63,825 bases of DNA, filler included, from Myxococcota bacterium (GCA_049322255.1; 5 parts of 5 records of this genome joined end to end with filler, not necessarily neighbours in it); one strand, 5' to 3'. Shown: positions 1-63,825, numbered from the whole stretch's first letter. Program-made: numbers and translations. The notes: generated by a model not told the origin, from the sequence alone.

Positions 1-210
1 CCCAGCGTTGATCAAATTTCGATCGTTGACGCAACTTCGATCTCCACTCATCGGCCGAAGGCCGAAAATTCGGCTCCGGAGGAAACAATGCGATCTGACT
101 TCTCACCCATTAGGGACATCCCCTAGTTCGGCTAGCCCCCTGAATAGAACGACTTCGGCGCCACGTTTCGTGAGCTCCGGTAGGGGGGCGGCTACACTCG
201 CGCTCGCACC

Positions 211-1335
211 ATGAAGCGCGCACTTCGGGTGGTGGGCCTCATCTCGGGCACGAGCGCCGACGCGGCGGAGGCAGCGCTGTGCGAGATCTCCGGCACCGGC
301 AAGAGCGCCCGGGTGAAGCTGCTCTCCCACGTCTCCGCGCCCTTTCCTCGCTCCTTGCGCGAGCGAATTCTTTCTGCGCACACCGCCCGCGACGTGTGCG
401 AGCTCGACTTTCTCTTGGGTGAGCGCTTCGCCGACGCCGCATTGCGCACGATCGCCGCCGCACAACTTCGACCCCAGGACGTCGACCTCATCGGCTCGCA
501 CGGCCAGACGGTGGTGCATCTGCCGCCCTCCCTCTCCCCCACCCCTTCCACGTTGCAGATCGGCGAGGCGGCGATCATCGCCGAGCGCACCGGCATCGCC
601 ACGGTGAGCGATTTTCGTGCGCGCGACATCGCTGCCGGCGGCGAGGGCGCTCCGCTGGTGCCTTACGCCGATTGGGTGCTCTTTCGGAAAAAGGGAGGGG
701 TGCGCGCGCTGCAAAACATCGGTGGCATCGCCAACCTGTCCATCGTCTCCGACCGACTGGAAGACACGGTGGCTTTCGACACCGGACCAGGGAACATGCT
801 CCTCGACGGGCTGGCGCGGCTGGCCACCCGGGGCAAAGCAGCGTTCGATCGCGACGGCCGCATGGCAAAGAAAGGCATCGTCATCTCTTCGCTGCTCGAC
901 GAGCTCCTCGCCCACCCGTTTCTCCGCCGACGCCCGCCCAAGAGCGCCGGGCGCGAGCTGTTCGGTGACGAGCTGGTGGTCTCGCTGTGGGCGCGCTTCG
1001 GACGGCGGCCGTTCGACCTTCTCGCCACCGCCGCCGCGTTCACCGTCGAAGCCACCGCGCGCGCCTACGAGCGCTGGGTGCTGCCCCGGCACGCGCTCGA
1101 AGGGGTGTACGTCTCCGGTGGAGGCAGCCGAAACCCGGTGCTGATGAAGGGCCTGGCCGCTCGCCTGGCGCCGCTGCCCGTGCGACCGCTCGATGTGCTG
1201 GGCTTTCCAGAAGGAGCCAAGGAGGCGGCATGCTTTGCCCTGCTCGCTTCCGAGTTCTTCCACAGGACGCCGCAGAACGTGCCCTCGGCCACAGGAGCTA
1301 AACGCCGCGTCGTGCTCGGCAAGCTCACCCCGTGA
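211..1335 (+). CDS. anmK: anhydro-N-acetylmuramic acid kinase
   Basis: Motifs GLISGTSADA, GSHGQT, DFRARDIAAGGEGAPLVP, NIGGIAN, FDTGPGN, GGGSRN, KEAACFA. Confidence 0.95.
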   Translation: MKRALRVVGLISGTSADAAEAALCEISGTGKSARVKLLSHVSAPFPRSLRERILSAHTARDVCELDFLLGERFADAALRTIAAAQLRPQDVDLIGSHGQTVVHLPPSLSPTPSTLQIGEAAIIAERTGIATVSDFRARDIAAGGEGAPLVPYADWVLFRKKGGVRALQNIGGIANLSIVSDRLEDTVAFDTGPGNMLLDGLARLATRGKAAFDRDGRMAKKGIVISSLLDELLAHPFLRRRPPKSAGRELFGDELVVSLWARFGRRPFDLLATAAAFTVEATARAYERWVLPRHALEGVYVSGGGSRNPVLMKGLAARLAPLPVRPLDVLGFPEGAKEAACFALLASEFFHRTPQNVPSATGAKRRVVLGKLTP

Positions 1336-1369
1336 GGGGCGACAGCCGAATGCAGTTACACTGACCGCC

Positions 1370-2338
1370 GTGAGCGTCGCGCTGCTCTTCATCGACGGAG
1401 TCGGCATTGGCCGCAAAGACCCGGCAGTCAACCCGCTCGCCTCGCTGAGCTCGCTCTTGTCGCACTTCGTCGACGCTCCCGGAGAGGCGCTTCCCGACGG
1501 CGGAGAGATCCAACCCGTTGACGCCACCTTCGGCGTGCGCGGGCGCCCTCAGTCGGCGAGCAACCAGACAGCCATACTCACGGGCGAGCCGGCTCCGGCG
1601 CTCATCGGGCGCCACGTGCTGGGCTTTCCCACCCCTCCCTTGCGCGGGCTGCTTTTGGCCAAATCGATTGTCCGCCGCATGGTCGAGGCGAAACGCACCG
1701 CGACCTTCGTCAACTGCTACCCCGCCGGCTACCTCGACGCCTTGGGGCTCGCACGCCGCCCCTCCTCCGCCGCCGACGTGTCGATTCCTCCCAGAGCCGT
1801 ACGCCGACTCCGTCCCTCGGCCACCACGCTCGCCTTCGCCGCCGCTCACGTGCCACTGCGCACCCTCGACGACGCGCGGGCCGGGCTGGGCCTGACCAAC
1901 GACATCGACGGCGAGCGCGCCAACGCCCGCGGTTTCTCCGTGCCCCGCCGCACCCCCGAAGAGGCGGCTCAGGTCTTCTGGCGCACCGCTGCCGGCGCCG
2001 ACTTCGCCCTCTTCGAGCACTACCTGGCCGATGAGGCGGGCCACGCACGTGATTGGCCCGCGGCGCTCGCAGCCCTGACGACCTTCGACTGCTTCGCCCG
2101 CGCAGTCATCGCCCAAAGGCCGGCGGGAGCGCAAGTGCTCGTGTGCAGCGACCATGGCAACGTCGAAGACCTTTCCACCCGCAGTCACACCTTGGGCCAG
2201 GTGCCGGTGCTCGGCTTCGGGCTACCCAAAGGAGCGCTCCGCTCGCTACGAAGCGTCGCCGACGTCGGCGTGCTCGTGCTCGAGTTGTTGGGCCTCGAAG
2301 GGCGAGCTGTCCCCGCCCAGCGCGAGGCTGCCTCGTGA
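1370..2338 (+). CDS. alkaline-phosphatase-superfamily metalloenzyme (phosphoglycerate/phosphopentomutase-like)
   Basis: FIDGVGIG, PQSASNQT (Ser nucleophile position), DEAGH, SDHGN and HT metal ligands; GTG start at 1370 inferred. Confidence 0.8.
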   Translation: MSVALLFIDGVGIGRKDPAVNPLASLSSLLSHFVDAPGEALPDGGEIQPVDATFGVRGRPQSASNQTAILTGEPAPALIGRHVLGFPTPPLRGLLLAKSIVRRMVEAKRTATFVNCYPAGYLDALGLARRPSSAADVSIPPRAVRRLRPSATTLAFAAAHVPLRTLDDARAGLGLTNDIDGERANARGFSVPRRTPEEAAQVFWRTAAGADFALFEHYLADEAGHARDWPAALAALTTFDCFARAVIAQRPAGAQVLVCSDHGNVEDLSTRSHTLGQVPVLGFGLPKGALRSLRSVADVGVLVLELLGLEGRAVPAQREAAS

Positions 2339-3195
2339 GGCATCTGGTCGCGCTGGCCACGCTCGGGCTGGGCGCCTGTGCGGGGCCGCTGTCGGCACTC
2401 CAGCACCGCACCTCCTTCACTACCGAAGTGGGGCGCTTCGACATCGACTATGCACGAGGCGGCGAAGCATCCGCGGCGAGCATTCGGGGCGCGGTGATGC
2501 GTGCCGGGCCCAAGCTGGCGTACTGGGGAGGCCTGCGCGAGCCAGTCGCCATTCGTGTGCTGGCGACCCACCGCTTGCTCGAGGAGGCAGTCAACCGTCC
2601 CGGCTACCCGTGGCTGCGGGCGTGGGCCCGCTACGACGAAGTCTTCGTGCAAGCGCCCCGCACCTGGACCCTCTTCGGCGCCAGCCAGGCCGAGGTGGAC
2701 GAGCTGATGCTGCACGAGCTCACCCACTGCGTGATGTACCAGCTTGCCGCCACCCGAACCGGGTGGACGCGTAAAGAAATCCCGCTCTGGTTTCGCGAAG
2801 GCATGGCGTCGGTCACCGCGAATCAGGAGTACCGCTGGCCGGCGCTTGAAGAGCTGGCGCGCTACTACGAGAAGAATCCAGGTACCGATCCGGTGGGCGA
2901 CCCCGAGAGCCTCTACCAAGGCCAAAGTGACATCGTGTACGGCGCCGCGCACCACACCTTCGCCTTCCTGGTCCGGCGGTATGGAGACGCTGCGGTGCGC
3001 GAAGTCCTCCGGCGCATGCAGGAGGGAGCAGCATTCCCCGAGGCGTTCGAGCAAAGCGTCGGCCTCTCCGCGCAGACGTTCATCGACGACTTTCGGCGCT
3101 TCGTGCGGCTGCGAGGTTTCCACCAGCGCCGGCGCCAGCGCGTGCCCCACCCGGCGACGCCCGTGAGCGAGACAACCAGCCCAAGCACACTCTGA
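2335..3195 (+). CDS. putative lipoprotein, gluzincin/peptidase MA-like
   Basis: Lipobox-like LGAC; HELTH...WFREGMA zinc motif; GTGA overlap with the upstream stop. Confidence 0.75.
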   Translation: MRHLVALATLGLGACAGPLSALQHRTSFTTEVGRFDIDYARGGEASAASIRGAVMRAGPKLAYWGGLREPVAIRVLATHRLLEEAVNRPGYPWLRAWARYDEVFVQAPRTWTLFGASQAEVDELMLHELTHCVMYQLAATRTGWTRKEIPLWFREGMASVTANQEYRWPALEELARYYEKNPGTDPVGDPESLYQGQSDIVYGAAHHTFAFLVRRYGDAAVREVLRRMQEGAAFPEAFEQSVGLSAQTFIDDFRRFVRLRGFHQRRRQRVPHPATPVSETTSPSTL

Positions 3196-3198
3196 GAT

Positions 3199-4332
3199 TC
3201 AAGCGGCGGACGCGTAGCCGGCGCGGCGGGTGCGCACTGCGGCCAAGAGCATCGCCCCCACGCCGAAGAGCATCGCGACGAAGAGCACCACCGCTCCCAG
3301 AACGGGAATGGCTCCGGTCAGGGTGAGAAGCGAAAGCCCCACGAGCAAGGCGAAGAGCAGGTGCGCGCCGCCCTTGCCGAACCGCGCCAGGAGCCAGCGG
3401 CCCACGTACATCCCCACCACCGGGAAGCTGGCCACGAGCGCCAACCCGTAGAGCGCAAAAGCGAACAGGCCGAGCCACCATCCCCCGAGGAGCAACCCCA
3501 CGGCGAAGATCAGAGCGGCGACCAGCGGACCGGCGAAGAGGAAGAGCGCTCCCAAGCCCAGGCTGCGCCACGGAGCCTCGGGAAGCGTTCCCACCGCGCG
3601 CTGCGAAAAGCGTGGAACGAGCAGCACCAGCGCCAGCCCGAGCGCGAAGAGGCCGACCATGGCGCGCAGCCAGAGAATGAACGGCACCAGCGTGCCTCTG
3701 CCGCCTCGGGCCTCGACCTCGGTGTACTGGATGTCGCCCCGAACCAGGGCCGCCTCGGCGAGCTTCGCCGGGCGCTGACCCCGATAGACGAGGTCTCCCT
3801 CGATTCGCGCCTCGTTCCCCAGCGCAAGCTGCCCCACCGCCGCGCGCACGTCTCCCCCCACCCTGGTGTTGACGTCGAGCTCGCCGGTGCCGGCCCACAC
3901 ATCGCCGCCCACGGGACCTTGAAGCACCACGTTTCCTGCCCCCGCGAGCACGTCTCGCCCCACCTGCGCGCCGGGCGCGATGAGCACGCGACCGGCTCCC
4001 GCGACCACGTCTTCACCGACCTTGCCCCGCACGGCGACCTCTCCAGATGTCGCGCGAACGCTGCCCTGAACCTCACCGAAAATGTTGGTCGAGCCGCTGG
4101 CGGAGAGCACGTCTCCCTGGACGTTGCCGATCACGTTCACCGTTCCACCGACCGCGACCAGGTCTCCTTCGATGCGGCCCAAGATGTCGACCGTGCCACC
4201 GGTGACGTAGAGATCTTCCGGAACGACCTGATCCTGGGGGATGACCACCGTTTCCCCGCGTCGAAGCTCGGCCACCGCCGCGCTCCCCCACAACAGGGCC
4301 AGCAAGAGCATCGCGCCGCGAGGTCCAAACAT
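3199..4332 (-). CDS. membrane protein with bactofilin-like/beta-helix repeats and C-terminal TM helices
   Basis: Signal peptide, repeated V.GDV...G.V.I.G units, about 5 hydrophobic helices at the C-terminus. Confidence 0.75.
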   Translation of the reverse strand: MFGPRGAMLLLALLWGSAAVAELRRGETVVIPQDQVVPEDLYVTGGTVDILGRIEGDLVAVGGTVNVIGNVQGDVLSASGSTNIFGEVQGSVRATSGEVAVRGKVGEDVVAGAGRVLIAPGAQVGRDVLAGAGNVVLQGPVGGDVWAGTGELDVNTRVGGDVRAAVGQLALGNEARIEGDLVYRGQRPAKLAEAALVRGDIQYTEVEARGGRGTLVPFILWLRAMVGLFALGLALVLLVPRFSQRAVGTLPEAPWRSLGLGALFLFAGPLVAALIFAVGLLLGGWWLGLFAFALYGLALVASFPVVGMYVGRWLLARFGKGGAHLLFALLVGLSLLTLTGAIPVLGAVVLFVAMLFGVGAMLLAAVRTRRAGYASAA

Positions 4333-4577
4333 CCGCACGTCCTGTAGCTGCGCACGTCGCCTCCAAGACGCAGGCGACACTCACGCGGCCGAATGGCTGC
4401 CGGCTCCCTAACCCTAACCCCAATGCCGAGAAGCTAGGGGACGTTCGAGGCGCGCCTATCCCGGGGGGCCCCGAAGCCACACTTGTTGTTGCTATGACGC
4501 ACACCGTGCAACTTTTTTGCGCTAACGCTCATCGAGAACAACACCGCTCCGAAGCCGCCCCGACCGTACGGGGCTGT

Positions 4578-4663
4578 CTCTAACGAATAGGCGTTTGCGC
4601 GGCGACCGTCGAGTTGAGCATGGCCGCCGCTCTGTCGCGTGCCGCGCAAACGTCGGGTTGAAC
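4578..4663 (-). repeat. attC-like imperfect palindrome (86 bp)
   Basis: Minus strand reads GTTCAAC...GTTAGAG; perfect 12-bp arms CGTTTGCGCGGC (4592-4603) / GCCGCGCAAACG (4641-4652). Confidence 0.65.
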
Positions 4664-4883
4664 GAAGCCGCGGCACGGCCCCTGCTATTGGGCACCAAGC
4701 GCGGCGGTGATTGCTGGGGGCAGCGTTGATCTCGGCAACCCGATCGGTCGTGATGGAGCGAGATCGGGTTCAGCCCCGGTGCAGTAGGCCGTCACGTGCC
4801 TGGCAATTGGGTTCGCGGGCAGATCTTCCCGCACGGGCCCCGCCGCTCGCTCGTCGTGACGCTGGTTGGGATCGGCATCGAAG

Positions 4884-5636
4884 TCATGACGTGTCCCTGA
4901 GCGGCGGAGCGGCGAGGGGCCTCGAGGCAATCTCACCGCCGCACTTCTGGCAGCGGGTGAGGTCGATGCCGACCAGCCGGAGAAGCAGCGAGCGGGCCGT
5001 GACGAGCTTGGTGTTCACGTTGCCGGGAGCGAGCAATCCGTAGTGGCGGAGCTTCACGTAGCCATGGGGCAGCACGTGCAGCAGAAATCGACGGAGGAAT
5101 TCATGGGGATGCAGGGTGGCGGTCTGGTCGCCTCGCGTGCGGAAGGTGACCGCCTCACCTGTAACGGAGGTGAGCCGGTGGTTCGACAGGCCTACCCGGT
5201 GCGTGTAGCGACCGAGATATTGGTACACCGACTCCGGTCCCGCGAAGGGCGGCTTGGCGTACGACACCCATTTCGTCCGGTACAGCTTCCGCCGCAGACG
5301 CCGCCAAGCTGTGTCTGGATCGGCTGCGTCGCCGAGGCCTTCAACGCCACGCACCTCGAGCCGGCCATCGTGGGTGAGGCCCAGCTGGGCGCCCAGCCGC
5401 TTCTCGTCATTCCCGAGCGCGAGCAGCGTCTGGCTGCCCGCGGCGAACATCGCGTCGAAGAAGATCTCGCGGTTTCGTATCGCCAGACCAGCGAGCAGCT
5501 CGTCCGGCACGGTGAAGACGCCGTGGAAGTAGTCGATGGGCAGAAGCCTTTCGAGGAGGCCGCCTTCCAGCGACCGCGCCTGGGTCAGCGCCTGGCATTG
5601 GGGACAGTGCCGGTTCCGGCACGAGTGGAACACCAC
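4884..5636 (-). pseudogene. IS91-family transposase, internally deleted
   Basis: HSCRNRHCPQCQ zinc-binding motif, YFHGVFTVP, YLGRYTHRVGLSNHRL (Y2 motif), EFLRRFLLHVLP.G...LRHYGLLA; N-terminus and HUH segment missing. Confidence 0.9.
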
Positions 5637-5639
5637 CTG

Positions 5640-6486
5640 CTACCCGAGGGGGCCGCCCTTGGGCGTCCCGGGCACGTCGAGGGCGCTCTTGACCTGGGCG
5701 ATGCGCTGGCTGCTCACCTGGGCATAGCGCGCCATCGTCCGGATGGACTGGTGCCCCAGCACCACCTGGATGAACCGGATGTCGTTCCCCATCTCGTGCA
5801 GATGGTGGCGAACGAGTGCCGAAGGGTATGGGCGGTGACGCGCTTCTTCAACCTCACCCGCTTGACGGCGTTCTTCAGCGGCCCACCGCACCGCGGTCGG
5901 GTGCAGGTGCGTCCCCTTGCCCCGCCCGGGGAACAGCCACCCGTCAGCGGGCCGCGCCCGTTTCCAGTACTCGCGCAACATCGTCAGCAGCCGCTCGGAC
6001 AGCATCACGTACCGGTCCTTGCGCCCCTTCCCCTGCCGCACGTGGATAAGGCCTCGCTTGCTGTCGATGTCCTCCACCCACAGCCGGCACACCTCGTTGT
6101 TCCGTAGCCCCGCCCCGTAGGCCGTGGTGGGCGCCATCGCCGGCACCAGCGACTTCACCGCCGCCAGCACCTCCTCGACCTCGGTACCGCTCAGGATGTT
6201 CGGCTTCCTGTGCGGCACCTTCGGCCACGGCAGCCGCTCGGCCACTTTGGGGCGGTCCAGCGTCACCCCGTAGAGAAACCGCAGCGCGGCGACGTTCATC
6301 TTCAGCGTCTCCGGCCCGGCCCCCTTGAGCTGCAGGTTCTCGAGGTACCGTCTCGCCCAGCTCCCTTGGCGAGGTCATGTGGTACCGCACGAAGTGGCAG
6401 CAGCAGCGCAGGTACTCCTTCTGCGTCGTCGCCGCGAGGTTCTTCAGCGCCAGGTCCCGAGCCATCTTGTTGTACAGTTCGCCTAT
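5640..6486 (-). pseudogene. tyrosine recombinase/integrase with N-terminal SAM-like domain, frameshifted
   Basis: YGAGLR, GKGRKDR, LGH...ARY; HTLRHSFAT lies in another frame; N-terminal domain in a shifted frame; ATA in place of ATG after RBS AAGGAG (6494-6499). Confidence 0.9.
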
Positions 6487-6620
6487 CTCGTTGCTCCTTG
6501 TGGTTGGTTGTTGTCGGGCGTCGGCGGCTACCGGCGCCCGGTCCCACAAGGCTCGATGGGAATGGCCCGCTGGCCGAGAAGGATCAGATCTCTCCAGCAG
6601 CAGTCGGTACGGACTTCGCA

Positions 6621-7304
6621 ATGGGTTTCAGTGTCGAAAATGTCCTCGTTCGAGGTCGACCCTCGGACAATGACCTCGAGGCGTGGGTGCGCCTGGCTTT
6701 GCCGCGCTTGAGGCGGCCCGAGCTGCAATTCCCCGGCGAGAGGCATCCTCGATTCGTAGCGGTCAATCTGAAACTGGAGGCAGCGGGCCGACTCGACGCT
6801 GAACGTGCAGAAGACCTTACGCTCCTCTGGATCGAAGCAAGCGATGCCTTGCCGAGCGTCAACCCCGATCAGTCGTTGATGAGCTTCGGCCAACTATTGC
6901 GGATGCTTGGCATCAAGAAGCGCGATCCAATGGAGTGGGCCATGCTGCGAGAAACAGCCACCTTGCCACGACTACCCCAAGATCCAGCAGGCGCAGATGC
7001 TGCCCGGGGAAATCCGTTTCTTCTGTCACTTGCGCTGATCGCGAAGTCGCACGGCCATGACGCCGCGTTCTTTGCTGACGCTTCCGTGTCCGATTCGGGA
7101 TGTCTCGTAATTCCAGACCGGGATGGCGTGACCTGGACCGAAGCAGATTGCAGTGCCAAGAGGCAACGGGCTAACGCGCTTCTTCAAACGACGTTCCCCG
7201 GGGTCGCACCCGACATTGACGAACTGCAATGGGTGGGGCCTGGAAAATCGTATTGGTCTCGGCCTCTCGTGCGCGCTGGCCGCCGCGTTGATTCGTGGCC
7301 GTAA
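6621..7304 (+). CDS. hypothetical protein (227 aa)
   Basis: ATG-initiated ORF filling the gap between int and tldD, with visibly lower GC; no recognisable motif. Confidence 0.55.
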   Translation: MGFSVENVLVRGRPSDNDLEAWVRLALPRLRRPELQFPGERHPRFVAVNLKLEAAGRLDAERAEDLTLLWIEASDALPSVNPDQSLMSFGQLLRMLGIKKRDPMEWAMLRETATLPRLPQDPAGADAARGNPFLLSLALIAKSHGHDAAFFADASVSDSGCLVIPDRDGVTWTEADCSAKRQRANALLQTTFPGVAPDIDELQWVGPGKSYWSRPLVRAGRRVDSWP

Positions 7305-7348
7305 CGATCAACTCCGCCGCTTCTCCCACTGCCACGAATCGGCTTCGA

Positions 7349-7377
7349 TCAACCCTCCCCCTTGGGGAGTGGGGAGC
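7349..7377 (-). repeat. degenerate REP-like hairpin, copy 1
   Basis: CCCCACTCCCCAAGGGGGAGGGTTGA on the minus strand; contains the tldD stop codon. Confidence 0.45.
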
Positions 7378-9052
7378 GGGCGGACGGACTCTGCAGAAGC
7401 GGTGGCCGGTCTTTCCCCTCGAGCGCGCGCTGCAATTCGATCTCCTGGAGCAACGTCGCCGGCGCGGCCGCAGACACCGGAACGTGGCCGCTCTCGGCGC
7501 CGCAAAAACCGTTGAACACGCCCATGCGCTTGCCGGTGGCCATGATGCGGTTGATGGAGGAGAGAGGCGTGCCGACGATCTCCACTCCGCGCACCAGGGT
7601 TTCTTTGCCGTCGCGCACGTCGACCCGGTACACCATGCGCGGAATGCCCTTGAACGCCTGGTACCCGAACGACGAGGTGTTGGTGTTACCGCCGGTGATG
7701 TCGCGAATGATGAGGCCGTAGGGCTTCTTCTGCTGCTTCGCCTCGGCGATGAGCATGCGCTTGAGCTCGGCGTCGGAGACCGTCTTGCTCGACTGCACCA
7801 CGAGGTTCGCCATGCGGGCGATCGGCTTGCGGTTGCCCTGGCTGCGCCCGTGCCCGTTGGATTTGGGGAATTCCTCCACCGGGTGGCGGGAGAGCAGGTA
7901 GCTCTTGAGCACTCCGTTCTCGACGAGGAGTGTTCGTTGCGCGCGCACGCCCTCCTCATCGAACTGGTAGAAACCGTTGAGCGGCTTGCCCTCGAGGGTG
8001 CGCTGGGTCGGATCGTCCACGAGGGAGATGAACGCCGGCAGCACCCGTTTGCCGATCTGCCCGCGAAAAGTCTTCCCCTCGGTGTCGTTGTGCTGCCGCT
8101 CGCCTTCGAGGCGGTGACCGACGGCTTCGTGGAAGAGCACCCCCGCCGCCTCCGGCTCGAGAATTGCGGGGCCGGTGTAGGGGTCGATCGCCGGCGCCTG
8201 CCGCAGCGCCAAGAGCTCTTGAATCATCTTCTCCACTGCCGCGGAAATCGCTTGGTCGGTGGGAAGCTGCGCCTCCAGCGGCGCGTACCAGTCACGCGAG
8301 TTGTCGAGCAGTTGGCCGTCCTCCGCGCGGGTGACTGCGAAGACGTTGATCGAATACAGCGTCTCCTCGGTGAGAATGCGGCTGCCCTCGGTGGAGACGA
8401 AGTAGCGAACCACCTTGTTGGCGCTCACCCGCACCTCCGAGTCGAACAGCTGCGGGTGGGCGTTGAACTTGGCGGAGAGCGACCGGCTCAAGCTCACCCA
8501 CCGGTCGCGGTGAAAATCGAAGGGAATGGCGGGTTGGATGAAGACCTCCGCCTTCTCCTTGGAGAACGACGCGGGGCGGTTGGGCTCTTCGACGGTGTAG
8601 ACGTTCTCGCCCTTCTTCTTGAGGTAGTTGAAGAGCGCGTTCTTGTACTTCTCGTCGGTGACGAGCCACAGCGCGGTTCGCAGCGCCATCGGATCGTCGT
8701 CGATCGGCCCGTCCTTGCGAGGCAAGTAGCTGTTGCCCTTGAGGGAGAAGCTGAAGTCCATCTCCTCGGCCATCGAGTTGTCGAGCTCGTAGCTGCCCAC
8801 GCGCACGTCGACGTAGAGCTTGCGGTCTTTTGCCGACTCGTCCTGGAAGAGGGCGCCGTAGCGGGCGGTGATCTCGCGCTGCTGGTAGTCCTTTAGCTGG
8901 TAGCTGATGAAGTAGGGCGGCGCGTTTTCCTTGAGGGTGAGGTCCGACTGGTTCCGCTTCAGCTCGACGGTCATCGCGTCGAGCAGCGTCTGGCGTGGGT
9001 CGGGGCTCGGGGCAGCAGCGAGGAGGAACGTGAGAGTGAATGGGAGGAGCAC
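7349..9052 (-). CDS. TldD/PmbA family metalloprotease with predicted signal peptide
   Basis: HEAVGH, DDPT, FDEEG, NGHGR, RMANL, C-terminal CGAESG; start is GTG 9052 or 9061. Confidence 0.9.
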   Translation of the reverse strand: MLLPFTLTFLLAAAPSPDPRQTLLDAMTVELKRNQSDLTLKENAPPYFISYQLKDYQQREITARYGALFQDESAKDRKLYVDVRVGSYELDNSMAEEMDFSFSLKGNSYLPRKDGPIDDDPMALRTALWLVTDEKYKNALFNYLKKKGENVYTVEEPNRPASFSKEKAEVFIQPAIPFDFHRDRWVSLSRSLSAKFNAHPQLFDSEVRVSANKVVRYFVSTEGSRILTEETLYSINVFAVTRAEDGQLLDNSRDWYAPLEAQLPTDQAISAAVEKMIQELLALRQAPAIDPYTGPAILEPEAAGVLFHEAVGHRLEGERQHNDTEGKTFRGQIGKRVLPAFISLVDDPTQRTLEGKPLNGFYQFDEEGVRAQRTLLVENGVLKSYLLSRHPVEEFPKSNGHGRSQGNRKPIARMANLVVQSSKTVSDAELKRMLIAEAKQQKKPYGLIIRDITGGNTNTSSFGYQAFKGIPRMVYRVDVRDGKETLVRGVEIVGTPLSSINRIMATGKRMGVFNGFCGAESGHVPVSAAAPATLLQEIELQRALEGKDRPPLLQSPSARSPLPKGEG

Positions 9053-9091
9053 GCCCCTCACCCTACCCCTCTCCCAGAGGGAGAGGGAACC
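9053..9091 (-). repeat. REP-like hairpin, copy 2
   Basis: CCCTCTCCCTCTGGGAGAGGGGTAGGGTGAGGGG fills the whole intergenic gap. Confidence 0.8.
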
Positions 9092-10417
9092 TTAGGCTTT
9101 GACGATGTTGTCGCGAAAGCGGCCGGCGGCGCGGGTGGCGTTCCGGGTGTCGATGACCAACCGGGCGTGCGACGCGACCTCGGCATAGTCAATTCCCGAG
9201 TGGTCGGTGAGGATCAGCACGGCGTCGTAGTGGGAGAGGGGTTCCGCTCCCAGTGAGACCGAGCGCATCGGGCGCAGAATGCCGTGACCTGCCATCAGCT
9301 CGGGCACGTATGGGTCGTGGTAGTCGACTCCCGCCCCCCGCTCCTCGAGCAGGCGAATGACCTTGAGCGAGGGGCTCTCTCGCATATCGTCGACGTCCTT
9401 TTTGTAGGCGACCCCCAGCACGAGCAGCTTGGCGCCGTGCAGCGCCTTCTTGTGCGTGTTGAGCGCCTCCATGGTGCGCTGCACCACATAGAGCGGCATC
9501 TGCGCATTCACCTCGCCAGCGAGCTCGATGAATTTGGTCTGGAAGTCGAACGAGCGCGCCTTCCAGGTCAGATAGAAGGGGTCGATGGGAATGCAGTGCC
9601 CGCCCAGGCCCGGCCCCGGGTGAAAGGGCATGAAGCCGAACGGCTTGGTCGACGCCGCGTGAATGACCTCCCAGACGTCGATTCCCATGCGGTCGCAGAG
9701 CATCTTCAGCTCGTTGACCAGCGCGATGTTCACGCAGCGGAAGATGTTCTCCAAGAGCTTGGCCAGCTCGGCGACCCGGGTCGAGGACACCGGCACCACC
9801 TGGGCGAGGGCCGCGCCGTAGAGCGTCTGCGCTGCCTCCAAGCACGAGGGCGTACAGCCTCCGACGACCTTCGGAATGGTGCGGGTGTCGAACTTCCCGT
9901 TCCCCGGGTCTTCGCGCTCAGGGCTGAAGGCGAGGTGGAAGTCCCTCCCCACGCGGAGGCCGTTCCCCTCGAGGAGCGGCCGCAAGACCTCCTCGGTGGT
10001 GCCTGGGTAGGTGGTGGACTCGAGAACGTAGAGCTGGCCCTTGCGCACGTGGGGAGCCAGCGCTTGCCCGCTCTTCTCGATGAAGCTCAAGTCCGGCTCG
10101 CGCGCTGCCGTGAGCGGCGTGGGCACGCAAATCACCACGCAGTCCAGCTCGCCGGCTCGCGCGAAGGTCGAGGTGGCCGAAAAGCGCTTTTCCTTTTGGG
10201 CCCGTGCCACCCGCTCGGCAGAGATGTGACGCAGGTAGCTCTCTCCCCTTCCCAGCGCCGCCAGCTTGCGCGCGTCGAGGTCGATGCCGGTCACCGGAAA
10301 GCCTGCCTCGGCGAAGGTCAGCCCCAACGGCAGGCCCACGTATCCAAGGCCGACGATTCCAACTTTCGCCTCGCGCGTGCGAATTCGGTCGAGCAGTGTG
10401 TTTGGCATGACTCTCAT
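9092..10417 (-). CDS. nucleotide-sugar dehydrogenase (UDP-GlcNAc/ManNAc 6-dehydrogenase, WbpA/WecC-like)
   Basis: GLGYVGLP, CVPTP, ESTTYPGTT, SPEREDPGN, GPGLGGHCIPIDP, D.RESP. Confidence 0.93.
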   Translation of the reverse strand: MRVMPNTLLDRIRTREAKVGIVGLGYVGLPLGLTFAEAGFPVTGIDLDARKLAALGRGESYLRHISAERVARAQKEKRFSATSTFARAGELDCVVICVPTPLTAAREPDLSFIEKSGQALAPHVRKGQLYVLESTTYPGTTEEVLRPLLEGNGLRVGRDFHLAFSPEREDPGNGKFDTRTIPKVVGGCTPSCLEAAQTLYGAALAQVVPVSSTRVAELAKLLENIFRCVNIALVNELKMLCDRMGIDVWEVIHAASTKPFGFMPFHPGPGLGGHCIPIDPFYLTWKARSFDFQTKFIELAGEVNAQMPLYVVQRTMEALNTHKKALHGAKLLVLGVAYKKDVDDMRESPSLKVIRLLEERGAGVDYHDPYVPELMAGHGILRPMRSVSLGAEPLSHYDAVLILTDHSGIDYAEVASHARLVIDTRNATRAAGRFRDNIVKA

Positions 10418-10424
10418 GGTGACG

Positions 10425-10460
10425 CCCCTCACCCCAACCCTCTCCCAGAGGGAGCGGGGG
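10425..10460 (-). repeat. REP-like hairpin, copy 3
   Basis: CCCCCGCTCCCTCTGGGAGAGGGTTGGGGTGAGGGG; contains the upstream gene's TGA. Confidence 0.8.
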
Positions 10461-12501
10461 CAGTCGCCAAAATCACCCACGTCAGGCGTTCGGGCAGGTG
10501 CCCTGTTCGCTGCGCCAGAAGGCACGCCGCCGGCCGAGTGACGCCGTAGGCAGGTGAGTACCTTGCGCCCGTCACGCGCACATTCCAGCCCGCCGAGAAG
10601 AGAACCACCACACGGCCAAAGGTCGCGACCCAAGGCTGCAGCTCATCCAACCCCTCTTCGAGCGCACCGGCGCGGTGGAGCTCGTCCTGGGTGGCGGCCC
10701 GCAGCTGAAGCTCGCCATCAGGCGCGTGCAAGCGCGAGCGAAGATCGTGCCTCTTGGCTCCCTCGAACCGATCGACCACCGTCAGCGCGCGCTTCTCCTT
10801 GTGGAGCGTTAGACACCGCTCGATCCAGACGGGATCGGCCAGCCGTTCGTAGCCGCGGTGGAACGCCACCAGGCGATCGGTATGCGCGTCGGCGGAAAGG
10901 CGCGCCTCACACGATGCGCCCTCGGGCAGCGCGAACGGCCGGGCTGGGTCGAAGGGCCAGATCTCCTCCCTGTCCACCTGAGGCGTGTTGTGCGCCGCAG
11001 TCGCGCGCAGCTCGTTGCGTAGCGTGGGATCGCGGGTGTAGCTCCCCGTGCCGAGATCGACGATCACCGGCTCGCCGTCGACGTGCAGCTCGAACGAGAG
11101 GTGGTCGTTGTGGCTGTGGCCGCCGAGGCCGCGCTGGCCGTTGGGGCCTGCGCGCACCGCCACGGTGAGCCCTCCTCCGTGCAGCACGTACAGCCCGCCC
11201 GCCCGGGAGGAAAACGGCCGCCGCCGCGCCGCACAGGAAAGCGCTCCCCACCGCTGTACGCCTTCGGCACCGCACAGCCAGGCGAGCTCATCGGGAGGCG
11301 GCGCACCCTCCCGTTTGAGCGCCGGCTCGTCGAAGAGCGCCGCCCCCAACGACGCGAGGTAGCCGTGCGAGAGGTCGTCGCGGTCACAAAGCGCCAGCAC
11401 CCGCCCCGAGTCGTTGTCGCCAATCTGCGGAGCTCTCCCCCCTTCCGAGCAGTACCCTTCGACGGCGAAGAACATTCGCTTCAGGCGCCCGGCGAAGGAG
11501 CTCCCTAAGTCCACTCCATTGGTGCGCGCGGCGAGGTGAGCCAAGGCGAACATCTCGGTGGCCAAGCGGTGGTACGGCACCGAGCCTTCGAAGGAGAACC
11601 CGTCCTCGTGCACCTGGGCCTGCATCTGCGCCGACAGCCCCCGAGCTGCCAGCTGGGTACGCCGGGTGGCTCCAGGCAAGTGGGGAAAGGCGAGGGAGAC
11701 CAGAAGCAAGCCGAGGTAGCCGGCCACGAGGTGGTTGTTGGGCACCACGTTGCCGTCTTCCAGATGAACCTCGACGAAGGCGCAGTGGTCCAAGAGCGCG
11801 CAGAAGAGCTCCAGCGCCTCATCCACAGCCATGCCCGCTCCGGAAAACATCCTCATCGCCATCGCGAGGTTGGCTGCCCGCAGCGCGACCTCCATCGGGC
11901 AGGCCCACTGAATGCCGACGCCCATCGGATTGGCGCGCACGAACGCATGCGCCTGGGCCGCAAACTGCCGCCGGTAGACTTCCTCGCCGCTCACCCACGC
12001 GCCCTGACCCAAGGCGACGAGCTGCTCCAGCCGGCCGAGTGCCCAAGGAAACTTCGGGTCCAGGCCAGGCGTGAACAAAGACAGCTCGAGCGCGGGAGCG
12101 CGGGGGTAGCGCATGCCGCTCGCCGCATCGAGGCTCCAGTCGATCGGTGCGTGCGGCCCGAAATGGACCTGGGTGCCAAAAACGTCGAACGAGCGCTGGG
12201 CGGCTTTTTCCGCCCGGGCGTGGGCGCGCTCCCTGGCGCCGGGTACCCTGCCGAGCGCGGCAACCACCTCGTCGCGTCGCGAGCCATCGCACCACAGCGG
12301 GTGGGCGCTCTCGAAAAGGTGACCGGCCGCCTCCCGAGGCGCTTTCCCCAGCGAGCTCAAAAGCCGCCGCACCGTCCACGGGTGCGCGCCACCGTAAAGA
12401 GTCACCCGGAGCGCACGGTTGGCTCGCCTCGCCACCGCGCGCGCCGCGTGGGAGGGGCCAAGCTGCTCGACGAGTGTCGCATAGTGACCGAGCGCGCCCA
12501 T
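10429..12501 (-). CDS. heparinase II/III-family protein
   Basis: W.CPMEVALR, NNHL, DG..FEGS..YHRL, IGDNDSGR, GHSHNDHLSF, D.GT..Y, R.TAAHNT. Confidence 0.88.
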   Translation of the reverse strand: MGALGHYATLVEQLGPSHAARAVARRANRALRVTLYGGAHPWTVRRLLSSLGKAPREAAGHLFESAHPLWCDGSRRDEVVAALGRVPGARERAHARAEKAAQRSFDVFGTQVHFGPHAPIDWSLDAASGMRYPRAPALELSLFTPGLDPKFPWALGRLEQLVALGQGAWVSGEEVYRRQFAAQAHAFVRANPMGVGIQWACPMEVALRAANLAMAMRMFSGAGMAVDEALELFCALLDHCAFVEVHLEDGNVVPNNHLVAGYLGLLLVSLAFPHLPGATRRTQLAARGLSAQMQAQVHEDGFSFEGSVPYHRLATEMFALAHLAARTNGVDLGSSFAGRLKRMFFAVEGYCSEGGRAPQIGDNDSGRVLALCDRDDLSHGYLASLGAALFDEPALKREGAPPPDELAWLCGAEGVQRWGALSCAARRRPFSSRAGGLYVLHGGGLTVAVRAGPNGQRGLGGHSHNDHLSFELHVDGEPVIVDLGTGSYTRDPTLRNELRATAAHNTPQVDREEIWPFDPARPFALPEGASCEARLSADAHTDRLVAFHRGYERLADPVWIERCLTLHKEKRALTVVDRFEGAKRHDLRSRLHAPDGELQLRAATQDELHRAGALEEGLDELQPWVATFGRVVVLFSAGWNVRVTGARYSPAYGVTRPAACLLAQRTGHLPERLTWVILATAPAPSGRGLG

Positions 12502-12559
12502 TCGCAGCGAAGGGACGGAGCAAAGCCCGCGCCACGGCACGCCGACGGCGGCGAAGCGC

Positions 12560-13165
12560 CTACTGGGGCCGTGGCTGAAAGAGTTTCAGGCGGATGAGCC
12601 GCCGGGCGATGAGCACCGTCGCCAGCACCAACGCGATGCCCAAGAGTAGATACTTTCCCCCCGAGCGCAGCTCGTCCACCACCTGAGGCCCGAAGCGGTA
12701 GCCCAGATAGATCACCACCGGCGCGGTCACGAGCCCGGCGAGCCCGTCGGCGACGAGGAAGCGACGCGCGCTCATGCCGCTCATCCCCGCGAGCAAGAAG
12801 GTCGGAGCACGAAGACCGGGGAGGAAACGGGCGGTGAACACCGTGAGCGCCCCGTGGTGATCGAAATGCCTGGCGGCCCAGGCGACGCGAGACGGCCGAA
12901 GCAGACGGCCCACCCAGCGGTGCTGCGCGGCACGTGGGCCCAGCCGCTTACCGATGTGAAAGAGCAGCCCGTCTGCGGTGAGCAGGCCCGCGTACCCGAC
13001 CGCGAACATCACTGGCAGGTTGGCGCCCTCCCCAGCGGCCAGCCAGCCACCGGCGAGGAGAATCAGCTCCTCGGACACAGGCAGCCCCACCCCGGTGGCA
13101 GCGAGCAGCGCGAACACCGCCGGGTAGGAGAATGCCTGCACCCAGCTCAACACGTGCCCGTCCAC
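12560..13165 (-). CDS. DedA family membrane protein
   Basis: G.PVSEELILLAGG and ARFLPGLR motifs. Confidence 0.92.
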   Translation of the reverse strand: MDGHVLSWVQAFSYPAVFALLAATGVGLPVSEELILLAGGWLAAGEGANLPVMFAVGYAGLLTADGLLFHIGKRLGPRAAQHRWVGRLLRPSRVAWAARHFDHHGALTVFTARFLPGLRAPTFLLAGMSGMSARRFLVADGLAGLVTAPVVIYLGYRFGPQVVDELRSGGKYLLLGIALVLATVLIARRLIRLKLFQPRPQ

Positions 13166-13261
13166 GATGGGTGAAGCTGAGCACGGGGCTGTGGGTCAGG
13201 AACCCCCCATCGCAAGCCAGCAAATTGACCAGCAATTGCCAGCAGGTATACCTTACGACAC

Positions 13262-13385
13262 CGATGTGCGAAGTGAGGCTGTCACTGACCAGCAAGTGCG
13301 GAAACGCCGATGAGGCGTGGACAAGTCTTGCCGGCGGAAGCAGGGCGACCGGGGGAGCGGCCTCAGGCTGCGACCTGCGAGAGCC
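13262..13385 (+). mobile_element. 124-bp terminus of a multicopy element (copy A, runs into the contig end)
   Basis: Identical to the reverse complement of 26792-26915; flanks are unrelated. Confidence 0.8.
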
Positions 13386-13387
13386 CT

Positions 13388-13487
13388 NNNNNNNNNNNNN
13401 NNNNNNNNNNNNNNNNNNNNNNNNNNNNNNNTTAATTAATTAANNNNNNNNNNNNNNNNNNNNNNNNNNNNNNNNNNNNNNNNNNNN
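13388..13487. other. artificial contig spacer (N run + TTAATTAATTAA)
   Basis: 100-nt spacer with a six-frame stop linker. Confidence 0.99.
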
Positions 13488-13546
13488 CACGCCTTCTTCT
13501 ATAAACGCAATGCGGCCGGGTGAGTAGGGCTTTGGATGAAGGAGTG

Positions 13547-14584
13547 TCACTCTTCGTGCTGCTCCACCCGGTTTCGCCCGGCTTCCTTGGCGGCGTAGAG
13601 ACAGTCGTCGGCGGCGCGCAAGAGCGCCTCGGCGGAGTCGATCGACGGCACGGGGAAGGTGGCGACGCCGATGGAGGCGGTGCAGCCGACGCGCTCCGTT
13701 TTTCCCCCGCTCTCCAGAGGCAACCGCAGCGCCTCGATGCCCGTGCGCACCCGCTCGCAGACGCGCCGGGCGGCCGCCGGGCCGGTCTCGGGGAAGAGAG
13801 CGATCAGCTCTTCTCCGCCGTAGCGGGCGAGCAGGTCGACGTCGCGCAGCGACTTTTGCACCACCTGCGCCACCGCCTGCAAGACCCGGTCGCCGAACGG
13901 GTGGCCGTAGGTGTCGTTGAGGCGCTTGAAGTGGTCGATGTCCAGCATCATGCAGGAGAGCGGAACGCGGTAGCGGTGGGAGCGGGCGAGCTCTTGGGTC
14001 AAGCGTTCTTCGAAGTGGCGGCGGTTGGCCAAGCCGGTGAGCGGGTCGGTCTGCGACAGCGCGAGCAGCTCCTGGCGCTTCTTGTCCAGCTCCTTGTTGG
14101 CGCGGTCGAGCTGTTGGTTCTTTTCCACCAGCGCGTCTTGCAGCGCCTTGAGGCGCAGCATCGACTTGACGCGCGCGCACAGCTCGAGCGGGTCGAAGGG
14201 CTTGATGAGGAAGTCGTCGGCGCCCAGCTCGAGGCCCTCGATTTTTCCCGGCCCCTGGCGCGCGGTCATCAAGATGACGGGGATGAAGCCGAACCCGCTC
14301 TGCCCGGAGTTGGCCTTGACGATGCGGCAGACCTCGACTCCGCCCAAGCCGGGCATTTCCACGTCCATCACGATGAGGTCGGGCCGTCGAGCGCGAATGG
14401 CCGAGAGCGCCTCGCTGCCGTCGCGAGCCTCGAAGAGCTCGTAGCCGTAAGGGGCGAGGGCTTGCCGTACCGCGTGCACGGTGGCGGGGTCGTCGTCGAC
14501 GACCAGCACCTTGCGCCCCGAAAGGTCTGCCAGCGAAGAGGGGTCGCTGCGGGCGACTTCGAGCGTTTTCCGGCGCGCGGGCAT
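13547..14584 (-). CDS. response-regulator diguanylate cyclase (REC-GGDEF)
   Basis: VLVVDD, MDVEMP, KPF; DPLTGLANRR, DIDHFK, RYGGEEL with RDVD I-site. Confidence 0.95.
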   Translation of the reverse strand: MPARRKTLEVARSDPSSLADLSGRKVLVVDDDPATVHAVRQALAPYGYELFEARDGSEALSAIRARRPDLIVMDVEMPGLGGVEVCRIVKANSGQSGFGFIPVILMTARQGPGKIEGLELGADDFLIKPFDPLELCARVKSMLRLKALQDALVEKNQQLDRANKELDKKRQELLALSQTDPLTGLANRRHFEERLTQELARSHRYRVPLSCMMLDIDHFKRLNDTYGHPFGDRVLQAVAQVVQKSLRDVDLLARYGGEELIALFPETGPAAARRVCERVRTGIEALRLPLESGGKTERVGCTASIGVATFPVPSIDSAEALLRAADDCLYAAKEAGRNRVEQHEE

Positions 14585-14639
14585 CGGCAAGAGGGAGTCT
14601 ACCCTCCCGGCTTGAACAGCCGCGCCCGGTACACCGGCT
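14417..14639. repeat. 223-bp direct repeat, copy A
   Basis: Matches 15364-15586 with 3 mismatches by eye. Confidence 0.95.
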
Positions 14640-14664
14640 AGGCCCCACCGCGCGGCCTGGCGGG

Positions 14665-14700
14665 TTGCTGACGACCCATTTTTGGACCATATTCAGTCCA
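14665..14700 (+). promoter_or_regulatory. TA promoter with overlapping operator palindrome
   Basis: TTGCTG-N17-CATATT; inverted repeat TGGAC-N8-GTCCA (14683-14700) ending on the A of ATG. Confidence 0.6.
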
Positions 14701-14975
14701 TGAAATTCTCTGCCCAGATCAGGCCCATCAGCTACCTTAAGGCCCACGCGGCGGAGCTCGTGCGAGAGCTTGGCAGCAAGCATGAGCCACTCGTCATCAC
14801 TCAGAACGGAGAAGCCAAAGCGGTCCTGCAGGACGTGGGGTCCTACGAACAGACCCAAGAAACTCTAGCGCTGCTCAAGATACTGGCGCTCGGCAGCCGG
14901 CAAGTCGAGGAGGGTCGCGTCCGACCGGCTGCTGTGGTGCTTCGGCGGCTTCGCGGGCGGCGGAGCGCTCGCTGA
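14700..14975 (+). CDS. Phd/YefM family antitoxin
   Basis: IRPISYLKAHAAE...PLVITQNGEAKAVL. Confidence 0.92.
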   Translation: MKFSAQIRPISYLKAHAAELVRELGSKHEPLVITQNGEAKAVLQDVGSYEQTQETLALLKILALGSRQVEEGRVRPAAVVLRRLRGRRSAR

Positions 14976-15304
14976 TGGCGTTTCGGGTGTTCCTCACCGA
15001 GGATGCCGAGCAGGATCTCGAAGAGCTCTACGATTTCATCGCAGAGCATGACGCTCCCGAGCGAGCCGAGCACGTGCTCAGGCGCATCGAGGAGGTTCTC
15101 GAGACGCTGGCATCTTTTCCCCAACGGGGCGCCATACCCAAGGAACTGCTCAGCCTGGGCATCCGGAACTTTCGTGAAGTCTTCTTCAAGCCCTACCGCA
15201 TGATCTTCCGCATCCAAGGCAGGGCGGTCTACGTCTACCTCGTTGCAGACGGGCGCCGGGAAATGCAAAGCCTGCTTCAGCGGCGCCTTCTGAGTGCGCG
15301 GTGA
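14975..15304 (+). CDS. RelE/ParE family toxin
   Basis: V.LTEDAEQDLEELYDFI...FP.RG...PYRMIFR...DGRR; TGATG coupling to the antitoxin. Confidence 0.92.
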   Translation: MAFRVFLTEDAEQDLEELYDFIAEHDAPERAEHVLRRIEEVLETLASFPQRGAIPKELLSLGIRNFREVFFKPYRMIFRIQGRAVYVYLVADGRREMQSLLQRRLLSAR

Positions 15305-15363
15305 CGCGATTCCCCAAAACAAGCCCCGGGGCTTCGGGACCGCCGCACGGCGTGTCCAGCCAG

Positions 15364-15586
15364 GCCGTCGCGAGCCTCGAAGAGCTCGTAGCCGTAAGGG
15401 GCGAGGGCTTGCCGTACCGCGTGCACGGTGGCGGGGTCGTCGTCGACGACCAGCACCTTGCGCCCCGAAAGGTCTGCCAGCGAAGAGGGGTCGCTGCGGG
15501 CGACGGCGAGCGTTTTCCGGCGCGCGGGCATCGGCAAAAGGGAGTCTACCCTCCCGGCTTGAACAGCCGCGCCCGGTACACCGGCT
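15364..15586. repeat. 223-bp direct repeat, copy B (trmB 3' end + truncated 5' part of the REC-GGDEF gene)
   Basis: Matches 14417-14639; encodes MPARRKTLAVARSD...EARDG and then diverges. Confidence 0.95.
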
Positions 15587-16169
15587 GCCCGGAGGCGAGG
15601 TAACGCTTCTCCCGGGTGGAGGGCGCCTCCTCGGGGTCGAAAGGGTGAAAGGCGCCGCCGCCAAACGGATTGTGGAAGCCGGCCTGCTCCAGCACCTCGA
15701 GCATCTGATGGGCGCGGTCTTCCACGTCGGTGCGCAAGTCGAAAACCCCGCCGGGCTGAAGCAGCGAGAGCAAGAGCTGGGAGAACTCCGGGGTGAGCAC
15801 CGCGCGCTTGTGGTGCGCGCGCTTCCACCAGGGGTCGGGGAACTGCAGGTGCACGGCGGAAAGGGAGCAGGGGCGAAACAGCCGGGGCATCTCGAAGCGG
15901 GCGTCGGCCTCGAGGACTCTCAGGTTCCGAAGGCCGCGCACGTTCGCCCGGTGCTGCACCTCGCGGGCGTACTTCTTGCGCCACTCGAAGGCCACGTAGC
16001 GCACCTCGGGGTGGCGGGTGCAGTAGGCGAGCGCGAACCCTCCCTTTCCCGAGCCAATCTCCACTTCCAGCGGGCCTGGGAACCCGAACACCTCGTCCCA
16101 ATCGGGCGGCTCGGTGCGCCCGAGGAGCTCCTCGCCAGCGGGCTGTGGTCGAAGGGGGGGGCGGGACAT
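15546..16169 (-). CDS. trmB: tRNA (guanine-N7)-methyltransferase
   Basis: EIGSGKG, FPDPWWKRAHHKR, RTD. Confidence 0.93.
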   Translation of the reverse strand: MSRPPLRPQPAGEELLGRTEPPDWDEVFGFPGPLEVEIGSGKGGFALAYCTRHPEVRYVAFEWRKKYAREVQHRANVRGLRNLRVLEADARFEMPRLFRPCSLSAVHLQFPDPWWKRAHHKRAVLTPEFSQLLLSLLQPGGVFDLRTDVEDRAHQMLEVLEQAGFHNPFGGGAFHPFDPEEAPSTREKRYLASGQPVYRARLFKPGG

Positions 16170-16233
16170 GCCGGCGCGTTCTGCTAGCAGCTTCTTCGGC
16201 GCATCGAAAGGCGGCGGAGCAAGGGAAGGAGCA

Positions 16234-16344
16234 CCCACCCCAGCGCCGGCGAAGCCGATGACCGCCCGAGGGTCTCCGCGGGTGAGGGACCAGGCGCGGT
16301 CTGACGAAGCTCTCAGGACGAGGAGCGTTGCGACAAGGGGTGGG
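16234..16344. ncRNA. candidate structured RNA in the trmB-ribF intergenic region
   Basis: Nested stems CCCACCCC/GGGGTGGG, GACCGC/GCGGTC, GGTCTC/GGGACC; family not recognised. Confidence 0.35.
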
Positions 16345-16388
16345 AGGGAGTGCGCGCGGACCACGACGGCGAGGTATATCCACCCTCG

Positions 16389-17306
16389 ATGCGCCAGTTT
16401 CAATCCATCGCCCAGGCCAGTGGACTGTCGGGCTGCGCCGTGTGCCTGGGGAACTTCGACGGGGTACACCTCGGCCACCAGGCGCTCTTCGCCGAAGCGC
16501 GCCGCCACGGGCCGGCGGTGGCCATCACCTTTCACCCCCACCCGGGCAAGGTGCTGCAGCCCGAGCTGGCGCCCAAGCTGATTACTCTCTTGCCCCGAAA
16601 GCTCGAGCTGCTCGAGGAGTGCCAGCTGGCGGCGGTGGTGGTGCAGCCGTTTTCCCTCGAGTACGCCCGCACCACCCCGGAGGCGTTCGAAGCCTCGGTG
16701 TTCGACCAGTTGGGAGCCTCGCACGTGGTGATCGGCTCGGACTTCACCTACGGGCGAGCGCGCGCGGGCACGGTGACGACGCTTCGGGCCGCCGCGGCCA
16801 AGCGGGGCGCCCAGGTGCACGTGGTGGCGCCGGTGACGGTGGACGGGGTGGTGGTGTCATCGACCAAGGTGAGGGAGTACGTCCTCGAGGGGCGGGTGAG
16901 CGCGGCCAGACGCTTGCTCGGCCGCTTCTTCGATCTCGACGGGGTGGTGGTGCCTGGCCACGGGCGAGGGCGGACCCTGGGCATTCCGACCGCCAACGTC
17001 GACACCGAGAACGAGCTGCGCCCGGCGGCGGGGGTGTACGCGGTGCGCTCCCGAGTGGAGGCAGAGGAGCGCTGGCTGCCCGGAGCAGCCAACATCGGGG
17101 TGAAGCCGACTTTTGGGGGAACCGAGGTGACCATCGAGGTGCACCACCTCGACTGGACGGGCGATTTGTACGGGAAGCGAATGCGGGTGCAGTTCATCGA
17201 GCGCTTACGTCCCGAGGCCCGCTTCGGCTCGGTGAGCGAGCTGGCGGCCCAGATTCGACGCGACCTGGAGGCGGCCCGCGAGGCGGTGGCTCGGGCGAAG
17301 CCTTGA
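16389..17306 (+). CDS. ribF: bifunctional riboflavin kinase/FAD synthetase
   Basis: GNFDGVHLGH, VSST.VR, G.PTAN, NIG.KPTF, IEVH. Confidence 0.96.
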   Translation: MRQFQSIAQASGLSGCAVCLGNFDGVHLGHQALFAEARRHGPAVAITFHPHPGKVLQPELAPKLITLLPRKLELLEECQLAAVVVQPFSLEYARTTPEAFEASVFDQLGASHVVIGSDFTYGRARAGTVTTLRAAAAKRGAQVHVVAPVTVDGVVVSSTKVREYVLEGRVSAARRLLGRFFDLDGVVVPGHGRGRTLGIPTANVDTENELRPAAGVYAVRSRVEAEERWLPGAANIGVKPTFGGTEVTIEVHHLDWTGDLYGKRMRVQFIERLRPEARFGSVSELAAQIRRDLEAAREAVARAKP

Positions 17307-17370
17307 AGATGGGATGCTGGCGGATTCTGCTCGTGAAGGTGGCCCAGCGCTGAAAAAATCAGGCAGGGCC

Positions 17371-17399
17371 TTGACTTGTCCGACCCCACCCAATAGATC
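17371..17399 (+). promoter_or_regulatory. sigma70-type promoter for rplM-rpsI
   Basis: TTGACT-N17-TAGATC. Confidence 0.6.
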
Positions 17400-17480
17400 G
17401 CCCCGCTCCGCGCACCTTCTGGCAGGCCTTCGGGGTGCCGTCGCGGCGCATCGCCGCACGAACATTGGAGTTTTTGAGTC

Positions 17481-17927
17481 ATGTCGCAGAGAACTTACAG
17501 CGCGAAAGCCGCGGACATCCGCCGCGCGTGGCACATCGTCGACGTCTCGGACAAGGTGCTCGGCCGCGCCGCCAGCCAGATTGCCACCCTGCTCAAGGGC
17601 AAGCACAAGCCGACTTACACGCCGTCAATCGACACCGGCGACCACGTGGTGGTGATCAACGCCGCCAAGGTGAAGGTTACCGGGAAGAAGGACACCGACA
17701 AGCTCTACTACCGCCACCCGCACGCGGGCTTCCCCGGTGCGCTCAAGACGACCAACTTCAAGGGCCTGCTCGAGCGTCACCCGGAGGACGTCATCAAAAA
17801 CGCGGTACGGCGCATGCTCCCGCGCAACGCGCTGGGCCGGAAGATGATGACCAAGCTCAAGGTCTACGCCGACGACAAGCACCCCCACGCCGCCCAGAAG
17901 CCAGTGGCGCGCGAGGTCGAGGCCTAA
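17481..17927 (+). CDS. rplM: 50S ribosomal protein L13
   Basis: LGRAAS.IA..LKGKHKP.YTP..DTGD, MLP.N.LGR. Confidence 0.99.
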   Translation: MSQRTYSAKAADIRRAWHIVDVSDKVLGRAASQIATLLKGKHKPTYTPSIDTGDHVVVINAAKVKVTGKKDTDKLYYRHPHAGFPGALKTTNFKGLLERHPEDVIKNAVRRMLPRNALGRKMMTKLKVYADDKHPHAAQKPVAREVEA

Positions 17928-17951
17928 AGCATTCACCACGGAGAATCGACG

Positions 17952-18353
17952 ATGGCAGCACTTGGCAATGATGGTTTCTACGCAACCGGTCGTCGCAAGG
18001 AGTCTACCGCCCGCGTCTGGGTCAAGACGGGCAACGGCTCCATGGTCATCAACGGCCGCCCGATAGACGAGTACTTCGGCCGCGAGACCTCGAAGATGAT
18101 CATCAACCAACCCCTCCAAGTCCTCGAGCAGAGCGGCAAGGTGGACATGACCGTGAACGTGCGCGGCGGAGGCCTCTCCGGCCAAGCCGGCGCCATTCGC
18201 CACGGGCTGTCGCGCGCCTTGTGCAAGCTGAACCCCGAGTTCCGCTCGGTGCTCAAGAAGGCCGGCTTCCTCACCCGCGATGCCCGCGCGGTGGAGCGAA
18301 AGAAGTACGGTCAGCCTGGCGCCCGCCGCCGCTTCCAGTTCTCCAAGCGCTAG
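17952..18353 (+). CDS. rpsI: 30S ribosomal protein S9
   Basis: YATGRRK, GGG.SGQAGA, ERKKYG...QFSKR. Confidence 0.99.
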
Positions 18354-18450
18354 ACCTCGGCACGGCGGCTCGCGAGGGCCGTGTGCTCCGCAGACGTACC
18401 TCTGACGGCCGTTGGCTCGCCCAGGGCGCGTGCTAGGCTTCCGCCTCGCC

Positions 18451-19734
18451 ATGGAGCTCAACGAGATTCTGCAAATCGCCCTGCGGGGTGGTGCCTCCGA
18501 CATCCACCTCAAGGCCGGCTTGCCCCCGATGTTCCGGGTGGACGGCTCGCTGGTGCCGCTCAAGGACGGCAAGCGACTGCCTCCCGAGGAAGTGGCGCGC
18601 ATGGCGTTCGGCATCATGAACGAGTTCCAGAAGGACAAGTTCAAGACCTCGAACGAAGTCGACCTGGCCTACGGCGTGCCTGGGCTAGGTCGCTTCCGCG
18701 TCAACGTGTTCCAGCAACGCGGCACCATCGGCGCGGTGTTGCGCGTCATCCCCTTCAAGGTGATGACCATCAAAGATCTGTTGTTGCCTCCGGTGCTGGA
18801 GAAGATTTGTCTCGAGGAGCGCGGCCTCATTCTGGTCACCGGCACCACCGGCTCGGGCAAGTCGACCACGTTGGCGGCGATGATCGACCACGTCAACGCC
18901 AACGAGACCAACCACATCATGACCATCGAGGATCCGATCGAGTTCCTCATCCGCGACAAGCGGTCGATCGTGAACCAGCGCGAGGTGGGAGTGGACACGA
19001 TGTCCTTCGGGCAGGCGCTCAAGAGCGCGCTGCGACAGGACCCCGACGTCATTCTGGTGGGAGAAATGCGCGACCTCGAGACCATCGAGACGGCGCTCAC
19101 CGCCGCCGAGACCGGCCACCTGGTGATGTCCACCCTGCACACCCTCGACGCCACCGAGACCATCAACCGCATCATCTCCGCCTTTCCGCCTTATCAGCAG
19201 AAGCAGGTGCGCTTGCAGCTGGCTTCGGTGCTCAAAGCGGTGGTGTCGCAGCGGCTGGTGCCGCGCGCCGACGGGAAGGGGCGGGTGGCGGCGGTGGAGA
19301 TTCTCAAGGCCACCGCCCGGGTGCGTGAGCTCATCGAGGACAAAGACCGCACCAAGGAGATCTCCGACGCCATCTCCCAGGGGCACATCTCCTACGGAAT
19401 GCAGACCTTCGACCAGTCGCTGATGTCGCTGGTGAAGAACGGGCTCATCACCTACGAAGAAGCCAAACGCCAGGCGACCAACCCCGACGACTTCGCACTG
19501 CGCTTCTCGGGTATCAGCGGCACCTCGGACTCGAAGTGGGACGACTTCGACAAGGCGCCCGGTGAGTCCGCGGCCATTCCCGGCAGCGCCGCCTTCGCCC
19601 AAAAAGGAGCGCCCGCAGCTTTGGCGCGCCCAGCGGCTCCCGCCCCCGCGCCCAAGCCGGCGACCAACCCGGGGACGACCGCCGCCAAGCCGGGTGAGAA
19701 GAAAGACGACGACTTCCAGATCGAGCGCTTCTGA
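18451..19734 (+). CDS. PilT/PilU-family pilus retraction ATPase paralog
   Basis: ASDIH, GTTGSGKST, TIEDPIE, ALRQDPD, GEMRD, TGHLV.STLH, GMQTFD; Pro/Ala-rich tail. Confidence 0.92.
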   Translation: MELNEILQIALRGGASDIHLKAGLPPMFRVDGSLVPLKDGKRLPPEEVARMAFGIMNEFQKDKFKTSNEVDLAYGVPGLGRFRVNVFQQRGTIGAVLRVIPFKVMTIKDLLLPPVLEKICLEERGLILVTGTTGSGKSTTLAAMIDHVNANETNHIMTIEDPIEFLIRDKRSIVNQREVGVDTMSFGQALKSALRQDPDVILVGEMRDLETIETALTAAETGHLVMSTLHTLDATETINRIISAFPPYQQKQVRLQLASVLKAVVSQRLVPRADGKGRVAAVEILKATARVRELIEDKDRTKEISDAISQGHISYGMQTFDQSLMSLVKNGLITYEEAKRQATNPDDFALRFSGISGTSDSKWDDFDKAPGESAAIPGSAAFAQKGAPAALARPAAPAPAPKPATNPGTTAAKPGEKKDDDFQIERF

Positions 19735-19736
19735 CT

Positions 19737-20498
19737 TCAGTTCGGCAGCCCGCTTGGCGCTTGGGGGAAGGCCTCATCGACTGCTCTCGACAGCCGGTCC
19801 AACCGGAGCGCCCCGATCAGCTCCGCTTTGTGCAGAAAAAAGAGCAGGCGTTTGAGCGTCACCTTGGCGCGAGACGCGTTCGCCGTACCCAGCTCGGCTG
19901 TCGCGCGTTCCAGCGCCGTTTGCACGTGCTCGGGGTTGATCGGCTGGGGTCCCTCGTCGAAGGCCTCCTCGAGGAGCGCGCGGGCCACGAGCTGGTGTGC
20001 TTCGCGCCAGGTGGGATTGGCGGTGCGGGCGAAGGCATCGTGCATCTGGAGCAGCCGTTCTCGAGTCAGGGCCGCCAGCGTGGGCACCGAGTCCACCGTT
20101 TCGGCGAAATAGGCCTGGTCGAACGCGTCGGCCCCGTCGTCGTAGCCGAAGGCTTCTTCGAGCAAGAGAGAGGCGAAGAGCTGATTGGCCTCCTCGTCGG
20201 TCGCGCCCTCCGCCTTCAGCGCTTCGCGGGCGCTGGCGAGCTTTTCGCCCATGGCTTCGTCCTCTGCGAGCGCGTGAAGCGCCGCATGGGCAGCGAGGAA
20301 GACGAGCGCGCCTTGGGTGTCCTCTCCGAGGTGGGGGTTGCCGGCGGTGGCGAGGAGGGTGTCCTTCTTGTCGGGGTGGGAGCGGGCGGTGTGGGCGTAA
20401 AAGCGCTCGGAGGCCTTCAAGACCTCGCCTCGCTCGTCACGGCGCAGAGTGTCCACCGCGGCGTTCAGTGAAAGGTAGTGGGCCAAAAGCGGGTGCAT
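19737..20498 (-). CDS. hypothetical protein
   Basis: 253-aa ORF with protein-like composition filling the gap. Confidence 0.7.
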   Translation of the reverse strand: MHPLLAHYLSLNAAVDTLRRDERGEVLKASERFYAHTARSHPDKKDTLLATAGNPHLGEDTQGALVFLAAHAALHALAEDEAMGEKLASAREALKAEGATDEEANQLFASLLLEEAFGYDDGADAFDQAYFAETVDSVPTLAALTRERLLQMHDAFARTANPTWREAHQLVARALLEEAFDEGPQPINPEHVQTALERATAELGTANASRAKVTLKRLLFFLHKAELIGALRLDRLSRAVDEAFPQAPSGLPN

Positions 20499-20574
20499 CG
20501 TGCCTTGCTATCAACGGCGGCGCCGCGCGGCTACCGACTTGGCGCAAGGCCGCTTGGGGGAATAGAAAGCCCGT

Positions 20575-21063
20575 GTGAGTGAAGGCGCACCAACTGCCTA
20601 CGACCGTGCCTTACGCTTGCTCTCGGTGCGTGCACGCAGCCGGCATGAGCTGGAGTTGCTCTTGGCGCGCCGTGGGTTTGGTGCCCAAGAAATCTCCGCG
20701 GCGCTCACCCGGCTCACCGAGCTGTCCTACGTCGACGACGCGCGCTTCGCCCTGCAGCGGGCCACGGTGCTCTTGCGCGATGGGCGGCTGGGAGTCGAGG
20801 GAGCTCACGCCCGGCTTTTGGCCCACGGGCTCTCTGCCTCGGCCGCCAGGGTGGCGATCGACCAAGCCAGGCGCGAGCTCGGCTTCGACGCGTACGCCTC
20901 GGCGAAGACATTGCTCCAGCGGCGCAAGCTGTTTGGGCGGCCCCTGCTTCCCAAGGAGCGGGCGCGGGCTGAGCGGCTGCTGTCCACCCGAGGGTTCGAC
21001 GCCGACGTGGTCGAGCGACTTTTGAGTGAACGCGGGCTGGATCCGCGGGACGGCGGCGATTAG
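20575..21063 (+). CDS. recX: recombination regulator RecX
   Basis: ALRLLSVRARSRHEL, L.YVDD.RFA, L..RGF. Confidence 0.88.
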   Translation: MSEGAPTAYDRALRLLSVRARSRHELELLLARRGFGAQEISAALTRLTELSYVDDARFALQRATVLLRDGRLGVEGAHARLLAHGLSASAARVAIDQARRELGFDAYASAKTLLQRRKLFGRPLLPKERARAERLLSTRGFDADVVERLLSERGLDPRDGGD

Positions 21064-21077
21064 GTTCACGCGCCCAC

Positions 21078-21860
21078 ATGGTCCGCGTCCTTCTTTTCGG
21101 TTGTCTGGCGGTGACAGTGGCCACCGGCTGCAAGACCACCGACACCGGCACCGAGCTGACCGAGCCCGACTACGCCAGCGACGCCGAGACCAACCTCGCT
21201 CAGGGCAACGAAGCGCTCGAGTCGAAGAACTTCCTCGATGCCGAGCGGTACTTCGAGTACGTGCGCAGCAAGTACCCCTTTCTCGAGGCGTCGAAGCACG
21301 CCACCTTGCGCCTGGCCGACCTCGATTTCGAGCGTGAGCGCTACTTGGAAGCGCGCGATCGCTACCGCAGCTTCGTCAAGCTCTACCCCACCCACCCCAA
21401 GGTCGACTACGCCGCTTTCCGCGCGGCGCTGACCCACTACAAGGACATGCCCAGCGACTTCTTCCTCTTGCCGCGCCCGAAGCAGAAGGACCAGGCCGAG
21501 GTGAAGAGCACGCTGGCGGCGATGCAGGACTTCGTGCGCAACTTCCCCAAGTCGCCCTTCGTCGAGGAGGCCCAAAAGCTCGTCGACGAGTCGCGACGCC
21601 GCTTGGCCGAGCACGAGATGTCGGTGGCGGAGTTCTACCGCGACCAGAAGCGGTGGCCGGGGGTGGTGGGCCGCTACAAGAAGGTCGTCGCCGAGTACTC
21701 CGGGGTGGGCTTCGACGAAGAGGCGCTCTTCGGGCTCTACGAGGCCTACCTCCAGCTGAACGACTCCGCGCAGGCCAAGAAGACGCTGGAGACCATCGTC
21801 GAGCGCCTGCCCGGTACCGGCGCCGCCACCAAGGCGCAGCGGCTCTTGGGCAAGGGGTGA
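21078..21860 (+). CDS. bamD: outer-membrane assembly lipoprotein BamD
   Basis: Lipobox, TPRs, YP.HP..DYA, LAEHE..VA.FY. Confidence 0.88.
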   Translation: MVRVLLFGCLAVTVATGCKTTDTGTELTEPDYASDAETNLAQGNEALESKNFLDAERYFEYVRSKYPFLEASKHATLRLADLDFERERYLEARDRYRSFVKLYPTHPKVDYAAFRAALTHYKDMPSDFFLLPRPKQKDQAEVKSTLAAMQDFVRNFPKSPFVEEAQKLVDESRRRLAEHEMSVAEFYRDQKRWPGVVGRYKKVVAEYSGVGFDEEALFGLYEAYLQLNDSAQAKKTLETIVERLPGTGAATKAQRLLGKG

Positions 21861-22558
21861 GCCCCGAGCTTTTGCGGCCCTTGGGCTTCTTCGCCGCCAC
21901 GGTGGCGGTGGGAGCGAGCGCGATCGTCCTTTTCCCCCGGCTGTTCGGCGCCGCCGCCGGCCCCGAGGTGGAGATCATCACTTCGCTCAAGCGCACCGAG
22001 CGGACGGGCTTGACGCAAGGGGTGAACGGCAGCCCAACACCTCTGCGCTCCCGGCGCCACCAGTTCGACCGCCTGCAAGTCTCAGCGGCGCGGGGGGCGA
22101 AGAAGGCCACCCTCACCGCCACCTTGGACTTCACCGGCTCCTTCGGAGACACCGAGGTGAGCTCGCTCGGCTTGGAGCGGGTGGAGCTGGAAGGCGACGA
22201 CGAATGGAGCCCGGTGGGGGGCTGGGCGCCTCGACTGGCGGCCGCGGTGGCGATGCTGGAGCGGCGGCGGCAGGCGCTCGAGGCCGGCGACCTCGAGAGC
22301 CTGGCGGTGCTGGGGCAAAAAATGACCGCGCCTCTCCTCGCCGCTCACCCGGAGGTGCAGCGACTTTTGACGGTGCGGGGTCGAAAGTACCGCGCGCGTG
22401 CCTGGTACCTGCGCTCGGAGCGCGAAGAGGTGACGGTGCGCGAGGAGTACCAGCTGGTGGGGAGTTTGCCCGACCGGCCGGTGGACGAGCTCGGGGCGCG
22501 GCGGCTGACACTTGTGTGGCAGAACGGGGAATTCTTCTTTGCCCAAGGCCTCATGTAG
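21857..22558 (+). CDS. hypothetical protein with N-terminal TM anchor
   Basis: GTGA-coupled to bamD. Confidence 0.7.
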   Translation: MSPELLRPLGFFAATVAVGASAIVLFPRLFGAAAGPEVEIITSLKRTERTGLTQGVNGSPTPLRSRRHQFDRLQVSAARGAKKATLTATLDFTGSFGDTEVSSLGLERVELEGDDEWSPVGGWAPRLAAAVAMLERRRQALEAGDLESLAVLGQKMTAPLLAAHPEVQRLLTVRGRKYRARAWYLRSEREEVTVREEYQLVGSLPDRPVDELGARRLTLVWQNGEFFFAQGLM

Positions 22559-22597
22559 GCTACGAGACCGAAAGCCTCCGGGGAAAAAGGGCTGCAC

Positions 22598-23320
22598 ATG
22601 GATGAGGCGCTCAAGCAGTTGCTGACGCTGGGACACGGCTACTTCGAGAAGAAGCAGTACGCGCAGGCCGAGAAGTACCTGGCCCAAGTCGTCGAGCACA
22701 ACCAATCGTTCGCCGACGTGTACAACATGCTGGGCGTCATCTATCACGACCAGGGTCAGTTCGCCCGGGCGCAGCGCGCGTTCGAGGCGGCCTTGCGCCT
22801 AAACCCCGGCTACACCGACGCCGCCCTCAACTTGGCAGTCATCTACAACGACATGGGCAAGTACCGGGAGGCCAAGGAGGTCTATCAGACCGCCCTGCAG
22901 CGCCAGCGCTCGTCCTCCGGGAAGATCGACCCGTTCGTCACTGGGAAAATCGCCAACATGTACGCAGACATCGGTGATGTCTATGCCTCGAGCGGGCTGT
23001 GGGCCGAGGCGATCGGCGAGTACCAGCGCGCGCTGGCGCTCTGCCCACACTTCGTCGACATTCGCCTCAAGCTGGGAGACGCCTACCGCGACAACGGCAG
23101 CACCACCGAGTCGCTGGTACAGTTCGAGGAGATTTTGCGCTCCCACCCCAACTACCTGCCCGGCCGGGTGCACTACGGCATCGCCCTCTACTCCGCGGGG
23201 CGCAAAGCCGAGGCGATCAAGGCGTGGGAGGAGGTCTTGGTGCGCAGCCCCGGCAACAAGAGCGCCGAGATGTACCTGAATTTGGTGCGAGATTCTGGAA
23301 GGGGCGAACAGGTCGGGTAA
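22598..23320 (+). CDS. tetratricopeptide repeat protein
   Basis: Multiple TPR units. Confidence 0.88.
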   Translation: MDEALKQLLTLGHGYFEKKQYAQAEKYLAQVVEHNQSFADVYNMLGVIYHDQGQFARAQRAFEAALRLNPGYTDAALNLAVIYNDMGKYREAKEVYQTALQRQRSSSGKIDPFVTGKIANMYADIGDVYASSGLWAEAIGEYQRALALCPHFVDIRLKLGDAYRDNGSTTESLVQFEEILRSHPNYLPGRVHYGIALYSAGRKAEAIKAWEEVLVRSPGNKSAEMYLNLVRDSGRGEQVG

Positions 23321-23359
23321 ATGTATACTTTCGTCATCCCTCGTGAGGTCTAAGGAAGC

Positions 23360-24322
23360 GTGAGTCCCCCCAGCGGCGCGGCAGTCGGCAGCTCCAGCCA
23401 GAAGGCGTACGCGCTCAAGTTCATCTCGGGCAAGTACCAGGGCGGTGAGTACCCGCTCAAGAGCGACAAGCAGGTCGTCATCGGGCGCTCCAGCGAGCTG
23501 GACATGGTGCTGGTGGAGGACATGGTCTCGCGCAAGCACGCGAAGATCACCTTCAGCGCGGGGAAGATCACCATCGAAGACTTGGGCTCGACCAACGGTA
23601 CGTTCGTCAACGGCGAGAAAATCAAGCAGGCCCGCCTCAAGGAGGGCGACCGCATTCTCATCGGCACCTCGATTCTCAAGCTGGTGCACCAAGGCGCCAA
23701 CGCACAAGACTACGACGACACCGCGGTGAAGCAGCGCCTGGAGGAGGCAGCGGCAGTGCAGGCGGCCCGCGCCACCAAGGCCTCCTCGATGACGGGGAAG
23801 ATCGAAGAGATTCCGCTCCCCGACCTCTTGCAGCTGTTCCACACCTCGAAGAAGAACGGTGTCTTGGTGGTCAAGAACGACCGCGAGGGCCGCATCTACC
23901 TGCGCCAGGGCAAGGTGTACTACGCGGTCATCGACGCCAACCACGAGCTGGGACCGCAGAAGAGCTTCTACCGCATCATCACCTGGGACAGCGGCGACTT
24001 CGAGCTGCAGCCCCCCGATGACCAGCAGTTCATGGTCGAGCTCGACAGCTCCACCGAAGCGCTCTTGATGGACGCGCTGCGCCAGCTCGACGAGTACAAG
24101 CGCATTCAGGGCATGCTCCCCCCGGGCATGTCCTCGTTGACCTTGGCGATGCCCATGGCCGCCCCGTTGCGCGAGCTCAACCCTGACCAGCTCGACGTCC
24201 TGCAGCTGGTGCACAACTACGGCGGCCTCGAGGGCGTGCTCGACCACTCCGACAAGGACGACGTGGTGGTGGCGGAGATCCTCCTCGAGCTGGTCAAGCG
24301 TGACTTCGTGCGCGCAGGCTAG
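23360..24322 (+). CDS. FHA + DUF4388 (GYF/PatA-N-like) domain protein
   Basis: IGR, VSRKHA, DLGSTNGTFVNG; G.IEEIPLPDLLQL. Confidence 0.9.
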   Translation: MSPPSGAAVGSSSQKAYALKFISGKYQGGEYPLKSDKQVVIGRSSELDMVLVEDMVSRKHAKITFSAGKITIEDLGSTNGTFVNGEKIKQARLKEGDRILIGTSILKLVHQGANAQDYDDTAVKQRLEEAAAVQAARATKASSMTGKIEEIPLPDLLQLFHTSKKNGVLVVKNDREGRIYLRQGKVYYAVIDANHELGPQKSFYRIITWDSGDFELQPPDDQQFMVELDSSTEALLMDALRQLDEYKRIQGMLPPGMSSLTLAMPMAAPLRELNPDQLDVLQLVHNYGGLEGVLDHSDKDDVVVAEILLELVKRDFVRAG

Positions 24323-24324
24323 CA

Positions 24325-24360
24325 CCCCCTCCCTCCCTGGGAGAGGGCAAGGGTGAGGGG
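24325..24360 (+). repeat. REP-like hairpin, copy 4
   Basis: CCCCCTCCCTCCCTGGGAGAGGGCAAGGGTGAGGGG between the stop at 24322 and ATG at 24368. Confidence 0.8.
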
Positions 24361-24367
24361 TGTTACC

Positions 24368-25156
24368 ATGCCGGCAATGAGAGCCGTCGCTCGCACGCTC
24401 GCGGTGCTCCTCGCTGCCGGTGGAGTGCCCAGCGGTCTGGCGCGCACGCCGGTGGTGGTGGTGGACCCGGGGCACGGTGGCTCGCAAGAAGGCGCCGCCG
24501 GTGCTGACGGCACTTTGGAAAAGAACCTCGCGCTCGAGCTTTCCCGAAAGCTGCGCGACGCGTTGGTGAAGGAAGTCACCGCCCAGGTGTTGCTCACCCG
24601 CGAGAAGGACGCCCACGTGCCGTTGTCCGACCGGGTGGCCTTCGCCAACCGTTACCAGCCCGACTTGTTCATCTCGGTGCACGCCAACTCGATGCCCACG
24701 CGCAAGCAGCGCGAACGCTCCGAGGGCATCGAGACGTACTTTCTCTCGGCGAGCGCTTCGGGAGAGGACGCCCAGCGCACCGCCGCGCGCGAAAACGACG
24801 ACGGCCCCCGCTCGACGAAGAAGAAGGGCGGGGACACGTTGGCCTTCATCCTCTCCGATTTGCAGCGCACCGAGGCGCACGTCGACTCCTCGCGGCTTGC
24901 CTACGCGGTGCATCAAAAGCTGGTCTTGGCCACCGGGGCGGTCGACCGCGGGGTGCAGCAGGCGCCCTTCTACGTGCTTACCGGAGTGGAGGCTCCCGCC
25001 ATCCTCGTCGAGGTGGGCTTCATCTCCCACCCGGGCGAGGGGAAGAAGCTGACCGAGTCGGCGTATCAAGAGGCCCTGGCGCGGGCGATTGCCGCGGGGG
25101 TGAGAAGCTTCCTCGCCGAGGTGGCAGCCCGGGATGACCAGCTCGCGCGGCCATAG
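24368..25156 (+). CDS. N-acetylmuramoyl-L-alanine amidase (Amidase_3)
   Basis: DPGHGG, EK, SVHANS, LVEVGF. Confidence 0.93.
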   Translation: MPAMRAVARTLAVLLAAGGVPSGLARTPVVVVDPGHGGSQEGAAGADGTLEKNLALELSRKLRDALVKEVTAQVLLTREKDAHVPLSDRVAFANRYQPDLFISVHANSMPTRKQRERSEGIETYFLSASASGEDAQRTAARENDDGPRSTKKKGGDTLAFILSDLQRTEAHVDSSRLAYAVHQKLVLATGAVDRGVQQAPFYVLTGVEAPAILVEVGFISHPGEGKKLTESAYQEALARAIAAGVRSFLAEVAARDDQLARP

Positions 25157-25207
25157 GGTGTTTCGCCGACGTCTGCTATGCCCAAGCCCTCTCTCACGAG
25201 GTTTTCC

Positions 25208-25921
25208 ATGCGCTCGTTCGACCGTGGCCTAAAGGACCTTCGCCCCGTCACCCTCACCCCGGGGGTTTCGCTGCACGCCGAAGGGTCGACCCAGGTGGAG
25301 TTTGGGCACACCAAGGTGCTGGTGACCTGTTCGGTGGAGGAGAAGGTGCCGCCGCACGTGATGGGCACCGGGGCGGGGTGGGTGACCGCCGAGTACGGCA
25401 TGCTCCCCCGCTCGACCCACGACCGCTCGCCGCGGGAGGCCGCCAGGGGCAAACAGGGCGGCCGGACGATGGAGATTCAGCGGCTCATCGGCCGTGCGCT
25501 GCGTGCCGCGGTGGAGATGAAGTCTTTTGGGGTGCGCACCTTCACCCTGGACTGCGACGTCTTGCAGGCCGACGGGGGAACGAGGACCGCGTCGATTACC
25601 GGCGCCTACGTGGCGCTCGCGCTGGCGCTGAAGAAGTTGGCCAAGGCCGGAAAGCTCTCCAGCGTGCCCAAGCTGACCCCGGTGGCCGCGGTGTCGGTGG
25701 GCATCGTGAAGGGCGAGGTGGTGGTCGATTTGGATTATGCGGAGGACTCCACCGCGGAGGTGGACATGAACATCGTCGCCGCGGAGGGTGGGCGGCTCAT
25801 CGAAGTGCAGGGGACCGCCGAGGGGAAGGCCTTCGAGCGCCGCCAGCTCGACCAAATGCTCGATGTGGGGATGGAGGCGATCGAGCGCCTCATCCAGTTG
25901 CAGAAGAAGGTCATTGGTTGA
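25208..25921 (+). CDS. rph: ribonuclease PH
   Basis: [33 protein letters not shown]. Confidence 0.97.
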
Positions 25922-26511
25922 GGCTCCTCTTCGCCACCCTCAACCGGGGGAAGCTCGAGGAGCTGCGCGAGCTGGTGGGGGCCGACCTCGAGGTCGTCTC
26001 GCAGGCCGAGCTGTCGCTGTCCGTCGAGGTGGAAGAAGACCAGCTCACCTTCGAAGGGAACGCCGAGAAGAAGGCCCGGGCGTTTCTCGCCGCGAGCGGG
26101 TTGCCTGCGCTCGCCGACGACTCGGGGCTGTGCGTGGAGGCCCTCGCGGGAAGGCCAGGGGTGCACTCGGCGCGTTACGCTCCGACCGAGAAGGCGCGCA
26201 TCGAGCGGCTGCTGGAGGAGCTGTCAGCGGTGGAGGAGGAGCAACGTGCGGCGGCTTTCCGCTGCGCGCTGTGCTTGGCGCTGCCCTCGGGGAAGGCGGT
26301 CATCGAGGTGGGCGCATGCCCGGGGCGCATCGCCCGCGAGCCGAAAGGGGAGGGAGGGTTCGGCTACGACCCGGTGTTCTTCCTGCCGGAGCTGGGCAAG
26401 ACGATGGCCCAGCTCTCTTCGGCGCAAAAGTCGGAGGTGTCGCACCGCGGCCGAGCGTTTCGAAAGATGCGGCCGCACTTGTTGGCATTGGCTCGGGGAG
26501 AGCTTCACTAG
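25918..26511 (+). CDS. rdgB: non-canonical purine NTP pyrophosphatase
   Basis: AT.N.GK, ADDSGL, SARY, GFGYDP, SHR; TTG start overlapping the rph stop. Confidence 0.95.
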
Positions 26512-26528
26512 TATGAAGTGGCTGTTGT

Positions 26529-26604
<76 letters not shown>

Positions 26605-26615
26605 CAAGAAGTCGA

Positions 26616-26689
26616 GCGCCCGTAGCTCAGCTGGATAGAGCATCGGCCTTCTAAGCCGAGGGTCGTGGGTTCGAGTCCCGCCGGGCGCG
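26616..26689 (+). tRNA. tRNA-Arg(TCT)
   Basis: Cloverleaf; anticodon arm TCGGC-CTTCTAA-GCCGA; GGTTCGAGTCC. Confidence 0.95.
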
Positions 26690-26691
26690 CT

Positions 26692-26791
26692 NNNNNNNNN
26701 NNNNNNNNNNNNNNNNNNNNNNNNNNNNNNNNNNNTTAATTAATTAANNNNNNNNNNNNNNNNNNNNNNNNNNNNNNNNNNNNNNNNNNNN
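26692..26791. other. artificial contig spacer
   Basis: N run + TTAATTAATTAA. Confidence 0.99.
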
Positions 26792-26915
26792 GGCTCTCGC
26801 AGGTCGCAGCCTGAGGCCGCTCCCCCGGTCGCCCTGCTTCCGCCGGCAAGACTTGTCCACGCCTCATCGGCGTTTCCGCACTTGCTGGTCAGTGACAGCC
26901 TCACTTCGCACATCG
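26792..26915 (-). mobile_element. 124-bp terminus of a multicopy element (copy B)
   Basis: Reverse complement identical to 13262-13385. Confidence 0.8.
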
Positions 26916-26923
26916 AGCTCCCT

Positions 26924-29278
26924 TTATCGAAAAGGCCCAGCGGGCACCAGCGGGCCCTGGAAGGCCGCTTCTTCGAAGTCGCAGCGCTCCACCCAGGTCG
27001 AGGCGGCGGCCTCGAAGCCGGCGCCAAAGTCGGGGAGCGCTCCCACCGAGGCACGCACGGCCGCGCAGTCGCCGGAGAGGTATTCGGCTTCGATTCGCAG
27101 CCGGTGTGCCTCTTTGCGAAGGCTGTCGGGCAGCGCTCCGGCGAGCGCTCCACGCAGGTAACCCAAGGCCAGCACCGGCGCTTCTGCTTGAAGCAGCCGC
27201 CGGCCGAGCAGGTAGTTGAGGTAAGGGTTTTTGCGGTCGCGCTCGAGCGCCTCGCGCAAAACGAGCAGCTTCACCTCGTCGCGGCCCTCCTCGAAGTAGG
27301 CCCACAGCGCCTTTCCTGTCTCGCCGTCATTCAGCCCCGCGAGCTTCACCCGCGCGGTGCGGTCAATCGCCGGGCTGGGCTGGTGTGTCTGCACTTTTTC
27401 GAGGTAGGCGCGGGCGTCGTCGAAGCGGCCGCGGCGGTAGGCGAGGTCGGCCTGGACCATCGCCACCTCGGCGGCAATCGCCGGAACACCCTCATGCTGG
27501 CGCGCGAGTGTCTCTAAGACTCTGTCCGCCTCCGTCTGTTTGCCCACCTGGACGAGCGCTCGGGCTCGTGCCAGTTGGTGCGAGGGCTCGTTTGGTTCGA
27601 GCACGGCGCAGCGCTGGTAGAGCGCGAGGGCACGCTCGGGTTCGCTGCGCAAGTCCTCCCGGGCTTTCTGCGAGAGCGTCGCCACTTCACGGGCGCAGGC
27701 GCGAGAAAAGAGGCTGCCTTGGCGAAAGCGCGCGAAGGCCAGGTTCACCTGCCTTTCGTCCAAGGGGAGGTGGTCGAGGAAGGCCTCCCACTCGGAGACC
27801 AGCGCCTCCACGCTTCTGCCGTAAGCCGCATGGAAGTCTCCGTGCGCGTAGAGCGCGCGCAGTTTCTCGGTGCCCTGGGTTTCGGCGAGATGGCGGAGGA
27901 ACGAGCCGGCGGCGGTATAGGCGCGGGGGGCGGCGGCCGCGTAGAACCCTTGGGGGGAAAGCAGGGCGCCGACGTCGGGCAAGAGCCGGTGCTTGCGCAT
28001 GCCGGCCGCCCATTCGTGCAGTGAGAGGTCGTCGTCCCTCGATTCCGCGGCCGTCGCCAGCCCCTCGATGATGCCCGCGTTGGGCAGCACCCCAAAACGC
28101 GCGGTCACCCGAAAAGGTCCGCTGCCGAATGGAGCCGCCATCACGTGTGCCAGCTCGTGGCGCAGCACCCGGTGGGGGAAGGGCGCGTCGTTGACGTGCA
28201 GCTCGAGCCGCCAAGGCTTGGCGAACTGCGTGTTGGCGGCGCCCACCAGCCGCTGTTTTTCTCGAGGACTGCGGTAGACGTAGACGCGAATGCGCTCGGG
28301 CGGCGCCCCCCCGAGAAAGGCCTTCAGCTGGGCGTGGTGGAACTCGAGGTCGCGCGCGAGCCGCTCGAGGTCCTCTTTGGGTTTTCCGCGCGGGTAGACG
28401 ATGAGGAAGTGGGCGGTCTCCTTCACTCCTCCCAGCTTCTCGGTGAGGAACGCAGGGGTGGTGCGAATGCCCAGCGAGGGCGCGCGCTCTTCGGTGGCCA
28501 AAACGCCCAGGCCCAGCGCAGCGAGCAGGGCGAAGGAGCCGAGGCGCAGGTGGGGACGGGTGATGCGCCCCTCTTTCATGTCGAGGAAGAAGGCGGAAAA
28601 GAGCGTGAAAAAGGCGGCCACCAGAAGCGTCTGCGCCCGAAACCAGGCGAGGGGGGCGGTCACCTCGAGCGCCTCGTCGTAGAGCGGGCCGGGCAGGTAG
28701 CCGCCGAAGTGGTTGAAGGCGTGCACCTGGGGACCCCACACGATGGGCCAGGCGGTGAGCGCCGCCGAGGCCGCCAGAAGCAGCGCATAGAAGAGGAGCG
28801 CCGACCACCCTCGGCGAGCGAGGAGGCCGCACAGCACCCCGCCCGCGGAGGCGATGAGCGCAGAGGGCAGGGGGAGCAGGGGGAAAAAACCGACGTGGGT
28901 GAAGGGGTCGCACTGGGTGGAGAAGAGCGCGTAGATGACCGAAGCAAAAAGGGGAGGCAGGAGCACCGCCACGTTGACCGTCAGCGCCGCCCCCGCTGCC
29001 ATCGCCGTCGAGCGCAAGGCGCTGTCGCTGCGCAGGGCGCCGTGCGGGCGCGGGTCTTTCCCCTGTATCAGCCGTCTTTCCTGGAAGGCCGCGGCGATGC
29101 CCACTCCCCCGCCGAGAAGGCCCACCCCGAGGGCCAGGGCCGCCGACAGCTCGTAGCCGGGCAGCCCGAAGAGGGGCAGAAAGACCAGGGCGGTTCCCCC
29201 CCCGGCCAAAAGGAGGGCCGCCCCCACCACGAACGGGCGGCGCAACAACCCGATGGCGCGAAGCAGGACTTGGCGCAT
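26924..29278 (-). CDS. multi-TM protein with gluzincin-like domain and C-terminal TPRs
   Basis: About 7 hydrophobic helices, HELAH...EGLA, TPR-like tail. Confidence 0.8.
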   Translation of the reverse strand: MRQVLLRAIGLLRRPFVVGAALLLAGGGTALVFLPLFGLPGYELSAALALGVGLLGGGVGIAAAFQERRLIQGKDPRPHGALRSDSALRSTAMAAGAALTVNVAVLLPPLFASVIYALFSTQCDPFTHVGFFPLLPLPSALIASAGGVLCGLLARRGWSALLFYALLLAASAALTAWPIVWGPQVHAFNHFGGYLPGPLYDEALEVTAPLAWFRAQTLLVAAFFTLFSAFFLDMKEGRITRPHLRLGSFALLAALGLGVLATEERAPSLGIRTTPAFLTEKLGGVKETAHFLIVYPRGKPKEDLERLARDLEFHHAQLKAFLGGAPPERIRVYVYRSPREKQRLVGAANTQFAKPWRLELHVNDAPFPHRVLRHELAHVMAAPFGSGPFRVTARFGVLPNAGIIEGLATAAESRDDDLSLHEWAAGMRKHRLLPDVGALLSPQGFYAAAAPRAYTAAGSFLRHLAETQGTEKLRALYAHGDFHAAYGRSVEALVSEWEAFLDHLPLDERQVNLAFARFRQGSLFSRACAREVATLSQKAREDLRSEPERALALYQRCAVLEPNEPSHQLARARALVQVGKQTEADRVLETLARQHEGVPAIAAEVAMVQADLAYRRGRFDDARAYLEKVQTHQPSPAIDRTARVKLAGLNDGETGKALWAYFEEGRDEVKLLVLREALERDRKNPYLNYLLGRRLLQAEAPVLALGYLRGALAGALPDSLRKEAHRLRIEAEYLSGDCAAVRASVGALPDFGAGFEAAASTWVERCDFEEAAFQGPLVPAGPFR

Positions 29279-29302
29279 GGCCTCTCCTATACTCCCTGGC
29301 GC

Positions 29303-29697
<395 letters not shown>

Positions 29698-29701
<4 letters not shown>

Positions 29702-30219
29702 GACGCGCGCTTCTCGCCGCGGTTGCCTTCGCCTTCACCGGCTGCCCCGAGTCCCGCGCCAAGCCCAAGGGAAATCCCCATCAGCTCGATGGCACCGCCG
29801 AAGACTTCATCGCTCCCGAGCTGCCCAGGGCCAGAGTGGTGCTCGAAGACGCCTACGGGGGAGCGCACCAGGTCGAAGTCGAGGTGGCCGCCGACCCACT
29901 CTCCCGCGCCCGCGGCCTGATGTGGCGACGCGAGCTGGCAGACGGGAAGGGGATGTTGTTCATCTTCGCCAAACAGACGGTGCAGTCGTTCTGGATGCGC
30001 AACACCCTCATCCCCCTGGACATGATCTTCATCAACGAGGACCAGAAGATCGTCGGGGTGGTGAGCCGGGCCGAACCGAAGACGCTCACCTCGCGCACGG
30101 TGGGCAAGCCCAGCCTGTACGTGCTCGAGGTGCCCGGGGGGTGGGCGGAAAAGATCGGCCTTCGGCCCGGTTCGACGGTGAAGATGGACGGCCTGTCGAT
30201 GGTGCAGGTCGTTCCTTGA
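29698..30219 (+). CDS. DUF192 family lipoprotein
   Basis: RARGLMWR, GMLFIF, FWMRNTLIPLDMIFI, VLEVPGG. Confidence 0.92.
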
Positions 30220-30259
30220 ATCGCGCGGGCGTCAGCGCTTCTTTTTTCCACGACGCCTC

Positions 30260-30675
30260 GAGGACGACCAGATCTTCCACAGTGGCCATGGGCACCTCCA
30301 CCTCCCCCAAGGGAGCCTCAGTACGAGCGCTCAACGTCTCTCTCTCGAACGCGGTCCACCCGAACGAGACGTCGAGATCCACTCCCGTGGGTCGATGACG
30401 AACGAGCAGTACGAGATTTTGCTCCGCGAAGGCGACGCGCCCTTGATTCGAGGCACGATGGAATGACCAGCCAGTATTCGCGCAAGTGACCGGATACCGA
30501 CCGAATCTCCCTGAACGACGGCATCGATGTCGGTCGTCATGCGGCGAACGCCGTGCGCGATGACGGCGATTCCACCGATGGTCATCCATGGCGCTCCGGA
30601 CTCGTTCAGGGCTCGACGAAGCGCCCCGAGCGCCCGCTCGAGTCTGCGCTCACCGCGACTGGAGTTTCCGCGCAC
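30260..30675 (-). pseudogene. nucleotidyltransferase (AbiEii/DUF6036-like), frameshifted and truncated
   Basis: IGGIAV..HG..RMTTDIDAV; frameshift near 30445; continues VDLDVSFG...ATVEDLVVL and then breaks off. Confidence 0.75.
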
Positions 30676-30907
30676 GACGTTCGATGCGCGCCCACCGGCG
30701 CCGTACCTGTTCGACCGCTTGTTCGCTGACCGGATCGCGCGGCGCCGGCCACAGCCCGCAGGCATCCAGAGCATTCAGGGCCGCGAGCGACTCGGCGATC
30801 GCTTGGTCGCTCTTCGGACCCTCCACGCGAAGCATCCCATCCTGCCGCCGCGCCGCAGCCCTCTGCCCGCGCCTCCATCTGAGAATGGCTGACCTCTCCG
30901 TTCGCAT
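30650..30907 (-). CDS. small hypothetical protein, putative partner of the nucleotidyltransferase
   Basis: 85-aa ORF overlapping the NTase start. Confidence 0.55.
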   Translation of the reverse strand: MRTERSAILRWRRGQRAAARRQDGMLRVEGPKSDQAIAESLAALNALDACGLWPAPRDPVSEQAVEQVRRRWARIERRARKLQSR

Positions 30908-31003
30908 GAAAGAAGTATGGGGGCACAGGCTGCAAGCTGTCTTCCATGGTCGGGCGTTCGCCTCTCGATGCACGCGATGAGCGACGGGCCGAGCCCCCAA
31001 CCG

Positions 31004-32278
31004 TCAGTTGCGCACTCTCTCGCCCGCTGCCTGCATCGGCTCGGCGGCCTCGGGCTCGGCGACAACCGACGGCGGCGAAGCTTCAGCCCCCGAGGCGATG
31101 TGCTGGGCGAGCTTCACTGCCTCGGAGAGCTCGGCCTCCTCTTGCGCCAGCTCGGCCCCGGTGGCCACCGCGTCGGCCAGCTTCGCCTCTTCGCCCTGCC
31201 CGTCGGCGAGCGCCTTGAGCTTTCGCGACAGCGCCGACAGCTCGGCTGACTTCACCTGCACGTGCCCGCTGCGCAGGCTGATGAGCGCCACCCGCGCCCG
31301 CTCCAAGAGCGCCACCTCGGCGCGCAGCTTGGCCACGATGCGCTCGCGGCGCAGCTTCAGCTCGGCCAAGCGCTCGATTTCCTCGCGTAAGGACGAAGCG
31401 GCGATCTCCAGCTGCCGGCGCACCACCGAATCCTTCGAGGCGCCCGCGCTCTTGGAGAGCTCGACCACCTCTTTGGCCAGCTCCTTCTGAGCGGTCTCCT
31501 CCATCTGCGCCTCGACGCCTGTCCACTCCGAGGCGAGCCCCACCGCGTCCTTGGTCATCTTCGCCAGCGTGCGCGCCAGCTCCTCGCGGGCCGGCTCGCG
31601 GGGAAGCAGCGCCAGCGACAGGCCGCACTGCCGGTAGAGGGTGAGCGCGCGGGTGGCCAGCGTCTGGAAGTCGCCCGAGAGCTGGGGAATCAGCTCTTCG
31701 CAGCGCGCCTCCACCGGGTCGGGGCGTAAAGCCAGGTGTGCGGCGATGGACCCGATGGCAGCAAAGAGCGCGATCACCACCCCGCTCAACATCGAGACGA
31801 GCAGCGCGGGGGTGGAGAAGTCTTGCAGGCGCGCGGCGAGCACCTTGGCTACCTCGAAACCGGCCACCGAAAGGCCCGCGGTGCCCACCGCTCCCAGGGC
31901 GTAGTTGAGCCAGCCGGGGCGGGTGAGCCCGACCGAGCCCTCTTCTCCGCGCTCGCACACGGTGGCTTTCACCATCAGCACACCCGCGCAGGCCGCCGAC
32001 AAGGCCACCGTCCACGCGTGGGAGAAGCCGAACGCCCACGGCGCCGCCGGCAAAATCGCCGAGAGGCCGGTAAGGAGAATGCGATCCATTCGGTCTCCCC
32101 GCACGCACGCCAGCGAGGTTCCCGCCAGCGCCAGGTAGGAGAGCGGCAGGCCCACGCCCAACCGCTGGGTGCCCAGGGCGATGGCGCCGGCCCCCGCGCC
32201 CACCAGCAGCGCGCGGGTCACGTTGCGTTCGAAAGCCTCGCGGTGGTGCAGCTGGAGGACGGCGTGGCTGGCGGACAT
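31004..32278 (-). CDS. membrane protein with C-terminal coiled coil
   Basis: About 6 TM segments followed by an E/L/A-rich helical tail; RBS AAGGAG. Confidence 0.8.
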   Translation of the reverse strand: MSASHAVLQLHHREAFERNVTRALLVGAGAGAIALGTQRLGVGLPLSYLALAGTSLACVRGDRMDRILLTGLSAILPAAPWAFGFSHAWTVALSAACAGVLMVKATVCERGEEGSVGLTRPGWLNYALGAVGTAGLSVAGFEVAKVLAARLQDFSTPALLVSMLSGVVIALFAAIGSIAAHLALRPDPVEARCEELIPQLSGDFQTLATRALTLYRQCGLSLALLPREPAREELARTLAKMTKDAVGLASEWTGVEAQMEETAQKELAKEVVELSKSAGASKDSVVRRQLEIAASSLREEIERLAELKLRRERIVAKLRAEVALLERARVALISLRSGHVQVKSAELSALSRKLKALADGQGEEAKLADAVATGAELAQEEAELSEAVKLAQHIASGAEASPPSVVAEPEAAEPMQAAGERVRN

Positions 32279-32304
32279 GGTCGCGCTCCTTCTTTCGTTG
32301 ACGG

Positions 32305-33702
32305 TCAGTACGTCGAGCCGATTCGGCCGAAGTTCTTGAGCGAGCGGCTCTTGGTGGCCTTGACCGACTGCTGCACGGCCTCGTCGCTGTCGGCCTTGTC
32401 GAACTCGCTGATGACCGCCTTTTGCTCCAGAAGGTCTTCGGCCACCGCGCCCTCGCCCGCGACGTGAGCCGCCGCACCAAAAATCGCCTCGTTGGCTCGC
32501 AGATACCCGGTGGCTGCTGCCCGGTCACCCCGCTTGAGAGCTTCGGCCGCTTTGTGCATGTTGTTCGCGCTCTGCGCCCGCGCGGCGAACACGGTGGCGT
32601 CCTTGTCGCGGTGGGCGAGGATCTGCTCTTCCTTGTCGGCGACCATCGCCGACAGTCGCACCGACGACTCCACCGGCGCGCTCTTGAGCAGGTCGTCATA
32701 GGAGAGCTCGAGCGAAGTGACGTCGAAGGTCTGCCCCGCCTCGGGAGCATTCACCGTCAAGCGGGCGACCACCCGCTCCACCTGCCCGGCAGAGAAGTCG
32801 GACAGCGGTACCCGCACCGTGCGGCCCATCTGAGTGGTGCGGTAGCCCAGCACCTCTGAGAGCGCCACCCCTTGCGGCAGGTCGAAGGAGAGCACCACCG
32901 AGCGGGCGATGGTGGTGCCCGCCTGCTGCAAGTCTTTCTGGAAGAGGGTGGCCAATTGCGAAGCGTCTTGCAGGTAGCCGTAGGCGCCCGCCCCCAGCTC
33001 GGCGATGGCTTGCATCAAGTCTTCGTTGAAGTCGCTGCCCACGCCGATCGAGCTCACGCTGATGCCGCTCTGGCGGATTTCCCGGGCCAACGAGGTGAGC
33101 CCGGCCTGGTCGGTCACGCCTTCGGTCGGCTGGCCGTCGGAGATGAGGATGAGCCGGTTCACCTTGTACTCGGACATCGTGGCCATCAAATGGTCACGCC
33201 CGGCCGACAGCCCCGCGCCGATGTTGGTGCCCCCGTCGTCCCAGATGCCGTCGATGTAGCGCAGCATTCGCTCTTTGTTGGGGGGCGTCGCCGGCTGCGA
33301 AGGTAAGGACTTCACGTCGGAACCGTAGTGGATGATTGCCAGCCGGTCGGAGGGCCCAAGCTGCGACACCAGCTGTTTGGCCGCGTTCTTCGCCTGGGTC
33401 ATCTTGAAGCCGCTCATCGAGCCCGAACGGTCGATGACCAGCCCCAAGCTCACCGGCGAGCGCTCCGAGCCGGGCACGTCGACGCCCGTCAGGTCCACGG
33501 TGACGAAGACGTCGGACCGGCCGGTGCCCACGTATGGGTGAGACAGCCGACCCTGCATTTTGATCGACCCGTCCGCGGTGGTCGTGGGCCTGACCGGGTC
33601 GAGCGGAATGATGCCCGTGGAGGTGAGGCGGGGAAGACCGGCCACCAAGGCCAGGAGGGCGAGGCCCCCGGCGGTGGCGAGGAAGAGGGTGGTGCGGTTC
33701 AT
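32305..33702 (-). CDS. vWA-domain protein (YfbK-like), N-terminally anchored
   Basis: MIDAS DRSGSM, GGTNIGAGL, LILISDG; RBS GGAGG. Confidence 0.9.
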   Translation of the reverse strand: MNRTTLFLATAGGLALLALVAGLPRLTSTGIIPLDPVRPTTTADGSIKMQGRLSHPYVGTGRSDVFVTVDLTGVDVPGSERSPVSLGLVIDRSGSMSGFKMTQAKNAAKQLVSQLGPSDRLAIIHYGSDVKSLPSQPATPPNKERMLRYIDGIWDDGGTNIGAGLSAGRDHLMATMSEYKVNRLILISDGQPTEGVTDQAGLTSLAREIRQSGISVSSIGVGSDFNEDLMQAIAELGAGAYGYLQDASQLATLFQKDLQQAGTTIARSVVLSFDLPQGVALSEVLGYRTTQMGRTVRVPLSDFSAGQVERVVARLTVNAPEAGQTFDVTSLELSYDDLLKSAPVESSVRLSAMVADKEEQILAHRDKDATVFAARAQSANNMHKAAEALKRGDRAAATGYLRANEAIFGAAAHVAGEGAVAEDLLEQKAVISEFDKADSDEAVQQSVKATKSRSLKNFGRIGSTY

Positions 33703-33729
33703 GCGAAATCCTCCGGGAGATGGCGTACC

Positions 33730-33756
33730 GACAGCAGCGGCGGGTGGAAAGGTTCA
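33730..33756 (-). promoter_or_regulatory. candidate ECF-sigma promoter for the vWA gene
   Basis: TGAACC-N17-TGTC on the minus strand, ~30 nt upstream of the start. Confidence 0.4.
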
Positions 33757-33829
33757 CGCACCAGGCCGCGAAAGGATCTACGCAACGCATGCGAGAGGAA
33801 CCGGAGAAGGTGGGCAGGTGTCGCACCCG

Positions 33830-34234
33830 TCAGCGGGCGGTGACGCAAAGGGCCGAAGAGCAAGGCGCTTCGGACTCGCAGGCTCCGGGCATGAGCACGG
33901 GGTTTTCGCCCAAGCTCTGGCAGGTCAGAGGACGCTCCGGATCGGCGCTCTGACACGAAGTGGGTTCGCAGGCCCGGCTGCAATAACCCCAGACGGGAGA
34001 ATCGGGGTCGGCGGGCGGCTGCGGATCGCGAACGCACAGGCCCCCGGTGCACTCCACAGTCCCAGAAACGACCAGCGCTCCGGCCGGCAGGTCTTTGCCC
34101 AGAATCGGCTGGACGCTCCCCGACGAATCTGTGCGCGTAAGCTGACACGGCAACCCCGCATCGTTGGACGCGGCGCACGACCAGGCGCCACCGACGACGA
34201 GACACGCCAATGCAGGGAGCATTCCGGGCTTCAC
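33830..34234 (-). CDS. CglC/GltK-like Cys-rich lipoprotein paralog
   Basis: Shares SG.VEC...CVRD and GYCSR.C and an 11-Cys pattern with the neighbouring cglC; start GTG 34234 or ATG 34222. Confidence 0.75.
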   Translation of the reverse strand: MKPGMLPALACLVVGGAWSCAASNDAGLPCQLTRTDSSGSVQPILGKDLPAGALVVSGTVECTGGLCVRDPQPPADPDSPVWGYCSRACEPTSCQSADPERPLTCQSLGENPVLMPGACESEAPCSSALCVTAR

Positions 34235-34594
34235 GCCCTCGTTGGTGAGGCGCAGCGCCCGCACCTTACGGGAATTCCCGCGGGCTTCCGGGCGCATCCG
34301 AGAACGTCGAGCCACAGTGGATTCGTCCGCATTCGATGCTCGGTTGCCACGGAAGCGACGCCCCCAACTCGCGCATTCGATTTCGAATGCGGCGCAATCC
34401 ATGTCGATTCCCGGGTATTGATCGATGGATTCCCGCACATCGAATGATCGAATACGCAGTAGTCGACCGTTGCTCGTTCCGGAACCGAATTGGAATACGG
34501 CGTAAGCGAATTCGCTTCTTTCCCAATCCATCGGATGGCGTGGTCGGTTGCGATGGCGTAGGCCGTCGTTTCTTTCTGCTCCTCGTCGGGGGCG

Positions 34595-35104
34595 CTACGG
34601 GGTGCCGCCGTCGGTGACTCCGCCCCGCGCGCAAAAGAACGGCGACGAGGTGTCTCCGAAGTACCGCTTGCAGGTGTTGGAGTCGGTCTGGCAGATGGCG
34701 GCGAGCGTCGTCTCGTCGAGAATGAGGGGGCGGCAATTCATCTTCGTCGCAGGGTCGTTGTTGAGGCTCTCGTCCGACTGGGTGCAGCCCAAGGTGCTCG
34801 TGGCGATGCAGGAGCGCGAGCAGTAACCAACGGCTGCCGTTTCATCGGTGGCGGTCGCGGGGCGCTGAAAGTTCAAGTCGCGAACGCACACCAAGTCCTC
34901 GCACTCCACGGCCCCGAAGGAGACGAAGTCCTTGTTCGCTGCAATTTCCCTCTCTTTGATGGGAATCGATCGCTTCCCGGTGGGGTCGCTGGGGTCCTTC
35001 TTGACCAGAATGCACTCCTTGCCGACGTCGGTGGCGATGGGGCAGCCCCAAAGCCCCAGCGACAGGAAGGCCGCGGCGCCTGCCGCCAGCTTGCGAACAG
35101 TCAT
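34595..35104 (-). CDS. cglC: gliding-motility lipoprotein CglC/GltK
   Basis: Lipobox LWGC, KDFVSFGAVECEDLVCVRD, GYCS; divergent from gltBAC as in M. xanthus. Confidence 0.85.
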   Translation of the reverse strand: MTVRKLAAGAAAFLSLGLWGCPIATDVGKECILVKKDPSDPTGKRSIPIKEREIAANKDFVSFGAVECEDLVCVRDLNFQRPATATDETAAVGYCSRSCIATSTLGCTQSDESLNNDPATKMNCRPLILDETTLAAICQTDSNTCKRYFGDTSSPFFCARGGVTDGGTP

Positions 35105-35195
35105 CGATGCATCTCCCAGGCGAACCCCCGTTGGGCGCGCTGACGGTAGCACACACCGCCTTTCGCACAACCAGCGGAGCACGACGTACCGAGTC

Positions 35196-35224
35196 TTGCT
35201 GGCCCCAACCCTGGGAAGTAGAGT
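35196..35224 (+). promoter_or_regulatory. sigma70-type promoter for gltBAC
   Basis: TTGCTG-N17-TAGAGT. Confidence 0.5.
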
Positions 35225-35282
35225 GGCGCCCCGTCGCCAAAGGGGCCCATCGTCGAGAATGGGCACAATCGGAGACCTCAAC

Positions 35283-36062
35283 TTGATCCGCACATGGGCA
35301 GTCACGCTGGCCCTCGTCGTTCCGGTGATGGCGCTGGCGCAAACCGAGTTCGAAGGGCTGGACCTGACCAAGCCCGCTGACCCCGCTCCCCCTCCTCCTC
35401 CGCCTGCGGTGGAGGAACGCAAGCCCGCCGCCCCGAAGGTGGAGGAGCCGGCGGTGGAGCGCGATATCACCCAGGACGACCGGGTGAAGAGCGTGCAGCG
35501 CAAGCTGTACTTGAAGCGGGGCCGCTTCGAGCTGGCGCCGTACGTCGGCACCTCGGTCAACGACCCGTACTACACCAAGTTCGGCGTGGCGGTGCGCGGC
35601 GCGTACTACCTGGCCGACACTCTGGCGCTCTCGGCGCGCTTCTCGCTCATGCAGGTGGTGCCCACCGACGACGTGCGCACCGCCAAACGCAACTTTCAAA
35701 GCCGCATCTTCTTCTCGGTGCCCATCTGGTCGGTGATGGCCGACGTGGAGTGGAGCGCCCTCTACGGGAAGGTGGCCGTTTTCAACTCCATTCTCCACTT
35801 CGACGGTTACGTGCTGGGCGGCGCCGGGGTGGTGAATACCGAGACCTCGGCCGATCGCGGGCTCAATGTCGGCGCCGACTTGGGTCTGGGCATGCGCTTC
35901 GTCGCCAAGGACTACATGGCGGTGAACGTCGCTCTCATCAACACCACCTACGTCGACCAGCCGGCGGGTACCACCAAGGGGGCCACCCAGAACGTGATGA
36001 TGCTCAACGCCGGGGTCTCGCTCTTCTTCCCCTTCAAGTCCACTTGGCGGGAGGCCGAGTGA
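35283..36062 (+). CDS. gltB: outer-membrane beta-barrel gliding protein GltB
   Basis: DRVKSVQRK.YLK.GRFEL, WS..YGK; position in the gltK-B-A-C cluster; TTG start after GGAG (alternative ATG 35259). Confidence 0.78.
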   Translation: MIRTWAVTLALVVPVMALAQTEFEGLDLTKPADPAPPPPPPAVEERKPAAPKVEEPAVERDITQDDRVKSVQRKLYLKRGRFELAPYVGTSVNDPYYTKFGVAVRGAYYLADTLALSARFSLMQVVPTDDVRTAKRNFQSRIFFSVPIWSVMADVEWSALYGKVAVFNSILHFDGYVLGGAGVVNTETSADRGLNVGADLGLGMRFVAKDYMAVNVALINTTYVDQPAGTTKGATQNVMMLNAGVSLFFPFKSTWREAE

Positions 36063-36805
36063 TGCGCGCGCGCCACCTTTTGTGGGTGTTGGTCCTCGCT
36101 TCGCCGCCGTCGGTGTGGGCGCAGTCCTCCGCGGACGAGGCGGGCGACGTCTCGGAGATAGACAAAGACTCCCTGGGGCCCTTGCGCGAGCGGGTGCGCC
36201 CCGTGTCGGGCCACCTCTTCCTCAAGAAGGGGCGCTTCGAGCTCAGCCCGGGCGCCACCGTCTCGGTGAAGGACGCGTTCTACACCAAGTACATCTTGGG
36301 GGCCTCGCTCACCTTCCACCCGTTCGAGACGTTCGGCATAGGAGCGCGCGTCGGCTACTCGATTCCGGTGGTTTCGGGAGCGGCGCAGATCTGCGAGAGC
36401 GGCGCCGGTGGAGGGGTTCGCGGCTGCCGGTTGCCCACCCCCGCCGAGCTCGACCGTCGGGCGCTGGGGCAAATCCAGCTCACCGGAGGTGTCGACGCCC
36501 AGTGGGCGCCCCTCTACGGGAAGATCGCCTTGGTCGCCGAACGTTTCTTGAGCTTCGACATGTACGGCATCGCGGGCGGCTCGGTGGTGCAGTACCGCGG
36601 CCCCAACGGCGACACCATGACCGTTGGAGGCGACCTCGGCCTGGGCATGCGCTTCTTCATCAACAAGTGGATGACGGTGCGCACCGAGCTGCGTGACCTC
36701 GTCTATGTGGAAGACGCCGAGGGCGGGGGCAGCTCCTTACGAAACCAGATCCTCGTCGACTTCGGCCTGTCGTTCTTCTTGCCCACCACCTTCAAGGAGG
36801 GCTGA
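36062..36805 (+). CDS. gltA: outer-membrane beta-barrel gliding protein GltA
   Basis: Paralog of the preceding gene (LFLKKGRFELSP, WAPLYGK, ELRD); cluster position. Confidence 0.78.
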   Translation: MRARHLLWVLVLASPPSVWAQSSADEAGDVSEIDKDSLGPLRERVRPVSGHLFLKKGRFELSPGATVSVKDAFYTKYILGASLTFHPFETFGIGARVGYSIPVVSGAAQICESGAGGGVRGCRLPTPAELDRRALGQIQLTGGVDAQWAPLYGKIALVAERFLSFDMYGIAGGSVVQYRGPNGDTMTVGGDLGLGMRFFINKWMTVRTELRDLVYVEDAEGGGSSLRNQILVDFGLSFFLPTTFKEG

Positions 36806-36807
36806 CC

Positions 36808-38712
36808 ATGCCCCGGTTCCTCCGCCTGCTGGCGTTCGTGCTGTGCCTGGGGCTTGCGCTGCCCGCGTCGCTCGCCCACGCCCAGATGTCCTTCGAGGGC
36901 CTCGACCTGGGCGGTTCGAAGAAGAAGAAGAAAAAGAAGAAGTCGACCGGCGCCAGTGCCAAGCCCGACGAGGAAGAAGAGGAAGAGAAGGACAAGACGA
37001 AGGACGCGCTCCTTCCCGCGGGCGGCCTCGACCTGACCAAGCCCGCCACAGACGACAAGCCGGCGGTGGCCGAGGACAAGAAGAAGGGTGACAAGCCCGG
37101 CGCGGGGATGTCTTTCGACGCGCTCGATGTCTCCGGCAAGACCGCCGAGCGACAGCGGCTGGACGCGGCGCTGGCGAAGTTCAAGGCCGAGCAATACGAG
37201 CAGTCGGCCCTCGAGTCCTACGAGCTGATGCAGGACCCGAAGATGGCTCCCTTGCACCTCGAGGCCCAGTACAACCTCGCCAAGGCGCTCTACCGCATGG
37301 GCATGTACCACTCCGCCCTGGGAGAGTTCTCGGCCCTGCTCGCCAAGGGACCGAACGGGAACAAGCACTTCAAGACCAGCCTGGAGTGGCTCTTCTTCAT
37401 CAGCCACAAGACCACCAACGAGACGGTCATTCTCGACGAGATCGCCAAGTACGCGAACTTCGAGTTCCCGGAGAAGTTCAAGAGCGAGTTCCGCTACCTC
37501 TTGGCGCGCTACCACTTCGTGCGTGGCCGTGCCCTCGACCTGGTCGATCAGAAGGGCGAGGCGAGCAAGAGCTTCGACGAGGTGCGCCGGCTCACCCTGA
37601 TGATTCCGCGCGACGACGCCTTCTTCCCTCGGGCGAAGTACCTCGAGGGCTTGGCGTATTTCCGCGAGGACAAGCACCAGGCCGCGGTGGACTCGATGAA
37701 AGAGGTGGTGCGAGTCACTCGGGTGCCGCCCGGCCCCGTCACCCCGCAAGTCAAGCAGCTGCAGGCGTTGCGTGAGCTGGCGTTCATGCAGCTGGCGCGT
37801 ACCCACTACGGCGCCGACCAGCCGCGCTACGCCATTCACTACTTCGGCAAGGTCGAGCGGGGGAACACCCAGTGGCTGGAGTCGCTCTTCGAGTCGTCGT
37901 GGGCCAGCTACCGGCTGGGCCGCTACGAGCAGGCGCTGGGCAACCTCATCACCCTCTCCTCGCCCTTCTTCCGCGACGAGTACTTCCCCGAGGCGCTGAT
38001 CCTCAAGGCGGTGATTTATTACGAGAACTGCCGCTACCGCGAGGCGCTGTCGATCATCGAAGACTTCGAGCGCATCTACGGCCCGGTGCAAGAGCAGCTG
38101 GAGGCGCTCCTCCAGAAGCACGGAGATCAGGACGCGGACTACTACAGCGAGCTCGCCCAGATTCAGAAGAAGAACAAGGAGAGCCTTCAGCGCATCGGCA
38201 CCGACATCATTCTCGAGCGCGTGCTCAAGCTGGCGCTGACCGACCAGGACCTCAAGAAGACCAACGACTCGATTCTCGAGCTGGAGGGGGAAATCGACTC
38301 GTTTGGCAACAAGCCCGACGCCTTCAAGTACTCCGGTCTGGCCAAGGAGCTTCTGGAGATGCTCAAGGTGCAGCGCACCGCCCTCATCGGCAAGGCGGGC
38401 ACGATGACCCGGGGGAAGGTGGAGTTCGAGCTGGGGCAGATCAAGCAGTTCCGCGCCAACGCGCTGCGCATCAAGTTCGAGACCAACTCCAAGGAGAAAG
38501 AGTTCCTCGAGCGGCAGCTCCAGGCGGAGGGCAACAAGGACATCGTCCGGAACTACAAGCACTCGGTGGCGGTGCGCGACGACGAGCTCTACTGGCCTTA
38601 CCACGGTGAGTACTGGCGCGACGAGCTGGGCACCTACCAGTACACCCTCACCAAGGGCTGCATCGAGCGCGAGAGTCTCTCCGGCAGCAAGGGCTCCACC
38701 GCGGCCCGATGA
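36808..38712 (+). CDS. gltC: gliding-motility TPR protein GltC
   Basis: Signal peptide, TPRs, C-terminal YWPYHGEYWRDELGTYQYTLTKGC. Confidence 0.85.
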   Translation: MPRFLRLLAFVLCLGLALPASLAHAQMSFEGLDLGGSKKKKKKKKSTGASAKPDEEEEEEKDKTKDALLPAGGLDLTKPATDDKPAVAEDKKKGDKPGAGMSFDALDVSGKTAERQRLDAALAKFKAEQYEQSALESYELMQDPKMAPLHLEAQYNLAKALYRMGMYHSALGEFSALLAKGPNGNKHFKTSLEWLFFISHKTTNETVILDEIAKYANFEFPEKFKSEFRYLLARYHFVRGRALDLVDQKGEASKSFDEVRRLTLMIPRDDAFFPRAKYLEGLAYFREDKHQAAVDSMKEVVRVTRVPPGPVTPQVKQLQALRELAFMQLARTHYGADQPRYAIHYFGKVERGNTQWLESLFESSWASYRLGRYEQALGNLITLSSPFFRDEYFPEALILKAVIYYENCRYREALSIIEDFERIYGPVQEQLEALLQKHGDQDADYYSELAQIQKKNKESLQRIGTDIILERVLKLALTDQDLKKTNDSILELEGEIDSFGNKPDAFKYSGLAKELLEMLKVQRTALIGKAGTMTRGKVEFELGQIKQFRANALRIKFETNSKEKEFLERQLQAEGNKDIVRNYKHSVAVRDDELYWPYHGEYWRDELGTYQYTLTKGCIERESLSGSKGSTAAR

Positions 38713-39422
38713 ACGGCGGCCGGCGGGCGTCCCTCGGGGTCATCTTCGGGATCGTCCTGCTCGACCTCATTGGCTTTGGCATCCTCATTCCCCAGCTGGG
38801 GGTGTACGGGGTGCGCTTCCACGGCTCGCCCTTCGCCGTGGGGCTGCTCCTGTCGGTCTACTCGCTGATGCAGCTCATCTTCGCCCCGGTGTTGGGCAGG
38901 CTCTCCGATCGGTACGGCCGCCGGCCGGTGCTGCTCTACAGCATCGCCGGCTCGGTGGCGGGGTATTTGCTCTTCGCCGTGGCCGACGCCCTGCCACTGC
39001 TCTTCCTCGCCCGCATCATCGACGGTGTCTCCGGCGGCAACATCGCCACCGCGCAGGCCTATGTGGCCGACGTCACCACCGACGAGGATCGCGTCCAGGG
39101 CATGGGGATGGTGGGAGCGGCCTTCGGCTTGGGGTTTCTCTTAGGCCCAGGAATCGGCGGCTTCTTGGGCGCGCTGGGGGGCAACTGGGCCATCGGGTTG
39201 GGGGCCGCCTCGCTGGGCGCGGTGAACTGGGTCCTGGCCTTCTTCTTCCTCCCCGAATCGCGGCCCGCGGGCACGCCGACGCCGGCGAAGCGCAGCCGGC
39301 TACAGCTGGCCGAGCCTTTGCGTACCCCGGTGGTGGGGCGCATCCTTCTGCTCTTTCTCCTCTACGGGGTCGCCTTTGCCCAGATGGAGGGCACCTTCTC
39401 CATCTTCGTCTTGAGCCAGCAC
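38709..39422 (+). CDS. MFS transporter (TetA-like), truncated by the contig end
   Basis: G.LSDRYGRRPVLL, AQAYVAD. Confidence 0.9.
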
Positions 39423-39522
39423 NNNNNNNNNNNNNNNNNNNNNNNNNNNNNNNNNNNNNNNNNNNNTTAATTAATTAANNNNNNNNNNNNNNNNNNNNNN
39501 NNNNNNNNNNNNNNNNNNNNNN
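39423..39522. other. artificial contig spacer
   Basis: N run + TTAATTAATTAA. Confidence 0.99.
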
Positions 39523-39524
39523 CC

Positions 39525-41537
39525 AAAAGAAACTGCGAGTTCGGCTGCGAGGACGGCGCCTGCAAGCCGGACCCATGCGAAGCCATCGTATGCGAACAGC
39601 CTCCCGCTTCTGAATGTGTCAGCGCGGCCAGGATGCGCTTCCACTCGGGAAGCTGTGTCGCTGGGGTCTGCCAGTACCACGCGACCGAGACGGACTGCGC
39701 CTTCGGTTGTTACGGGAACTCCTGTAGGGCGCACCCATGTGCCGATGTGGTCTGCGACGCGAGCGAGGTGTGTCAGGCTGGAACCTGCAAGTGGAACGAT
39801 GCGACCCTGACGTCTCTTGTCGTTGACCCGGGAAGCATCGCGTTTTCGCCGGACCTGACGACATATTCTGTCCTGGTTCCGATGAGCACAACGAGCGTAT
39901 CCGTGACCGCGGTTCTAGCGAATCCTGGCCGATCCGTCTTGCGCATCAACGGTGTCGTCGTCGCATCTGGGACGACCACCAACGTCGCTTTTCCCTCCCA
40001 AGCGACAATCCCCCTTGTCGTGCAGGTGGACGCGGAGTCGGGCGCTGCAATGGTTTATTCCGTGTCGGTAACCCGGAGTCCGCTGGCAACTGTCCGCTTC
40101 GCGCAGCAGGCCTACCTCAAGGCTTCGAACACCGACATCGGTGATGAATTCGGCAGCGCGCTCGCCCTCTCCGCAGATGGAAAAACCCTCGCTGTGGGAG
40201 CCTTCTACGAGGCCAGTGCGTCCAGCGGCATCAATGGCAATCAGTCCGACAACACCGCTCCCAACGCCGGCGCGGCCTATGTCTTCACCCGCACCAACGG
40301 CACCTGGGCCCAAGAAGCCTACTTGAAGGCCTCCAATGCGGCGGCGAACGAATTCTTTGGGCACTCGGTCGCGCTATCGGGCGACGGAAACTTCCTCGTC
40401 GTCGGAGCGAGCCAAGAGAACAGCTCGGCAACAGGTATCAACGGCAACCAACTAGACAATTCCGCTCCAGCAAGTGGCGCCGTCTACATCTTCAACCGCG
40501 CGGGCGGGATTTGGTCCCAACAGGCCTATGTGAAGGCGTCGAACACGGGCTTGGGCGATGGGTTCGGCGAGTTCGTCGCGCTCTCCTTCGACGGAAGCAC
40601 GCTTGCCGTTGGGGCGCGATGGGAGGCCAGTGGCGCAAGCGGTGTAAACGGCAATCAGACCGACAACTCAGTTCGCAGGAGCGGTGCTGTCTACGTCTTC
40701 ACCTACTTCCAAGGCGTGTGGTCTCAGCAGGCCTACATCAAGGCGTCCAACCCGGGTGTCGACCACCTCTTCGGTGGTGCCGTTACCCTTTCCTCAAACG
40801 GCGATGTTCTTGCTGTCGGAGCGTCCTTCGAGAACAGCGGAGCGACGGGAGTTGACGGAAACCAGGCCGACAATTCTTCGGACTCTGCGGGGGCCGCCTA
40901 TGTGTTCGCTCGTGCCAGTGGAAGCTGGGTGCAACAGGCATATTTGAAGGCGTCCAATACGAATGCCAAAGACAAATTTGGGATGTCCCTTGCTCTCTCC
41001 GGAGATGGAACGACCCTCGCCGTCGGAGCGGGCTGCGAGTCGAGCGCGACGACCGGAGTCAACGGCAACCAGGCCGACAACTCCGCCACGTGTAGCGGAG
41101 CAACGTACATTTTTGCGGTCTCCAACGGAGTCTGGGCCCAACAGGCATATCTCAAGGCGTCCAACACCGCCGCTGGAGACCTTTTCGGTTGGAGCCTTGC
41201 CCTCTCCGGTGACGGCAATGACCTCGCCGTAGCGGCCCTCTGGGAGGACAGTGGTGCAACTGGAGTCAGTGGCAGCCAGACCGACAACTCACGGGCGGAC
41301 AGTGGTGCGGTATACCTCTTCGCCCGGGCCAACGGGAATTGGGCACCTCAGGCGTACTACAAGGCATCGAATACCGGATACGACGACAACTTCGGTTGGT
41401 GTCTTGCGATCTCCGGCGATGGCGACACCCTCGCCACAACGGCGCACTGGGAAGACAGCGCGGCAACCGGAGTCAATGGTAACCAGACCAACGACGCAGC
41501 GCGGGACAGCGGGGCCGCGTACATTTTCTCCCGCTGA
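39525..41537 (+). CDS. Cys-rich + cadherin-like beta-sandwich + 7x FG-GAP (integrin-alpha-like propeller) protein, 5'-truncated
   Basis: Frame open from the contig start; seven QAY.KASN...FG...LS.DG..LAVGA repeats. Confidence 0.9.
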   Translation, partial: KRNCEFGCEDGACKPDPCEAIVCEQPPASECVSAARMRFHSGSCVAGVCQYHATETDCAFGCYGNSCRAHPCADVVCDASEVCQAGTCKWNDATLTSLVVDPGSIAFSPDLTTYSVLVPMSTTSVSVTAVLANPGRSVLRINGVVVASGTTTNVAFPSQATIPLVVQVDAESGAAMVYSVSVTRSPLATVRFAQQAYLKASNTDIGDEFGSALALSADGKTLAVGAFYEASASSGINGNQSDNTAPNAGAAYVFTRTNGTWAQEAYLKASNAAANEFFGHSVALSGDGNFLVVGASQENSSATGINGNQLDNSAPASGAVYIFNRAGGIWSQQAYVKASNTGLGDGFGEFVALSFDGSTLAVGARWEASGASGVNGNQTDNSVRRSGAVYVFTYFQGVWSQQAYIKASNPGVDHLFGGAVTLSSNGDVLAVGASFENSGATGVDGNQADNSSDSAGAAYVFARASGSWVQQAYLKASNTNAKDKFGMSLALSGDGTTLAVGAGCESSATTGVNGNQADNSATCSGATYIFAVSNGVWAQQAYLKASNTAAGDLFGWSLALSGDGNDLAVAALWEDSGATGVSGSQTDNSRADSGAVYLFARANGNWAPQAYYKASNTGYDDNFGWCLAISGDGDTLATTAHWEDSAATGVNGNQTNDAARDSGAAYIFSR

Positions 41538-41774
41538 AGAGCTCATCCACCACCTCGCGTGAAAACCCCCACCAGTGTCGGAGAGCACCGCTTCGGGCGC
41601 GCCATGCGCTGCGAAGAGTCTCGCGAGAGTTCGGGCTACAACGACGGCCGAGCGCGGCACCGGCTCGAGGAAGAGCAGTCGGCTGCCGTGGTAGTCGACG
41701 ACGCCGAAGAGCCACCGCCGCCAGCGGACACGCTGTCGCGCGTGCTCCTCGAGGACAACGATGAAAAAGAGGGG

Positions 41775-42461
41775 TCAGCGCGTCAGCTTACGGCTGCGCG
41801 GGTGGCGGATGTCGGTGCCCTTCACCATGTAGATGACCATCTCCGCCACGTTCACCGCATGGTCTCCGATGCGCTCTAAGTGCTTGGCCACGAACATCAG
41901 GCTCGTCGCCCGGCGGATGTTCTTCGAGTCCTCCATCATCAGCGCGAGCAGGTCATTGAAGAGCTTGTGGAAGAGCGCGTCGAGCAGGTCGTCGCCGTCG
42001 AGCACCTCTTTGGCCTTGCCGGGGTCTGCGGCCACGAAGGCGTCGAGGGCGCGCTTGACCTGCGCCTGGGCGTGCTCGGCCAACTTGGGCAAGTCGTTGT
42101 ACGGCGGCAGTGGCGGCGCTTGGTTCAAGTCGAGCACCCTCTCGGCGATGTTCACCGCCAGGTCTCCGATGCGCTCCAAGTCGGTGACGATCTTCAGCGC
42201 GGTGGTGATGAGCCGTAAGTCGCTCGCCGCCGGTTGCCGCAAGGCGAGAATGCGCCGGCACAGGTCGTCGATCTCCACCTCCAGCCGGTTCACCTCGGCG
42301 TCGGCGTGGATGACCTGGGTGCCCAGCTTGGAGTCGCGGTCGGAGAGCGCGCGCACGCTGCCGGCGATCTGCGTCTCCACCTTGGCGCCCATGGCGAGCA
42401 GCTTCTCGCGCAGATCGGTCAAGTCCTGTTCGAACGCCTTGTCGGTGTGGGTGGTAGGCAT
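41775..42461 (-). CDS. phoU: phosphate signalling protein PhoU
   Basis: QPAASDLR, LERIGD x2. Confidence 0.96.
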   Translation of the reverse strand: MPTTHTDKAFEQDLTDLREKLLAMGAKVETQIAGSVRALSDRDSKLGTQVIHADAEVNRLEVEIDDLCRRILALRQPAASDLRLITTALKIVTDLERIGDLAVNIAERVLDLNQAPPLPPYNDLPKLAEHAQAQVKRALDAFVAADPGKAKEVLDGDDLLDALFHKLFNDLLALMMEDSKNIRRATSLMFVAKHLERIGDHAVNVAEMVIYMVKGTDIRHPRSRKLTR

Positions 42462-42464
42462 CGG

Positions 42465-43238
42465 TTACCCGAATTTACCGGTGACGTAGTCCTCGGTCCG
42501 CTTCTCGGCCGGGTTGGTGAAGATGCGCTCGGTGGGGCCGAATTCCACCAGCTCGCCCATGTAGAAGAAGGCGGTGTGGTCGGAGACGCGCGCCGCCTGC
42601 TGCATGTTGTGGGTGACGATGGCGATGGTGTACTGCTGCTTGAGCTCGTGAATGAGCTCTTCGATCTTCGCGGTAGCGATGGGGTCGAGCGCGCTGGCCG
42701 GCTCGTCCATCAGCACCACCTCGGGCTCGATGGCCAGCGCGCGGGCGATGCACAGGCGCTGCTGCTGGCCGCCGGAGAGGGCCAGCGCGGTGTCCTCCAG
42801 GCGATCCTTCACCTCGTCCCACAGCGCCGCCGCTTTGAGCGAGCGCTCCACCCGGGCGGCGAGCTCGGCCTTGTCCTTGAGACCGCCGACCTTGAGACCG
42901 TAGGCCACGTTCTCGAAGATGCTCTTGGGGAAGGGGTTCGATTTCTGAAACACCATGCCCACCCGGCGGCGCAGGTCGACGACGTCGAGGCCCCGCTGGT
43001 GAATGCTCTGGCCGTCGAGCAGCACCTCGCCCTCGTGGCGAGCGGCGTGAATGAGATCGTTCATCCGGTTGAGCGCGCGTAGGAAGGTCGACTTGCCGCA
43101 CCCCGAGGGGCCGATGAGGGCGGTGACTTGTCGATCGGGAATGCGCAAGCAGACGTCCTTCACCGCCGGGTTGTCCCCGTAGCGAACGGTCAGGTGGCGC
43201 GTCTCCATCTTGGGGACGAGCTCTGCCTCGGCGCTCAC
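42465..43238 (-). CDS. pstB: phosphate ABC transporter ATPase
   Basis: [42 protein letters not shown]. Confidence 0.97.
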
Positions 43239-44164
43239 TGGTGTACCTCCGCGCGGCGCTGCACCCTCAACCGGAGGAAGATGGCGGTGCCGTTGAGCAG
43301 GAGCATGACGGCCAAGAGCACCACGATGCCCGCAGCGGCGTCGACGTGGAAGCCGGCCTGCGGCCGGGACACCCAGTTGAAAATTTGAATCGGCAAAGCG
43401 GTGAAGGCGCTGTGCACCGAGTCGGGGAGGAAGGCGACATAGGTGAGGGCGCCGATGGTGATCAAGGGGGCCGTCTCGCCGATCGCTCGGGCCAGCGAGA
43501 GGATGATGCCGGTGAAGACGCCCGGCAGGCACGCCGGCACCACCACCCAGCCGACCGTCTGCAGCTGGGTCGCCCCCAGCGCCAGTGACGCCTCTCGGTA
43601 GGCCCTCGGCACCGTGCGCAGGGCCTCGCGCGAGACCATGATGATCATCGGCAGGAGCAAGAGGGCCAAGGTGGCGGCGCCCGCCAAAAGGCTGCGGCCC
43701 ATGCCCACCGCACGGACGAAGACCTCCAGGCCCAACAGGCCGTAGATGATCGACGGCACCCCAGCGAGGTTGGCGATGTTGAGCTCGATGAGGGAGGTGA
43801 GGCGGCCCGGCCGGGCGTACTCCTCGAGGTAGACCGCGGCGCACACCCCCACCGGAATGGCCATCGCCGCGGTGAGCAGCATGAGGTAGGTGGTGCCGGC
43901 CAGCGCGGGCAAAACCCCGGCCAGCTCCGGCTTGCGGGAAGGGAAGCTGGTGAGGAAGTCCCAGCTCAGGCGAGGCAGCGCGGTCATCAGGGCGCTGCCG
44001 AACAACCCCACCAGCACCAGCAAGGGGAGGAGCAAGGCCAGAAGGCACACCACGTGAAACTTCCTCTCCGTCCAGAAGCGGGCCCGGCGTGCCGGCAGCG
44101 CGCCTCGTTTCACGGTGGCTGGCGGTTTGGAGACGAGCACCGCCTCGTTCAAAGGAGGGGTCAT
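43235..44164 (-). CDS. pstA: phosphate ABC permease PstA
   Basis: [25 protein letters not shown]. Confidence 0.95.
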
Positions 44165-45066
44165 CCCAGGCCTCCTCGCTGAATGCGCCTTCGCAAGCGA
44201 TGAGAGACGAGGTTCAACCCGAGGGTCATCACGAACAACGAGGCGCCCACCACGAAGAGGGTGCGGTACTCCAGGGTGCCGGTGGGCGTGTCGCCCAGGC
44301 TCACCTGAACGATGAAGGCGGTCATGGTCTCGACGGGCCGGCGTGGATCGAGCGTGAGCGTAGGTTGCTGTCCGGCGGCGATGGCGACGATCATCGTCTC
44401 GCCGACGGCGCGAGACACTCCGAGGATGACGGAGGCGGCGATGCCTGAGAACGCGGCCGGAATGGTGACTCGAAAGATGGTGACCAGCTTGTCGGCGCCC
44501 AGTGCGTACGAGGCCTCGCGCAGCCCCCGCGGCACCGCGTGAAGGGCGTCTTCGGAGAGAGAGGCGATCACCGGGAGGATCATCACCCCCATCACCAGCC
44601 CGGCGGAGAGGGCGTTGAACCCCGACAGCCCGGGGATGATCCGCTGCAACAGAGGGGTCACCGCCATCAGCGCGAAGTAGCCGTACACCACGGTGGGAAC
44701 CCCGGCCAAAAGCTCGAGCAGCGGCTTGAGCGCACTGCGGACCTTCAGTGAGGAAAGCTCGCTCAAGTAGATGGCCGAGAACAGCCCCAAGGGAATGGCC
44801 ACCGCGAGGGCCACCGCGGTGGTGAGGAGGGTGCCCAAGACCAGCGGCCAGATGCCGAAGTGCTTGTCGGCGAACAGCGGCGTCCACTGGGTGTCGCCGA
44901 AAAACTGGAGCGGGGACACCTCGCGGAAAAACCCCACCGTCTCGACCACCAGCACCCCGATGATGCCGGCGGTGGTGAGCACCGAGAGCGCCGCGCAGGC
45001 GAGGAATGTCAAAGAGGCCGCGCGGTCGGTGGCTCGAGTCAACAAAGATTGAGTGCCGCTCGCCAT
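44161..45066 (-). CDS. pstC: phosphate ABC permease PstC
   Basis: [21 protein letters not shown]. Confidence 0.95.
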
Positions 45067-45085
45067 TTGTCTTTTTCGTCTCCTG

Positions 45086-46087
45086 CTACGGCTGGGACTT
45101 GCCGCCGCCCAGCAAGTCTTCGATCGACACCCCCACCTGCGAGCCCTTGCCGTGGAACAAGGAACCGGTCACCCGCGCGTCGACCCGCTCCTGCGCCAGG
45201 GCGTAAGCCCGATCGGGCAGCGGTATATAGCCGACCTCGCTGACCAGCTTGGCGGCATTCGCCAGGTAGAACTTCACGAAGGAGACGAGCTCCGGACGTT
45301 CGAGCGCCTTCTTGGCGACGTAGACGAAGATCGGCCGCGAGAGCGGCTGGTAGGTGCCGTTGCGAACCGTTTTCGCCGAAGGAGCCACCGGGCCGTCGCC
45401 GTTCTCCGGCTTACCATCGTCGATCGGCACCAGCTTCAGCTTGTCCGCGTTCTCGGCGTAGTAGGCAAACCCGAAGAAGCCGAGCGCATGAGGGTCGCCG
45501 GCGATGCCCTGGACGAGCACATTGTCGTCCTCGCTGGAGGTGAAGTCGCCGCGGCTGGAGTGCTCTTTGCCCACCACCGCCTCGGTGAAGTAGTCGTAGG
45601 TTCCCGAGTCGACGCCCGCGCCGTACAGGGTCACCTTCTCGTCCGGCCAGCCCTCGCGCAGCTGGCTCCAGCGGGTCACCTTCCCCTGGGCTTCGGGCTC
45701 CCACAGCTTTTTGAGCTCGGCGACGGTCATCGAGGTCACCCAGTCGTTCTTGGGGTTCACCAGCACCGCGAGGCCGTCGTAGGCCACCGGCAGCTCGACG
45801 TACTCGATGCCGTTCTTGGCGCACAGCTCGACTTCGCTCGGCTTGATCGGCCGCGAGGCGTCGGAGAGGTCGGTCTCGCCGCTGCAGAACTTCTTGAAGC
45901 CGCCGCCGGTACCGGAGATGCCCACGGTGACCTTCACCTCCCGGTTCGCTGCCTGGAACTCCTCCGCCACCGCTTCGGTGATGGGGAAAACGGTGCTCGA
46001 GCCGTCGACTTTGATGAGCACGCCCTCCTTTTTGCAGCCCAAGAGCGCCATGGCGGCTGCGACGGCGACGAGTGCTTTGTGGTTCAT
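45086..46087 (-). CDS. pstS: phosphate-binding lipoprotein PstS
   Basis: LLGC lipobox, DGSSTV, GTGGG, SGTYDYF, YQPLSRP. Confidence 0.95.
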
Positions 46088-46101
46088 GGTTGAGACTCCT
46101 T

Positions 46102-47259
46102 TTAAAACTTTCCTTGGAACTGCAAGGTGAAGAGGTTGTCGGTTGGGTCTTGGGCTTGCCCGCCACCGGTGAAGGTGAGGGGCATTTCGTAGGCCGCGGT
46201 GACCTTCAGCGCCGAGGTGACGTTTCGGGCGGCGAGCACGCCGACGGTCCCCACCGCGTTGGTCGAGGCCGGCCGAGATGGGTTGCTCACGTCGGCGGCG
46301 TCGGGCGTCCCGGAGTAGCCGTCGAAGTAGTCGTAGCGCACCGCCACCAGGTTGGCCTCCCCGATCTTTTGCGTCAGCAGGGCGTACCACCCCAAGCCCG
46401 GCTGGTCGAAGCGCTCGACGCCGCTGCTTTGATAGGTGCGCCCGGCGATGAGCTCGGCCTTCACCGTGGTGGCGCCAAAGGGGAGCAGCGTAAAGTGGGT
46501 CTGCGCGTCGGCGCCGAGGCGGGTGCGGGGCACGAAGCGGCTGGTGGAGGGGTTGAAGCTCTTGCCCCACCAGCCGGAGACACCGCCGGAGAGCTGCGCA
46601 AGCTCCAGCCCCATCCGGCCGATCACGTCCTTCTCGGTGTCGTTGTCCACCCCGGAGAACGGCCGGTTGTCGGTACCGTTGCCGTCGAAGACGCCCACCA
46701 GCGCGCGAAAGGGGCCTTCCTTCAAAAGCAGCTTGGCGCCCCGGTCGCGCTCCCCGGGGGCGAAGGCCCGCACCACCCGGGAGCGTTCGGGGAACTCGCG
46801 CTCGCTCGAGCTTTGCAGGACCTCGTAGCCGAAAGGCCACTTGGTCTGCCCGGCCACCAGCTGGAGGGCATGTCCCGTCCACGGCTCGATGAAGTGCACC
46901 TCGGCGTCCTTGAGCGCCACGCCCTTGGGGGTGGCGTCGATCTGCAGCACCAGCTTCGTGTGGGGAATGGAGTAGCTCGCCTTGAGTCGCCCCCGCCGCA
47001 CGGTGAAGCCGTCCTTCACTTGGGGGGTACCCTGGGCGTCGAGCCCGCTGTTCGAGTTGTCGGCGTACTGGTAACGCGCCTGAACGTACCCGGAGAGCTT
47101 CAAGTTCTGCAGCGAGAGCAAGCTGGCGTGGGTCTGGGAGACCTGCTGGGTGAGCTCAGCGATGCGCTCCTCGTTCGAGGTGGGTGCGTCGCCGCCGTCG
47201 GCTTGCCCCCAGGCGACGGCGGTGACGAGAAAGCAACCAACGATCGACGGCCTGTTCAT
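46102..47259 (-). CDS. phosphate-selective porin (OprO/OprP-like)
   Basis: [25 protein letters not shown], terminal Phe; first gene of the pst operon. Confidence 0.8.
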
Positions 47260-47322
47260 CGAGCACTCCGCGCAAGGCCAGCTGGGCCGGCCGGTGACGG
47301 AGCGCACTGCTACGGGAGGGTG

Positions 47323-47362
47323 GTGATCGTTTCGAGGCCGTCATGTGACATCGAGGTGACGT
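47323..47362 (-). promoter_or_regulatory. Pho box
   Basis: GTCAC repeats at 11-bp spacing (47356-60, 47345-49) plus ATCAC 22 bp further (47323-27), upstream of porin-pstSCAB-phoU. Confidence 0.7.
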
Positions 47363-47391
47363 TCGTCACCCGTCAGAAAGGCCCTATACCC

Positions 47392-48291
47392 TCAGCCCTC
47401 ACCGGCGAGCTTCTCCGGCTCGCCTTCGCTCGGTTTGTCCAGGGCATGCCCATCGGGAATCGAGTCTTCCTGCGAGGCGGGGTCGATGTTGCGCGCTCCG
47501 GGAGGTGGCCGCAGCAACGGCAGCGGGGGCAACCCGGAGTGGCGGCGGGCGGCCTCTTTGAGCTGGGCGTGGTGGCGGTAACGCGCTTCGACCATCTTGT
47601 GGATGAGCAGCGGCGCCCCGGGCACCTTCTTCGCCGTGAGCGCCTGGGTCGCCTTGCGCACCTGGTAGCGCACCCGGCGAATCTGCACCCGCCAGCCCCG
47701 TGGGGTGTAGGTGAAGACCCCGTAGACCGCCCGCAAGTCTCCGTCGCGGGGAATGCCGGCGGAGGCGACGTCGGCGATCACCATGCGCCCCAGCCGCCGG
47801 CGATAGGGAAAGTGCAGGTGCCCGAAGGCCACCGCCGCCACGTCGAGGTGCGCGAGGAACTGGCGCAGCGCCGGCTCCTCGAGGGTGGGCTCGATCGACT
47901 CTTCGAGGTTGCGCGGGTTGGCGTGGCAGACGTAGAGGTCCTGCCCGCGCCGCGGTGAGTAGCGGACGGAGAAGGGCAGCTGCCCCAGCTTTTGCACCCA
48001 CGGAGGGCCCACCTGGGCGCGCGTCCACTCGAGCAGGTTGGTCTTCCAATGGTCTTTGTCGCGGTAGGCGCCGCCCAGGTAGTTGCCCGACAAGTAACAG
48101 TCGGTGTTGCCCATCAAGAGCGAGTCGCAGCGATCGGCGAGCAGCTCGAGCGTCTCTTTGGGGTGGGCGCCGCGCAGGGCGAGGTCTCCGGCGGCGACGA
48201 TGAAGTCGGGTGCCTGGTGCCGAATGTCTTCGAGCACCGCTTCGCACGCCGGGAGGTTGCCGTGAATGTCGGCGAGAATCGCGACGCGCAT
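47392..48291 (-). CDS. calcineurin-like metallophosphoesterase
   Basis: DIHGN, GD, GNTD, GHLH. Confidence 0.88.
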   Translation of the reverse strand: MRVAILADIHGNLPACEAVLEDIRHQAPDFIVAAGDLALRGAHPKETLELLADRCDSLLMGNTDCYLSGNYLGGAYRDKDHWKTNLLEWTRAQVGPPWVQKLGQLPFSVRYSPRRGQDLYVCHANPRNLEESIEPTLEEPALRQFLAHLDVAAVAFGHLHFPYRRRLGRMVIADVASAGIPRDGDLRAVYGVFTYTPRGWRVQIRRVRYQVRKATQALTAKKVPGAPLLIHKMVEARYRHHAQLKEAARRHSGLPPLPLLRPPPGARNIDPASQEDSIPDGHALDKPSEGEPEKLAGEG

Positions 48292-48303
48292 GACGGCGTC
48301 ATC

Positions 48304-49622
48304 CTAGCCGGTTTGGGTGGGCACGGTGACGGTGAACGTCGTCCCTTTTCCCGGAATGCTCTCCACCCGCACGTCGCCCTCCATCGCGGTCATCAGATTT
48401 TTGACGATCGACAAGCCCAGGCCGGTGCCTCCCATGTCGCGGCTGCGCCCCTTGTCGACCCGGTAGAAGCGCTCGAACACCCGCGGCAGGTGCTTGGCCT
48501 CGATACCCACGCCGGTGTCCCGCACCGACACCGCGCACCGCCCGTCGGCGGTCTGCCCGCGCACCTCCACCCGTCCGCCCCGGGGCGTGTACTTCACCGC
48601 GTTGTCCAAGAGGTTGAGCAGCACTTGCTCGATGCCGCGCGCGTCGGCTTGGGCGACCAGCTCGGTGGGCACCGAAAGCTCGAGGGTGATGCCCTTGCTC
48701 GAGGCCTTGGGGCGCACGGCCTCGGCGGCGCGCGCGGCGACCTCGGCCAAGGCGACCGGCTCGACCTGGAGCTTCTGCTCTTTGGCATCCAGCCGCGACA
48801 GCTCGAGCAGATCGCGCACCAGCTCGGAGAGGCGCTCGGACTGGCGATGGATGATCTCCACCATCTGCGGAGCGTTTTCCGGGTCACGCAAGGCGCCCTC
48901 CCGCAGCGTCTCGGCGTAGCCGCGAATGGCGGTGATCGGCGTGGCCAGCTCGTGGGAGACATTGGCCACGAAGTCTTGCCGCACTTTCTCCAAGCGGCGC
49001 AGCTCGCTCACGTCGCGAAAGACCGCCGCCGAGCCGCCCAGCTCTTTGCCTAAGGGCACCACGTCGACCGCGAGGGTGCGCGGGCGTAAGCCCTCCACGG
49101 GCACTTCCAGCCGCGCCGGCTCTGCCGCCTCGCAGGCGCGTACGACCGCCTCCTGCAGCTGGGTGCTGCGGAGCACCGCGATCGGACGCTGCCCTGTGAG
49201 CGTGGTCATCGGGTACAGAAGCTCCTGGAGCGCTGCGTTGTGGCGCACGATGGTGCCGTCGGCGGAGGTGATCCACACACCGTCGGGCATGCGGTCGAGA
49301 ACCGCGGTGAGCGTGTCGTGCGCCAAAGAGAGCTTCCGGGTTTGCTCGGCGAGCTCGTTCACCTCGCGCGCCAGCTTGCGCGTGTCGGCGTTACGGCTCG
49401 TCGGGTCGGATGACAGCTCGCGCGCCAACCCTCGGGCGGCGGTGGAAAGTGTTTCCAGGTCTGCCTGCAAGGGGCGGGTGGCGACCCACGCCACCAGCGC
49501 GCTGGCCGCTGCCGCTGCCACGCCGGCGAAAAACCCCGCCCACGAAGAGGCGGCGAGCAGGCCGGCGCCTCCGCCCACGCCGACGGCGGCGAAGCCCAGC
49601 CAGGGCAATACTCGCCGCCAGC

Positions 49623-49626
<4 letters not shown>
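48304..49626 (-). CDS. phoR: sensor histidine kinase PhoR
   Basis: 2 TM, PAS, FVANVSHEL.TP, NAVKY, FYRVDK.RSR..GGTGLGL. Confidence 0.9.
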
Positions 49627-50315
<689 letters not shown>

Positions 50316-50365
50316 GAGAGGTGCTTCCTACTTCAAACCTTTTCGTGGCATAAGCCGCTTCGTCG

Positions 50366-50692
50366 ATGAGCGCACGTGACGACAAGCGCAGGCAGCGGCG
50401 CATTCCCGTCGACCTGTGGATCGAAGTGGAGCGCGCGGGCGAGCTGTACTTCCAGCGCGCCTCCAACCTTTCGGTGGGCGGAGCGTACTTCGCCCAAACG
50501 ATTCCGCTCCCGGTGGGTACCGATGTGCAGCTGCGCTTTTCTCTGCCCGGCGAGGAACACCAGATCGCCTGTCAGGGGGAGATCGTCAACGCCAAGGAGC
50601 TGGGCATGGGCGTGCAGTTCAGCTCCATCTCCGAGGCGGACCGCGATCGCATCGAGACGCTGATCGATCGGTACGAGGCGAAGGGCGGCTGA
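50366..50692 (+). CDS. PilZ-domain protein
   Basis: RRQRR, NLSVGG, GMGVQF. Confidence 0.88.
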   Translation: MSARDDKRRQRRIPVDLWIEVERAGELYFQRASNLSVGGAYFAQTIPLPVGTDVQLRFSLPGEEHQIACQGEIVNAKELGMGVQFSSISEADRDRIETLIDRYEAKGG

Positions 50693-50694
50693 CT

Positions 50695-51189
50695 CTACGG
50701 CGTCCATCGCGGGTCGCAATGGGCCGGCGGAGAAAGCGCGGTGATGGTCGCGATCAGCTTGGCGTTGGTTCCGGCGACGATCTCCGGCTGGTAGTTGCAG
50801 GAGCTACCCACCAGCAGGGGCGGGTCGTTCTTGGAGAGCGCCTCGATCACCACCGCGAAGTCCTTGCCCGGGGCGATGCCTCTGACCACCACGTCCTGCG
50901 TGCTCACCGTGCCCGTTTGCAGCGCGACGGGGAAGACCAGCGCCCGGCGCGCCTGGCCCGCCTCATCGGTGACGCTCAAAAGCCGCGAGGGCGGAAGTTG
51001 TTGGTTCAAGCACCGAGTCTGCACCTCGACGCAGCTTAGACTTCTGCCCTCGGAGACGATCGCCACCTGAAAGCTCCCCACCAGGTCGGCGGTGGCGCGG
51101 GAGACGAAGAGCTCGAACGGCAGCTGGGAGCCCTCGAGGGGCGCTCCGCAGGCGGCGGGAGCGACCAAGAACAGCCAGAGGATTCTCAC
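50695..51189 (-). CDS. hypothetical lipoprotein
   Basis: GTG start overlapping the upstream stop; AAC lipobox-like signal. Confidence 0.7.
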   Translation of the reverse strand: MRILWLFLVAPAACGAPLEGSQLPFELFVSRATADLVGSFQVAIVSEGRSLSCVEVQTRCLNQQLPPSRLLSVTDEAGQARRALVFPVALQTGTVSTQDVVVRGIAPGKDFAVVIEALSKNDPPLLVGSSCNYQPEIVAGTNAKLIATITALSPPAHCDPRWTP

Positions 51190-52055
51190 GGCCCACCCTC
51201 GACGCGAATGGTGATGGGCAAAGAGCCGGTCTGCTTCTGGGTGGCGACGAAGACGACCCCGGCGGTGGCTCCGGCGGCGACCACTCCCGCCCCCACCCAG
51301 AGCCACGGGTTCTGGTACCAAGGCGTGCTCGCGACTGCCGGGGAGGCGACGGGGGTGGGCGGCAACACGCGGAAGGTGGACGGGCGAAAAGGGTCTCCGC
51401 GTCCGGCCAGCCGGCGCTGCGCGGCGTCAGCGACCTCGAGGTAGTACTCGATGTCGTAGGCCCGCTTCTCGGCGGGCAGCTCGAAGGCGGGAATCTGCGC
51501 GACGAACCGTTCCTGTGCGCCTTGCTCCCGCCGCAAATTCACCGAGCTGTAGGCCTGCACCCCCGCCCGGCGGTAGTACAGCTTGACCGAGGCGCCCAGT
51601 CCGACGTTCTCCACCCGGGCGGTGAGCTCCAAAGGTTGGCCGCCCTGCGTATCGAGGAGCGGGTCGACGGAGAGCGTCACCGGACGGAGGCGGCGCTTGC
51701 GAATGTCCTCCTTGATGCGCGCATAGAGTGCTTTCACCTTGGGTGGTGCGCCCTTGGGTACCTCGAAGTCCGGCCGCGCCTGCAAGAGCTTCTCGAACGC
51801 TTGGCGCGCCTTGTCCTCGTGACCCAAGTAGAGCTGGGCGAGCCCAAGCAATCGGTACAGCTCGACCAGCTGCTCGTCGGTGACGTCGGGCGAGGCCAGG
51901 CCGCGGTTCAAGGTGGAGACGGCGGCCTCGAAGTCGCCTGCGTCGAGGTGCTCCTGTGCTTGGTCCAGCTCGGGAAGGCGCGGTCCCCCTTGGGCGAGCG
52001 CTTGGCCCACCAAGCACCCGAGCGCAAGACCAACGAAGAGCCCGCACGTCCTGGC
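51186..52055 (-). CDS. TPR protein with C-terminal TM anchor, 5'-truncated
   Basis: TPR, Ig-like segment, PWYQNPWLWVGAGVVAAG. Confidence 0.75.
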   Translation of the reverse strand, partial: ARTCGLFVGLALGCLVGQALAQGGPRLPELDQAQEHLDAGDFEAAVSTLNRGLASPDVTDEQLVELYRLLGLAQLYLGHEDKARQAFEKLLQARPDFEVPKGAPPKVKALYARIKEDIRKRRLRPVTLSVDPLLDTQGGQPLELTARVENVGLGASVKLYYRRAGVQAYSSVNLRREQGAQERFVAQIPAFELPAEKRAYDIEYYLEVADAAQRRLAGRGDPFRPSTFRVLPPTPVASPAVASTPWYQNPWLWVGAGVVAAGATAGVVFVATQKQTGSLPITIRVEGGP

Positions 52056-52057
52056 GC

Positions 52058-52157
52058 NNNNNNNNNNNNNNNNNNNNNNNNNNNNNNNNNNNNNNNNNNN
52101 NTTAATTAATTAANNNNNNNNNNNNNNNNNNNNNNNNNNNNNNNNNNNNNNNNNNNN
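52058..52157. other. artificial contig spacer
   Basis: N run + TTAATTAATTAA. Confidence 0.99.
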
Positions 52158-53240
52158 CCAGCACCGCCCTTGCGACTGGGCGCCGACGTACACGTGCACC
52201 TCACGATGAAGCGCGCGCTTCCGTTCTATTCGGGCGAGCCCGGCGACGGCACCTTGGCGGAGTCTCCCCATCAGGCGCTGGTGAACCAGGTCGATCCCGC
52301 CAGCCTGCGCCGTGCGGGAGCTCGGCTGCTCTTTGCCGCGCTGTGGCCGCCCCCGGCGAGGGCGGGGCGAACGCGGTTGGATGAGGCACTGCACCAGGCG
52401 CGAGCGCTCGACGCCTTTGCTCGCCGCCGGCCGGACTTCGCCATCGCTCGCGACGCGCGTCATGCACGCGCCATCCTGGGACGCGGCCAGATCGCGCTGG
52501 TTCCGGCACTGGAGGGAGCCGAGGCGATCTCCAGCGTCGCCGACGTCGACGTCCTCGCGGCCGCCGGCTACCGCGTGATCGGCTTGGTGCACTTCATCGA
52601 CAACGAGATCGCAGACGCGCAAGACGATCAGTTTGGACCGATGTTGGGGCGGGTGCTCAACGGCCGTGACGGTGGTCTTACTGAGTTGGGGCGCTCGGCG
52701 GTGCGCCGAATGTTCGAGCTCGGGCTTTTGGTCGACCTTTCGCACGCCAGCCCGCGAACCATCGACGACGTGCTGAAGCTGGCCGAAGAGCACGGCGCGC
52801 CCCTTTTGTACTCGCATGCGGGCGCGAGCATGCATGGCCGAACGCTCAGTGACGAGCACGCGCGCCGAATCCTCGCGGGGGAAGGGGTCATCGGAATGGG
52901 CGTTTTCCGCAGCGACTTCTTGGCGCCGGTGCCCACGTCGGAACATTGGCCCGGCTATCAGCCTGACACCTGTGATGACGTCATCGCGCACTGGGCGCAC
53001 TACGCCGCGCTGGGAGACCCGCGCCGCGTGGTGCTCGGTAGCGACTTTGGCAGCGTCATCGACCGCGCCCGACCGGGTGGAGCCTGTCCCCACGGTCTAC
53101 GTAGCAGTGCCGACCTGCCGTATCTTTTCGCCGGCCTCATCGGGCGTGGCATTGCACGCGAAGCGCTCGATGGCTCTGGGGAGCTGGTGCTTCAGCTCCT
53201 CGAACGTGCTTTAGGCGACGATGGGTCTATTTCCCGGTGA
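52158..53240 (+). CDS. membrane dipeptidase (peptidase M19), probably 5'-truncated
   Basis: D.HVH, LEGA, GLT.LG, DLSH, SH, GSDF. Confidence 0.85.
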   Translation, partial: PAPPLRLGADVHVHLTMKRALPFYSGEPGDGTLAESPHQALVNQVDPASLRRAGARLLFAALWPPPARAGRTRLDEALHQARALDAFARRRPDFAIARDARHARAILGRGQIALVPALEGAEAISSVADVDVLAAAGYRVIGLVHFIDNEIADAQDDQFGPMLGRVLNGRDGGLTELGRSAVRRMFELGLLVDLSHASPRTIDDVLKLAEEHGAPLLYSHAGASMHGRTLSDEHARRILAGEGVIGMGVFRSDFLAPVPTSEHWPGYQPDTCDDVIAHWAHYAALGDPRRVVLGSDFGSVIDRARPGGACPHGLRSSADLPYLFAGLIGRGIAREALDGSGELVLQLLERALGDDGSISR

Positions 53241-54843
53241 GGGCTTCGGCGCGCACCGTTCCTTCGCTCGAGGCGGGGCAGCCGATCTCCAGGATCGATG
53301 CCACCGTGGGCGCGACGTCGACGACGGCGATCTCCTGACGGTAAAGCCCGGGCTTGACTCCCTTGCCGGCGAGGATGAGCGGCACTTGGGCGTCGTAGGA
53401 GTAGGGCGTGCCGTGGGAGGTGCCGGTGGTTTCCTCGGTGAGCACGTGGAAGGGCCGGGTCACGAACAGTACGTCGCCGCTTCGGTCGGGGTGAAACCCG
53501 AGCCGCATGCCGCGCAAGTAGCTCGGTGAGGTGTCGGCGCCGTACAAATCATCCCGGGCAACGGCATAGGCGATGTTGCCGTGCCGCGCGAGGAACGCCG
53601 CCGCGGCCCGACGTACCAAGGGCGCATCGAGCTTCTTGTCCGCCAGGGTCTTGGAGGAGAGGTAGATATCCACTTCCTCAATAGAGGCCACGTAGTCGCC
53701 AGGGCCGAAGCGAGAGGCAAGCTCCTTGTTGAGCTCCTTCTTGACCGCGTCGGGGTGCAGACGCCGGCCGTCGAGCCCGGCCGCCGTCCACTCCTCGGGT
53801 ACCGCCGCGCCGCCATGATCGGCGCTCACCACCACCAAGAGATTGGCGCGGCCCCCGGCGGCCTTGTCCGCGGCGGCGAGCAGCTCGGCGATCGACTTGT
53901 CCAAGCGGATGAGCGCATCCTGCATCTCCCAAGAATAGGGCCCGTAGAGGTGCCCCACTTTGTCGATGGCGCTGAAGCTCACCGAGAGTAAATCGGGCAC
54001 CTCGTCCTTGCCCAACCCTTCGTGCTCGATGGCCACCTTGGAGAGCTGAACCAGAAGGTCGTTCATCATCGGCGATGACCTCAGGGCCGAATAGGACTGC
54101 GGCCCCGGCCCTGGCAAACCGCCCTTGAGCGGGTGCGGGAAGACCCGGCCCAGCCCGTACCAGTCGGACTCGAACGGCCGGTCGTCTTGGCCCACGTAGT
54201 CCTTCACGGGCGCGGCGAGCGTCCATTCCTTGGAGAAGTAGGCGTCGGGCAGCTTCTTGTCGTTGAAGCCCTTCACCCACGCGGGGAACTCCTTGGCGTA
54301 CCAAGTACCGGTGACGAACTTCCCCACTCCCTCGTGAAACCACCACGCCTGCCCGAGCTTGCCCGCCAGCGCGATCGCTGCGCGCGCCTTGGTCGAGATC
54401 GCCACCGACTTTCCCCGCCCTTGCGTCGCCAGCCGCAGCCGATCGGAAAGCGTCTCCGCGAGCAGGTTCTCGGGCGACACGTCGTCGGACGACAATGGCG
54501 CCTCGAGCACCGGGTGGTTGGCGTCGGAGAAAATCCTCTCCTCTTTGCCCGAAGCTCGGTTGAAGTACTGGTTCGAGACCACGCCGTGGCGCCAGGGGTA
54601 CGCGCCTGTCGACAGCGTCGCGTGACCGGCCGCGGTGACCGTTTCAGGGTACTCGTACCGCGTGGAGGGAAAGAACGCGCCCTGGGTGAGAAGCTGCGAA
54701 AGGCCCGCTTTGAAGCGCCCGCGGTTGCGCAAGAGCACGTCGGTGCCCATCGCGTCGACGGCGATGAAGACGGTGAGACGGGGCGGCTTTCCCCAGGCAG
54801 AAGTGGCCGCGAGCAAGAAGAGAAGGAACCAGCGCTTGAGCAT
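53227..54843 (-). CDS. alkaline phosphatase / nucleotide pyrophosphatase (PafA-like)
   Basis: VDAM, T.TAAGHAT..TG, D..GH.YGP, SADHG, HGTPY.YD; signal peptide. Confidence 0.9.
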   Translation of the reverse strand: MLKRWFLLFLLAATSAWGKPPRLTVFIAVDAMGTDVLLRNRGRFKAGLSQLLTQGAFFPSTRYEYPETVTAAGHATLSTGAYPWRHGVVSNQYFNRASGKEERIFSDANHPVLEAPLSSDDVSPENLLAETLSDRLRLATQGRGKSVAISTKARAAIALAGKLGQAWWFHEGVGKFVTGTWYAKEFPAWVKGFNDKKLPDAYFSKEWTLAAPVKDYVGQDDRPFESDWYGLGRVFPHPLKGGLPGPGPQSYSALRSSPMMNDLLVQLSKVAIEHEGLGKDEVPDLLSVSFSAIDKVGHLYGPYSWEMQDALIRLDKSIAELLAAADKAAGGRANLLVVVSADHGGAAVPEEWTAAGLDGRRLHPDAVKKELNKELASRFGPGDYVASIEEVDIYLSSKTLADKKLDAPLVRRAAAAFLARHGNIAYAVARDDLYGADTSPSYLRGMRLGFHPDRSGDVLFVTRPFHVLTEETTGTSHGTPYSYDAQVPLILAGKGVKPGLYRQEIAVVDVAPTVASILEIGCPASSEGTVRAEALTGK

Positions 54844-54955
54844 GGCGGGTATCCTCTCTCTGCGTGCCTTGGGCGCAAATGACTTTCGCCTGACGGTCGG
54901 CGCGACCCTGAAGGCTGGACCTGCCAGGGCCCTGTGTTACGGTGCGCGCCTTCTC

Positions 54956-55363
54956 ATGGTCGAGGCACGCGTACGTGTCATCTATGGCGACACCGATCAG
55001 ATGGGCGTCGTCTACTACGCGAACTACTTTCGCTACTTCGAGCTGGCGCGCAGCGAGCTCTTCCGCGCCCGTGGGGGCAGCTACCGCGAGGTGGAACGGC
55101 AAGGGCTGATGCTCCCGGTGGTGGAGGCCAGCTGTAGCTACCGTGCTCCCGCGCGCTATGACGACGTGCTCACGGTGCGCACCCAGGTGAGCGAGCTAAA
55201 GCGGGCCTCGCTTTCGTTCGCGTACGAGATTCGCCGCGAGGGAGAGAGCGCGGTGCTGTGCACCGGCCGCACTGTGCACGCCTGCATCGATCGCGGTGGA
55301 AAACCCTCCCGCATCCCCGACGAGGTCGCTCAGCTTTTACGGCGAGCGGAAGCGGGCAGCTAA
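54956..55363 (+). CDS. acyl-CoA thioesterase (YbgC/FadM)
   Basis: DTDQMGVVYYANY..YFE. Confidence 0.92.
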   Translation: MVEARVRVIYGDTDQMGVVYYANYFRYFELARSELFRARGGSYREVERQGLMLPVVEASCSYRAPARYDDVLTVRTQVSELKRASLSFAYEIRREGESAVLCTGRTVHACIDRGGKPSRIPDEVAQLLRRAEAGS

Positions 55364-55381
55364 ACGAAGAGGAGACGAACG

Positions 55382-56347
55382 ATGGATCGCAACCTGGCGC
55401 TGGAGGTGGTGCGCGTGACCGAGATGGCGGCCATCGCCAGCGCGCGACTGTTGGGCCGCGGCGACAAGCATGAGTCCGACCAGGCCGCGGTGGACGCGAT
55501 GCGCAAGGCCTTCGACGCCCTGAACATCGACGGCACGGTGGTGATCGGCGAAGGAGAGCGCGACGAGGCCCCCATGCTCTACATCGGAGAGAAGGTGGGC
55601 CGCCGCTCCGATGGGGCGCCTCCAGTGGACATCGCCCTCGATCCGTTGGAAGGCACCAACCTATGCGCGTACGGCCGCCCGGGCGCGATCTCGGTGGTGG
55701 CGATCGCCGCCAAGGGCTGTTTGCTCAACGCCCCCGATACCTACATGGAGAAGATCGCCGTCGGTCCGCGCGCCAAAGGCGCCATCGACCTCTCCAAGAG
55801 CCCGACCGAGAACTTGAAGGCGATCGCCGCGAAGATGAAGGTCGAGGTGCGCGAGCTGACGGTGATCATCCTCGACCGGCCGAGGCACGAGAACCTGATC
55901 AAGGAAGTGCGTGCCACGGGCGCCCGCATTCGTCTCATCGAAGACGGCGACGTGGCTGCGGCCATCGCCACCTGCTTCGAGGAGACCGGCGTCGACGTGC
56001 TCATGGGTACCGGGGGCGCGCCCGAAGGGGTGATCGCCGCGGCGGCGCTGCGCTCGGTGGGTGGTGACATGCAGGGCCGTCTTTCCCCGCGCAACTCCGA
56101 GGAGATCGCTCGCGCGAAGAAGATGGGGGTCGACGACATCACCCGCATCTATCGGGTCGACGAGCTGGCGAAAGGAGAGGTGATGTTCGCCGCCACCGGT
56201 GTGTCCACCGGCGACTTCTTGAAGGGGGTGCGTTTCTTCGGCGGCGGTTGCGAGACGTATTCGGTGGTCATGCGCTCGAAGACCGGCACGGTGCGTTTCA
56301 TTCAAGCCACCCACCGTTTCGACCAGAAGCCCGGCTACGCTGGATAG
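55382..56347 (+). CDS. glpX: class II fructose-1,6-bisphosphatase
   Basis: VIGEGERDEAPML, DPLEGT, DGDV, GGAPEGV. Confidence 0.97.
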   Translation: MDRNLALEVVRVTEMAAIASARLLGRGDKHESDQAAVDAMRKAFDALNIDGTVVIGEGERDEAPMLYIGEKVGRRSDGAPPVDIALDPLEGTNLCAYGRPGAISVVAIAAKGCLLNAPDTYMEKIAVGPRAKGAIDLSKSPTENLKAIAAKMKVEVRELTVIILDRPRHENLIKEVRATGARIRLIEDGDVAAAIATCFEETGVDVLMGTGGAPEGVIAAAALRSVGGDMQGRLSPRNSEEIARAKKMGVDDITRIYRVDELAKGEVMFAATGVSTGDFLKGVRFFGGGCETYSVVMRSKTGTVRFIQATHRFDQKPGYAG

Positions 56348-56365
56348 CGGATATCAGGAGGCTCC

Positions 56366-56791
56366 ATGGCTGGCGCCACACGCTCGATCGTCATCAACGC
56401 TTCGATGGACAAGGTGCTCGCGGTCATCACCGACTACGAGCGCTACCCCGACTTCCTTCCCGAGGTGAAGGCCATTCGCCTTTCCCAGCGCAAGGGAAAC
56501 GAAGTGCTCGCCCACTACGAGGTCGAGCTGATGAAGCGCATCAAGTACACCCTTCGCCTCAAAGAAGAGCCGCCCAGCAAGGTCTCCTGGAGCTTCGTCG
56601 AGGGTGAGATGATGAAGGACAACAAGGGAGGCTGGACCTTGGAGGCGGCCGGGGAGGGGAGGACCAAGGCGACCTACTCCATCGAGATTGCGCTCGGGCC
56701 CTTGGTTCCCAAAACCATCGTCAACGCCCTGGTCGACACCCAGCTGCCCAAGATGCTGGAGGCCTTCAAGCAACGCATCGAGTCGAGATAG
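56366..56791 (+). CDS. SRPBCC/RatA-Coq10 family protein
   Basis: DYERYPDFLP, G.W.L. Confidence 0.88.
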   Translation: MAGATRSIVINASMDKVLAVITDYERYPDFLPEVKAIRLSQRKGNEVLAHYEVELMKRIKYTLRLKEEPPSKVSWSFVEGEMMKDNKGGWTLEAAGEGRTKATYSIEIALGPLVPKTIVNALVDTQLPKMLEAFKQRIESR

Positions 56792-57030
56792 GGCTGCCGA
56801 AGGGGGAAGCGGGCAGGCGTGGGTCGATCGCCTTGCGGGTAAGCGAGTGTCGAGTAGAATTCTTTGCAACAAAAGGGCGGTTGTCGGTGTCAAGGGTGTC
56901 AGGGTTGCCTCAGACGAGGCCAAGCCCGAAGCCCCGGCGGTCCGGGCAAGTGCCCGGAAAACCGTGGGCTGGCGCGGCGGCGGCGTGGGGTACTAGGTTT
57001 GCAACAGAAGGGCGAGGGAGAATTCACTCG

Positions 57031-57204
57031 ATGCTCGATGCCTTCATCATCGAGGAGATCAAACGCCGGGAGCGGCTCCGCAAGGAGCAGGAGCGCCCCA
57101 CCGCGGATCTGCCCGTTCCGGAGGACCGCCCCAAGCGCCGCTCCGACACCGAGGACGAAGAGCGGCCTCAGCGCGGTGTGGTGGTCATCGACCTATCCGT
57201 CTGA
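57031..57204 (+). CDS. 57-aa small protein
   Basis: RBS GAGGGAG; MLDAFIIEEIKRRE...RGVVVIDL with host-like codon usage. Confidence 0.7.
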   Translation: MLDAFIIEEIKRRERLRKEQERPTADLPVPEDRPKRRSDTEDEERPQRGVVVIDLSV

Positions 57205-58266
57205 GGGCACCAGCTCCAGCAGCTTTCTGGGGTGGTAGACGTCGGCGAAGGGGCCACGCGGAGCAAGCAGCACTTCGAGCACGCAGGTGCGCCACCGCTC
57301 GGGAATGGCTTCTTCCCCGTACAGCGCCCCCAGGAGCGCCCCGGTGATGGCGCCGTTGGTGTCCGAATCTCCGCCGCGGTTGACCACGTCGACGAGTGCC
57401 TCTTCGAAGGACTGGGTGTGAAAAAGCTCCCAGAAGGCGAGCCGTAGGCCTACGCGCACGAAGCCCGCATGGCTGAGCAAGTGGAGCTCGGGGCCATAGA
57501 GCTTGGGGTCGTCCTCCTGTGCGGCGGCGAGGTCGGCGCGAATGCATTCCAGCGCGTCGCGCACGTGCTGCACGTGGTCTTTGGCCAATCGGCCCAGCTG
57601 CGCGCCGCCGACCGAAAGATCGGCCAGCGCGCCGGCAAGGAGTAGTTTGGGCGTGGGCGGGTCGACGGAGACGAGCGCGGCGGCGATGGCTCCGTTGAGC
57701 ACCACGCAGGCGAGCTGGCAGCGCGGGTCGAAGTGGGTGAGGGCGGAGTCCTCCAGCGAGGCCTGGACGCGCGCTTTCTGGTCCTGGGCGAAGAAGACGC
57801 CGATCGGCGCGGTGCGCATGAGCGAGCCGTTGCCCGCCGACTTCCTCCCGCTCTCGATCCATGCCTCCAACGCGGCGCGCTCGCGGTGGACGCCGCCTCG
57901 GGCGAGGTCGAGCACCTGGCGGGTGAGGTTGCCGATGTCGAAGGCAATCGGCTGCCACGCGAGGTACTGCTTGAGCACCTCGTCGGCGTCGTAGCGCCCA
58001 ACAGAGCGAAGCACGCCGGCGATGCAGCACGCCATCTGCGTGTCGTCGGTGACCTGTCCGGGTTTGACCTGAAAGGGGCCGCCCCCTCGCATTTCGGTGA
58101 GCGTGCCGGTGGTCAGCTGAGGGAAGCTGGGCGCAGGCAGCGAGCGGAACTCGTGGGTGGTGCCCAGCGCGTCGCCCACCGAAAGGCCCAACAGCGCACC
58201 CCGGGCGCGAGAACGCGCCTGCGCCGGGTCGACCTGCCGGGGTGCTTTTTTCCTAGGCGGGAGCAT
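57193..58266 (-). CDS. ADP-ribosylglycohydrolase
   Basis: GDALG, TDDT, GNGSLMR, TH, GGDSDTN. Confidence 0.93.
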   Translation of the reverse strand: MLPPRKKAPRQVDPAQARSRARGALLGLSVGDALGTTHEFRSLPAPSFPQLTTGTLTEMRGGGPFQVKPGQVTDDTQMACCIAGVLRSVGRYDADEVLKQYLAWQPIAFDIGNLTRQVLDLARGGVHRERAALEAWIESGRKSAGNGSLMRTAPIGVFFAQDQKARVQASLEDSALTHFDPRCQLACVVLNGAIAAALVSVDPPTPKLLLAGALADLSVGGAQLGRLAKDHVQHVRDALECIRADLAAAQEDDPKLYGPELHLLSHAGFVRVGLRLAFWELFHTQSFEEALVDVVNRGGDSDTNGAITGALLGALYGEEAIPERWRTCVLEVLLAPRGPFADVYHPRKLLELVPSDG

Positions 58267-58365
58267 TTTGCTAAATTGTCTTACAACAACCGGCGGCCGA
58301 TGAGGCCGACAATGTGTGTAGCAAGCTTACTTGCCCCGCTGGGGCCTCTCACTCGAGGATGTTCC

Positions 58366-59829
58366 ATGAGCGTTTCATCTCTTCGTGACACCTTCCGAAC
58401 CCTGAGCGCCGACCGGTATGTGAGCAAAAAGGACGTGCGCAAGCTCTTCGAGGCCGCCAAGGACGGGCCTGGGCTGGAGGCCGACGAACGCGCCGCGCTG
58501 CAGGAGCTTCTCGACACCCAGGGCAGCAAGTTTACCAACGCGGCCAAGCGCGAGTTCGCCAAGCTGATGGGCGCGGCTCCTTCGCCGGCGCCGACCCCGG
58601 CTCCCAGCGAGCCAGAGCGGGTGACCCTGACCTCCAACCACCAGCCGTGGACTTCGACCTATTGGCCGATGGCCGGTTCGCTCTCCAGCCCCGATGGTTC
58701 TGCCTCGAGCAACCTGTGGGCGAAAGACGGGCCGTTGGACAAGTTCGACAAGTTGCTCAAGGCGCGGAACAAGCCGACCGGCGCGTTGGAGCACGAAAAG
58801 AAACCCTCGTTGAACTGGTTGGTGAACAAACCCTCCGGTTACTACATCCCCGAGTCGACCGTGTCAGAGAAGGACGCGGAGCGCACCACTGGCGTCGATT
58901 TGAACAGGAACGGCAAGCTCGACGAGAAAGTGGAGTGGGACTTTCTCGATGGCCGGAGCCGGTTCGGTAAGGACGGCAAGAAGGACGGAGAGATGAGCGT
59001 GGGCTGGTGGGGCAGCTGCGACAAGGTCGCCCGCGCCGGCATTCTCTTCAAAGAGCCGAAGAAGGACGTCACCATCGACGGCGTTACCTTCACCGCGCAG
59101 GACATCAAGGGCCTGCTCACGGTCATCGCTGACAGCCAAGGTGGCCCCACCGCCTTCGTCGGCGAGCGCTACGACCGCCGGCCGGACATCGTCGAGCTGC
59201 GCAATGGCACCCGCGTGGAGGGCGAAATTCTCTCCGAGGTCGATTGGTACGGCGCGGGCACCTCGCGGCCGAACGACGACGACTACCGCTCGCCGGGCAA
59301 GCTCCCCGCGGAGGTGAAGGTCAAGCTGATGGACGGCACCGAGAAGACCTACAAGGCCTCGGAGCTGCGCCGGGTGATGCGCGAGGACCAGCGCGATGAC
59401 GCCGCCCTGTTCCACGAGACCCTCACCGAGTGGATGAAGAGCGGCCGCCCGGCGGCGATGGACAAGGACAACGGCGACCACGTGTGGAACTACAGCTTCC
59501 ACAAGCTCGACGACACCATCTACAAGAACGGGCAGAAGCCGGAGTGGGCGCCCGACGAGCTCAAGGAGGGCTACAACGGCCCTCCCAGCGGCGGCAAAAT
59601 CACCTTCGTCGCACGCGAGGTGACCTTTGGCTCGGGGATGACCGAGACCTACAAATATTGGCTGGAGGAGAAGAACGGCAAGGTGGTGAACTCGGGTTGG
59701 GTGTCGTACGGCAACCCTGACTTCCTCTGGCGTCCGTCGGAGGATCCGAAGTTCACCGGTCACAACGCGCGCAACCCCTTCATCGATCCCGCGCTGGTGA
59801 AGGAAATCTACGAGAAGTCGATCGAGTAA
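58366..59829 (+). CDS. transglutaminase-elicitor-like cysteine enzyme with N-terminal helical domain
   Basis: PWTSTYWP, PLDKFD, WWGSC, DIKGLL, VWNY, Y.YWLE, PDFLW. Confidence 0.7.
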   Translation: MSVSSLRDTFRTLSADRYVSKKDVRKLFEAAKDGPGLEADERAALQELLDTQGSKFTNAAKREFAKLMGAAPSPAPTPAPSEPERVTLTSNHQPWTSTYWPMAGSLSSPDGSASSNLWAKDGPLDKFDKLLKARNKPTGALEHEKKPSLNWLVNKPSGYYIPESTVSEKDAERTTGVDLNRNGKLDEKVEWDFLDGRSRFGKDGKKDGEMSVGWWGSCDKVARAGILFKEPKKDVTIDGVTFTAQDIKGLLTVIADSQGGPTAFVGERYDRRPDIVELRNGTRVEGEILSEVDWYGAGTSRPNDDDYRSPGKLPAEVKVKLMDGTEKTYKASELRRVMREDQRDDAALFHETLTEWMKSGRPAAMDKDNGDHVWNYSFHKLDDTIYKNGQKPEWAPDELKEGYNGPPSGGKITFVAREVTFGSGMTETYKYWLEEKNGKVVNSGWVSYGNPDFLWRPSEDPKFTGHNARNPFIDPALVKEIYEKSIE

Positions 59830-63039
<3,210 letters not shown>

Positions 63040-63084
63040 CCAAGAAGTTGTCCTCGGCGCGCCTCGGGGCAACATGGCTGTTTC

Positions 63085-63825
63085 ATGAGAGCCCCTCGCC
63101 AGCGATGTTTACGCTGGCTGCCGGCGCTTGGGCTGGCGGCGTGGGGAAGCTTCGGCTGCGCGACCACCGGCACGCTGACGCCGGCGAAGCCAATCATCCT
63201 GCATCAGGAGCCCGAGCTGGTGGCTTCGCCGCCGTCGACGTGGACGAAGCCCTCTTCGGCGCCGTCACGGCATCGGGTCGCCGCGGGAGAGACTCTCTAC
63301 CGCATCGCGCTCGCCCACGGCCTCGCCGCCGACGAGTTGGCCAAGGCGAACGGCATCGACGACCCCCGCACGCTGGCGGTGGGTCAGGAGCTGCTGATTC
63401 CCAAAGCGCCAACGACTCCCGCCGCGACCGAGTCGAAGCCTCCTTCTGGAACGCTCAGCTGGCCGGTGCGTGGAGTCCTCTACGCGCGCTTCGGCAAGAA
63501 GGGCAAGGAGCCGCACGACGGCATCGACCTCGCCGCGCCCTCGGGCACCCCGGTGCAGACCGCGGCCGAGGGCAAGGTGCTCTACGCCGGTGAGCAGAAA
63601 GGCTACGGGCTCATCGCCATCGTCGAGCACAAGGAGGGGCTGGTGACGCTCTACGCCCACAACCGGGACTTGCGGGTGACGACGGGACAGAAAGTGCGGC
63701 CCGGCCAGGTGATTGCCACCGTCGGTGAGTCCGGCCGCACGTCCGGACCGCACTTGCACTTCGAAGTGCGGGTGAACGGGCTCCCGGTCGATCCGCTCTT
63801 GCATCTGGGGCCCGTGCCCGATCTC
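63085..63825 (+). CDS. LysM + M23 peptidase lipoprotein (NlpD-like), runs off the window end
   Basis: Own translation (absent from the ORF track): MRAPRQRCLRW...FGC, GETLYRIA, HDGID, YAH, HLHFE; follows surE. Confidence 0.88.
   Translation, partial: MRAPRQRCLRWLPALGLAAWGSFGCATTGTLTPAKPIILHQEPELVASPPSTWTKPSSAPSRHRVAAGETLYRIALAHGLAADELAKANGIDDPRTLAVGQELLIPKAPTTPAATESKPPSGTLSWPVRGVLYARFGKKGKEPHDGIDLAAPSGTPVQTAAEGKVLYAGEQKGYGLIAIVEHKEGLVTLYAHNRDLRVTTGQKVRPGQVIATVGESGRTSGPHLHFEVRVNGLPVDPLLHLGPVPDL

Follow-up and report, generated by a model that had tools for sequence, protein, structure and literature searches.

Ends, fold and target preference of IS91-like elements with a tyrosine recombinase gene, traced from a decayed copy in a Myxococcota genome

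The window, that is, the whole stretch of DNA analysed here (63,825 nucleotides, filler included, from a Myxococcota bacterium), consists of several joined contigs with N runs at 13388-13487, 26692, 39423 and 52058, and only positions 1-13387 correspond to contig C116. In this contig, an element containing a tyrosine recombinase gene and an IS91-type Y2 transposase gene (tnp) interrupts the end of a host gene (Table 1). The first-pass annotation, made from the sequence alone, had reported this tandem, and both genes were identified by profile (PF00589/PF13495 and PF04986/PF14319) on the minus strand, each of them as a pseudogene. The element had been assigned the span 4578..6499; its left end was actually found at 7353, with a passenger ORF lying inside, so the element measures 2,769 bp and not 1.9 kb. 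The hairpin that had been described beyond the transposase gene is present as an 86-nt structure with a perfect 12-bp arm; it occupies 4578-4663 and is separated from the tnp stop by 221 bp. On its own, this hairpin is of modest stability (z -2.4 and -2.1; 4 of 200 shuffles were as stable), and an Rfam search gave no match for it.

Table 1. Features of the element and of its insertion site, in window coordinates
Feature	Position	Strand	Description
Whole element	7352-4584, 2,769 bp	minus	Left end, passenger ORF, recombinase gene, tnp and right end
Left end, terIS-like	7329..7353	minus	Host G at 7353, then TT, 13-bp box partner and short decayed palindrome
Passenger ORF	6621..7304	plus	227 aa, antisense to recombinase gene and tnp, between left end and recombinase leader
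Tyrosine recombinase pseudogene	5640..6486	minus	PF00589, PF13495 piece; IS91-associated, IntI-related, no I2 insertion
IS91-type Y2 transposase remnant	4884..5636	minus	PF04986, PF14319; NF033538 186 bits (cut-off 125)
Internal 13-bp box	4657..4669	minus	Ends in R''-like GTTCAAC; matches the left end of the family in reverse complement
Inner hairpin	4592..4652	minus	12-bp perfect arms 4592-4603 and 4641-4652, variable loop
Right terminus, oriIS-like	4582..4591	minus	CCTA-x3-GTT as in IS1294
Host TldD/PmbA (tldD-like) gene	7349..9061	minus	Last codons are the insertion site

The left end differs by one substitution from the family's box partner (GATC for GAAC), and its homology to the left end of an intact relative, L005, extends over 26 bp at 88%. 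Ten 13-mers like it, with at most one mismatch, were found in the 4.85-Mb genome to which the window belongs, the expectation being about 0.001 per kb and strand. At the right terminus, the G at 4584 is the last base that surely belongs to the element, as the TT at 4583-4582 is common to the target. The insertion site is not an attC; it consists of a GTT located immediately 3' of a short G/C palindrome, and the left end overlaps the stop codon of tldD, which now reads TGA and would read TAG with the element removed. Short G/C palindromic repeats are present on both sides of tldD, at 9050-9090 and 7352-7400, the first of which matches many unrelated contigs. A motif like CCCCATAG/CCCAATAG lies at 4670-4694, about 25 nt before the box; it is kept across phyla and reduced in non-autonomous copies.

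The recombinase gene has ATA at the position of its start codon and three frame breaks, with frameshifts near 6350 and at 5885-5815 that put the H-x-x-R motif out of frame. Compared to L005, tnp has lost about 215 bp encoding the first 72 aa and about 190 bp encoding the HUH motif, and the Y-x-x-x-Y motif is kept. Contigs containing this stretch from a single sequencing run, which was possibly the source of the assembly, showed no other letters at the lesions. This copy is dead, both genes being pseudogenes, and the idea of a self-mobilising cassette does not hold for it: with a frameshifted recombinase and a transposase without start and HUH motif, it cannot move itself. No empty allele was found, as the tldD orthologues at 11 loci of relatives (other genera, +/-1.5 kb) lack the same downstream gene, and three sequencing runs contained no empty site, no circle junction and no joint at the element ends. 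No RNA run was listed among those containing the stretch. The closest relatives of the element come from myxobacterial genomes.

A scan of a genome collection gave 604 candidates, of which 422 were relatives, and the best 80 of the 422 were kept as GTDB loci. Among these best 80, the recombinase gene is located upstream of tnp in 68, and contig ends truncate 8 of the remaining 12; a left end was found in 57, a right end in 61 and both ends in 48. Downstream of tnp, the relatives have a box ending in GTYCAAC, then a stem in which sequence and loop vary, and finally a terminus where homology stops at GTT. This right-end architecture is common to Myxococcota, Betaproteobacteria, Bacteroidota, Fibrobacterota and Planctomycetota, with ATT in place of GTT at the terminus in Chryseobacterium/Kaistella. 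The right ends of the 80 GTDB loci were chosen by a pattern that requires TT; in a myxobacterial set selected without that requirement, TT was present in 33 of 34. The boundaries of relatives are G|TT at the right end and, upstream of the recombinase gene, G|TTGAAC plus a short palindrome at the left end, the left ends of metagenome loci being read by eye. Two checks proposed along with the first-pass annotation came out in its favour: homology among relatives stops at the GTT at 4582-4584, as set in advance, and the hairpin is kept in relatives with compensatory changes. The sequence of the left end corresponds, in reverse complement, to the 13-bp box located within the right end.

The triplet at the ends varies by subfamily, being AAC/GTT, AAT/ATT, AAG/CTT or none. 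Three elements of alphaproteobacterial type (L032, L046 and L163) keep the recombinase and the hairpin and have no AAC/GTT core. An exact pattern for further copies of this GTT-less type was found in 1 of 401 genomes, with three weak plasmid matches, and a degenerate pattern had no match in five genomes. Of 301 genomes of the class, 8 contained an exact right-end pattern, and of 401 genomes of the phylum, 16 contained a left-end pattern; a search of viral contigs with one left-end pattern gave no match. In a Bradyrhizobium plasmid (L256:407), a right end is joined directly to a left end and the triplet occurs once, which constitutes a natural tandem or circle-type junction. Elsewhere (G175, contig C164, 102849-103401; L265), a truncated recombinase lies between two left ends in facing orientation, at a distance of 530 bp from each other.

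In the recombinases of intact relatives, R132, K157, H223, R226 and H249 are invariant, and Y258 is present in 20 of the 21 rows of the alignment. The IntI in this alignment has an I2 insertion, which is absent in 20 of 20 element recombinases, and intact relatives scored 174-177 bits against TIGR02249, below the cut-off of 265 bits. For the predicted structure of the L001 recombinase (pLDDT 88.5), the best structural match was the integron integrase 2A3V (E 7.6e-17, TM 0.74). A tree obtained by a quick method, whose branching order is without support, placed the element recombinases apart from IntI and XerC/D, and IntI was neither inside nor beside the IS group with support. Recombinases associated with IS91 elements have been described as the closest homologues of IntI, lacking its insertion (bioRxiv 10.1101/542381), and IntI is reported to require the I2 helix to avoid a second, lethal exchange (PMC7790495). 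For a recombinase without I2, another block against the second exchange has to be assumed, and the constant bulge of 3-5 nt described below could substitute for it. In CTXphi, mismatches block the second strand exchange.

The pairing of the joined ends was analysed in 48 distinct sequences (58 before removal of duplicates), with a total of 540 Watson-Crick pairs; the mismatches comprised 65 G-T on the bottom strand, 3 G-T on the top strand and 16 others. The bottom-strand fold was more stable than that of the top strand in 45 of the 48. Among 21 distinct box/end pairs, G-T pairs numbered 29 on the bottom strand versus 3 on the top, spread over eight positions; compensatory changes were seen at box positions 2, 3, 6 and 13. 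Related copies inflate all these counts, as well as those for the targets given below; the fold pattern recurs across phyla. The spacer between the outer and the inner stem is 3-5 nt longer on the terminal side in all 48.

Extrahelical bases are a defining feature of attC sites (PMC5027507, PMC4889954), in which folding of the bottom strand is favoured (PMC5027507). In the canonical L-box register of attC (spacing 5 and 5-6 nt), none of the 48 joined ends reached 6 of 7 pairs, whereas the same register gave 7 of 7 on the host sites flanking L043, L045 and L076. The joined ends of GTT-type relatives contain RYYYAAC/GTTRRRY cores with the AAC-GTT triplet. In the window, where the ends are not joined, the 3' core consists of GTT plus host AGAG, and the GTTAGAG proposed as an R'-like box is thus in part host flank; the R''-like box pairs instead with the left end. 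The attC-like character given to the hairpin was borne out in outline, cores and bottom-strand bias, but not in geometry, as the spacer is asymmetric and in the canonical register only 2 of 7 pairs of the L box form in the window, in agreement with the caveat that no extrahelical base was obvious in the L box. The joined-end site is best described as attC-like in outline and strand bias, but not as an attC, because of the missing L-box register and the asymmetric spacer.

Members of the IS91 family are defined by a terIS upstream, where a cleavage tetranucleotide lies beside a subterminal palindrome, and an oriIS downstream of tnp (PMC13181058). According to the same article, four active members need GTTC, CTTG or GTCC adjoining oriIS, the functional intermediate is a bottom-strand ssDNA circle, the only circle that inserts, and IS91 TnpA alone inserts the bottom-strand ssDNA junction, the upstream ORF being regulatory. 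In three recombinase-free plasmid copies of IS91/IS1294 type (L155-L157), the cleavage tetranucleotide and a palindrome like the one seen here mark the start, and the other end reads CCTA-x3-GTT or close to it; the target GAAC follows in two of the three, and the internal 13-bp box is absent from all three. By inspection, the element ends match those of L155-L157 and are recognisable as IS1294-type terIS and oriIS, so the GTT core of the first-pass annotation is also an ordinary oriIS terminus. The GTTC that it associated with IS91 ends and targets has a counterpart here at the ends, GTT and GAAC being ordinary IS1294 oriIS and terIS termini, but not at the target: none of the 81 right flanks has GAAC or CAAG beside oriIS, and one has GGAC. 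Orf121 of IS91 was also considered as a relic of the recombinase and ruled out, as there is no similarity.

On the left side, the base before TT is G in 70 of 72. At 67 sites with both ends, a set that includes rhizobial plasmid copies and metagenome loci and in which the register of L176, L177 and L181 is uncertain, the bases at the three positions that precede GAAC on the left agree with the box in 67, 67 and 64, and with the element's own end in 65, 67 and 49. Box and own end are discordant at the third base in 17 of the sites, and in 16 of these the host base is that of the box, 11 of the 16 being Bacteroidota kin. The match to the box is two bases longer in rhizobial targets (6 of 6). Two to four nucleotides are common to both junctions and may represent a crossover core rather than a target-site duplication. 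A cut inside the triplet would be favoured, anecdotally, by two single copies only, L183 and L176, in which the junctions differ at the last base as such a cut would predict.

The passenger ORF of the window has a GC content of 60%, compared to 64-69% in its neighbours, replaces about 63 bp of the intact relative and has four homologs at 58-61%. Its protein belongs to no Pfam or NCBIfam family, and its Atlas structure scores were <0.9, with TM <0.5 by query. The 57 other left ends of the GTDB set are followed by no passenger (115-198 bp from the end to the recombinase). Passengers possibly enter through nested copies and a later deletion. A second decayed copy in the same genome (contig C90, 1236-2310; L240, L266) has a left end, a recombinase gene cut after about 93 aa, and a different antisense ORF of 178 aa with a lipoprotein-like start and no Pfam family; this copy lies 137 bp from a tRNA-Glu gene. 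In a related genome, G167, 18 right and 26 left ends were found, and 11 of the 13 regions fetched proved to be units of about 1 kb with both ends and without recombinase or transposase, one right end being damaged and one left end seen by alignment only. These units carry an antisense gene for a four-helix bundle (PF05635 in L129), and their multiplication shows that the ends alone can suffice for spread. The same genome has five copies of autonomous type (L241-L244) with tnp interrupted at the same codon by inserts that encode tyrosine recombinases (RIT-like, by eye).

The best model for these elements is copy-out by the HUH transposase followed by paste-in by their own recombinase, which we judge about equally likely to be right or wrong. 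It builds on features read from the sequences themselves: the ends, their pairing, the strand bias, the target rule, the intact active sites of relatives, the spread independent of IntI described below and the non-autonomous copies. As in IS91, the HUH/Y2 transposase would nick the bottom strand at the oriIS-like right end, replication would displace the strand, and a single-stranded circle would be closed by a further nick, at the terIS-like left end. In the circle, the left end would pair with the internal 13-bp box, a pairing visible in the sequence, and close a long hairpin with the AAC/GTT triplet in the stem, an asymmetric bulge of 3-5 nt and a second stem. The tyrosine recombinase would then use this fold as its site, cut at or within AAC as IntI does, and carry out one strand exchange with a double-stranded host site that pairs with the box (GTT in most lineages), the junction being resolved by replication. 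A single-stranded circle made by the HUH enzyme and integrated by the recombinase had been proposed at the outset; bottom-strand folding and the loss of the IS91 target speak for it, but the missing I2 helix, which poses its greatest problem, the IS1294-like termini and the absence of insertion into integron arrays in this lineage do not.

Exchange by tyrosine recombinases requires pairing of the invading 3'-side strand, and HUH transposases read the 5' side. Paste-in by the recombinase is favoured because the host bases that pair with the box lie 3' of the bottom-strand cut, on the invading strand. The shared TT hides the crossover, so a transposase nick at GTTC, the terIS cut of IS1294, fits the same junctions. 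A serious alternative, which we consider less probable, is that the HUH transposase performs both steps, with box and hairpin as its recognition and guide structure; the recombinase would be accessory and might resolve cointegrates or tandem copies, sharpen termination, or regulate as does Orf121 in IS91. Analogues for such a route exist, as the target of IS200/IS605 elements is chosen by base-pairing and Helitron2 elements have asymmetric terminal repeats. The homology of the termini to the oriIS and terIS of IS1294, an element without recombinase, agrees with this alternative, as do the insertion by IS91 TnpA alone mentioned above and the motifs kept in the long tnp ORFs of relatives (HUH in 62 of 70, Y-x-x-x-Y in 65 of 70). 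Moreover, bottom-strand folding would be seen with any ssDNA enzyme, the recombinase has no I2 helix and some subfamilies have no GTT core. However, insertion does not restore the oriIS nick site, because the target bases that are conserved here are found 3' of the presumed nick in the bottom strand and not 5' of it as in the four active IS91 members (PMC13181058); the box accompanies the recombinase, being absent from the three recombinase-free controls, and Orf121 is unrelated to the recombinase.

It is improbable that the recombinase both excises and integrates the element through double-stranded sites, with box and left end as two binding sites and the HUH enzyme only amplifying or maintaining the circle. 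The inverted 13-bp pair with its covariation would also fit duplicated protein sites, IntI is reported to integrate at double-stranded GWT sites (bioRxiv 10.1101/2022.09.11.507474), and the junction in L256 is of the expected kind. Nevertheless, the strand-asymmetric tolerance of G-T (65 vs 3) would have no reason in duplex DNA, and the intact terIS/oriIS-like termini and the high copy numbers fit copy-out.

The targets differ by lineage: plain GTT in myxobacteria, attC- or attI-like sites in some Bacteroidota and Betaproteobacteria, and palindromes in rhizobia. Hairpins closing on the junction were assessed by a home-made anchored-arm score (threshold 8), which misses some sites visible by eye (L014, L067, L075). 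By this score, the left flanks were attC-like in 7 of 19 Bacteroidota copies (control 6/314), in 3 of 21 from beta/gammaproteobacteria (control 7/255) and in 0 of 6 from other groups (control 0/92). Myxobacterial copies are not in attC sites (1/32 vs control 7/179), and the insertion site in the window scored 3.5. Several betaproteobacterial copies have an attI-like flank in common, and L078 adjoins a divergent IntI. No integron integrase above the cut-off was detected in any of the five myxobacterial genomes with copies, including that of the window (99.6% complete), which contains no attC array and a single match of canonical geometry. Homing to attC is thus lineage-specific, since its enrichment is restricted to Bacteroidota and some beta/gammaproteobacteria and copy-bearing myxobacteria have no IntI, and the myxobacterial lineage spreads without this enzyme. 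It is highly improbable that a host integron integrase moves the element as a passive cassette, with the hairpin as a genuine attC: the relatives located exactly at attC- or attI-like GTT sites, the IntI beside L078 and the cassette structure reported for ISShvi3 (PMC9229058) would fit, but canonical L-box geometry is present at 0 of 48 junctions, the many ends of G167 and the copies in four more genomes are all without IntI above the cut-off, and neither the myxobacterial sites nor the window's own genome point to attC.

Other insertion sites showed particular features. The rhizobial copies L158 and L246-L254 are all in a GGATT|CC-like site at short palindromes, L158 being directly followed by an IS630 transposase gene. 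Two myxobacterial copies (L003, L004) split long host palindromes, landing in the loop by eye, and L138, L142 and L146 are located in tandem repeats. In a Vibrio furnissii plasmid (L159:3153-3584), an arr gene comes directly after an intact element, the right flank of which resembles the start of a cassette.

ISShvi3, ISWz1 and others in ISfinder are IS91-family members with a recombinase gene and have the two-gene layout found here. In the openly readable literature, nothing was found on their ends, fold, target rule or cargo copies beyond a remark on one ISShvi3 copy as a cassette-like structure in a Shewanella integron (PMC9229058); ISfinder entries or Figure S2 of that article may show end sequences. 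Judging from these sources, the pair of recombinase and IS91-transposase genes and the ISShvi3 remark were already known, and non-attC targeting, non-autonomous cargo copies and the box-target rule are added here. The anatomy of the ends makes both the role of the recombinase in IS91-family elements and the origin of ssDNA recombination by IntI testable by existing conjugation assays. Such ends can carry unrelated genes around the genome without an integron; the copy in the window is itself a fossil, and the intact relative on the Vibrio plasmid lies directly before arr.

A further reading, tentative and in our view rather unlikely, is that these elements represent a living model for proto-integrons. 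A rolling-circle transposase would supply the folded bottom strand, which a sister of IntI without I2 would already integrate at G|TT, and pairing to the 13-bp box would set the target, which would make target choice programmable. The enzyme-free derivatives that carry genes would be cassettes without an integron, and attC sites and cassettes would descend from joined oriIS/terIS ends. For the origin of ssDNA recombination by IntI, the lack of intermediates has been noted (PMC7790495).

Compared to the IS91 family (IS91, IS801, IS1294, IS1294b), the elements have in common a Y2 HUH transposase with a zinc finger, GAAC and a short palindrome on the left, CCTA-x3-GTT on the right and an ORF directly upstream that abuts tnp. 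They differ in that this ORF encodes a tyrosine recombinase, in the internal 13-bp box and long hairpin, and in the host bases conserved on the terIS side instead of a GTTC/CTTG target at oriIS. With the integron attC/IntI system they share the G|TT boundary, the AAC/GTT triplet in a stem, an unpaired spacer, a second stem, a variable loop and the bottom-strand bias, and their insertion at short GTT sites is like that of IntI at attG (GWT) sites. Unlike integron cassettes, they have no L-box extrahelical geometry, an asymmetric spacer (3-5 nt) and a conserved 13-bp outer box, carry inside the unit a recombinase without I2, have passengers antisense to the top strand, and form no array. In CTXphi and similar elements, a folded strand of HUH-made ssDNA is integrated by a single XerCD exchange at dif and resolved by replication. 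The route proposed here would share with these and other Xer-integrated ssDNA elements the rolling-circle ssDNA, the folded strand, the one exchange and the resolution by replication, but they borrow XerCD and dif from the host, whereas the present elements bring their own recombinase and have many targets. The ss-IMEXs are mentioned among such Xer-integrated elements (PMC7790495). Finally, some relatives resemble the attC-homing elements, namely the IS1111-attC group and the group IIC-attC introns, in lying at a fixed base of attC-like hairpins, but the enzymes are different and the myxobacterial lineage of the window does not home to attC.
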